Assembly: GCF_964355755.1 (NCBI RefSeq) | Contig: NC_092677.1 | Span: 9,694,101 to 9,758,100 of the forward strand | Length of the DNA stretch: 64,000 nucleotides | Direction: 5' to 3' | Source of the DNA: Antedon mediterranea | Taxonomy: Eukaryota > Animalia > Echinodermata | Shown here: positions 1-64,000 of the stretch, piece after piece | How the letters are laid out: each line of letters starts with the position of its first letter | Numbering within the stretch: the first letter of the stretch is position 1 | Program-made: the position numbers and the translations under genes | Notes under the pieces: model-generated | Told to the model about the DNA's origin: nothing | The model's input: the letters and a program-made list of their open reading frames with translations, nothing else | Databases searched by the model: none

Positions 1-74
1 GATATCAAATTATTTTTATTTCCAGATGATGCCATGCGACAAAGGCTCTTTTCTTTTCCTATTTTTTATCTTAA

Positions 75-699
75 AGCCCCATTCCCTACGTTTTTTAGAT
101 CTAATTTAAGATCACAAACTATATTTAATGTAAAAATAATACTATATGGTCCTATTGCGATAACTTTTTTCGTCTTTAAACGGTTAAAAATGTGAAAAAT
201 AAATCGATTCTAATAATTATAGCGGCCCGCTATAAATCCCAAAATGCATTGCGCGCGGATTGATATTTTTGTTTTTCACCTGTAATTCGCCCACTTTTCG
301 ATCGATCGTGAAGCCAAAACAAATGGAAGACTCCTAACTTTTCAGCGAAAATACCGGGTTTTCCCCAATTTGTATCAACGGAGTCTGGCAAAAATAGAAA
401 GACAATTAATGCAGCAACTATACAACGTCAGGCTAGGTATATAGCTAGCGTACGATGTTCGTACGTTATCGATGTTTACCAGCTGGCCTACAAAACTAAG
501 CCTAGCTAGGCTAGGCCTAAGACCGTCCACGAGAGGTCGATCGCCGCGAGCTACTTAGGTAGTGCATTGTTTCTCACTTTTTATCATAATTTACCATAAA
601 ACGTACATTTAAGACAAGGAATGACATGGTTTAATGTTTTTAAAGTGATATATATGTATTATTTTCCAAAAAACGTCCAAAATTGCAGGGAAGGGGTCT
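75..699. mobile_element. Non-autonomous Kolobok-like DNA transposon, family A, copy 1
   Basis: TTAA on both sides (71-74, 700-703). Imperfect TIRs AGCCCCATTCCCTAC / GCAGGGAAGGGGTCT with AG...CT termini. Near-identical copy at 9247-9872. Confidence 0.8.
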
Positions 700-3600
700 T
701 TAACTCTATTGATTGAATAATGCTAGATAAATATTTCATTAACAAATCAAAAATATTATAGTATCAATATTATCTCTTGATAAGTATAACAGTTCCCACG
801 CCCTTTTCTGAAAATTTTCTTTTAATATAATGATATTGGCTCACCTCACTGTTTTCGAAGTTTGTTTGTGAAGAAAAATGTCGATTAATTTGGAAATTTT
901 CAATTAAGTAATTATATTAAGTAATATTAAGTACTATATTAAGTATTAATTTAAGTATTATATTAAGTATTATATTAAGTATTATATTATCATAGAAAAT
1001 TACAATAGCAATAGAAGCTACCACAGGTCAAGAGGTCATTTAGAGAAAAAACAACTTTTAGTTCCACGCCTTTTTAAACATTATTATTTGAGATTGAATT
1101 ATTGGGAAATAAAAGTACCGTATTTAAATATTTCCGATTTATTGCCACATCTTTTTTGCCTTTACCGTCATTTATTATATGAAAACACATTATTTTATAT
1201 TCTCTAGTCAAAATACTCCCGGCTTCTGTGAAGAAATTGCCATTATGCATTTATATGTAATATACTGTAGTTTCATTAATGTTAGTACTAGCAGTAGCTG
1301 ATCGAATTTATTTGTGTCTTGAAATTCGTATAATAATTTATTTTTTTAACATCATTAACATTGGCAATTATGTTTAATTGAAACGCATTTCAAATTTAAA
1401 GTTTAATTAAAAGGCTTGATAGCTGCATTTGACAATATACAGAGTGTAATTAGGTAGCAGTGTCTATGCTTAACGAGTAACAGTTACAGCATCAATTTAT
1501 ATTCAAGAATGTCTAGGGGATCCAATGTGTGAAATTATAAGGCAGCTGATTTCTTGCAAAAAAACTAATATATCTTTGAATATATAGACAATGTGTCTTC
1601 TTTAAGAAGAGGAAAAATAATGGTTATTTTGCTGTATCACAGATGTAACTCATTTTTATTTTTTTTAAAGTTGATGTTCAGGTACAAACAGTATTTTAGT
1701 TCTGTGGCCAGTAAAAGTAGTGGAGGATCAGTAGAAATTGTACTGGTCCTCTAATTGTCTAGTTAAAAAACCCTTAACAACAGAGACCCCAGATCAGGAT
1801 GGCCTTTCAATCCTATTTTCAGTTTAAGTTCATTCATTTTTTTGCATTCTCAATCTGGGAGTAAATTATAATATTGCTGTGTAGCATAGGTTTACTGTGA
1901 ATACATAGTTGTTTACGCCTGTTAAATGGTGAATAGAAAAATTATAAATAATTCTTTTATGGTTATACTGCCTGTACAGTATTGTTCTTTGTCAGATGAA
2001 TTATTTATTAATTATCATAACCTATTATTTGTACTATCATCTGCAAAGATTAAATTATTAAACAAAGATTACCATCAAACAGTAAGTAAGTAATCATCTG
2101 TTCCTTATACGAACTAAATTTGCCCAAGATTTTATTTCAATCCAAGCTTAAATAGTCTGTTCTTTACAATAAATTACATCATTTCTAAAATTAGAATAGA
2201 TTTTATTTATTTTTAGGTATGATTATAAAGGCAACTTACAGTGTGTGTACCTGCAGTGATTCTTTAGTTTATTTTTTATTCAAATAATATAATAGTAAAT
2301 CACCTTCTTTATTATAATGAAGTGAATACCATCAGTGAAAAAAAAATGATGATTCATCGTAGAGAGCTAAACTCTACCTGCCACATAGATAACCAAATTG
2401 ATCACTAATTTGTGCACTCTCAATGAGATGCTATGATTTATTCACTTCGTGCTTTCCAGGGAAATGCAGCGTAGAACGAGCTATTAGCATCGTTTTATCG
2501 CAGTAGCGAGAATTTATGATTTCAGGTTTCACTGTAGTTTCCTATTTTGATTAACATTTTATGTCTTGCTGTTAATCTTACTGCTGAATACAAATTAGAA
2601 AATATTTAATCACGTCTTTATTGAAGGCCCGCTTTCAGGACCAGGCTTAAAGTAATTTGAAAAATGGCCTCTAGATTACTGGGGGTTTTTTAATTTAGGT
2701 GTCTGTCAATATCATTGGTTTGAAACTGATATTCCTAATTATTCTATTTTGTCCAACTGTACTTGCTAGCATCTCATACATAAAAGAACATGTCCCTTGG
2801 GCATTCCTGACCAATCACTCGTTGCAACACTTCTGTGTGCAACTTTTTGCATATTATTCTAATCAGAATGTTTTCTTCTTGCTTATAATATAGTAGGATT
2901 ACTTTAGATTTTATATTAAAATGTAATAAAGCATCAAAAATTTATTCCAAATATATTAAAATACAATGTGAACCATACATATCTGTAGCGGTCCCAACTT
3001 AGAAAAATGAAATATCAGGAATTTTGAAAGCATTTCCATTGTCCAATAAGGGTTTTTTCTTTTAAAAAAAATCTTGCATCGTCATCTACAATGCCAGGCA
3101 CTTCCCAAACATGGGAAAGGTTGGAAAATGCATTTGTAGCTTTAGTAGTAGAGATAAATTTATACATTATCGGGATGGTATTGTTTTCTGTATATAATTT
3201 TTAAAAAATCAGGCTGAATGTGAAAATGAGAATGAAGAAAACTCCAACTAAGACTTTTTATACAAATGAATAATTAAGGTATACTATTATAAATTGTATG
3301 ATCCATCAGCATTAACTAGACAGCTAGATAAATGTAATAATTTATTTTCTGCACAGGTACATTATTTCCTTACATATTTTAATCTAAATTCACTGGCTTG
3401 CAGTGTGCACTCAGCTGCATATTATGATAATAGCATTCTGCAGAATATTGATTGTGATAAAGAACGGTAATCTTCATTCCAAAACGAGTCTATCTTGTTA
3501 ATTCTTGTCTTTGTCGCTTCTACCTTAATCATGTTTGTAATCAATTATGTAAATTATACTCATCATCTTGGTTCCAATTTTGTTAATTCCAATTATAAAC

Positions 3601-6084
3601 AAAATTAAGTTATGGTAGAATGATTTAGTAATAATGAAAGTTAGATATTGGTATTACTACAGTATTTGGTAAGGTAATATTAGTTTTGTAAGAGAATATG
3701 AGATGATATGTAGCTTCGTAACGACGTGTAGACACATTTTTATAGGATGCTGTTTGGGTGTGGAAAACTACAGAATTTCTTTTAATTAGAAATTGAAATT
3801 GGTTGACGTAAATTCTCTACCATTTAATAATGACCAATACGGCCACCAATAATTTCCTCAATTAATGAAATATGTATTTGGAACAGATTTTGTGCAAGAT
3901 AACTCCTGAAATAATAACATACACTAATGTATAGGAACATTGTTTCTAATGCTATAGTTAGTACATAGTACAGTACTGTACTACCCCTCCTTTGGGACAT
4001 CCCATTTCAAGGGATATTTTCCGTAAAACAAACAAAGGGTAACATATGTTTTAACACTAAAACCTATTTAGGGACACCCCAATTTTGGTGTCCTTTCTTA
4101 ATAAGGGTTCCACTGTTAACTATACATTGAGCATATATCATTTTATTTTCCATTTTCTACTCTGTTACATTGAATACATTGATTTTATCAATAATGTTAA
4201 TCATTAATGTACTATACTAGCAAACATTATCTCATCCCAATGTTAAAAAGGGATCTTGGGAATGTCTATAAAAAATGTTTTTGATGGAGAGCCGAACATT
4301 GTGAATTAGAGTCTTGAATTAGAAATCCAGGTACGCAACAACTCATTTCTGTTATATTATATAAGTACTTTTCTTCGTCACAAACAATTAATATCCGTTG
4401 ATAAGGAACTATATTTTTCCGGCGTAGCACTACTCCTTTTTACTACCCTTTTGATGACTGTGCTTTCAACCAATAGGCATTCAGACAATGGTCTAAACCA
4501 CATGCGAGGGATCGCCTCAAAAAGTCACTCATGCCTACAAAAATATTTGAGGGATTTACTTTAATTTTTGGGTGTGAATTATTTTTTCTCTTCATATCAG
4601 CTGATGTAAATTTACTTTGAGTCGATCCCACAAATGTTTTTTCCCTATGAATGATAAGATGAAATGTGAATGTTTAATTTAAAATCGACCTTTGTTCTCA
4701 CTTTAAACATGCTTTAAATGATAATTTTTAATATGTAATTGATTTCTCCTGATCACACCATATAACAATAACATTTGTTTGTTTTTTAATTATTGTGATT
4801 TGAATAGTTAATTGTTATTTTATACTATATTAATTATACTAGAACATCTATTATGGGACAATTTTGGGACCCAACAACATTTTGTATCCCCTAGATAGCG
4901 TTAGTAATAGTAGTAGTGTCCTTAATAATAGGGGCGTGTCCCAAACGAGGGGTTCTACAAGCAATAAATAATAAATATAAAACACAAGTATATAAATACA
5001 GCTTCACAGGGTGTTTATTGTTCTTTTCATTGCTAATTTATTATTTTTATTTGTTTTTCATAATTGTTCACTCAGTATCGGCTAACACCAGCAGTGTCGA
5101 CTTTACTATCTAATAGAAATGTTTTCTCACTATTTAATAATTAAAACCCAGTAATGTATAAATTCTAAAGAATTTATAATTGTTCATCTGTGTTATACAA
5201 TAACCTTGTAATACAAATCAAATATTTGAAGCTCTTCTTTTAAATAATAGGGTATTTAAATTCTTTATACCATGCATAAAAAATTCATTCTAGTCAAACG
5301 CACATGAAAAGGTTAAATTTTGTAAAAACAAATCTAAACCATGGATCTATGCGGCAAGGTTAAAAATGCTTTGTTTGTTACGTACACAACAAATTCGGTG
5401 AAGATTTTTTTAATCACAGATGGAAAGGTAGACCCTTGATTTACGTGTGCCGAGGAGCGATCGATGGAGCCATTTCGCATGAATGCACAATCAAATTATT
5501 GTGGATAGATGCTGAAAATTTATGATGAATTTGAACTAGTCTGCTAACACTATGATAACTATTGGTTGTAGAGTATAGCAGATCTATGTTTTAATTTTTA
5601 GATGAGCAGAATGTTGTTATTTAATATTACCCCTCCCCCTCCCCCCCCCCCAACCTCAAAAGGGAGAAAAGATGTGTACCTCATGGATTAAGCAACCTTT
5701 CTCTCCCCCACAAGATTTGAACAGTATGCAATATTTATCTATCATCAATAGAACTGTATCTACTTTCCTATACTCCATTTCTGTACAATTCTTTCAACTG
5801 TATAATGATTTTATTTTCAGTATGTATTAGTCATTTCCTGCATAACTCCATCTATTTGTCAACGAGTACATCATTAAGTACAACCTCATCATCTTCATTC
5901 CTATCTTTATTGTCATCTTATTTATGATGAGATTTCCCATATGGATTTTTCTGAAGACTTTTCTTGAGTAAATATTGAACCTGCTACAGACTTACCATTT
6001 AATTAACTGTTGACTACATTTTGTATTTACTTTTGATTTAATGACATTTGTACTTTAAGTTGTTCTTATTTGCATTCTTCTCAG

Positions 6085-11832
<5,748 letters not shown>

Positions 11833-13443
11833 CAGAAAGATCAGTCTCAAGGTCATGAGATTAATGCGTATCAAAAGATGATACAATAATCATAGAGGGC
11901 ACACTTGATGAATAAAGCAATTGAGTCATTCCAGATGGCAAACTGCAATATATTGAACTCACGTTTATTAAGACTTAAGGTCAAAGTTTATATAAACAAT
12001 AAAATACCATTATTCAAGCGATACAATATCAATAATTGAGTGTCAAATGATTTTACCCGACAATTACAACTTCTTTTGTCGTAATATTTGAAAATAAACT
12101 TAATTTTGGTCAAGTGGTATGATTCTAGATCTGTAGGTCATAGGTCAATTTCCACCTGCAAACATACAGTATTCACACTAATATGGATTGAATATTTTAT
12201 ACCAATTTGGACAAATGTACAAATAGATTTATCTGAGTACTCGCAAGAAAATTCATTCAGTATTGGACTATAATCATTTTTTCCAGGATGACTTACAAAT
12301 TTCTTTTTACAGTGTGTGTTTCTTTTTTAGCGAAGTTAATGAATACATATGGGAGCGCAGTGGCGGATCTAGGATTTTGAAAGGGCCTAAACATAATGAA
12401 CGGTGTTAAACTTTACCTATCTTAGCCTGTCCTATCTTTTGCATTGCAATTTTCAAAATTTAGGATTTTGATTTGCCTGTGATGGTGGTAAACATAGTAA
12501 TACTGATGCAAAAAAATCATCAAAATCAATAAAAGCAAGTTTTTCATGTCATATTTGGTCATTTATAGTATTCAAATATGAAAATGTGTATTTTTTCAAA
12601 CGGATTAACTGGAATCATGAATTATATAATTTTGATATTTTTTTTTTCTACTTGAATCTGTAATTGGTCCTTCATCTCTTTTTTAAAACTCTAATGTTGA
12701 TATTGTTATGAATTGTTTATAAATCACTTGATAATTACATATTTATTCAAAAACACTCAAATAATATTTTTATCTTTAAATACATATTTTATTTTTTACA
12801 TGTGTTTTATACTAAAGAATTAAAAACATATTGTGTAGTTTAATTTTTTTTTTTTTCATAATTCATACAGTACTCACGTACATGATGTTATCTCTGTGCG
12901 TTGTATATAATATTTTAGTTTAAATAATGAAATTTTATATAAATCAACATATTTTGTTTGTTTTTTTATTAAGAATATCATATATAAAGCTTATAATAAT
13001 TATTTAGTTTTGTTGGGTTCTTGATTTGTAAAAGAACAGAACTAGAACTCTGAATATAAGGAATGGATCGATAATGTATTGATCAATATATCGATTATAT
13101 ATTGATTTTAGATCAATGTATTGATTAATCGATTAATTAGTTATCTAGATTTATGATTAGTTCAAGTATTAGTTGATTTATCAAATCATTGATGGTTTAT
13201 GGACCAAATAATGGATGGTTATTTTTATTTAGCTTGGTTTTTCGATTGAATACTTGATTGAATTAAGTATAATTAATTTGATGTGCAATATATAAATATT
13301 TAATTTAGATTGATAAAAAAAAAACCTCTAATCTTATTTTTAAAACGTTGGTCAACCATAATATCTAATTATTCTATTTTTGTTACTATTCTCAACTATT
13401 ATTTTTATTGAACCGTTTGGTTAAACTATTGAAGTTCACATTA

Positions 13444-13600
13444 AGCTCTGTCTACACTATCAAACTAGTTTGACAAAAAGAATGTGATGTGCCCAAGTAT
13501 GGTAGTGATATACCAAAATATGGTAGTGATATGACATCGTGTCCATATATGGGCACATCACATTTTTTGTCACATAAAGTCTGATAGTGTAGACAGAGCT
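13444..13600. mobile_element. PIF/Harbinger (Tourist-like) MITE family D, representative copy
   Basis: TTA|AGCTCTGTCTACACTATCA...TGATAGTGTAGACAGAGCT|TTA with a 3-bp TWA TSD and internal 21-bp repeats. Confidence 0.8.
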
Positions 13601-13827
13601 TTAGAAGATTATTTAGACATGCATTATACTAAATGAATATTCTAAACCACCACATTAGTAATTGTAGGTATATTTCCAACTGTTTTATATTCAATGTCTG
13701 GGTTGAGGCCGCGGAATTTACGAATTTTATTTCGTTGATATGTACTTGGATGCGCTATGATTAATAAATTTATATACAAGAATGGATTGGAGCCTGACTG
13801 TAATTTTTATAAGTGGGGAGATGTTCA

Positions 13828-13913
13828 GAGGACACATCTATTAAGGGACACTTTGTTGGGTATCGAACGCGAGGACACATCTATTAAGGGACACTTTGTT
13901 GGGTATCGAACGC
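13828..13913. repeat. Perfect 43-bp direct duplication within a GGGACAC-family repeat
   Basis: GAGGACACATCTATTAAGGGACACTTTGTTGGGTATCGAACGC occurs twice. Confidence 0.85.
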
Positions 13914-14294
13914 GTCTTTAATAGATGTGCTACTGTATACTTGGTGCAAGATCGTAGTCGTGTTTTTTTTAGCTCGGGAAAAGCAAACTATAAATGAATA
14001 ATTTGTGCTTCAATTCAAATAGTTTATTTCCACTCTGTTTAAAACAGTAAAATGATTCAATTAAATTTATAATCGGTGCAAGTTACAATGTAACTAACAC
14101 CACGTTTAACCCAATGGGTATTTTTATAGTGTTAGTGTGGCCTAAATGCATTGTTATTACGTAATAATAAAATAATGCAAATTAATTTTATATAGTTTGA
14201 AACCCGACAGAGGTGAAATCAAACATCAGTCTCTTTATCAGTTTCTTCACAGTCTAAAATATATTCTTGAATGTCACCAATGCCGTTTGTTGCT

Positions 14295-16889
14295 TCAGGT
14301 GTTGTACACTTTATTATCATGATTCAAAATGCATAGAGCGTACGCGGAAGATGTCGTCACCACGGCATCTGGATGATCACCAGGTTGTCGTGGATAGTCT
14401 GCTGTAATTTCCTCTTTTATGGATGTGCTGTCGTCCGTATTTATTGATTCTAATGCCATACTTAAAGGCCGACTGAGAGGTGAAGCAGCGGACGTTGGTG
14501 TTAGCAAGGTACTAGTGGTATGAGAAGGAGACAACAGTGGCTCGTTCTCCTTCAGACTATCTGGAGATGTATCTGGAGAACGTTGTATTTCAGAGTCTAT
14601 ACCACGCCTTACTTGTAGTTCAATATCTCTTTCTGGCTGTGACATCGTTTTATTTGCTGACCCATTCTTATAACTAGGTGCACAACCATTTATTTCTGCT
14701 TGTACAATAAATTTATGTTTTTCTAAATTTGTTTCTTTTGCATAAGTTTTTATTTTATCTGCTTCCGTTATTCCTGCAGCAGGTATTACAATGAATAAAT
14801 TATCCAGTTCTTTTTTTGTGCATTCCTCATTATTGTTCAAATGAGAAGACAATGTTTTTGTAGCATCAGTGTTTGTATGTGGCATTCTCTTTGAATCGGT
14901 AACTGCTTGGTCGGTTTCTCGGTCGTACCGAACAGATGGCATATTGTCAGGATTAACGTCCGTTTCTGAAACTCCTTGTAATGTCTCATCCGGGACACCG
15001 ATTGTGTGGTCCACTTGCTCCAACCATTCTTGAACGGTCTTTTGGTAATCCGGTCTTCCATATGGTATCCCATCGACTGGTTTTGGGTATTGGCGCCGAT
15101 ACGATGATTTAGCTTCTGTTTCGCTACACTTAGACATCGGATTGACAGTTCTTCTGTACCGTCTGCAACACAAGGCAGTATTTGTGGCGGAACACGTGCC
15201 ATGGTGATCACATTGATCTGGGCAGAGCAACTTAATGGCAACGGACAGAGCGTAACTAAATATTGCCGCAAAAACGGTAATGAGGATAGTAGAAGCTGCC
15301 GGTGGAATATCATAAAAGAAGTGTTGGCTAGAAGTGTCATCATCAGATGTCTTGACCGTCGCTGGTGGTGAGGTTGTAACCACAGTAGTTACCTGTACAC
15401 TAACGCTAATGATGGTTGGTGCTGTAAAGAAATATAAACTGTTAATACTTTGACATCAAATAGATCCTTTGTTAAAACGACCTACTAATATTAGGTATAG
15501 TCCCGTGTTGAATTATTTATTATTATTTATTATATTTTTTTAATTAACAGTATCCTTCTTTCGTACATTAATGCAAGACACGGTCTTTCTTTCTTTCACC
15601 TACCTGCCCTAACTGTCCGGATCTGTAATAATAACATCGATAGGACAAAGCACAGTGTCCGTACAGTTAACTGATGTTTTAAGGATGGCACGGCGTTGTC
15701 TTGCATCGATACACCAGACTTCTAATTGATATCTGCAGGTGCATCCTCTGCAGCACCGTAGCAAGTTATGACCACACTTGTATTCTAAAAAAAGTAAAAT
15801 TTAATTTGCATATAAAGGTGTATGAGAAAATAGCGATTTCTAGTGTGCCTGCATTTCGAGTTGACTTGCCTTGTATTGTTTGACTATGGACTTGACCATG
15901 GACCTATAAGTTATAGGTTTAATACAATGTAGGAATCAATTAATCGAATTTTATGAAGCTATAATATGATCTATATAATATTCTTCTATGAAAATAACCC
16001 TACAACGTGGAAAATTAGTTGGGGACTGCTATCGTGGAAATACGAAGGACTGTACATTTTTGTTGTTTAGACGAGTTGCCCATGATGAACAGGGTAAGTA
16101 AAGTTTATATTTGTAAAGCGACAACAGCCTATAGCAGACATTGTATTTTAAACTGTTATTCATATGAAACAGGACCTTCTTATATTATACATACTCAATA
16201 AATTAAATATGCCTATATAGACGCCAGTGTGTTGATGATGATTATGGATCGACAAATATGATTACCAATCTTTAATTATATCACGATGTCGTGTATTTAT
16301 TTGAATGCTTAGAGCATGGAGAAATGGGTACTAGCCTCCATGCTTAAATTGATTGACTTTTTAAAGTTAGTTCATGAAACTCGGTTTCATGAAAAGCCAG
16401 CAAATCACGGTACTTTTTTTCTATTCTTACCTGTTGGTCTAAGTTGGTTTACATCACATCTCAGAACTTAAATAATCGCAATGAATCGTTTATTACATAA
16501 TGTAGGCCTGTAACAAATCTCCATCAAATATTCGTAGGCCTAAAATTACAGGTACCCAATTCACAGCAGCGGTTCACCTAAGTTTGCATAGTTACTTTGT
16601 TTTGCCCTCTACTAAAACAGCTCCTTTGAGACGTAAATTAAATTTGCATGACAGTCGCAAGGGTCGAACCAAGAAGGCTTTTGTAATGTCTGTTAATCCT
16701 TGAAATACATGAAAGGATGTTTTGACAGTCTATTATGCAGTGAACATTCTGAATTGATTCCGTAAGTCCCATCACTATGGTATGAAAAGAGTATTGTAAA
16801 TAAGATAAGATAAGATAAGATAACTTTTATTGATCCTCAAAAAGGAAATTCATTATTAAATTATATTTACCGTGAATTTTTGTGGTCAT
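14295..16889 (-). CDS. Orphan single-pass membrane protein (~450 aa if the 5' exons are right): Cys-rich TNFR-like N-terminus, Thr-rich stalk, TM helix, long low-complexity tail
   Basis: Large terminal exon 15421-14295 contains the 362-aa ORF with TM segment STILITVFAAIFSYALSVAI. Phase-1 exon 15784-15614 encodes YKCGHNLLRCCRGCTCRYQLEVWC...NCTDTVLCP. Tentative upstream exons are 16466-16431 and 16889-16871 (ATG). All phases are compatible, but the two 5' exons are less certain. Confidence 0.65.
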
Positions 16890-16985
16890 ACACGCCTCTT
16901 CATTCCAATTAAAGACCAGGATATTAATTATTATGCGGATCAACAAAAAGGTGCGGGCCGAACCGGCTCCCCTGTTAAAGATTAT

Positions 16986-17023
16986 GAAAAGAAAACGAAA
17001 AGTTTTATCTGGAGGAAAACCCC
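16986..17023 (-). promoter_or_regulatory. Adjacent IRF-element-like (GAAAACGAAA) and NF-kB (GGGGTTTTCC) motifs upstream of the orphan receptor gene
   Basis: Plus strand has gaaaagaaaacgaaaag at 16986-17002 (GAAANNGAAA) and ggaaaacccc at 17014-17023 (reverse complement fits GGGRNNYYCC), 100-135 bp upstream of the inferred ATG. Confidence 0.45.
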
Positions 17024-17519
17024 TTAAAAAGTCCTGGTTATAGGCATACTTTCTACTATTTCTATTAAATATATGTTCGTTTTGGTCATCAACTAAAGTA
17101 TATTACTTTTGTAACTATTACCTCCAATTATGGACAATTTGAACATCATTATTATTATTACTACTATACTACATAACATCATTACATTACACGGACTTTA
17201 ACTGAAAGATGTCCCATCCTCCAACCAAGTGTACATAAGTGGGACCCCTCATGAAACGTCACAAAATAAACATAACTTTCCTCTCTGTCCGTCCGTCCGT
17301 CTGTCTGTTTGAAACCCTCAATATTTTGTCCGAGGGCATCCATATCAACATCAATATGTTTCTTGCGCTAATGTTATATAATATTCCTATTAAATTAGAT
17401 AAAGTCATCTTCCAAAAGAAATGCAAATGTATTTGTGAAGGAATAATTAATATTTGGTAACTCTTTTATATTTTTGAAGTATTGTGAAGGAATAATTAAT
17501 TTTTTTCACTATTATTAGG

Positions 17520-17907
17520 TCAATAATGTTTATTACGAATTAAAAGACGTTTACTATATAATTTCAATATAAAATTTAATGACAAAAAGAAAGATCGACG
17601 TTTCGGTACCATCATAGAACCATTTTCAAGATCAAGTGAATACAAAACAATAATAATTATGTGCACTAAGCACCAAAGTTGGTGACAGGAAATGCTAATT
17701 TGGGACTAATTAAGTAATTAGCTCCTCCTACTGAGTTAGATAAACAATTTAGCTTTGATGGAATCCGATTGAGTGTAGGTTTTATCTCTTTGATCCACAA
17801 CATCTCCTTAATTAGGCAATCAAACTTATTGTTACATTTAGATAAGACTCATAAAGTATTCTGAGATATCACCAGTTATGCCATGTTGTTTTAGGTGATC
17901 ACCTATA
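17520..17907 (-). mobile_element. Penelope-like retroelement 3' remnant (decayed GIY-YIG endonuclease C-terminus plus 3' repeat region)
   Basis: Minus strand translates, with frameshifts, to IGDHLKQHG...LSKCNNKFDCLIKEMLWIKRDKP..TQSDSIKAKLFI* (stop 17738-17736), typical of the PLE GIY-YIG C-terminus. A PLE-type CCGAAACGTCG motif follows. Confidence 0.75.
17593..17633 (-). ncRNA. Minimal type I hammerhead ribozyme of a Penelope-like element (U3:A8 core variant)
   Basis: Minus strand reads GAUC-UUGAAAA-U-GGU-(loop)-ACC-GAAA-CG-UC/GAUC. Stem I is GAUC/GAUC, stem II is GGU/ACC, stem III is palindromic ACGU, and the cleavage triplet is GUC. Confidence 0.65.
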
Positions 17908-18852
17908 ATAAATAAACATTTTTGTTTATTTTTCTAAAACATTTCTTGAGAAGAAAAATTACACATAACATATATAAAATAATTCATAAATATAATTTGT
18001 ATTGTTTTATTTTTATTTTCTTTATGTTCTCATACATAATATTTCCGCTTAATTTAACTAACAAACATATGTATATAAAGTTGATAACTTAACAATCATC
18101 ATTAGCTTAATTCAAATTAAGAAATTATCGCGATACTTTATCATAAATAACATATGGATATTTGTAACGAGATGATCATTTGTTTAAGTTTAAGTTATGG
18201 CCATACAATACAACCCTTCGTTTAGAGAACTACACTGTAAAAACGAGGGTGGAGCAATAAACGGTAAGTTTTACCACTATTGTCAATCCCTATTCAGGGG
18301 TCATTCCTATTAAGAGGATATTGTTAATTAGCCCAAAGTTATTCCTTTATAGGGGCAATTAGATATGTTTTTTAATGATTACCCATAACATACAATTTTA
18401 ACTTGTTCTTGGAATCAGTTTCTCCACATTATGATTGTAACATAACTGAATACCACATTTAAATTGATAACAATAAATTATTCCCATCCCATAATTGTAT
18501 CAAAGTAGTAAAAAACAATTTTCGTAGAAATTAAATGAATTAAAAAAAATAGCTATCTACTTACAAAGTATTTTACTGTATTATTATATTATTATTAATT
18601 TAAAATACAAGTAAATCTGGTAAATTATTGAAATTAAATTATCTGAACGAAAATGATGTTACAATTTAGCTGAGTTAAGCTGAAGCAATTTTTGCAGAAA
18701 TTAAATGAATTTGAAAAATTAACTATGTACATAAAACTGTACTGTATTTATATTTGTATAAACTTATTTAATAACTTAAAATACATACAGTAAATCTTAT
18801 GAATGATTGAAATTAAATTATCTGAATTTAGCAACACTCTAGTTGAGTTAAG

Positions 18853-21800
18853 CTAATGACAGTTCTGGCAATTTGGCCGACAAAGACGGCCATTTTCTCT
18901 ACAATGACATCCTCCTGATTTGTCTCCCCTGCCCTAAAAATAAAAATATAACATACAATTATCAATGCTGTTTGGAAGTTTTATATTTTTATTGATTTTT
19001 ATATACAGTACTTGTAATCTACACACAATTCAATTTTTATTGCAAAGAGTGCGAATTAAAAGCTATATAATAGAAGTAGAAGTTATTGTTGGTTAGTAAT
19101 TAGTGAACAATCTGTATGTTTTGGTAAAGAGAAAACAAATGTACTAAAGAGTGCACATGTCTTTTGTACAACTGGTTAAATATCAACCTGATAGGCTTGG
19201 CTCATTGGTAGTAAGAAAACCTGCATTGTCCCAACATTTTTCAAGAACATACATATGGTGTGCTACTTGGCCACTGACATATTAACTTAGCTATAATGAA
19301 TGCATAGTGTCCACTCACATTTGGACCCCATCTTGGTCCCTTAGTGACCCAGCATATTTCAGTCTTGCACATGGTACATCTCACCCAATCACAACCGTCC
19401 TTCTTCTGTACAATGATCTTACATTTTGGACAGTGCATGGCGTCTCCATTTCTAACCATTTCCTAAAAATCAAAACATACAATTTTAAATTTGATTTTTT
19501 TCATCAGTAATTTGATCTGTCTTGTACAGGGAAGTAGTGGAGGATCCAAAATGTTATAAAGAAGGAGCCCAGGCCCAACAATGGTACAATGACGTGATTA
19601 ACTAAACCTAATGTTCTATCTTCTGTATTGCAGATTTCAATATTTAGTGGGTCCCTGGCCAGCTTTTTTCCCTCTTTGGATCTGCCTATAGGAGATGACA
19701 CCAAGGAGTTGAACAAAAAATGTTTGGTAACAATAGCTACACTTACTACTATACTTTAACAATCATTTAGGAAAATGTAAACTCACACTGTACAAATAGT
19801 AATCATTGTATTTTTGTCAAGCACCATCATAGAAGGGAAGGGGGGGGGGGGGAGGAGCGGTGGTACACAAGCAGATACCATACCATGGTGTTATTGTAGG
19901 ATATCATGGACAGGTTTACATATTTGATTTCACTGTGTGGTTTGAATAGACCTCCCTCTCACTGTTTGATTTGAGCAGCAACTTGCAACTTACATCCAGC
20001 ATCAATTGTGTTTGCTTAGCTGCTTTATCATTCATAGCATTTATTTGCAACGAATCCTGATATTCTTTACAGTTCATTCCTTCGTGAATGGCTTTACACG
20101 TCAAACAGTTGCTCTTTCCGCAGATCGGGCAAGGGAAGAAGTTGACGTCGTCTTCGTATATGCACCAGCCATGACAGTCCACGGTCTTACAATGGAAACT
20201 GTTGCCTGCTTGAGTCTCGGCAGTTGCGAGGCAACGCTGCAGGTGTTTTTGATATTGCTCATTGTCAACAAGCTGAAAAAAGTAAGTAATTCTGTATCAT
20301 TCTAAGATCACACAGAATAATAATACACATGTCTTATATAAGTCAAAGATGCTCTTCAGGTGGATGCCATCCTCAAATCAGTAGTAGTAATTAATACAAT
20401 TGTTTGTTTTTTTTATTAATGTATACGTTTACTTGTTATGGCCCAGAGATCCCGAAATAAAAGATTAAATAAATAAATATATATCTGTTTCATTTGTATT
20501 TTTAATATTTCCACTTACTGCTCTGATTTCGCGGTCTTGGATTAAAGCTTCGCAAGAAAATTCATTGTCCTGAAATGGACACTTGATTTCAGGTTCTTCA
20601 CAGACAGAAATATGTCCTGTTAGACAGTCTCTAAAAATGTAATCAAATTAAACAATGAATAAAATAAATAAATTAATAGTTTGCCAGTCATTTCATTCAC
20701 TACTGTATATACATTTATTTATCACCCCTAATTTAGGAAATCTAAGTGGTCCTCCAACGCTGGAGGCCTCTGCCATTCTTAGCCATAGCCTCAAGGGCCT
20801 CATAAGCTCTGGGGCCCTGTGTTTAACCATGGAGTAATAATTATTACTCAATGATTTAACCATTGAGCGCTCATAACCATTATGCCACTGGTTGTTAATG
20901 ATAACTATAAGTGAATTCATTAATTATCCTTCTTGAAATTGTCAACCCTTTTCATAGAACAACTATTAATACAATATAGAGAGTACTCAACACATATAAA
21001 ATCTAGTCTTTGTGAGTGGAGTGGTTTTTCATGAGAAATGATTCCGAAATCCAACCGACTTTGAACCCAGGACATTGGGATCAAAACCAATCATATTAAC
21101 CACAAAACTTTTAACTTCTGTAATCTTACTTGCAAAACGAGTGTAGGCATTCCCGCAGAGTGATGCCTTCTCCAGCGTCAAAGTCATCGTAACATATCAA
21201 GCACGTAAAAGCTTCGTTATTTGGTATTACGTCCAACTGGTCGTATTCTTGCAGACGCTCAAAATTTAAGACAGCTGCCTGTCGATCGGCTTCCTTTATC
21301 TATTTTTCAAAATATTTTACATCAATATAAATTATTTTTTAAATCAAATTTCTGTCCCTTCAATCTCAAAATATACAGCAGACAAGATGATTTAATTTTA
21401 CATTAAAAAAACAGGCAAAAAAAAAATACACTATGTAAACTACACAATTTCATTTGCTTTTAAAGTTATTTTTTATTTTTGCTGTTTTGTTTTTGTCTAA
21501 TAAACTGCTTCATACAACAAACGCATAATCATGCACCGTATTACAATAATGTGGTATTTATATTATTATCTAATTTTACAACTACACTTTCAATGATTTT
21601 TTTTTTCTTAATGGAATGTTAATTCTCCCAAATTTGATAAAATATCAACAACTTAATCAAGTATCATTTATTATCATTTTAATATTAATATTTAATATTA
21701 ATATTTAATATTAATTTTACAGGAATAGAAGAAATTCTAACCCATGGGCAGATCCACCTTAAATTTCGCAAAATCGTAATGCAAAAGACAGGACATCAAA

Positions 21801-24800
21801 TTAAGCCCAGCCCTTCATTTGACTATTTTTAGGCCCTGGATCCACCACTGTAACCCACCTAGTTATATAGAAAGTATATACAGTATTATATAGGGCATAG
21901 AAAAAGACCGAGATGCATGCTACAGGTTGGACATTAAAAGCCGGGTACAAATTTGTCATTCTAAGCATGTTACATTACTATTACTGCACTGTATAACAAA
22001 CTCTCAAACAAAAAGTTTAAAGAACGTTTTATTTATAATAATATTAACCGATACATAACTTTACAATAATGTTATTTATACAACATACACTAAATGATCT
22101 GGCAAAAAAAGTACCGCTTGTTGTAAACCTAATTTTAGATTAATGATGACACAAAATAAATAAAAACTGCAGCCCCATAAAGCTGTAACACCTTATCGAC
22201 TCATTTACGAAATATATACATGCGCAATTTGTAATTTCTCTAACTTTGCTGTAATATAGTTTTGTTTCACTTTTGTGTTACTTTTTTAAAACTTGTTGTC
22301 AATATTTTTATTTAAAAGTTATTTTCTTCCTCTTGGAACGATATAAGTGGTTGAGGTTCAAACACCAGCCCGTCTCCTCCTCCCACTAGTAACCCAGACC
22401 CTTGCAGATCATCCTAAAAATAAAAAAATAATTTAGTTCTAATTTTGAAATTTGTATTTTATTTAGTTTTGATATTAGAGGATAAAGGGTGTAGGAGGAG
22501 GACGGACTGAGCATTTAAACCAACTAGAAGAGAAGAAACACCTAAATTTGAGCTTACTCTTTATTACCAGAAAGTTACTTCAATAGTTCTCAGCAATTTG
22601 ATAAATAGCTTTAGCAATTCATCGAAGTTTGACACAAAGCGCGCAGTAAGCTGAATAGTGATACTTTGTTAGCCGGTTTGAGATCCTCTACTAAAGAATG
22701 ATCTTACAATTTTGACCATAAAGATATTTTAATTTTTTAGGCACTTACCTGTTTTATAACATCTTCATGTTGTTTTTCTTCTTCTATTAGCCGTTTCTCT
22801 ACCGCATCCAACTCGTACGAACCAATCGGCGGTAGCACATAGTTATCCGGTCTCGGGTTTGTACACATGTGACAGCTTGGTCTACGAGGAGCATTTACCA
22901 TCGTACAGACTTCACAGTGCCAGCCGACCTGACAAGAGAAAGTTACATTACTAGAGATGTGTCAATGTATGTAATATTGTTAATGTAAGTACAAGTAGAA
23001 AGAGTGCCCTCGATAAATTCCATTTTGTCAGACACTATAGGCTGGATATACTGTACAGTGTACTCCACAGTCAGTAATGGCGATATTCCAAGAACGATAG
23101 TTAGATCATGCGTATATGGAGGTAATGATGCAGGTATATATACTATCATTTTGAATAAGAGAGAGGATGGCCATTGAAATAATGAGATAGATTTGAAAGA
23201 CCTTCCAAATAGTACTTACATCCAATGCAGATTTCTTCCCTAAAGCAGAGGGCAAGACTGGCTCTTTATTTTGCATAACATCTCTGACAACTTTCTGAAC
23301 ATTTTCAAAGGGAACATGTTGTCTGCGTGGTTGAAAACCAGGCCTGGGAGCAGGCTTAGGCCGAACACTAGCCAAACTAGAAGCAACTTGTATTGAATCA
23401 TCTATCAAGTTTTCGGCTACTTCTGTGTAAGAAAAATATAGTAATTTTATAATATTCTACACAATAGTTGTTGAGACATCCATAAGAAAAAGTTGAGAGC
23501 AATTTATTCATTTTCCAATTCTTATTCATTAAATACTAACCAGGATTTTGAATAGCGTTTCTTGGTGCTTCTTCTTTTTGTGTTAAATAAAGAAAGACCA
23601 TGTATCCTGATTGGTCAATGCTTAACGCTTGTAACGTTTCATCATCCCTCACAATTCGATGGCCCACAATCCATCTTTGAACTTCTGGTGGAAAATTGTA
23701 ATCTGTATGCATCTGTAAAAAAAATAGTACAGTAGTTAGAGAGAGATTGTCAATGGAAGATATTGCTGTTATCTATGTATGCACCACATAGGTGCTTGAT
23801 ACCCGTAAACTGTTGATTTACAGTAGCTGCACTTGGGTAGTTGAGTGGTTTGGTGGTTTGCCTCCAATCCCAAGGTCCAGTGTCCAATACTAGGGTTTTA
23901 ACTTTATGGCTACAAACACAAATGTGTTTATTCATCACATTATATAACCAACTGTTTCTACTCCACTCACTAAACATCAAATTAGACTTTATTTTATAAA
24001 CATTATACAGTTTATCCATGTTGTAACTGGTATAATGTGTATGAAATAAAAAATGGGACAGAGGTAAAGTAATTAAACTAGTTGATTACTTTACTACTAT
24101 GGGTTGATATATCTATTTCTTTATACAGCCTATTGACTACTAAGTGACTGTTTGTTTTGTTTGTTTCTACCATTCACCCTCAGTTGATGAAATTCAAATT
24201 AAGATTCTCCACCGACCCACTGCATAAATAGTGTCCGTCAACAATGAGCAACAGGGGCTAAGTAGTAAGATGGAACAGGGATAATACTCTTCTGAAAGAT
24301 GCTTGGGTTCTTTATTAATTTATAGTGCATACGAGCCAGACATGTACTCTGAAGTTTTAAGTTCACTTGAACAACCAGAACCATTAAACCATACTGTTTA
24401 TATTTTTTATTTTACTGTGCTTTTTGTACAATGTGTTTTTGTTTATGTTGTCAATTTGATATAGGCCTATATATTATTTCTGCAACTCTTTGTGCTGCTA
24501 TAGTCATAATATTTGTTTTAATTTATTTATGTTGAAATATATATACTTGCCTTTTCTTTTAATGACTTAATTGATATTGATGGCTTAACCTTCAAAGTTA
24601 TTTTTATTGATGATTTAAAACGATCTTCAACTGAAATCCTAAGACTGAAAAAAGAAGCAATTGGAAGTGGATGTTTAACATTAATATCAATAAAGTAAAT
24701 TGTATTATGGCCTGCCTGTATGTTTTTTTTTTCCTTTTTCCATGTTGGTGAAGTGCTTTTCTTTATTCACGATCTGCACATTTTGATCAGGATGTGATTT

Positions 24801-27800
24801 TGTTTAAGAGTATTAAAGAGTTCTGTTTGATTCAGAATTCAAACTAAAGCTCTGTCTACACTATCAAAAAAAGTGTTATGTGCCCAAATGTAGAATTGAT
24901 ATGCCCAAATATGGTAGTGATATGACATCAGCACATCCATATAGGCACTTCACATTTTGTTGTCACATACAATTTGATAGTGTAGTCAGAGCCTATTGTA
25001 CTTGTTTTATGAGGAACAACTTTTCTTCACAAATATCCAATTTATGGGAATTTAACATTGAAAAAGGTTAGTAAACTAACTTGATCCTATTATCAGTCTT
25101 TGTGATGTTTGTTGTATTTGCAGATTGGCTAACAGCTAAACAAGCCTTTTCTTGTGCTAGTCTCTTTGCAATTTCTCCAGCCTTTTGTTGATCACCTTCA
25201 TTAATGCTGACCATCAATTCCTTTGCAAGAGAGTCTGTAACATTTAAAGAAAGAAATTCATTAAAAAAAAATTAGGGTTGATAAAGCATTGATCCTTAAA
25301 CAAGGAACCAGTTATTAAAATCTACTGTAGGGACCACTGACTTATTTACTGTTACCATACAAAGGCAATGAAAAGTCATAATACAAATTGGTCAGTTTAA
25401 CATATCTATTCTGGATTATTTACCCACAGCATTGTCATTTTTTTTCAGTAATTTGCCTTTTGATTTATAAAAATATTAATGTTTTAAATTAAAATATTAA
25501 GAATTTTCTTTATTTTGTGGCGAAAAAAAATCTCTAAACTATTCAACTAGAGTAGGAAATTAAAGTTACACAGTATAATATTTTTTCATACCTAATAGTT
25601 CGCCTTTCCCCGATGACGAGTCTCCACCACTGATGTGCCGCTGTGCAGCCATCTCGACGTGACTCCTCTCAAAAGCTATAAATAAGGTTGTAGTAATCAG
25701 ATTTAATGTACAATCATTAAATTACAGTACATTAGAGTAGAATTCCTATTAAGGGGACACCTTTGGGACCTATCAAACTTTCCTTTTAAAAGGTGGGTGT
25801 CCCCTGTATAGGGTCGTAGTATTTGACCGAGAATAATCCCATGCCCAAGTATAATCCCACCCCTAATCACTATGTCTCTATGTCCTACAAACTTTAGGTT
25901 TATTGGGTAAATCTATGCAATCCACCCAAATATAATCCCACCCAAAGTTCATATCCAGGCCCCCTGGGACTATATTCGGTCATGTACAGTTTGTGCTCTA
26001 CAGTAATGAACATGAACAGAATCATACAATGTACACAGTAGGCCAATTTTAGTATTAACAATTACGGTATAAATCAGGATAATACTGTATTAACATAATT
26101 GATACAATACTATGATATGAACTGCAACTACCTCTTAAATAAAATTGGACAAACCTGAATTTAAAATACTAAAAACTTTTGGACACCAGGGTTGAATTTA
26201 CTTAACAAAACTCAACATAACTGTGAATCCTTCACTGTCTTTCAACCAAATGCTATGATTAGAATCGATATACAAATTTACATTGTTGGAAATTCCCTAT
26301 TTTAATTCTGGACTTTCCCTTCAAAGTAACTGAATATGTTATTAGCATAACAATGAGAATGCCCCACCAGTATTCGATTGCTAAGAATCAATCAATTTCT
26401 TTTGTGCTGTTATGATATGAAATATATTTCCTTCCTGGTATGTCTGACATAATTTTACTATAAAAATGGGTTGAATTTGTCAAATGACTTGATACCACAC
26501 ATGACATTTTGCAATTTGGTGACTAAGTTTTATTCCAGTCTCATGACAGGAACTAAATTGGGCAGGATATACGTAGGGAATCACCTACTCTTCAAAAATG
26601 CTATTGTGTATTTAACTATTTAAAAGTCCTTTTGAATAAATTGTAACATTCATGCAGATATAACTTATTTCAAGTTAGCCCAAGAGAGATTCAGAATTTA
26701 GAAAACAAGGGGAAGATATGTTGTACAGTAACTCCCTAACCCTAAACTCACTTCAACCTGTAATGTGATATACAATGAGGGTTCATAGATCATATGTAAC
26801 TAAAAGTTAAAGATGCATTGTCCCGCTGAAAAAATAGCTTAAAAAATAATTTGTTGAATATGTCATTTCAATATCAAATAATAGTTATCCACTAAGACTA
26901 AAATTGGATATAAACAAAATTATTTACCTGCAAATATAGTCAAATTGTCTACCAGCCAATGGGTTTTTGGTTGAATTTAACCATATATTTTTTCATTTTA
27001 TAAGTGAAAACATTTTTTGTTAAAGTGATTAAATTTATTAAAACTACAAAATAAGCTATTAAAAATCTGATTTAATTAATCTTCATTTTTCATATTTTTG
27101 GGGGACAATACATCTTGCTATGCTCTACCTGATTTCCTCTGTTCATGCGTCGCATTGCCAAGCAATGTTCCAAAGTTTGAGGCGTCCGTAACTTTCTCAT
27201 ATTCCATTTGATATTGCTTCTTATCAGGTAATATAAATTCATGAACGGAGCCACTAACCACCTTGAAACTTAGGCTAGACATGGGTGAGTAAAGAAGTAC
27301 CTGAAATGCAATATTCATTTTATTCTATCTGAATTATTTCAAAATTTACGATATTTTTTTCCAAGATGAAAAACAATGATTTAAATCACCACGAATACCA
27401 GTCTATGGTTATTGAAAATAAAATAAATAAAATCTTTGTAAATAAAAGATTTACAATTTAGCATACAAGGATCACGTTATTGCATTATTATGCTAGACAC
27501 GCTGCCACACAGGTGTAGTGGCAGGTGACCGAGTAGGCGCGGGCATGATTTGAAACTGTCATATCTTATTGGCTGAAGTGTTGCAGGCATGTCTCTGCTC
27601 CCTCTCTATTTTTTAATGCTTTAATACTAATTGGAGTAAACACAATTACTATTATTATAACAATTACATTTTTTAAAACTGTACTAACACTTTTGTCATG
27701 TACTGCTTTCAGTACAAAGCCTTTTGATACATCTAGAAACTGTAATACACATGGTGCAATTCGGATCCACCCTTTTGCATCATGATTAAGATAAAGCACA

Positions 27801-27841
27801 CCAGGAGCAGATCCGAGAACACTATATTCTTCATCAAGCAT
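18853..27841 (-). CDS. RBCK1: SHARPIN/RBCK1 (HOIL-1)-related LUBAC subunit: PH-like, LTM, UBL, NZF, RING1-IBR-RING2; 665 aa
   Basis: 13 in-phase exons: 27841-27689, 27300-27129, 25675-25592, 25234-25081, 24644-24551, 23712-23541, 23422-23220, 22928-22749, 21299-21130, 20630-20519, 20272-19994, 19462-19319, 18933-18853 (1998 nt). Motifs: [26 protein letters not shown]; [24 protein letters not shown]; [23 protein letters not shown]; RING1 [13 protein letters not shown]; RING2 [28 protein letters not shown]; C-terminus GGCHC...CQNCH, as in HOIL-1. Confidence 0.93.
22312..22413 (-). CDS. Candidate alternative terminal exon after the NZF exon, giving an RBR-less SHARPIN-like isoform of 437 aa
   Basis: Strong polypyrimidine acceptor (TATTTTTTTATTTTTAG). 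Phase 0 matches the NZF-exon donor at 22749. The 33 GC-richer codons read [33 protein letters not shown], then TAA, with an overlapping AATAAA (22312-22307). Confidence 0.6.
   Translation of the reverse strand, partial: DDLQGSGLLVGGGDGLVFEPQPLISFQEEENNF
24848..24993. mobile_element. Tourist-like MITE family D copy
   Basis: Left TIR AGCTCTGTCTACACTATCAAA, degenerate right TIR. Confidence 0.7.
26288..26319 (-). promoter_or_regulatory. Pair of consensus NF-kB sites in the intron after the PH-domain exons of the SHARPIN/RBCK1 gene
   Basis: GGAAATTCCC at 26288-26297 (reverse complement GGGAATTTCC) and GGACTTTCCC at 26310-26319 (reverse complement GGGAAAGTCC). Confidence 0.5.
26811..27115. mobile_element. 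Kolobok-like MITE family B copy
   Basis: TTAA|AGATGCATTGTCCC...GGGGACAATACATCT; internal sequence shared with other copies (ATAGTTATCCACT, AAAACTACAAAAT). Confidence 0.7.
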
Positions 27842-27850
27842 TGTAAAAGT

Positions 27851-29508
27851 CTGAGAGAATAAAAATGAAATTATGATTAGCAATGCATATTGAATATAAA
27901 AAGATATAGTCGAAGTCGTGTTCAAATGGAAAAGTTAAAATATGAGTTTGTAGAAAAGTAATAATTTAAAAAAATTAGGAACATACTGTATAAATGTAAA
28001 TATTTGTCAACTTTAACTCGACTTCACCATACAAATAAATTGACGTTTAAACAATTTATGTACTTGAAGTTTACTGTTCTACCAAGGTATAATATCAGAA
28101 ATGCATTACAATTATCGGCCAAAGAATATGAGACTCTGAACTGAATATAAATTAATGGACGGGTTCGTTTATATTATAAACATCCCGTGTTGTAGCTACA
28201 TATTTACCCACCAGAGCAGAATGTCTGATCTAACTAATACACTGATCTACTACTGATCTCCACTGGCACTGTATATCTAGGCCTGCTTATACTCGTATAT
28301 AATGTATAGGTAAAACAGTAGATAAAATAGGAAGGAAGGAAAAACCATTTGGTAGCTAGTCCAACCAACCAACTGACAGAAACAAGTGGCTACAGAACAG
28401 TACAGATAATAGAATAGTTAGTTAGAATTAGAGTAGAAGGAAGACACACACATGATGAAAATACAAAAAGTAAATTACAATTATTAGACGAGTCTGCTAC
28501 ACATAAATTGGACTAGCCTACATATAAAGTCTGTGTAGTCGAATATGTTATCAGAATCAAGGGAGGTTACCTAAAAAAAGTAGTAGTGTCATCAAACGTA
28601 AACAAAAAATAGAGTATGGATTTTCCCCATTTTTAATTTATGTACTTTGTGTGTGGCACGTGACCTGATGACTCTTCGTAATTATTTATAGAGGGGGTTG
28701 TTTACATAGACTTACCTTATTCTCAAATAGTATTTTAATCAAACTTCCCATAATTTTATCAATTTGAATAATAAAAAATATATAATGAATTACATAATTA
28801 ACTTTCTTTTAGTTAAAATTATTATACTTTATGTTACTTTATATATATAATTATAAAATACTTATATATGGCAATAGATTTATGTGAAATAATCGTTTAA
28901 AAATGGACTTCAAAACTAAGGTAAATGTCAACATTTCAGCTGTAATTTTCCAAAACGTAAAAGCTTTTTTTTCTTGGGAAAGTTTAGAAAATAGTCGTGT
29001 TTATGCATAAGTTATCAACGGATTTCCGTAGTTTTAATTAGATCAACACAAACCGAAAAATCTTATGTAAGGTTTGAGTCGTTTTACTTGTATTTTCAAG
29101 AAAGTCTATACATTTTTGTTGTATATTTTTACCAGGCTCGTAGGCCAGTCAACAAGGTCGTTTCCTGGTATTTGTCCCTCGGTTCTCCCGCACACAAAGA
29201 GGCTTTTGATTCGATGGCGCTTGTTATGCTCTGGTTGTCTCAACAACAAAAGGACAGCTTAGCTTCAAGTTTATTTAAACAAAACAATTCTGAAATGGTG
29301 TATAGTTGTTTTTCAACAATATCGAACATTGTCATTAGTAATTTTTGTTAATATTAAATTCCACACAATTTTTCTGTAAAGAATTTGAACGAAATTTAAT
29401 CGAAAATAATCTGAATTTACTGTATGTGTATAAAAACATAATAAATTCACGGTGAGTTAGTGATCCAACAACTAAATACAGATAAAAAGAAGAGAGAGAA
29501 GAATCAAG
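27851..29508. promoter_or_regulatory. Bidirectional promoter / 5'UTR region between SHARPIN-RBCK1 (-) and MAF1 (+)
   Basis: Divergent start codons lie ~1.7 kb apart (27841 and 29509). E-box CACGTGAC and a TGACTC motif occur at ~28657-28675, with candidate splice donors pointing both ways. Confidence 0.55.
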
Positions 29509-32500
29509 ATGAAGCTTTTAGACAATTCAAAACTTGAAGCAATCAGTGAAGCATTGACAGTGGAGACTGGTGATTGTAAAATTTCTGGAAAGTATGTACA
29601 TTTCTGTATTCTATAAATTTCTTAATAATACAATAATCAATTATATATTTTTAACCTTAAAACTACAGTCAGTATATTGAGTAACCTAATTTGTAATTCC
29701 ATTTCCATCTATACTATTTTTCTTCCTTTGGCATTGTACACTGTTGCAGTGACAATACTGAATGCCTATCCATCATAATGTAAATTTTTAAAGCTAAATT
29801 TAAGTTTTTATTATAAAGAATTGTTATTAAATATTATAAATTTGATATAATTAGAAATATGAATTTCTTAATTGAAGTATTTTTAATTTTGCAGAGTGGA
29901 AAGCTATTCCTGTAAGATGGCCGGTAACGATAAGCGTTTATACAAGATGATAAGCAGTGAGAACGGTCAGTCACCAAACGATTTGCAGGCGTTGTCACCT
30001 CCTCAGTCAGGCTTTCATCTCGGCCCAGGTCAAATTTTAAGCACCAGCAGTAGCAGCGGAGGAGAGGAAACAGGCCCACTGTGTCACACCTGTAGTCGTA
30101 GAATGATATACTACCTCATAGCAACGCTAAATGCTTCCTTTCATCCCGACTATGATTTCAGGTGTGTTGCTGTGCCTACTGGTATAATTTTTTGTGTTAA
30201 AATTGGAATGTCGTTTGTATAACTTTAATAGTTTGCATTGTGCTAAACACTAAATTCTGGAAATGTATAAAATAAATAAATTCTTGTATCACCTTTAGCA
30301 AAGGTGATACAAGAATGTTGGTGATACAACTTCAATTATCACTTTCTGATCGGTTTAACCATAGAGATATTATATAGCACTATAATATCTCTATGGTTTA
30401 ATCATAGAGATATTATATAGCACTATATCTCTATGGTTTAATCATAGAGATATTATATAGCACTATATCTCTATGGTTTAATCATAGAGATATTATATAG
30501 CACTATAATATCTCTATGGTTTAATCATAGATATATTATATAGCACTATAATATCTCTATGGTTTAATCATAGAGATATTATATAGCACTATATCTCTAT
30601 GGTTTAATCATAGAGATATTATATAGCACTATATCTCTATGGTTTAATCATAGAGATATTATATAGCACTATAATATCTCTATGGTTTAATCATAGAGAT
30701 ATTATATAGCACTATAATATCTCTATGGTTTAATTTTGAAACGATTGTTTTCATAGTATAAAATAGAAAATGAAAAATTTGATTTTTTTTATCTAGTGAT
30801 GCGAAAAGCAGTGAATTCAGCAAAGAGCCAAGCTCAAACTGGATAATGAATGCAGTTGACAGTAATCTATATTCTGTCCTTGGTGATATGTATGCTGGGC
30901 TTAAAACCAAGCTATGGTCTGCCATTAATGATGAGATTGTTCTCAATGAATGCGAGATATACAGGTAATTATTGTTTATTAAGGTTAAAGTGGTTAACAA
31001 GAAAATAAAAAAAAAATTTAAGAGGAAACCGCAGAACATTTTCTTTGCAATATATTTTCACCTACAGTATCACCCACCCTACAGAAGGATTGAAAAGCCT
31101 CTATATAATAACCAAACAGTACTGTAAAACCATGGACCTATAAATTTATAGGTACATGGTAAAACAATCTTCCTACCCACACCCATACTCTTCACAATAC
31201 ATAATATTCAAATTAACAACTTTATTAATTATGAATGCCATAGACATTTAAAATCTATTGTATGATGTTCACACTTGTCAATTTTAGATAAAGAAATAAT
31301 TGTAAAGTACAACTCAACTCAATCATTTTTAAGTTTTCTATATTATAGTGTTTTGATTCTGGGTTGTCATGAATTATATTTAACTAATTTTGACTTTTTT
31401 TCTTGCATGTTTAGTTACAACACAGATCTTGAATCGGATCCATTTGGTGAAGAGGGTGTTCTCTGGTCGTTTAATTACTTCTTCTACAACAAGAAGCTGA
31501 AGCGGATTTTATTTGTTACATGTAGAGCCACCAGGTATCCATTTTAATACCCATTGTGTTTTGTGTCCATTGTTGTGTGTAAACTTCCATTTGTGTTGCT
31601 TAACTTTGATATTTAATAGATGCTTTGTTGTTTTGGTCCTGTATTTTAAAACAACAATGACCATAGTACATTTATAGGATAGTCGATTTAATTTTAACTA
31701 ACTAAATTATTTATTTTTAATTATTTACTGCTAGTCAAAGTTCTTACTGCAACTAGCCGTTGTCCCTATATTTATTTCCTTTGTTTTATATGCTTGTACA
31801 TGTTAGCTTAATGAAAGAATGTAATAGAATTTTAAAATTTATTTTTGAGTCTGAATAAAAAATAAAATATGCCTACTAAAACTTCAATATAATGCAGAAA
31901 TATTATTGTATTGTACACAAATTCATTAATTCAATAATAATAATAATAATGGCCGTTTATATGCATAAGATATATAATATATGTATAGTTAAACAACTTG
32001 GGACAACGGTGTTATTGTAAATAGTGCAAATATAATCTTAGCATAGTATATTTTAGTAATGACTTGATGGTAAATTGTCTGTACTGTACATGATACTTCT
32101 CCATACGACTGGCACCTTGGCGAGGTGGAGAAGCTTGTGAATCTCAATGATCTGTAGAGCTATGCCGGCGGTAGCCTAGCAAGCTACTGGTAGGGTCACC
32201 CATGCCGGACAGGTCGCACAGTTAGAGGTCAGACAAAGTCCAGTCTTAAGAGGTCTTCACAAAATGATCTGTAGAGCTGTGTTGGGACTACTGTAGCTTT
32301 AAGTAAGGTACTGGGGTCACCCATGTGAGATTGGTTTTTTTTCTAAAGCTCTGTCTACACTATCAAACTAGACAAAAAAGTGTGATGTGCCTAAATATGG
32401 TATTGATATTGCCATACTGTACATGGTAGTGATACATCATGTTCATATGTATGGGCACATAACATTTTTCACATCTAATTTTATAGTGTAGACAAGGCTT

Positions 32501-33110
32501 AAATAAAATTGCCTTATATTGTGTAAAACTGATTCATTATTATATGTTTGTATCTTGTCTTTGTAGCAAATCTGCCATTGCGAGTGGTGATTCTGGGATT
32601 GGATTTGACCTGCAAACAGACATAGATTATGATGATATTTACATGGAGGAAACCGAGGATTATGATGGTTACAATCTGAGACAAAGGTAACTTATTATTT
32701 ATATATTATTATTTATTATATATTAATACAGTATTTGCTTAAATTTAGTTATTGTTCAAGATGATAATATATAATTAATTGAAATAATAATGATATAATT
32801 ATATTCCCAAGTGTTGTCTGTGTCTAACAAGTAACATTAATATATTTTTTTCTACACAAAATTTAAATGAAATCTGTATTAATTTTATATTATTTGTTTT
32901 CTTACATTCAAAAGACTTTCTTTCTATTTGTTGGTTACTAAATGTTTGCTCGAATTAAAGTTCTGGTTAAAAATATAAAATAAACAAACAAAATTCAACA
33001 TACTAGATATTCAAGGTATGTTGAATTTTGTGCTGTAAGGTTGTTTAAAAAACATTTATGAATGAAAAGAAATGTTTTATTTTTCTGTTAGATCGACGCC
33101 TGTCAATTAG
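29509..33110 (+). CDS. MAF1: MAF1, repressor of RNA polymerase III transcription; 258 aa
   Basis: Exons 29509-29591, 29895-30161, 30797-30964, 31415-31534, 32567-32686, 33092-33110. Motifs [75 protein letters not shown], and an acidic tail. Confidence 0.96.
30352..30733. repeat. Tandem array of nine 40/43-bp palindromic units (MAF1 intron 2)
   Basis: Unit TTAATCATAGAGATATTATATAGCACTATA(ATA)TCTCTATGGT. Confidence 0.92.
32108..32335 (+). mobile_element. RTE-clade retrotransposon 5'UTR-like fragment, partly duplicated
   Basis: CACCTTG..GTGGAG..CTCAATGATC..AGAGCTATGCCGGC..GGTAGGGTCACCCATGCCGGACAGGTC..AGACAAAG resembles RTE/Expander 5' ends as I recall them. A degenerate second copy lies at ~32265-32330. 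Confidence 0.5.
32347..32499. mobile_element. Tourist-like MITE family D copy
   Basis: TAA TSD on both sides and the same TIRs. Confidence 0.72.
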
Positions 33111-33379
33111 TATGGATTACAGCAAACAGCAGTGAGCTACCAATAAGGACACTTCACTCAAATTGTCAGAAATTAGATGGAATGAAGAAATTACGTTTAA
33201 AATAGGTTTTAAAACCTACCTGTATTTATTTTTGTAAATCAGCTATATGTATTATACAGTAGATTTTAATAGCATTTAAGCAAGAATATGGTTCAAAACT
33301 GAAAAGAACTGTTTAAACAAAAATAGTGATAGTGATTGTTTCTGATTCTGAACTTGAAACTGGCCTAAAGAAAGGCCTA

Positions 33380-33540
33380 TTTTGACCAAACAATGAGTGT
33401 GATGTGCCCAAATATGGTAGTGATATGGTCAAATATGGTAGTGATATGGTCAAATATGGTAGTGATCTGACATCATCATTTCCATATATGAGCACATCAT
33501 ATTTTTTTGTCCCATAAAGTTTGATAACGTAGACAGAGCT
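33380..33540. mobile_element. Tourist-like MITE family D copy in the MAF1 3' region (left end missing)
   Basis: Three CAAATATGGTAGTGAT units and right TIR GTAGACAGAGCT. Confidence 0.65.
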
Positions 33541-34598
33541 TGACTAACAATTGCAGTGTAGATATTATATATCACCATGCAATATATTGCTTATCAGGCT
33601 TTTAAACTAAGTATTTATTAACTGTTGTGTTAACTATTGTGAATGCTATATACATTTGTAATATTTCATTACAATCTTAAAAGCTTCAGCATTTTACACT
33701 ACAATACACTTGTACATACTGCATCCAGTTGTAAGTTTGTATTTATTGGCATTGGGTTGCCCACACATTGCTTATAAGTTATAATGGCCTAGTTGGCCAA
33801 AATTTGTTTACGGTTGTTAGATATTCAGAAACTTATGTACATATTGTAAATAAGACAGTATGAAATTGTGACAGGTATGTTAGAATAAGTTTATATCTTG
33901 GTGTTGTATGCCATTCTGTTTTGCGCCAGAATTATTTTAAAAAGGTTGATTTTTGCTTCCGAAGTCTATGAATGTATGGCTACTAGTTGTGAATGTACAA
34001 AACTGTATGTATTACTGCCTTTTTAGTGCAATAATGCATGGTTCTGCTTTACAAGTAATAGCACTGCAATAGTTCTAATGTTTGGGGGAGGTTTCGACTT
34101 CACCCCACTCGTGCACATTTTATTATTGTTGTGCTATAGTACATTACCGTAGGGTACAACATTGATGTGACAGTCAAATTAAAGTAAATGAGTTTTTTTA
34201 CAAGACATTACTATACTAACAAGTTTTAAAAGTTGACTAGTTTTATAGTTTTACTTGCATTTTATTTAGATATAGCACATGCTAATAAATTTGAATTTTT
34301 TATGCTGAATAAAATGTTTCTCATCACCAAAAATAAGGTAGTTATTGGTTTATTGAGGTAAACGCAATTAATTGTACACAATATATGCTAATAAAGCACA
34401 GAAAAGGTCTAATGAAATTGTTGTGTGCTATACTAGCTGGTTGCAAAACAAATTAATATACTGCCCTCTATCATCATTATGTATTTTTTACGCTCGAGAT
34501 TCATCGTGTCTGGCACACTTCGCTAAAAAATTCACATAATTTACTTGAAAAAGATGATAAATATTTGTCAGTCATCCTTTCGTAGGTCAATTCCAATT

Positions 34599-35744
34599 AT
34601 GTCTGCCGCCTTGCTGCGTTTTGGCTGTATAAAAAAAGTAAGTACTGCACTATTATATGTTGTATTGTGCCTAGGTAGGGCCCTAGCTAGGCTAGCCCTC
34701 GTCGCTCAGGCTGTTCATGATACAGTCAGTGTGTCAAAATGAGTCCGACACCGCAGGAGATTGCCAATACATACACATTGATTGATATGCCTAGGGCCTA
34801 GATCATATGGATAATACTACTGTCAGTGTCATTGAGTGGGTTCTGTTTGTTTTGTGAGGCTTTCTTTCCTTTCAAATGTAAACGTTAAAATTGATTAAAT
34901 ATTAAAATAATATATTATAGGCCTAAATAATGCCAGAGCAGAGGGATGTCATAATTAATATGATAATAAAACCCTAGTAGGCCTACACTACCTGCCTCTC
35001 TTTATCTCTACTATCTAATTGATTGATAATTGATCTGTTATTACTAATAAGAACGTCATATTAATAATAATAAACTGTCATGTTTGTTTTTTACAGAATA
35101 TATCTATTGCTTCAGTAAGAAAGTTTAATACAATTCACCGAAAAATCGTTAATCAACCATTCGTAGTGATACAAAATGGTCAACAGATCATCCGTCCAAT
35201 CAGCACAAGTTACCGTTGCTCATGCATACCAATGTCTGAACGTGAACTTAAGCAAGGAGCCCAAATCTATGATGGCCAAATTACAAAACGAGTTAGATTT
35301 GTCAAGTTTTTCTCGATTTCAACAAGCCTTTGCAGCTTAGCAATTTTTCCAACGCTGTTACTAAATGACGACACTGGAGGATTTGGAATTCTCGGTTTAG
35401 TCGCAGGATCAGTGGCCTCTGTTATGTTCTTCACGCCTCTTTTCTTGCACTACTTTACAAAAAGATATGTAACGAGAATGTATTTGAACTACGATACCGA
35501 TATTTACACGGCGTACACGATCAATTTTATTTTACAGGACGTTAAGCATGTATTTCACCAGAAGGACATTCTCGTACCTAGTGTGGCAAATATATTCACA
35601 ACGTTTAAAGCAAACGGTAGATCATTTATGGTGGATGTTGAAAGTTTTAGTAATCCAAATGACTATGCTCATTTAATGGGGTATGATAAAATGCCAATTA
35701 CTATTCAAGACATCTCAGATGAAATCAATGATAAAGAAAAATAA
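34599..35744 (+). CDS. TMEM70: TMEM70, mitochondrial ATP synthase assembly factor; 228 aa
   Basis: Exons 34599-34637 and 35097-35744. Basic mitochondrial-presequence-like N-terminus, then IYDG..KRVRFVKFFSISTS, two TM segments, TPLFLHYFTKRYV, FTTF and DYAHLMGYDK. Confidence 0.92.
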
Positions 35745-36002
35745 ATTATCATAATATTGAGTTATAATTGTGCATTTTTGTGTAACTTAATGGATTGAGA
35801 ATGATGTGTCATAGCTGTTTTATGCAAATGATATAATAACTGGAATTGAATTGAATAAACTAACATAAAAACATAGCTAAATGTGTATAAAAAAAAAAGA
35901 AATCAAATAAAAGCAGGCGTTCAATGAAAATTAAATTATGCACTGTCAAATGGTGACACTACAGTACATACACATTCCTAAATAATTTTTGTAAATGTTT
36001 AA

Positions 36003-36140
36003 AGATGTATTGTCCCCCTGAAAAAATTATTATTATAAAAATTTCTGTTGATTATGCCATTTTAATATCACATAATAGTTATCCACTTTGATCTGATTTG
36101 ATTAATCTTTATTTTTCATGTTTTTGGGGACAATACATCT
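36003..36140. mobile_element. Kolobok-like MITE family B, short deletion derivative
   Basis: TTAA|AGATGTATTGTCCCC ... GGGGACAATACATCT|TTAA, with perfect 15-bp TIRs. Confidence 0.75.
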
Positions 36141-36864
36141 TTAAATTGCGTATACTGTAGCACCCACACGCATGGGGGCGTGATGTGTATTATGTTCTTT
36201 CTCAGTTATAGAGGGCTCACTATATCTTTTTCGTCTTGTTGACGTCGTGTATGCAGCGCTAGAAGTATACGTACGTACGTAACTGCTAGCTGGGCCTACT
36301 CTACTAGGTATTTCTTTAATTTTGCAATAATTAACCAGCCTTCTTTCAATGATTGACAAATTGATAAATTAAATAGCAAGTGTATTCTTACAGATATTGT
36401 TAATTTTGACTTTGTTGCCCTTCCTGTTTCTGTTTACCGGTCAGTAGGCTAGCATTTAATACTAGCCTATTATATACTGTCCTAGACCAGCAGAGCAGGC
36501 TCACAGGCCAGGGAAGGCCGACGATCGAAGGTACGCAAGCCTAGTGTGGGCGTACCAAATTCCCCTCCTTAGGCCTAGCTATTGTAGGCAAGGCTACAGG
36601 CTGAGCCGAGTCCCTGAACGTCATTCTTGGGTACCAATCGTACATCCTATCGCTAACCTAATAAAAAAACAGGCTAGGCTAGGCTCTCACTTTTATTTTC
36701 TAATGATACATAGGCCTACATATTTTAAATTTGCAGTCTTTTTATTATGTTTATAGAGAAAACTCTAGGCCTAGACGATGTTAATTGTTTTTTTAAAATT
36801 AAGTAACTAAAAAAATATGTTCTACAGAAGCTTTCTTTTGAAATATTTGTAGGCAATTAAAATC

Positions 36865-39800
36865 ATGAACAACGAAAAAGCAAAGCATCACAAAAACAAT
36901 AGCTTGAATGACAATGAAGAAGAAACCACAAAACTCATTCATGGGAGGCGGTTTTCCTTGCAAATTCCTTTTGCGGAACTTTGTGTACTAGAATTTAGCT
37001 CCGGCATTAAAAAGGAAACAAAAGAATGGGTATTGAACAAGCTTGCTCTACTGCCGAGCCAAAATGGTGCTGGGGTAAACGTTCGAGTAACACAGACCGA
37101 AAAGAAGAAAGACATTATAGTCTACGTAGGCGTCACAAAAGAACGAATGCTTGAAGGAGCTGAGAAAGCGTGCTTAAAGAAAAGATGTAAAGATGGCACT
37201 CTTGCGGACTTCACAATCAAACACAAGGATCAATTCGACCAAGAAGGTAAGAATTGTGTCGGGTCGTTCCAATAACATAATCGCTCGAGCATAAGACTAA
37301 CCCATTGACCACTAAATTTTGTCATGATAAGGGACTGAACTGCTTTGATTATGTGTGAAAAAAAAGGTATGCCTTATCTGCTATATTGGGAGATGCCACA
37401 AACTTTGTGCGCAGAATCTCCTTCAATGCCTTCTTAATAACACAAGCTGTCTTATCGGTTGACAATTTCAACAAAAGATTATTAAAGCATAAAAACAACG
37501 CCGTGGTTAGGATTCCGGCACCGGAACTCAACTGCCCAGCGTTAGGGATTCCGACACGCTATTGCGCATGCCCAGAGCGAGGTAATCGGCGACTCTATAC
37601 TTACCAACAGCGATGGATTATTTCATAGCTGCGCCACACGGCGAACTAGCCTAGATGCCTTCTAATATGGGATCCACTATTCTAGGCTAGGGCTACCAGT
37701 TAGACTACGTGACCAGTGGGCCTATAGTATTTATTTTGTAATTAAAAAGTGGTTGCTTCATTCATATATAAAATTCATATCATTATGAATTATATAATTA
37801 CATGACTAGTTTTATGATTTTTCATAACGCATTATACTGTACATATACAACATGCAATCACAAGTTGATTTGTTGACGGCAGCCACCGCGTGGATGTGAA
37901 AAAACTGTTCGGGAAGTCAGTGTCGCAACGCTAAAAACAGCATTACGATTCTTATTCATTAGATAGATACTGATACTTATTAATATCATTATAATTATTT
38001 TAACGCGTGGCGTAGTCATATTTTAATTATTAATTCATGTATGGCATAGGCCAAGTTTCATCCATCGCTCTCTCGCTCGCGCAACGACTATCTAGGCTAC
38101 AGTAAATCCCTATAACACTCCGACTCTCCGTGGTGTGGCACTATTATTAGTGCAAGCTATAATTCACTTCCCAGAGCTCTGGGCATGCGCAATAGCGTGT
38201 CGGATTCCTTAACGGTGGGCAGTTGAGTTCCGGTGCCGGAATCCTAACCACAGCGTAAAAACAAATTGCTAAAATTTAATGTATAAAACATTTTTTTTAT
38301 TAATAAAATAGTATTCTCTTTAAAAAACAGCAAGTGGTAATTCAAATATGATAATAAAATATTTTATGTTTAATTTATTATAATAAGTTTGTTTTCTCAT
38401 TGGCAGAAGCTGAATTTCTAAGTACGGCAGAACAGCAGAGAATAATAAGTTACATCATCTGCAACCTGGTGTCACATGATGATGAGGTCATACCAGGAAC
38501 GAAAGAGAAAGTGTACAGGTCTGAGAAAACCAGTGAGTTCAGGAACACCCTAAAGCTCTGTATAAAACTAGCAAAAAATGTTATGTTCCTAAATATGGTC
38601 GTGATATGCCAAAATATGAAGTGATATGCCCAAATATGGTAGTGATATGCCCAAATGTGGTAGTGATATGACATCACCTCCATATATCATGGGCACATCA
38701 CATTTTGTTGTCACATAAAGTTTGATAGTGTAGACAAGGCTTTAGAGTTTCTTTCTACAACTGAATTGTTGTACATATATAGTTGACTTCTAGGATTTAA
38801 ATTAGGTAAAAATTCCCAACTTGAAAATAATGAAAATGAAATATTTGAATATCTTGAAAAACATGGTACTATTTTTGCTTATAATGCATCAACCATATAG
38901 TGTGAGATTTACAACCTTTGGCACATTTGTCGGCCATTTTCCAGAGAGAAAATTTTCTTTTTCACCTCATCTCAATGTTTCGACCTTTCACAAAAAGTGG
39001 AAGTATGAAATGTCTGAGTAAAAACTTTATTATCGGGATAGTTAGGAGGTCTGATGTGATTGTGATTTTTATAGTGTACATTTGGGTAAACCACTAATTC
39101 AGATGAATTAATCCAAGGTTACTCAGTGAAGAGCTTAAAGAAATTTCTTACAGGAAGTGACCTGCTGACCTTTTAGATTCTTTATTTGATATCAAACTTT
39201 GATATTGTGTTTTTTGTTGCATTTTTCAGTTATCAAGTGTATGAGTTTAGGAATTGTAAGCCGACTGTACCCATTACATCAGCTGGGTGAACTAGATGAA
39301 CTCAGTCAAGCATGGTATCAAAGTTTAAAGAATATCGTCAAACAACCACATGGTAAATTGCGTCAATTGCGCCCTCTACATTACATTTTTTTTTAGCAAA
39401 GATCATACAAAAATCTGTGACACGCTATGTACAATTATTAATATTGATTGATAGATAATCTGTTCTTAGTTTTTTTCAATTTAAAAAAATTGTTATCACA
39501 GATATGATTCGTCGCTACTTTGGAGAGACAGTTGCAATATACTTCAAGTTCCTTGGCTTCTACACGAGAATGCTCGTATTTCCTGCCGTCTTCGGCATCA
39601 TTTACTACTTCTTTGGAGGTCAAAGACGGGCCAGCCACAGTTACGGACTCTTTGCCATATTCAACCTCGTCTGGACCACATGTTTTCTAGAGATATGGAA
39701 ACGTAAAAGTGCAGAAACAGCATTTCGTTGGGGCACGTATGGGATGGTTAAGTTTGAGGAAGCCCGTCCTTCATACACCGGTGAGGTCTGGATCAACCCG

Positions 39801-42800
39801 GTGACAAAACGTGAGGAACCGCATTATCCAAAATGGAAGAGATCATTAAAAAAATACGCTGTTTCTTGTCCTATTATAATTCTATGTCTTGTGGGTGCGT
39901 TTTGGATGATGTTGATGTCGTTTCATTTTGAGAAGGTGGTGTTAAAACATTACGACATAACCACTACTGAAGGCAAGGTTATGATTCAAGTTCCAAGTAT
40001 TGTCTATTCAATCTTGATCGTCATCTGCAACAAACTTTATCGCAAGTTGGCACGGTTCTTGAACGACTGGGGTAAGTTATGATGAAAAATGCAAAACTCT
40101 TCTTTTGAATCAGTTTGGAGAAAAGTTGATTTTCTACTACTTTAAAAAAAAGAACAAATTTGTCCCATTGTCAACCAAATTCTGCTTCTCTAAAGCTCTG
40201 TCTACACTAAAAAACTTTATGCAAGAAATAAATATGATGTGCCCATATATGGACATGATATTTCATATCACTACCATATTTGAGCATATCGCAACCATAT
40301 TTTGGCACATCAAACTAGGTTGATAGTGTAGACAGAGCTTAAGAATTAGGTGGCTATTTATATTAGTAACTTTGTTTTTTCTTTGTAGAGAACCATCGTT
40401 TAGAATCATCCTATGCAAACAATCTTATCTTGAAACTTGTTGTGGTATGCTGTGATTTTGTTTTTGCTTTTTGCATGTGTTCAGTAATCAAACAATTCAT
40501 TCATTCACCATTAGCTTTCACTCATTTATATTTCAATCCTTTATATATCAATCCTTTATATTTCAATCCTATATATTTCAATCCTTTATAATCAATCCAT
40601 TATATATCAATCATTTATATTTCAATCCAACATTTAATATATTTTCCAGTCTTTTATTCAGTTTAACTATATTATCCAATCATTCAAACAGTTATTAATG
40701 CTATCATTCAATCTATTTCATTTCAATCTTTCAGTCTTTTAATCAATCTTTCACTTTCAATCTTTCAGTCTTTCAATCTCTCAGTCTTTCAATCAATCTG
40801 TCACTTTCAGTCTTTTAATCAATCTTTCACTTTCAATCTTCCAATCAATTCACTCTATTTGTCAATCCATCCACTAAATCTAACATTGCTTGTGTTCCAA
40901 ACTGACTAACCTTAACTAACACATTATTAGATGTTATTGCATTCCTCCTCCTAAGTAAATTATTGACTTTTTTCAGTTTGAATTCTGCAACTGTTTCATG
41001 TCATTGTTCTATGTTGCATTTTACATCAGGGATATGAAGTTACTTAGACAGGTATGTCAGTTGTTAATATCATTACACATAAATATTTTATACGCATCCA
41101 ACAGCGAGCACAAACTCGCCAATTACAGAATGGATAAACTATTTTATAATTTATCGTGCTTATAAACTAAGTCTCATTTGAAGCTTAGGGTTGAAAGAGT
41201 CGTGAGTTACAACCCTGTCACTAGATCAGGATTGAACCAGGATCTTGGGATTGGAAGGCAAGCACGTTAACCACCAAGCTACAGCTTCACTACCATTTTC
41301 ATTGTAGATAATTGATTTCCAAAATTCCAACATTTCAATTAAATTATTGTATTGTGAGAGTTATGAGTAAAAGAAAGAAAAAAACGAAATGAATAAATAA
41401 ACTAGAAAGCCGCTCCGAGAGTGCATACCTCCGCCTACTGTAAAATTCTCCTACATCAGATTTCTCCGGTAAAAAAAAAAATATATATTTGTGTGTGTCT
41501 TAATGCTGTTTGTGATTTACGCTAATTTCACTAAAAGCATGTGTATGCGAGTTTGGTGTAATGGTTATGTAACAAGCCTTTCAATTAACATTAGCTTCAG
41601 TTGAATAACAATAGAACAGCAACGCGAAAATCAAAATGAAGTTTTTTGGACAAGTAGTTCTCGAGAAAATTCAATTTGAGTTTACTTGTTACTTTAAGAC
41701 TGCTCGCCGGCTTTTGAAAAATTCTGTCCTATCTTTTTAACACTAGCAGGTCTGGAAAGTATACTAAAAAGTGGTCCAGAATTGGGACCGTGTTCCGAAA
41801 TGGTCCCAAAATTTAATGGAATGGTCCATGACCACATATCTATCTGTACATTCATTTTGGTAAAGACCTTGTAATTACTTTTTGAGTAATCCTGCTAACA
41901 AACAGACAGACAAACAAACACACGCGATCGATTACATATACCTCCTTGGCGGAGGTAAATAAGTGTATAAATGAATATGACATGAAATGAGACAAACCAA
42001 GATAATTTGTTCTTCTTTTTGTAGTATGTAGCAAGTTTGTTGATTGTCTCTCAAGTGATCGATCAAATGATCGAAACAGTTATCCCGTACTTGGTGCTTC
42101 GATTCATTAGGAAGGGTGCTCTACCGGATTCCCACGACAAGTCTGAAGAGCATCCAGCTCTAAGAGAGAGTAAAATGGACGAATATGAGGTTGGTAGAAT
42201 AGTAATTACTTGTGCCATGTTGCATAGGCCATCAACTACACACCTCAATCTTGAGCGGTTTTTGGCGATTCCTCTGTCCAAGTGGTAACCAGTATTCTTC
42301 ATATTCTTGCCAAGTTCTCTCCTTTGTGTTTTTAGCTTCCTTGTTGCTTTCACTATCTTTTCTAAAAAATGTTTTATTTCATTCGCATCCAACATCAAGC
42401 CTAACCAATTACAGAATGGATAAACTATTTTATAATTTATCGTACTTATAAACTAAGTCTCATTTTAGGCTTAGAGAGTGGAGTTGAAAGAGTCGTGAGT
42501 TACAACCATGGCACTAGGTTAGGATTGAACCCTGGACCTTGGGATTGGAATGCAAGCATGTTAACCACCAAGCTACAGCTCTACTCATACTGCCACAAAT
42601 TCAGGGTTTGGTTTTCTGTAATCCAATTCAAACAATGAGCAGGGTATTGGCCTACTCATCATGGGTTACTTTCGGAGGTTCCCCTTCTCTAGCCATTTTT
42701 TTGTAAGTTGATATGATATGCCCAAATATGGTAGTGAAATAATCATATTCATTATGGGCACATCACATTTATTTTGTTGTATAAAGTTTGTTAGAGTAGA

Positions 42801-45487
42801 CAGAGCTTTACACCATTGGTAACATAGCATTATTCCTCAATAAAGACCATTCCAATTTAGACCACTTGGCAGAGAGATTAGAGCTTAGATTTGTAATTAA
42901 AAATAATTTTTTTTACAGGGTACATTTGATGATTATTTAGAATTATTTCTACAATTTGGTTACATTTCATTATTCTCCGCTGTCTATCCTCTTGCGGCCT
43001 GCTTCGCCTTAGCAAACAACTTGATTGAGATTCGATCAGATGCGTTCAAGTTTTGCCGAGTTTTACAACGTCCATTCTCCAGGCCAGCGGGAGACATTGG
43101 CACTTGGTTGGTAAGTTAAATCTGTATTATGGACAACAGTGACCTTTTAGACTGACCGGTCCTTTTCTCAATACAGTAATGAGTAAAACATATACATTAG
43201 AGCTTCTCATTTGGGACACATATATTAAAAATGTCCCCCCTGAAAAAATAATTCTTAAAAAAATTGTTGTTGAATATTCCATTTTATTGTAACATAATAG
43301 TTTTCCACTTTAACCAAAAATTGATTTTTAAAAAAATGGAGTTACCTGAAAAAATGTAATTTAAAGCAAAAAATGTCTAAAATTGACTGCCAGATGGGTT
43401 TTGGTTGAATTTAACCATTTTTTATGAAAACATTATTTTTTGGGGGTTTTTTTTTCTATGGAAGTGATTAACTTTATTAAAACTACAAAATAAAATATTC
43501 AAAGGCTGATTTAATTAATCTTCATTTTTCATGTTTTTGGGGGACAATACATCTTTAAGGGAACACTTTCCCATTAGATTGCAATTATATAATGATAGTT
43601 ATGTTTTTTACCATCATTTCAGATAGTTTTTGAGATAATGAGTGTGTTGGCTGTAGTTACTAACTGTGCCTTGATTGGTATGTCACCAGAGATCCAAGAG
43701 CTGTTGCCGCAAATATCGCTCATTAAGCAAGTGCTTATATTTGTAGCTGTTGAAGTAAGTGCAAGGTTGTCATAAAGTTCTGTCTACAATATCAAACTTT
43801 ATGCGACAACAAAATGTGGTGTGCCCATATATGGACATGATGATGTCATATCACTACCATATTTGGGCATGTCACTACCATATTTGGGCATGTCACTGCC
43901 ATATTTGGGCATGTCACTGCCATATTTGGGCATGTCACTACCATATTTGGGCATGTCACTGCCATATTTGGGCACATCACTCTATTTTTGACTAGTTTGA
44001 GTTTTGCTTAGCAATGTGAAAGGCTGGGCCAATATGTTGCTCCTTGTTTGTTTGTTTCTACTACTACTACTAGACCTTACTACCATACGATCACGAGGTC
44101 TTCATTTAAAATCCTTAACAACCTGATACAATCGTTCATATGCTAAACATGTGACAGACTGTATTTATAGCTTTAAAACATTGTTTCTCTACAGCATCTA
44201 TTTCTTGGAGCCAAAGCAGCGATTGCAATATTAATTCCAGATCTACCAGAATGGCTTGAGATAGAGTTAGCCAAAGAGGAGTTTCAATCAAAACAGGCAC
44301 TTTTACAAAAGGTAACATATAACTTCAAAAATGCTTTACAAATTCTGATGCATTTTATTTATTTAGGGACAAGGCCTTATTTTTTTTTAGTTTAGGGGTG
44401 AGATAAGCAAAGTAAAATGTTATTTTGGATGAAAGCGATATGGTGCAATAGACTAGCATTTGAGAGGCATGGGTTCAAAAATTGTCTGTGTTTTTTTGCT
44501 TGTATCATTAAGTAAGATGCTTTACTCTCATTACCTCATCCATTGGATGGGACATAAAGCCGTTGCTCCTGGTGTGCATAAAATGCTTATGTCCGAAAAG
44601 AGAAGGTAATCGTCTCCCAGTCTGCTGATCATGACTTGGTTTATTGGCAAAATAAAATAAAACCAAGCATAAATTAAAATCATCAAATTATAAAAAATGG
44701 CAATATGAGCCAAACATTTCTCTTGTAAAGTTTTACCCACTTTTAATCTTTTACGATGAGATTTAAAAACTGCTAACCCTCCTTGTTAGAAGTGATCAAT
44801 TAAAGTCGCATTGTCCTTTCTACAAACACTCTCTTCACGTTGAGACTGTTTACTACACACAACCTGTGAATGCTGCTGTATGGTGTTTGTCCTCTGACCT
44901 TGTTTAAGTCAAGTTTAATGTGAATTCCATTATTACTACTTCTATTGATGATCACAGTGTAAATTTGTAGAATACTATGTATACGGCTTCTGTTGAAATC
45001 TGCAGATTTGGTATTTACTGTGTGAACACAGGCTTATTTTTTTGCACTAGGTTGCATTCGCACACAACAAGGTCAAGCTTTATGTTGTAAATATTAATAA
45101 ATATACAGGTGTGGTATTTACTGTGTGAACACATACTTATGTTGTCCTTGCATTATGTTGAATTCACACACAAGAATTATGTAATAAGGTCAACTTAATT
45201 ACATTGTAAATATCAATCAGTGTGCAAATTTAGTATTTACTATGTGAACACATACTTATGATGTCATTGCACTGTGTTGAATTTACACACAAGAATTGTG
45301 TAATAAGGTCAACTTAATTACGTTGTAAACATCAATCAGTGTGCAAATTTAGTATTTACTGTGTGAACACATACTTATGATGTCCTTGCACTGTGTTGAA
45401 TTTACACACAAGAATGATATATACATTGCTACATAATTTTATTTTTTTTTTATACAGAAAGCAGAAGCTATGAAAAAAACGGATTGA
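36865..45487 (+). CDS. ANO10: Anoctamin-10 (TMEM16K) lipid scramblase; 655 aa
   Basis: Exons 36865-37246, 38407-38532, 39230-39352, 39502-40071, 40389-40444, 40977-41051, 42025-42189, 42919-43110, 43623-43754, 44195-44311, 45458-45487. Motifs [85 protein letters not shown]. Confidence 0.93.
37499..38255. mobile_element. ~760-bp non-autonomous DNA transposon with ~80-bp GC-rich TIRs (ANO10 first coding intron)
   Basis: CGCCGTGGTTAGGATTCCGGCACCGGAACTCAACTGCCCA...CGACACGCTATTGCGCATGCCCAGAGC at 37499-37578 is the reverse complement of 38176-38255. Confidence 0.75.
38554..38741. mobile_element. Tourist-like MITE family D copy
   Basis: Family TIRs and four internal 21-bp units. Confidence 0.7.
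40194..40339. mobile_element. Tourist-like MITE family D copy (opposite orientation)
   Basis: TAA|AGCTCTGTCTACACTA...TAGTGTAGACAGAGCT|TAA. Confidence 0.78.
40520..40855. repeat. Low-complexity TCAATC-based repeats
   Basis: TTTCAATCCTTTATA and TCAATCTTTCA(G/C)T units. Confidence 0.7.
41085..41288 (-). mobile_element. tRNA-derived SINE family S1 copy
   Basis: Reverse complement matches 8273-8486. Confidence 0.75.
41400..41958 (-). mobile_element. Helentron/HINE-like non-autonomous element
   Basis: Terminal hairpin TTACCTCCGCCAAGGAGGT on the minus strand, a subterminal inverted copy ACCTCCGCC at ~41427, and an internal (GTCT/GTTT)n microsatellite. Confidence 0.55.
42372..42582 (-). mobile_element. 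tRNA-derived SINE family S1 copy
   Basis: Reverse complement matches 8273-8486 and 41085-41288. Confidence 0.75.
42705..42807. mobile_element. Tourist-like MITE family D, partial
   Basis: CCCAAATATGGTAGTGA unit and right TIR. Confidence 0.6.
43229..43554. mobile_element. Kolobok-like MITE family B copy, nested in another repeat
   Basis: Right TIR GGGGACAATACATCT|TTAA; left end partly deleted. The flanks rejoin to GGGACACATATATTAAGGGAACACTT. Confidence 0.65.
43776..44000. mobile_element. Tourist-like MITE family D copy with an expanded internal 21-bp array
   Basis: Left TIR plus six TCACT(A/G)CCATATTTGGGCA units. Confidence 0.72.
44438..44700 (+). mobile_element. Degenerate tRNA-derived SINE
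   Basis: TGGTGCAATAG...GGGTTCAAA head followed by GGATGGGACATAAAGCCGTTG, reminiscent of conserved-domain (Deu/Meta-type) SINE bodies. Confidence 0.4.
45005..45415. repeat. ~120-bp tandem repeat, about 3.5 copies (ANO10 last intron)
   Basis: GTATTTACT(G/A)TGTGAACACA recurs at ~45011, 45114, 45232 and 45352. Confidence 0.8.
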
Positions 45488-45574
45488 AAAGTTAAGGAAA
45501 CAAGTAAGATTGGATTTTATTTTCAATGTCTTTGCCGTATTCTGATACTTTTAATTGCATTGTTCTTCTGCAAC

Positions 45575-45900
45575 AAGCATAGAGACTGTTTAATGTTTGT
45601 TTATAACGGTGAAACTTCCTGCTGTTTCATAAGCTGTTCCTAATCAGTGAAACCTCTGGACCAATCATGAAGGTGTTTTCTTAGCTGTTTTTAATCGGTG
45701 AAACTTTTAGACCAATCATAGAAGTTGTTTCATAAGCTTTTCTCAATCAGTGAAACTTCTGTACCAATCACATTGACTGTTTTATAAGCTTATCCTGTGA
45801 AACTTATTTGGACCAATCATAGAATTTGTTTCCTAAGCTATTTTCAATTGGCGAAAATGTCTCGACTGTTCTCTAAACATTTTTAGTTGGTAAATCGTAG
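45575..45900. repeat. Degenerate ~47-bp tandem repeat in the ANO10 3'UTR
   Basis: Recurring GTGAAAC..GACCAATCA..GTTT..TAAGCT units. Confidence 0.65.
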
Positions 45901-47056
45901 TTGCCAATACATCCAGTTATCCAATGGCAGAGGCTGTTTCAAAGCAGGATATCCAGTAACAAGAAGCTAAACCAATCGAGAAGCTTGTTATATGCTACAT
46001 CATTCCTTGTGACATTAGACCAGTGAAATACCTTGTTTTATATCTTCCGATATCTTTTATTCAATTGAACAATTTATTGTAACAGGCTGTAGTACAAGTT
46101 TATCATAGTTTTTGAATAATCTATGAACAATTCTGGACAAATCATAGAGACTGTTATACAATGTGTTTGTCAGAACATTTTCAAATTAGACCAATCACTG
46201 ATTGTTAAATACTACAGTCCACCTACTATTCCATTTTAAAATGTGTAATTTTGTCTCATTTTTGGGAAACCAAGTCTGAAAATAAATACTTATTCATCTG
46301 TTGAACATTATAGTAATAGGGCATTGCAATTGTTCTGTATTGCAATTATACAACCAAACTATTAAAACAACCAGAAATCCTCATATTAAACAGAGTATAT
46401 TCTAGTACAAGTAAATATATATATTTTTATAAATGCTGATTCTTTTCTATATACAACTCTATTTTTATACTTACTTTCTTATATAATATTATACCAATCT
46501 CACCTTTTAGGCTTCTGTTAACATTTTTTATAAACAATATTTCCATATGTTTTACATACATTCTATTATAATATTTGTTTATTATTATTGTTAATTCAGA
46601 GATTTTTTATTAGATATTTTTTTTAATAGTTCTACTGTAGACGTAGGCCTACAGTTGGTTCCGTTTTCAGAATTAATATATTATTTTATTTAATTCAATT
46701 ATATTATTTTAAAAGTACTTTATTATTAGCTTAGTTGTTTCATCAATATATTATTTTTGGGATTTCTAATTTATAAATAAGTTTTAATTTAATTAAGTTT
46801 TTTTCCTAATACAGGTCTACCCTTGAGTTAACTCCTCAAATTAGGTAACTCACCCCCACCCAATTTAGAAAACATGCTCTTTAGTTAGATACTGCACATC
46901 AATTAGTTTGAGACAACACTCTCTAAATCCAGATAACGCACTCAAATTAGAGACCACACACTCTAAATAGATATCGTTCTCTTTGGCAAGAGAATACTTA
47001 CTCTCTAAGTGAGAGATGACAATATATAATAAGATACTACTCTCCCTCTCCATTAA

Positions 47057-47510
47057 GTGCTCTCCAATTAGAGGCTATGCTCAGCTCTCCAATTAGAGGC
47101 CATGCTCTCCAATTAGAGGCCATGCTCTCCAATTTAGAGGCCATGCTCTCCAATTAGAGGCCATGCTCTCCAATTTAGAGGCCATGCTCTCCAATTTAGA
47201 GGCCATTCTCTCCAATTTGAGCCCATTCTCTCCAATTTAGAGGCTATGCACAGCTCTCCAATTAAGAATCCATACTCTCCAATTAGAGGCTATGCTCAGC
47301 TCTCCAATTAGAGGCTATGCTCAGCTCTCCAATTAGAGGCTATGCTCAGCTCTCCAATTAGAGGCTATGCTCAGCTCTCCAATTAGAGGCTATGCTCAGC
47401 TCTCCAATTAGAGGCTATGCTTAGCTCTCCAATTAGAGTCTATACTCTCCGATTAAGAGGCTATACCCTCCAATTTAGAAGCTATGCTTTCCAATTAGGG
47501 GCCGTACTCT
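47057..47510. repeat. Minisatellite of 20-25-bp CTCTCCAATTAGAGGC(T/C)ATG(CTCAG) units
   Basis: About 20 directly visible units, homogeneous at 47275-47435. Confidence 0.92.
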
Positions 47511-50500
47511 TTAGACTTCACACTTACTCTCCAGGTAATTGGTTAATAAAACCATCACTTAGTAAATAAAACATAATAATGTTACTGTTTTAGTGTTTAT
47601 CGTTTTTTTATTCAGGTTTGCAGGTGTAGAATTCATATATATATATATACAGTTTATAAAAGATGATGAATATTCAATAACTTTTGTATTCAAAATATTA
47701 ATTAATAATTGCTCTATAGTTTATTTAGTTACGCAATAAAAATATTGTAAAGTTTCTTAAATTTCAAATATTTTGTTGTCTTGTGTGAAATTATTATGCT
47801 ACCGTGGAGCATGGATTAGGCCTACGTGGAGGAAATGCAATTTTATTTGTACCTCTATCGATGTTTGATGTACTGATGACGCAAATCGCGTTTACTTATC
47901 ATTTTTTAGGTGTACTGTAACGCATTATTGGCTCGTGTTTTGTCGCAATTGCGTGTCGCGAAAGTTAAAATACAACACCGGTGTAAAAGTGACAGGTATA
48001 GAATTCAAAGCCTGTGTAAACCCAAACGTTGTAAGTAAACATTAAAACTTGTAGTAAACATTGATTTTAATCCCTAGGCCAATGATTTCTACCCTGTCTA
48101 TTGACGTCGGTGAAGAAAGGCCTACACTGCAGATGGCCCATGAGTGACACTCCTTATATTGTATTCCACGTGTTATTGACTGATGTTTTGGTATCGTTAG
48201 GTGTCGTCGGGTTCCAAAGAAAACACAACCTCCCCTGAGGAAAATAATAGTAACGTAAATTAATTTTTAACTCAATATTTTTGTTTATTCAGAGTTTGTG
48301 GTTTATTAATGGTACTAGATTTGGCTTAATATAATGTAGTTGTATGACTCACTGTGTTTGCATACGGCATTCCATAGGAGAACTCCACGTGCATACAGGG
48401 CAGCAGGGTCTTGATTCCTGGATACCAACATTTTTTAATTTTCCTCGTGAATATTTTTTTAATAGCCACCTACACCGTAACATCATTCCTGTAGAGTTTT
48501 GAAAGATTTGTTTCAAAGAAAAACACATGAGAGGAAACAATTTCGCGGTTTTCCATTGATTTTCACACATTTTAGAAAATAAGAAACCTTCCATTATAAC
48601 CACAGAGAAAACTCTATAAACACTCAACCAATCAGAAACGTCCAATCATTTTTCTCAAGACGTGACGTCATTTTCGGAAACTGTCACTCATATATGACAT
48701 ACGTCATTCAAACGGGGGTCGCACGAGGATATTTAAGTCGTGTATAACACGTTTAACTCACAAAAAGTAAGCCTTTAATTGGCATATGTCGAAATATTTG
48801 CTAAGCGCGGATGATACCATAAGGACCCCCCGGAACATGTATTAAATATATATAGCAAACCGGAACTCTTGAATTAATTTAGCCTTAAGTATCCGTAATT
48901 ATACCTTAAGGATCCGTAATTATAGCCTTAGAAATGTAAGCCTTAGTATCCGTGGTAATTCCTTTAACTGTAGTAAATCAAATAATAGCGAGACCAAGAG
49001 ATCATTTGATATTGGAAATTGTTGACATTTTACTTAATACGAAGGGTTGAGTTAGACAGTAATGCACTTTCCCCTGCCCAATGTTATTATATGTTACGTT
49101 GTATCTTATTGTATTAATATTATAGTCGAATAAATAAACAAAATGAAATTATCGAAGTATATGATCACAATTTTCTAATATATCTTTAAAAGAACTTGGC
49201 AACTTTTGAAAAAAAGCACCATTAACTTAAATAGGCACATAGGATATGTCCTTGACGATTTTTCCCTAACCGAAAATACTACTGTACGCAATTATTATTT
49301 ATTTATTAAAATGTAATTGTGGCAATCGACTTAAAGACAACGTATTGGAATAGAAAAATAGAGAATGCCCCAATAAGTGGATTTTTCAGAGACCGTTTTT
49401 GCTCCGTCGTCGATGTGTGGATGGGAGTTCACTGTATCGTACTTTTTCTAATGTTGTTCACACTCAAGAATTGATACAAAGAGTGTGAAAGGCAAACCAA
49501 CGAGTGTGTGTATTGCCTTGGTTGTTTCGGAATGTCTAACATTGTTGGGGAACATCGTACTGGGAATTAACAAACATCCGTTTTGAAATGTGAAAATAGG
49601 CCTATATTTTAAAAATACTATAAAAACGTTTGTATTACCATTTTCCATTTGAATGTTCTTTATTCTTACTTATTCTATTGTCCTTTTCAAATTGTTTTCG
49701 TAGTCGTACATTTTATAGTTAGTGTTCTTAACAACAATAAAAAAAACTTTTTAGTTCATGGTTTGCGTCAACTTTTTAAAGTAAGAAAGTTTGATATTAT
49801 GTTCTTTAGGTTATGTTCGCGTCAACTCTAAGAAGCAGTAACGCGTTTCTCGGGTGTTCTGCGACATGATGATTTCGTTGTATATTATTATATTACGTCA
49901 TCGTTTTTTGACTATAAAATGGGAAAATTCCCTATTCTCAGTTGTAAGTCCGATGAATAGGTCAAGTTAGTGTTAAAGTGTCAGACAGTATGATAATTAC
50001 GCAATGAAAATAATATAATCTGTTTCTTTACGGACTACCGAAGGACACCACCTACGAATATCTATTCAAAATTGTAACTTACAACAATAAAAACAACTTG
50101 TTTGTCATATTTTCCATCCAATTATTATATATTTCAATAATACCTTGTCACGAATGACTTTATTGGCGTGTGGTAGTGTTGATGTTTTGTTCTGGATGGT
50201 TGCGTTTCTACTAGAAAGTAAAGTGTATACATTGTTGGTCTGTTCTTTCCCACGCCGCCTCTGTTTTTAAGGCCCCATTCGGAGTCTGGATCGATACTCA
50301 TAAAAAAAAATAGTGCAAATATATAACACCATCCTACTATTAAAGAAAACAATTATTAGGTATAAGAGTCTCTAAATTACGTACACCACTATCTTTCAAT
50401 TAAAATGAAACTGAGGAAGTTCGTAATTCAGCAGCATTCACAGTAGAACTCCTCATTTCCAGTCGAAGAAGAAATGCAATATATTTTAACACTCCACCAA

Positions 50501-50768
50501 CCTCTATTAAGAGGACACTTTGTTGTTCCTGAAGGTATCACCACCTTAATTGGTTTTCTATACTACAACCAATACTTAATAAGATTTCTATTAAATTTGA
50601 CATCCCTCTACTCTGCCTTGTATTGTACATGATATACGAAATTAAGTCACCAAAAACGGTCGAGCAAAATTTTAATGTATACGAATTTTCTGAGAGCAAT
50701 AAAAAGTTACCGTGAAAGCTACTATCGTGCTAAAGATATAGTTACTAAGTTACTAATGTAGAACCGTA

Positions 50769-50910
50769 AGCTCTGTCTACACTATCAAACTTGTTTGACA
50801 GTAAAACTGCGATGTACCCAAATATGGTAGTGATATGACATCATCATGTCCATATTTAGGCACATCCAATTTTTTTGTCACATAAAGTTTGATATTGTAT
50901 AAACAGAGCT
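50769..50910. mobile_element. Tourist-like MITE family D copy
   Basis: Family TIRs and one internal unit. Confidence 0.72.
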
Positions 50911-52237
50911 TGATTATGTGTTAACAAGATGAGTAAATACTAACTTTGAGTGGAGGTTTTTTGGTACGTGCAATAGTATCCCACTTTCCACTTGTGCGTT
51001 GTAGGTGAGGGGGGGGGGGGGGGGGGTAATCGGCTTTTATATTTGATTGCATTTTTACAAGACGAGATTTTCGTTGGCTCTAGTGTAAGATCATGCGGGA
51101 AAAAAACCCAGAATCTTTATTATTATTATTAAACAATTACCTCGATCAAAAGCTACTCAAATCTCAGACACAACAACAAAATCCTTACATCAATCTCAAA
51201 ATAGATGCAGGCTTATATATAACTGTCAATGTAAATAATATGCTAGTCGTAATAGTCCACGGTGGACTGCTTCAGTAAGTGTTCTGTAAACTATCCATTT
51301 AAAGTCAGTAAACAAATCGAATGGAAATTTTCGTTAACATTACGCTCAATTTAGTAGACAACAGGGTAATAAGCAGCCATGGCTAATTCGGCGACTCGGA
51401 GACCTGGGAACTGCCCTTAACACCATGTTGTTCGTTAGTGACGGTGCAGTATTAACTGGGCTACAGTTCGGCGGCGGCGCGAATGGCGCGTTAAGTTGGA
51501 CAATAATGATGCTCTTCTTTACTGAAATAATGTTTTTTTTTTTAAATAATTCGTTGCTTTATAAATGTATTAGTGCGTGTGTAGGTCTAAGGACGATAGG
51601 CCTACTTACAGTAGGAAAGTATGGTTGGGTGCTTAGCATTAAAGAAATCATTGATGACGTAGGGGATCCCCACACCTATGTGCTACACGTAAAAATAAAA
51701 ATAAAATAGAAATTGATAAACAAGGAAGATGAGAGGAAATATATGATAATGAGAAAAGGTCTGAAGCCGAGATTCAAACCCGCTTGCTTGGTATACAGGT
51801 ATCGTAACATTTGATACTGGGGCTTTCATTTTATAGTTTATTATCTGAAAAATGTCTAACACAGGACTCTGAGAAGGTCACATAGAATATGAAAATAGAA
51901 GACCGGAATAGTAGGCTCAGTCAACTCAAAACCACACAGTTAAAACTAGATTATAAAAACTCACTTACTTCCGGAAAATTCAATGAATGAGATTATCATT
52001 TTAATTTTAGTCAACCAATAAAACAGAGTTATGCGAGGTAGGCCACAAAAATGTCGCCGTTTTAACGGACTCGGATGCCGTTGGTACACGCTCTTATTTT
52101 GTTGGTAATCTTGTCGGTTTTCAAACTCTTTAACCATATGGTACACTTGCTAAATATTCCTAAACGTGGGTGTTTTGAAAAATAAAGTTTTATTGTATAG
52201 CTTTAAAGATTAACACCTGATTCTAAATAAAAATTTA

Positions 52238-52584
52238 AGATTTATTGTTCCTGAATAATAATTTTTTTTTAATATTTTTGTTGAATATGCCACTTTAATG
52301 TCACATAATAGTTATCCACTTTGACCAAAAATTGAATCGAAAAAAAAAATTATTTACCTGAAAAAACTGTAATTTAAAGCAAAATATGGTCAAATTGGCT
52401 GCCAGCCAATGGATTTTTGGTTGGATTTTACCATTTATGATGTTATTTTATAAGTTAAAATATTGGTGATTTTTTTTTTTTTTTCTACGGAAGTGATTAA
52501 CTTTATTAAAACTACAAAATAACATATTCAAAGTCTGTTTTAATTAATCTTCATATTTTCATGTTTTTGGGGGACAATACATCT
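52238..52584. mobile_element. Kolobok-like MITE family B copy
   Basis: Shared internal sequence and right TIR GGGGACAATACATCT. Confidence 0.65.
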
Positions 52585-52734
52585 TAAACAAAATTGTGCC
52601 GTCAGGACCATTAAAAATGTAAATTGATTGTTGTAAGCACAAGGTCCGACGATAAATATCTCACCAAACCGCATATTGTATTGTCGCACAAACTGATGCA
52701 CATTTAATTATATATCATTACACACGTGTTGCTG

Positions 52735-53135
52735 ATACGTCACGTTATAGCATACATCTTACGTGCGTATACATACGTACTGCAGTAATGTTTGTTGTCA
52801 ATCTTGACATGGATGATACGTCACGTTACGTTATAGCATACATCTTACGTGCGTATATATACGTACTGCAGTCATATATGTTACGTGCGTATATATACGT
52901 ACTGCAGTAATGTTTGTTGTCAATCTTGACATGGATGATACCTCACGTTATAGCATACATCTTACGTGCGTATATATACGTACTGCAGTCATGTATGTTA
53001 CGTGCGTATATATACGTACTGCAGTAATGTTTGTTGTCAATCTTGACATGGATGATACGTCACGTTATAGCATACATCTTACGTGCGTATACATACGTAC
53101 TGCAGTAACGTATGTTGTCAATCTTGACATTGATG
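52735..53135. repeat. Compound tandem repeat with ~120-bp period
   Basis: TTACGTGCGTATA.ATACGTACTGCAGT and TTGTCAATCTTGACAT blocks recur. Confidence 0.88.
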
Positions 53136-54139
53136 CGTCATCCTGTATGCCACTCATAACCCTAATGTACAGCACATGATATCCCTAACTTGAGCACAAT
53201 GTCAATGTTATATAACTCGCCAATTGATGGATGGCAGTGTGTACTCAGGTGGTACTAGACTTGTGGGTTAAATAATGTTCACTGCTAAGTCCTAATATGT
53301 TTGCGAAAGTAGGTCTATAGTTCTATAATGTTTTAAAGGTACTTTTCCGGCAGCTACAGTATGTTATCTAACATTATCATGTGAGAATTTTAAATGTATT
53401 TGGACCGTACAAATGAAGACAGGAGATTACTTGCTGGTTATATTAAAAGTTAGTGTTAGGATTAGTGTTGTTTTTCTATGAGCATGCTGTCTTCACTTGA
53501 TGGTCCTGATATAGTTCGTAGACTGTTTACTTATTAGCTGAAGTAGGCCTAGTAAGCTGTGGAAAACCGTCGCGCTGTGTTAAACCAAGCCTACCATAAT
53601 GCGCATGTCCCGTAATGTTGTAAAGGCATTTATTGTCCTAAGAGGCAAAAAGTAAATATTGTAGCATACACTATACTATAAAACAAATAACCCGAATCAT
53701 AAGGCCTAAGGCTGCATTCCTTAATTGCTATAATGACGTTTGAACAGTACGATAACAATCGATATATCAGTCTGGCTTCTCTACTCAAAAGGGTTAATTC
53801 TACTTTGTTATATTTTTCATTAGAGATTTTAGCTGTTATTATAACAAAATGGCTATAGCCTATATGGCTTTCATTTTGAATGGAAATAATGGTCACTCAG
53901 TGTGAGATAATAACGATGCAGTACCACATCGTCACAACCATTCGGTACCACGAATGAAAGAAAACGAAATAAAATAAACATCATTCGAGTACCGTGTGAT
54001 GGTGATTATGTTGTCAATTTAGCACCGTAGGTGACGATGAGGTCATTTGGGCACCATATACTGGGGTAGGCCTACTAGGTGGTGATGAAGTGGTTTTCAG
54101 TACCCGATATTGTGACCATGTGTTTATTTGGATATTGCA

Positions 54140-54825
54140 TATATGGTGACAATGTGGTTCCGCATGGTTGTGACGACGTGGTACCGAATGGTTGTGACGA
54201 TGTGGTACTGCATGGTTGTGACGATGGGGCATCGCATAGTTTTGACGATGTGGTACCGCATGGTTGTGACGATGTGGTACCGCATGGTTGTGACGACGTG
54301 ACGCTGCATAGTTGTAACGATCTGGTACCGTATAGTTGTGACGATCTGGTACCGAATGGTTGTACCAATATCATACCACATGGTTGTAACAATATAGTAT
54401 CACATGGTTGTGGCAATGTGGTTCCGCATGGTTGTGACGATTTGGTACCGCATAGTGGTGACGATGTGACACCGCATGATTGTGACGATGTGGTACCGTA
54501 TAGTTGTGACGATGTGATACCGAATGGTTGTACCAATGTCGTACCACATGGTTGTACCAATATCGTACCACATGGTGGTGACGATGTGACACCGCATGAT
54601 GGTGACGATGTGGTACCGCATAGTGGTAACGATGTGGTACCGACGACATGGTACTGCATGGTGGTGACGATGTGACACCGCATGATGGTGACGATGTGGT
54701 ACAATATAGTTGTGACGATGTGATACCGAATGGTTGTACCAATGTCGTATCACATGGTTGTACCAATATCGTACCACATGGTTGCGACGATGTGGCACCG
54801 CAAGGTTGTGACGATGTGGCTCCAC
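54140..54825. repeat. 24-bp minisatellite (CATGGTTGTGACGATGTGGTACCG), about 28 units
   Basis: Direct inspection; it explains the overlapping repetitive ORFs on both strands. Confidence 0.93.
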
Positions 54826-55416
54826 TACCAAGTTTGGTGGCGGGAGTATTAAATACATCGTGATGTAATACTATTGACTAACGATCAAAACAGTAGTATT
54901 TTTATTGTAGTAAATTCATCCAACATTGAACAAAAGTGTGATGTCAATAACTAACAAACCTGATTGATAGACAAAGATATTTATCAGATTCAATTATAAA
55001 TTTCGTATGATACAAAGGTCACATCTTGTATAAACACTAAAGACCAGAGGCCAATATAATTCATTGTGCGAACCAATATTTACACTTAGGTTTTGCAGTC
55101 GGATGTTGGAACAAATTAGTCTGGTATAATATGCTTATATGATTGTGGTGTCATTTTGGATACATGAATCAATTAATAGATTAGAGCAGTTATGTAATAC
55201 ATTCATTCTGTATTCTTATTTATAATGTAGGCCGGCAAGGACAGAGGTGAATGACCTGTAGGGTGAAATCGATGTGTTTGGTTTTATATAGGCTAACTGT
55301 AGCGAGCGTTCGGTTTGATAATTCGGGCAACTGAGAACTCGCCTGATCGAGCGTCGTTGTCTCCCAAAGACCTGTTATGGTGGAACTCGTCTTATACCTG
55401 TATGCGCGGTGAGAAT

Positions 55417-55534
55417 CAGTGGCGGATCCAGAATTTTAAAATAGGCGAAAATGGTGAAATGAAGGACTGAGCTTAATTTGCATTACAATTTGTAAAAAAA
55501 TCCCCCCCCCCTCCCCTTCCTGGATCCGCCCCTG
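55417..55534. mobile_element. Short MITE with CAGTGGCGGATCCAG TIRs
   Basis: TIR pair CAGTGGCGGATCCAG / CTGGATCCGCCCCTG, flanked by AGAAT on both sides. Related pieces at ~12358-12470 and ~21745-21850. Confidence 0.65.
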
Positions 55535-58302
55535 AGAATTGTGTTTGTTGAAAACAGCATTTGATGGATGCCTATTAACGGCAATCTATTCTCAGACACT
55601 CATAACCATTTATTTCACATTAGTTACTGATTGTATTGACCCAGCTAAAGGATTTAATTTTTCAACAGATAAATAATCTGATAAATTCTAGAACCAGGTG
55701 GGCATAACCTTTGATTCACCGACACGTTATATATTTACCTGATATTCCAATATGTTTATAGTAACTGATAAATACCCAATTTAACCTGTGCGTGACCAAT
55801 TGACCAATTAACGTCATTTCTATTATACGCAGCTGTGTTTGGGCTTAGGTTGTAGCTTCAGTCAATACCCGTCTGCTGATAAACTTTCCCGCGTTTTTTA
55901 TATTTTTGCCATTTGAAGCTCTTGGACGCTATAACAGATTGTAATGAGCGGATGGGATTTGTAAATTGAGTAGGCCTGAGTGATTTATGCATCCTTTACA
56001 TTTGATTGGTTAGTTTCGTATCACGTGCCGTTCAGCAGTAGTTCTATTGCACGGTGTAAAGTCCTATTGTACGTTCAGCTTTTTGTCTATAACTTTTATA
56101 TATGCGCGCCTTCGTTCCTTCATTGTATTAACGTTTGCTTTATAAAAGTAGGTATGTTATTAAACAAATAATGAATGATTTTTAGTCTAATTGGAAAAAT
56201 ATTTTCACTAGTTTTAAAGATTGAAAAAACTAAATTAATTATTTGTATGTACTAATGATAACCGATACCGATTTGTCATGACTTAATTTCACAATATGTC
56301 ACTTATTTAAATGTTCCATTTAGGCTATGTAACTATTATTGAGACACGAGGATGTTTGTTCGTTGAAATTAATCAGAGCAAAAAGATCTCTATAAAGATT
56401 ATACTATAGATTATACTTGAAATAAAAAATGAATCGTTTGCTAAAATTCGTCTGGAAATTCCCTTTGCAAAACAAATCTGATATAATTTAAAAAAATAAC
56501 ACTATAGTTAGAAAATAAAAAGGGCAATCAAAACAAAATTTAGCGAACAATATCCCATGAATTGGTACGCAGACTACAATTTGTAAAGTTATGTTTTTTA
56601 TTGTGTTTAATCGGATCAATTGAGATTATATATCGGCCAGTCCTTTCACAGTACCGGCAAGTATCCTTGATAAATTGAGTAATTTTTAGACAAATTTGAT
56701 TTGCACTTTTTATTGTCTAAAAAGTACGTGTAAAATATTTTCCAATAATTATTTAGATTGGAATTTTATTTTTTAAATTAAAAACGTTTCTAAAAATAAT
56801 TATTTATTTTGATTGCTTTTTTATCTTTAGAAAGTGGAAAATATTTGTGAGTTTTTCAACAATGATTATTTTAATTTTTCACCGTAGTTATATAAACTAT
56901 ACGTAATAGTGCATTCACTTTTTTTCTTTTTTTATGTTATGCTAACCTAAAAAATGGTAATTACGTTCATATAAAGAAAAACCTGAATTTCTTGTAAAAT
57001 TCTGATTGGATAAGCTGATTAGTGTTTCTATATGTTCATAAAGTGTCAGACTTTTTATCAAAATTTTTTTTTGCAAAATGCAAACGTTGCTAAGAAAAAT
57101 TATGTGTTTTTAAACAATGTATTCAGTCGTTATTTCCATCAGAAGACTGTTCAAACTGGAATGGTTATCCGTTCATTCGGTGATTTTGGTTTACCATAGC
57201 TAAAATAGTAAAATGTTTCGTTATTAGCCTACTTTAGATTACTAACTTTGAGATCGACAAGAAAAGATGACGCAGCAGTTTAATAAAATTAGGTATTCTA
57301 GATATTAAGAATTCGTTATAGGTAGGCCTAAAGCATATTGCGTCATTTGTGAGAAATAGCCCAGATTTGTATTTGTCATCACATTGATAATTAGTCATGT
57401 CGATAATTTGTCAGTAATCATTTGTCATAATGATAAAATGATATTGATAATTGTTCCGTTGTCCATCACAAGCAATGCTAAAAAAAAAACGCACGAGACG
57501 TCGTGCCGCGTGGTTGTGTCTCATGTCGGATATGAAAGGCGGTTTCTTATTGGTCGGAATTGACACCATTCAGGCGGTTTTTGATTATCATAGTCAATCA
57601 GATTGTATGAATCGTATCTGGATATATTGACAACACACACGACCTGATCAAACTACTACTACTACAACAACCATTTACAACTAACACGCAAGAGTAACTT
57701 CTCATAGTATTGTGGCTTTACTGAATGCTTCCGGCCGTCACATTTGGATGGTTAAAATAAACCGGTACAGGTCGCGTGTACTTACGGTTAGACAGATAAA
57801 TCGCTGAAATATTTGAGTTTCTTGTCTGCCACCGAATTTGCGCCAAATTGAAGAGTGTTAATTAACGCTGAAATCGTTCGTGCACACTCAATAGCCTACG
57901 TACGTTTAACTATTCTATTGACACCAGCCAGTCGCGTTTGTTTAATCCTCCGACACGTTGTCTCACCTGTACACAGCACCCTAACCATCGTACGTATAAC
58001 TCACCGTGATATCACTTTGTGCCGAATTTACGCTTACGCAAATCTTTCCTACAAAACCGGTGTGAGAGACTGGTTACTGAATTTACCGATTTAAACCGGT
58101 AAATTTTCATTTTATCTTGACCGTTTTCATTCGGTATTTTTCGTCAGATTTTGTACGGATATACCGTTTCTGTTGAACATTTGATCTTATTAGCTTGGAT
58201 TTTATTTATTCACCACCAATTTTGGAATTATTTTTGGGAGCCAAAGTATATAAAAGTAAGTTTAATATTCTTAATTACATTTTATATATTAATTATCTTG
58301 TA

Positions 58303-58576
58303 TTTTTTCTCCTCTCTTTTCTCTTTTCTCTTCTCTTTTCTCTTCTCTTTTCTTTTCTCTTATCGTTTCTCTTCTCTTTTCTCTTTTCTCTTCTCTTTTT
58401 TCTTCTCTCTTTTCTCTTCTCTTTTCTCTTTTCTTTTCTTTTCTCTTCTCTCTTCTCTTTTCTCTTTTCTCTTCTCTTTTTTCTTCTCTCTTTTCTCTTC
58501 TCTTTTCTCTTTTTTTTCTTTTCTCTTCTCTTCTCTCTTCTCTTTTCTCTTTTCTCTTCTCTTTTCTCTCTCTCTT
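58303..58576. repeat. Pyrimidine-rich (TTCTC/TTTTC)n microsatellite
   Basis: About 270 bp of almost only C and T. Confidence 0.95.
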
Positions 58577-60264
58577 GTATATTATTCTATTTTTTGCAAA
58601 GGTGAGTAATGAGGTGGAATAAAGAGGAGGATCCTCAATCTGTTTGATTTATATAAATCATATACACTGTGCATACAACAACATAAGCATATACAGTTTA
58701 ATTGTAAAAACGAATAAAATAAACCTAAATTATTTTGGGAGATATTGCTGAAAAGTTAAAAAGTATGTTTGTTAGAATAACTGTATCAATAAGTATATAT
58801 GCATACAAATAGCTTTGACTGTATCAATTTGTCATGCATTTATTTGTAAAATAAATTCTTACATTTCTTACTTAATTCTTAATTCTTTTTCTTACTTCTT
58901 AAAAATGAATTAGAAATAGGTAAATCCAAGGACGTCATTACATTCGTAGGCCTACAGTGGTGCATTTAACCAATTACAGCGACAGTATAACATAAAGCAA
59001 ATTAACCTCACTGTTATTCATTAGGCCATGTGAAATGGATCCAAATGATAGGCCTACATGACGTTCTTTTTTGTTAATCCCAAAAACGCAAAAAGAAATC
59101 ATAGACCTTACGATAGTTTGCGAAACGTAGTTGGGAGTATTACTTACTACTCACTTTATTAACACCGTCACTGTATTGGGCAAAAATTAATATTTACTAT
59201 TTTTGATAATTTCATAATATTCTTCAATGTAATTAATAAAACCATGTGGTATATGCAAAAGGGTGCTCGTACCCTCCGCTTTTTTTAGTTGATGAAAAAT
59301 GATGTAGAGTATACCATTTTAAAATGTTAAAGCGACGGGCCCTCTCCCTTATCGTTCAAACTTCGATACCAAGCCATCAAGATATTCACTGCGGTTTCAC
59401 TTCACACCCCTGTAAACGCACGTAGGTACCATGCTGCAGTTATCCTGATGGATATATTCTATTACATATAACGTAAAAATAGTTTGATATCCAAACATAT
59501 TATCTCTTTGATTGATTATAGTTTTTAGTATCAGGTGTCAAATTGATAATGTTAGTTTTCTTTTCAAGTGCTTGTTAAACTACCGTACTTCTACTGAAGA
59601 TGAGCTGGTAGATTGTGACTTGTAAGGCTAGCGGCAGGGCAATCTTTTGTCACGGATTTCGTGCTCATAAGCCTGCTTGCTTTATAGAGTACTGTCCCTT
59701 AAGTAAAGTTTGTTGGCTGATAGAACACACTTCGAACTCTCCGATATCGTCATTTTATATAACTCAGGCATACATGCTTCTAGGGTATTAGTAGTTATAT
59801 TTGGTAGTTTTGTTAATGTTTAATCACATTTTCAGAGAATTTTTTGCCAGTGTAACATTGCTAAATGCTACTCAATACCACCCTGTTAAAACGCAATATA
59901 AACTTTGTTCCCTTTCCTATTCCGAATTATGATTGGTCATCAGTGAGAGTGATGTTGCTTTTCAAAATGTTTACCCGTATAGTTATAGTAGTAAACATAT
60001 TCCACATTTACTCACATAGATTCATTCAGAACTTTCACAACGTTATTCAATTTCCAATTTTTTTTTTTGAATTTATTTTTATGCAAAAACAAAATCATTA
60101 ACAAAAAGTGCTATTTCTTCAAATTGATTGGGAGCAGCTACCAACACTGCACTATTTATAAGTTTGTTATATTTACACACAACTTTAGATCAAGGTCTTC
60201 AAGTTAGAAAACAAAGTACGAACAAAACAAAACGTGCCAAACTAAACAGTACCCTAACTGATAA

Positions 60265-60650
60265 AACTATATTCACTGTTATTGATGTACTAAACTGGAA
60301 TTTCAATCAGTAATTACACTGGTGGAGTGAAAGTCAATCTTACTTTGAAGAACTGTAACTGATAACAATTTAACTAGTCACTATTGATGTTCTATTACTG
60401 AAATTTCAATCTGAAGTTAAATCAGTTTACACTCATCAATCTTACTTGGAACTATATTCACTATCTATGTTCTATAACTGAAATTTCAATCTGAAGTTAA
60501 ATAAGTTTACACTCATGATAGAGTAACTAAAATTTCAATCTGAAGTTAAATTGATGTACACTCATGGTGGACTGAAAGTCAATCTTACTTTGAACTATAT
60601 TCACTATTTGTGTTTTATAACTGAAATTTCAATCTGAATTAAACTGGTAT
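60265..60650. repeat. Degenerate tandem repeat (AACTGAAATTTCAATCTGAAGTTAAA blocks)
   Basis: The block recurs five times with AACTATATTCACT and TCAATCTTACTT segments. Confidence 0.7.
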
Positions 60651-62576
60651 AGAGTAAAAAGTCAGTTTCGACTGAACTAGATATTGCAATGTTATGCAAG
60701 TCTTCCTTCTTAATTCTAAAAACAATGTTTATAAAGATCTCAATCTTTCGAATTTACACAAATTCTGGCTGATGTTCCTGCTTGCCCCTGGTATCATCCC
60801 CAAACAAACATAGCTATAAACCTTCGGAGAAGACGAAACACGTAGAAAACATTATGTGGGCCTATTTTATAAAGTTTTTCTCTGGTGAGATGGATTTACA
60901 AAATGTATTAGGTATACAATAATCAGAGTTTTAAAACTAATTTTTCTGACGCAAATCAGTTGGTATTACTGCATTTTGCCTACACTTTTTGCGTCCCTGT
61001 GTTAAAAATCTTGAGAAAACATGAGGTTTCAGATTTTCCTCAGAGAGAGGTGTCTGTAAGCCAATCTGTATTCTTAGACATTTTCTGATACTAATATCAG
61101 GTTTTTACTGCAAATGTGTAGTGTAACCTAGCAAACATGTAACATAGTCTTTGTATTTTAATAGAAAGCATCCACCCATAGAATTAGAATCCCTTTATTC
61201 ACTTTGATTTTCTTTTAATATGGGTTTTCTAAGGTTTTATTTTTATGGACTATCTCCCACGTTGGAATCGTTTTGTTTTTCATTTGCATAGGCTTATTGT
61301 GGTGCGATTTATTGAGGGATGTCGATCGCGTTATCGAAAGTAGGCTACAGAAGATAAAGTTAATATCTAGATCCGAACAATTTATGTAGGTCTTGGTGTC
61401 ATTAGTTATTAAAAGCTCAAGAATTAACAATAATACAGAACAAAACCTAAACTATTCAAAGAGTAAAAGAACAATATTTGAGGTCCTTTAAGTTAATTAT
61501 AGATAGATAGATATGTAAGTCAATTTTATCTTCAAACTATAATATGTATTATAATATATTATATTATGACTATTCATTAGTACTTTTCAAAAATGATAAA
61601 CATAATACATTATTGTATTACATTGGCATTTTAATTGTTAAAATTTAATTTATAAATAAAATGTATTTTTATAGTGTGACATTAAAATAAATTTATAGAA
61701 TTTTGTTTCACTACGGTACCTTATTGAATGAATGTATATGAATTGGATTTTAAATTAATGAATTGTTTCTGAATAATGTTTATTGTTTATTTTTCTTTTT
61801 GTATTGTTTAGTTAATAGAAGAAAATAAATTAAAAAATTGTCGGGAAAAAAGGAAGGGAATATAAGTTACTGTTTTACCATAAACAGCTTAAAATTGATG
61901 ACAAATAATTATGATTTACTTAATGTAATTCTCTTCTGAAAAGACAAACCTATAGGGCCTATAAGCGCCAATCACACTTTTTCAGAGAAAATCCTTTTGA
62001 ATTTACATAATAGTAATGTATATGTACCACCCTGTTCTACAGTCAGAATATGACTGTAGGCATGTTGGCTCTTACTTCACACTCTTATTGACTTCTGGTT
62101 TATATTGGCCCACCTCCAATACCAATTAAGTTTGCGTTTAATAAGACATATTTTGAGTTAATATGAAAATATTGTGGTTTTAATTCATGGTGGCCTCAAT
62201 ACTTGATAATCTCATGGGAAGTAAACGCACTCCAAAATGTATTCTGGCACCGGTAAACTTACATACACGGGCTTAAACTCGCATTAAGAAAATTATTATC
62301 AATAATTGTATGGTTTTAAAGATCCATTACGGTTAATATTAACTACATTTTTTTATCCAAAAGAAATTCAAAATTATACTAAATTTAACATTGACCATAA
62401 GAAATTTGTTTTTTTGGCAAGAATAGTAAAATTAAGTCTTATCTAGGTAAAACAAAGTGTACGGATAGCCTATGTATGATTTATGTTCTGTAATATATTT
62501 TATTTGTATTAAACTTAAAATCAGACAAAATAAGTTTGTATTATTATAAATAATATTAATAGTTGACAATGTCTTA

Positions 62577-62720
62577 AGCTCTGTCTATACTATCAAGTTT
62601 GACAAAAAGTGCCCAAATATGGTAGTGATATGCCCAATTATGGTAGATATTACATCATCATGTCCATTATGGGTACATCACATTTGTTGTCACATAAATT
62701 TTGATAGTGTAGATAGAGCT
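62577..62720. mobile_element. Tourist-like MITE family D copy
   Basis: TTA TSD on both sides and family TIRs. Confidence 0.72.
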
Positions 62721-64000
62721 TTATATATAAATAAGTCAAAGATGCAGATGAAATGGCATTCTGAGATGAGAGTGCGTCATAATGGTAATTACTATTACTA
62801 TAATACTAACTATTATTAGTCACTCCTACTTTAAATGTTGGTTAATGTATACGTAATATGTTATTATCCATGGACCAGAGATTATAAAATAAAAGTTTGA
62901 ATCGATTGAATTAATTAGTATGTTGCTTTATTATTTTATCATTATTTTATGTTATTTATTATTAAGTAATTTAGCTAGTCTGATGGAGATAATGGAGATA
63001 GGGCAAGCATTATTTGAATAGAAATCTTACAAAAACATATAAAATAATAAAAAAAACATCAATAATTTAAGATATACCGTAATAATTATATAATAATAAA
63101 AACAAAACATCAGAAAATGATCTGGATAGCAATCTTACAATAACACATAAAATAATATGATTAAAAAACATCAGTAATTTAAGATATTAATTATATAATA
63201 ATAAAAACAAAACATCAGAAAATGATTTGTGAACACCTAACAATAAATACACCGTAATTATAAAATAATAATAATGATGATAATTTAAAAACTTCATATT
63301 TTTTTAGGACACGTAACATCTTCTTCAACACCCTATTATCTCAATTTCCGTGACTGTCGAATTACTTAAAAGTTACCGTTACGGTGTATTAATAGAAATC
63401 ACTTTCAGAAATAATTTATGAAATATGACATAAGGGGTCAATGACATGTGAAATGTGACGTTTATCAATTTGACATGTGACTCATTAAGTCACTTTCAAA
63501 AAGAGTGCACAAAAGGTTCATAATTGTCGTTAAAGTGGTAATTAATTAGTTACGTCATCGCTCTGATTGATTGACTATTTACTACACTTTCATTCACGGC
63601 GAGAGAAAGCCAAACAAGTAAGGAGAACGAAGATATGATTGGATAATGAACTCAGTGTCGAAATTTTCTTGGCAAGGGGATCTAAATGAACTTGGCATTG
63701 GCTCCAGAGTTAACAAATCGAGCTGAACCGTCAATACTGAAGCCACTTTTGCGTAAGTAACCGCCCCCACGGCGCTCCTCTTCCACGGTATATAGTAATA
63801 ATTCGTGTGGTTTAATATTTCTATGTTCATCACGGCCTAGCCGAGTCAAAGTAGTGAAGAGTCTTTTCGTTTTTAGAGATCTGCGAGTAAAAAAAGTGAA
63901 CTGTTTAAATCGAACGAAGGGAATTTTGTACTCACTATTGCGATATTATTATAGTTGAAATATAACAAGGTAAGTACATTGTGTTTATATCATTCATTGG

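Follow-up and report, generated by a model that had tools for sequence, protein, structure and literature searches.

A probable alternative last exon following the NZF in a HOIL-1/SHARPIN-type gene of the feather star Antedon mediterranea

In vertebrates two genes encode the helper subunits of LUBAC, the linear-ubiquitin enzyme complex. The single gene described here likely supplies both a ligase-bearing and a ligase-less partner through the choice of its last exon. Such a locus would be a route between the states described for fly and mammals, HOIP acting alone in the fly and LUBAC being a three-gene complex in mammals (PMC12778051). The sequence is from the crinoid Antedon mediterranea, and the window, to which all positions refer, is the whole analysed stretch of 64,000 nt (NC_092677.1, 9,694,101-9,758,100).

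Gene structure and domains

The gene lies on the minus strand, and its 13-exon coding model translates exactly into the RefSeq X1 protein of 665 aa; the NZF exon gives a 100% match to an Antedon mediterranea protein. The long form has the architecture PH-LTM-UBL-NZF-RBR. The features are:

27689..27841, minus: coding exon 1, first half of the PH domain, ATG at 27841 (RefSeq X1 match; predicted fold)
27129..27300, minus: coding exon 2, second half of the PH domain (Pfam Sharpin_PH E=0.11, under the cut-off; profile)
25592..25675, minus: coding exon 3, with the ATG at 25652 of the PH-less RefSeq X3
25081..25234, minus: LTM exon (Pfam LTM E=1.4e-4, under the curated cut-off; PDB 5Y3T chains A and C)
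24551..24644, minus: first UBL exon, its donor being GC (GC-AG intron; matched by the loose end of an RNA contig)
23541..23712, minus: second UBL exon (RNA joint 23541>23422; Pfam ubiquitin)
23220..23422, minus: linker exon (RNA joints)
22749..22928, minus: NZF core and HOIL-type NZF-tail helix, last shared exon, with a phase-0 donor (Pfam PF00641; RNA branch point)
22312..22413, minus: alternative last exon, coding part, 33 codons and TAA (RNA joint, translation, chance test)
22307..22312, minus: AATAAA that overlaps the stop codon (the RNA contig continues past it)
21481..22311, minus: 3' UTR of the alternative exon, 831 nt or more (one 963-nt contig)
21455..21477, minus: likely poly(A) signal AATAAA at 21477-21472, CA at 21456-21455, then GU-/U-rich tracts (sequence)
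21130..21299, minus: RING1 exon, first of the long (RBR) route, with a weak purine-rich acceptor (RNA joint 22749>21299)
20630-20519, 20272-19994, 19462-19319 and 18933-18853, minus: remaining RBR exons, stop TAG at 18855 (RefSeq X1 match)

The RBR matched the HOIL-1L RBR in the PDB with E=9.7e-100, and the best PDB match of the NZF exon was the HOIL-1L NZF (3B08), spanning both the core and the tail. Against a profile of vertebrate N-termini the PH region scored 15.2 bits, the highest of 500 shuffles reaching 4.8. The predicted structure of the N-terminus contains seven strands and a helix, with pLDDT mostly >90, and its fold matched Homer2 EVH1 (E=2.8e-6, TM 0.79 over 113 columns); the SHARPIN PH structure 4EMO was absent among the structural matches listed. 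The N-terminal domain, as modelled, is a PH superfold, a feature shared with SHARPIN.

The RefSeq cluster of the gene contains three proteins, of 665, 664 and 549 aa, the last being the PH-less X3, and none of the three is RBR-less. A search with the NZF among proteins of 106-2000 aa, in which three candidates were scored, returned only the long form and is weak evidence of absence. The GC-AG intron at 24550-23713 (minus) lies in the UBL coding region and agrees with RefSeq and with the RNA contig. The one glutamate by which RefSeq X1 and X2 differ, at the start of the linker exon (23422/23419, minus), fits a tandem acceptor 3 nt apart. The PH-less start at 25652 (minus) in exon 3 is annotated in Antedon (RefSeq X3) and in a second crinoid, Anneissia (X2). 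Head-to-head with the HOIL-1/SHARPIN-type gene stands a MAF1 gene (29509-31544, plus; Pfam PF09174), the two ATGs lying about 1.7 kb apart. Human SHARPIN has the same head-to-head arrangement with MAF1. In the available text of PMC9884707, MAF1 or 8q24 was not found.

The hidden exon and its transcript

According to the original prediction the intron between the NZF and RING1 exons hides a terminal exon with a strong acceptor, a phase-0 frame of 33 GC-richer codons and an AATAAA overlapping the stop, and all of these features were found in place. The donor after 22749 is GTAAGT in phase 0, and an AG at 22415-22414 opens the 33 codons (22413-22315), which are followed by TAA (22314-22312) and AATAAA (22312-22307). 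The frame is open and continues that of the eight upstream coding exons, with a GC content of 0.45 versus 0.29 in the intron. Scored with a matrix derived from the gene's remaining 13 acceptors, the 22413 acceptor reached 13.6 bits, the top of the 71 AGs in the intron. This is above the leave-one-out score of each of the 13 real acceptors, which range from -0.6 to 11.9 bits, the RING1 acceptor having 2.1. When the intron was shuffled 2000 times with dinucleotides preserved, an acceptor as strong arose in 14 shuffles, together with 33 open codons in one and with GC>=0.45 in addition in none, the thresholds having been taken from the observed exon.

Five sequencing runs cover the region, none of them recorded as RNA, and three were compared, X3 and X5 being left out. 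Run X1 was judged to be RNA from four canonical joints, and the evidence consists of assembled contigs from this one run. These minus-strand joints, each of them GT..AG, are 23541>23422, 23220>22928, 22749>22413 and 22749>21299. The predicted junction 22749>22413 is present in one contig, in which 335 nt are skipped, and in another contig the same donor joins the RING1 exon at 21299. A shared contig stops at 22749 and two contigs carry on from there. Contig depth was 86.6 for the hidden exon, 79.8 for the RING1 route and about 6 for introns; depth is no measure of expression, and neither splice route is a trace. In DNA run X2 a single unspliced contig spans 22282-23899, and the spliced form is missing from the DNA at the locus as judged from this run. 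The RING1-route contig is intact at 21299 and has 736 nt against the 735 expected, and a depth-6 intron contig sits where it ends and the last-exon contig starts. The shared contig, 805 nt long (803 + 2), reaches upstream as far as the LTM exon, leaving the PH exons outside it; the PH-exon contig has a depth of 37.1 versus 112.8 for LTM to NZF, a comparison that carries little weight. The hidden exon is thus real, expressed in one RNA-type run and apparently unannotated.

The 3' end of the short transcript differs from what was proposed. The AATAAA at the stop had been put forward as the poly(A) signal, but one unbroken contig of 963 nt runs from the NZF exon through 22412-21481. Because it continues 831 nt past the stop, reading through this hexamer, the latter is not the main signal, and any use of it would be minor. 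The hexamers at 22033 and 21672 were rejected as signals, both being read through in the contig. The hidden-exon contig ends at 21481, 4 nt ahead of the AATAAA at 21477, after which come CA at 21456 and the GU-/U-rich tracts, and to judge from these motifs the AATAAA at 21477 is the likely poly(A) signal of the short form. As no poly(A) tail was seen in the run X1 contigs, which cannot show ends, and the contig ends at an A-rich tract, termination can only be inferred; it very probably takes place near 21455. Read-through from the hidden exon into the RING1 exon is disfavoured because 21376-21469 has no contig cover and the RING1 contig is intact at 21299, the gap alone proving nothing in a stretch of about 21-25% GC. 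Within the 3' UTR of the short form lies a repeated element (21740-21870), with raised depth at 21752-21845.

Joined to the eight upstream coding exons, the hidden exon gives a product of 437 aa with no internal stop, the size that had been predicted on removal of the RBR; without the PH domain it has 321 aa. The short form diverges after residue 404, within a predicted helix (386-425), 32 residues ahead of the first RING1 cysteine. LTM, UBL and NZF are present and the RBR is absent. The claim that the protein ends where SHARPIN ends is right as to the loss of the RBR and wrong as to the NZF. Past the NZF core the short form keeps 38 residues, among them the HOIL-1L-type NZF-tail helix that mammalian SHARPIN does not have; the 33 new residues of its tail then follow. 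The NZF tail is described as unique to HOIL-1L and in contact with the proximal ubiquitin of linear chains (PMC10511788). By its sequence, then, the short form has a SHARPIN-like architecture and a HOIL-like NZF. As a RING-less splice variant that keeps the UBL and comes from a gene of the HOIL-1 family, it also resembles HOIL-N and RBCK2. There is good reason to expect that it is translated into a stable protein, and a 437-aa form with the PH domain probably exists beside the 321-aa one. A two-copy LTM-UBL prediction made with the alignment unused scored 0.30 against a mark of 0.32 and informs neither way.

RBR-less relatives and phylogeny

A homolog search with residues 1-403 and a cut-off of E<=0.001 found 632 matches; the analysis covered the best 150. 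An NZF motif was found in 139 of these 150, with a RING1 motif after it in 71 of the 139 but not in the other 68. The HOIL-type linker is kept in 54 of the 68 RING1-less proteins from the best 150 of 632. At the junction, 17 of the 54 continue with a valine, one ends and 36 have another tail. The valine cases appear to be mostly intron read-through at GT, which would mark a conserved phase-0 intron. The 36 proteins with other tails are redundant (three from newt, five from one unnamed cluster, three from Biomphalaria) and include exon-skip or doubtful cases (P0048, P0080, P0085, P0164, P0063 and P0089).

The sea-star-like P0040, of 428 aa, extends from PH to NZF with a tail of 25 aa and matches the long form of Asterias rubens at 84%. 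The newt proteins P0028-30 are near-identical to the Pleurodeles long form up to the junction and then differ, and the same holds for Xenopus laevis P0052 and P0025. This pattern suggests that the amphibian short and long forms come from one locus, and the Xenopus pair may be homeologs. RBR-less forms leaving at the same junction are also found in the bivalves and snails Potamilus, Pinctada, Biomphalaria and Plakobranchus, and in P0058, an unnamed mammal-type HOIL-1L protein. The short contigs of the sea-star-like, newt and other short proteins carry the PH domain and the tail in a single frame. Biomphalaria P0198 was rejected as a long/short pair, as it runs through the short tail into the RBR exons and is likely a gene-model artefact. 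The short form was found in neither of the two members of the Anneissia RefSeq cluster.

What recurs in relatives is the use of the same junction; the crinoid tail is not conserved even in the sea star. Across these proteins the position of the junction is conserved and the tail sequence is not. The newt tail matched amniote SHARPIN-type C-termini in four of four comparisons (p<=0.0015) and also matched two of two other vertebrate short tails; P0082 is SHARPIN by its PDB match. The sea-star tail was not among the eight best matches of the crinoid 33-aa tail out of 36 tails (p>0.21). Of the tests of vertebrate against mollusc or sea-star tails, 1/18 fell below 0.05. The top match of the crinoid tail among the 36 was the unnamed P0068, with p=0.001 uncorrected and from the score alone. 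A hydrophobic-hydrophobic-x-hydrophobic core seen by eye as a tail motif common to all animals was rejected, since shuffles gave it no support; a likeness to a clathrin box was equally unsupported by the shuffles. The mollusc-type tails P0042, P0050, P0057, P0065 and P0077 have a common segment (four compared with Potamilus, p<=0.007), which suggests a binding motif of their own.

The phylogenetic tree was built from 34 hand-picked rows over the LTM to NZF core and rooted at the midpoint. Two rows are long, the groups for the AU test were defined with the tree already in view, and several labels on unnamed rows are inferred. Support was 100/98 for the vertebrates, 99/94 for SHARPIN with the fish and amphibian PH-RBR forms, and 87/65 for HOIL-1L, and the echinoderm and mollusc genes fell outside both vertebrate paralogs. 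Grouping the echinoderm gene with the SHARPIN group alone or with the HOIL-1L group alone was rejected (p-AU 0.0005 in each case), as was a clade of amniote SHARPIN and HOIL-1L (p-AU 0.02). The crinoid gene is therefore not a separate gene inside the SHARPIN clade as SHARPIN itself is, and since it has a PH domain its short form is not the product of a PH-less vertebrate RBCK1 ortholog.

Proposed role and origin of the short form

In this one gene, donor 22749 is joined to 22413 or to 21299, the first splice giving a protein without the RBR and the second a complete HOIL-1-type ligase; both splices, the two reading frames and the domain content are observed. The reading preferred here, held with reasonable confidence, is that the short form likely ends near 21455 and likely acts as a SHARPIN-like non-catalytic partner in the HOIP complex. 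The SHARPIN-like isoform of the original prediction gains support from the splice found and from the RBR-less proteins of other animals that branch off at this junction. In such a system the strong proximal acceptor at 22413, with its poly(A) signal far off, would be in competition with the RING1 acceptor, which is weak. The splice ratio would set the number of HOIL-1 RBR domains per complex. The ratio would then tune activity, because the HOIL-1L RBR is reported to dampen LUBAC (PMC12722640). Short and long forms, carrying the same LTM and UBL, would occupy the two accessory seats. In the mouse the LTMs of the two subunits fold together and their UBLs attach to the double UBA of HOIP (PMC6044281), and by analogy it is slightly favoured that the identical LTMs of short and long form pair while their UBLs bind two HOIP UBA sites. 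Combined with the two endings, the PH-less start could give four products from the gene, including a HOIL-1L-like and a SHARPIN-like one.

The short protein, mostly as the PH-less form of 321 aa, might instead regulate the long ligase as RBCK2/HOIL-N would, competing for HOIP, for linear chains or for the LTM of the long form, with no fixed SHARPIN seat. Mouse HOIL-N is such a variant (PMC6044281). The annotated PH-less starts (RefSeq X3, Anneissia X2), the HOIL-1L features retained by the NZF and, weakly, the lower depth of the PH-exon contig (37.1 versus 112.8) agree with this role. It is nevertheless considered unlikely as the whole explanation, as the sea-star-like, newt and other short proteins join PH and tail in one frame and the vertebrate short tail is the one kept in amniote SHARPIN; a regulator role and a SHARPIN-like role are compatible.

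In two further readings the short protein has no such role. The site at 22413 could be an alternative acceptor lengthening the RING1 exon by 1114 nt, with a stop 1182 nt before the next junction, and the transcript would then be a nonsense-mediated-decay target that tunes the ligase level, its contig end at 21481 resulting from the A-rich tract. That end is the last non-A base ahead of the A-run, no poly(A) tail is seen, a coverage hole in a stretch of about 21-25% GC proves nothing, and the crinoid tail is not conserved. However, none of the contigs crosses from the intron into the RING1 exon, the hidden-exon contig is similar in depth to the long route and ends directly beside a canonical hexamer with CA and a GU/U tract, and the homologous short forms finish with stops on short contigs, so that this reading is very improbable. 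Hardly to be expected, too, is recurrent and largely neutral intronic polyadenylation, by which unrelated last exons would arise independently in the phase-0 post-NZF intron and the crinoid one would have no selected function. The hidden exon has the strongest acceptor of the gene and a GC-raised open frame, its contig depth is near that of the main route, and tails are conserved within vertebrates and among four mollusc-type tails against Potamilus (p<=0.007). What agrees with neutrality is that crinoid, sea star, mollusc and vertebrate tails are not significantly alike, and that the short form is found in 0/2 members of the Anneissia RefSeq cluster.

The preferred reading, a SHARPIN-like partner from a HOIL-1-type gene, has a published counterpart. 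For Aplysia californica a separate Sharpin gene was not found, and a HOIL1 isoform without TRIAD (RBR) was proposed as the functional Sharpin analog (LOC101863809, XP_035825204.1; PMC9334734). As in Antedon this is an RBR-less isoform of one gene; unlike it, the case is from a mollusc and, in the available text, rests on domain annotation, with no exon, junction or evolutionary analysis, so that the two are likened by description. The single-gene idea is thus already published there, in one sentence, and Antedon adds a case of a barely described kind. In the open-access literature the echinoderm exon, the shared junction and the link between amphibian tail and amniote SHARPIN were not found; subscription papers or supplements may have them.

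Mammalian SHARPIN resembles the short form in having PH, LTM, UBL and NZF and no RBR, but is encoded by a different gene and has an LTM and a UBL of its own. The HOIL-type tail, which the crinoid short form has, is missing from the NZF of SHARPIN (P0082 aligns to 3B08 over residues 2-41 only). Mammalian HOIL-N/RBCK2 is likewise an RBR-less splice variant of a HOIL-1 gene with the UBL kept, but it comes from a PH-less gene, in minor amount and alongside SHARPIN; mouse HOIL-N may be able to form functional LUBAC (PMC6044281). The fish and amphibian PH-LTM-UBL-NZF-RBR proteins (axolotl 'sharpin' X1/X2) have the full architecture of the Antedon long form, and the newt and Xenopus short forms diverge at the same junction. 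These differ from Antedon in that they belong to the SHARPIN clade and coexist with a HOIL-1L gene, and in a short tail unrelated in sequence to that of the crinoid. The zebrafish protein of this architecture is named shrprbck1r.

Mapped on the tree, these forms can be arranged in a scenario for which the chances appear even. The trimeric LUBAC would be older than the SHARPIN/HOIL-1L duplication, an ancestral gene beside MAF1 having made both subunits by means of a last exon used optionally past the NZF, together with an optional PH-less start. Crinoids, sea stars, molluscs and amphibians would retain this state, and the vertebrate duplication would have divided the isoforms between two genes, amniote SHARPIN being the fixed short isoform. 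That the gene duplicated in vertebrates is likely, one copy dropping the PH (HOIL-1L) while the other kept the PH and, in fish and amphibians, both endings, and later only the short ending (amniote SHARPIN). The locus would then be a case of splice isoforms divided between duplicated genes. The origin of SHARPIN becomes testable by a two-gene reconstitution with Antedon HOIP and the two isoforms. A further implication is that an expressed isoform escapes both the calls of 'no SHARPIN' in invertebrates and the RefSeq model of the Antedon gene.

Downstream on the same strand there is a 386-codon open frame (14295-15455, minus). It has no Pfam match, encodes a hydrophobic stretch and is covered by low-depth run X1 contigs.
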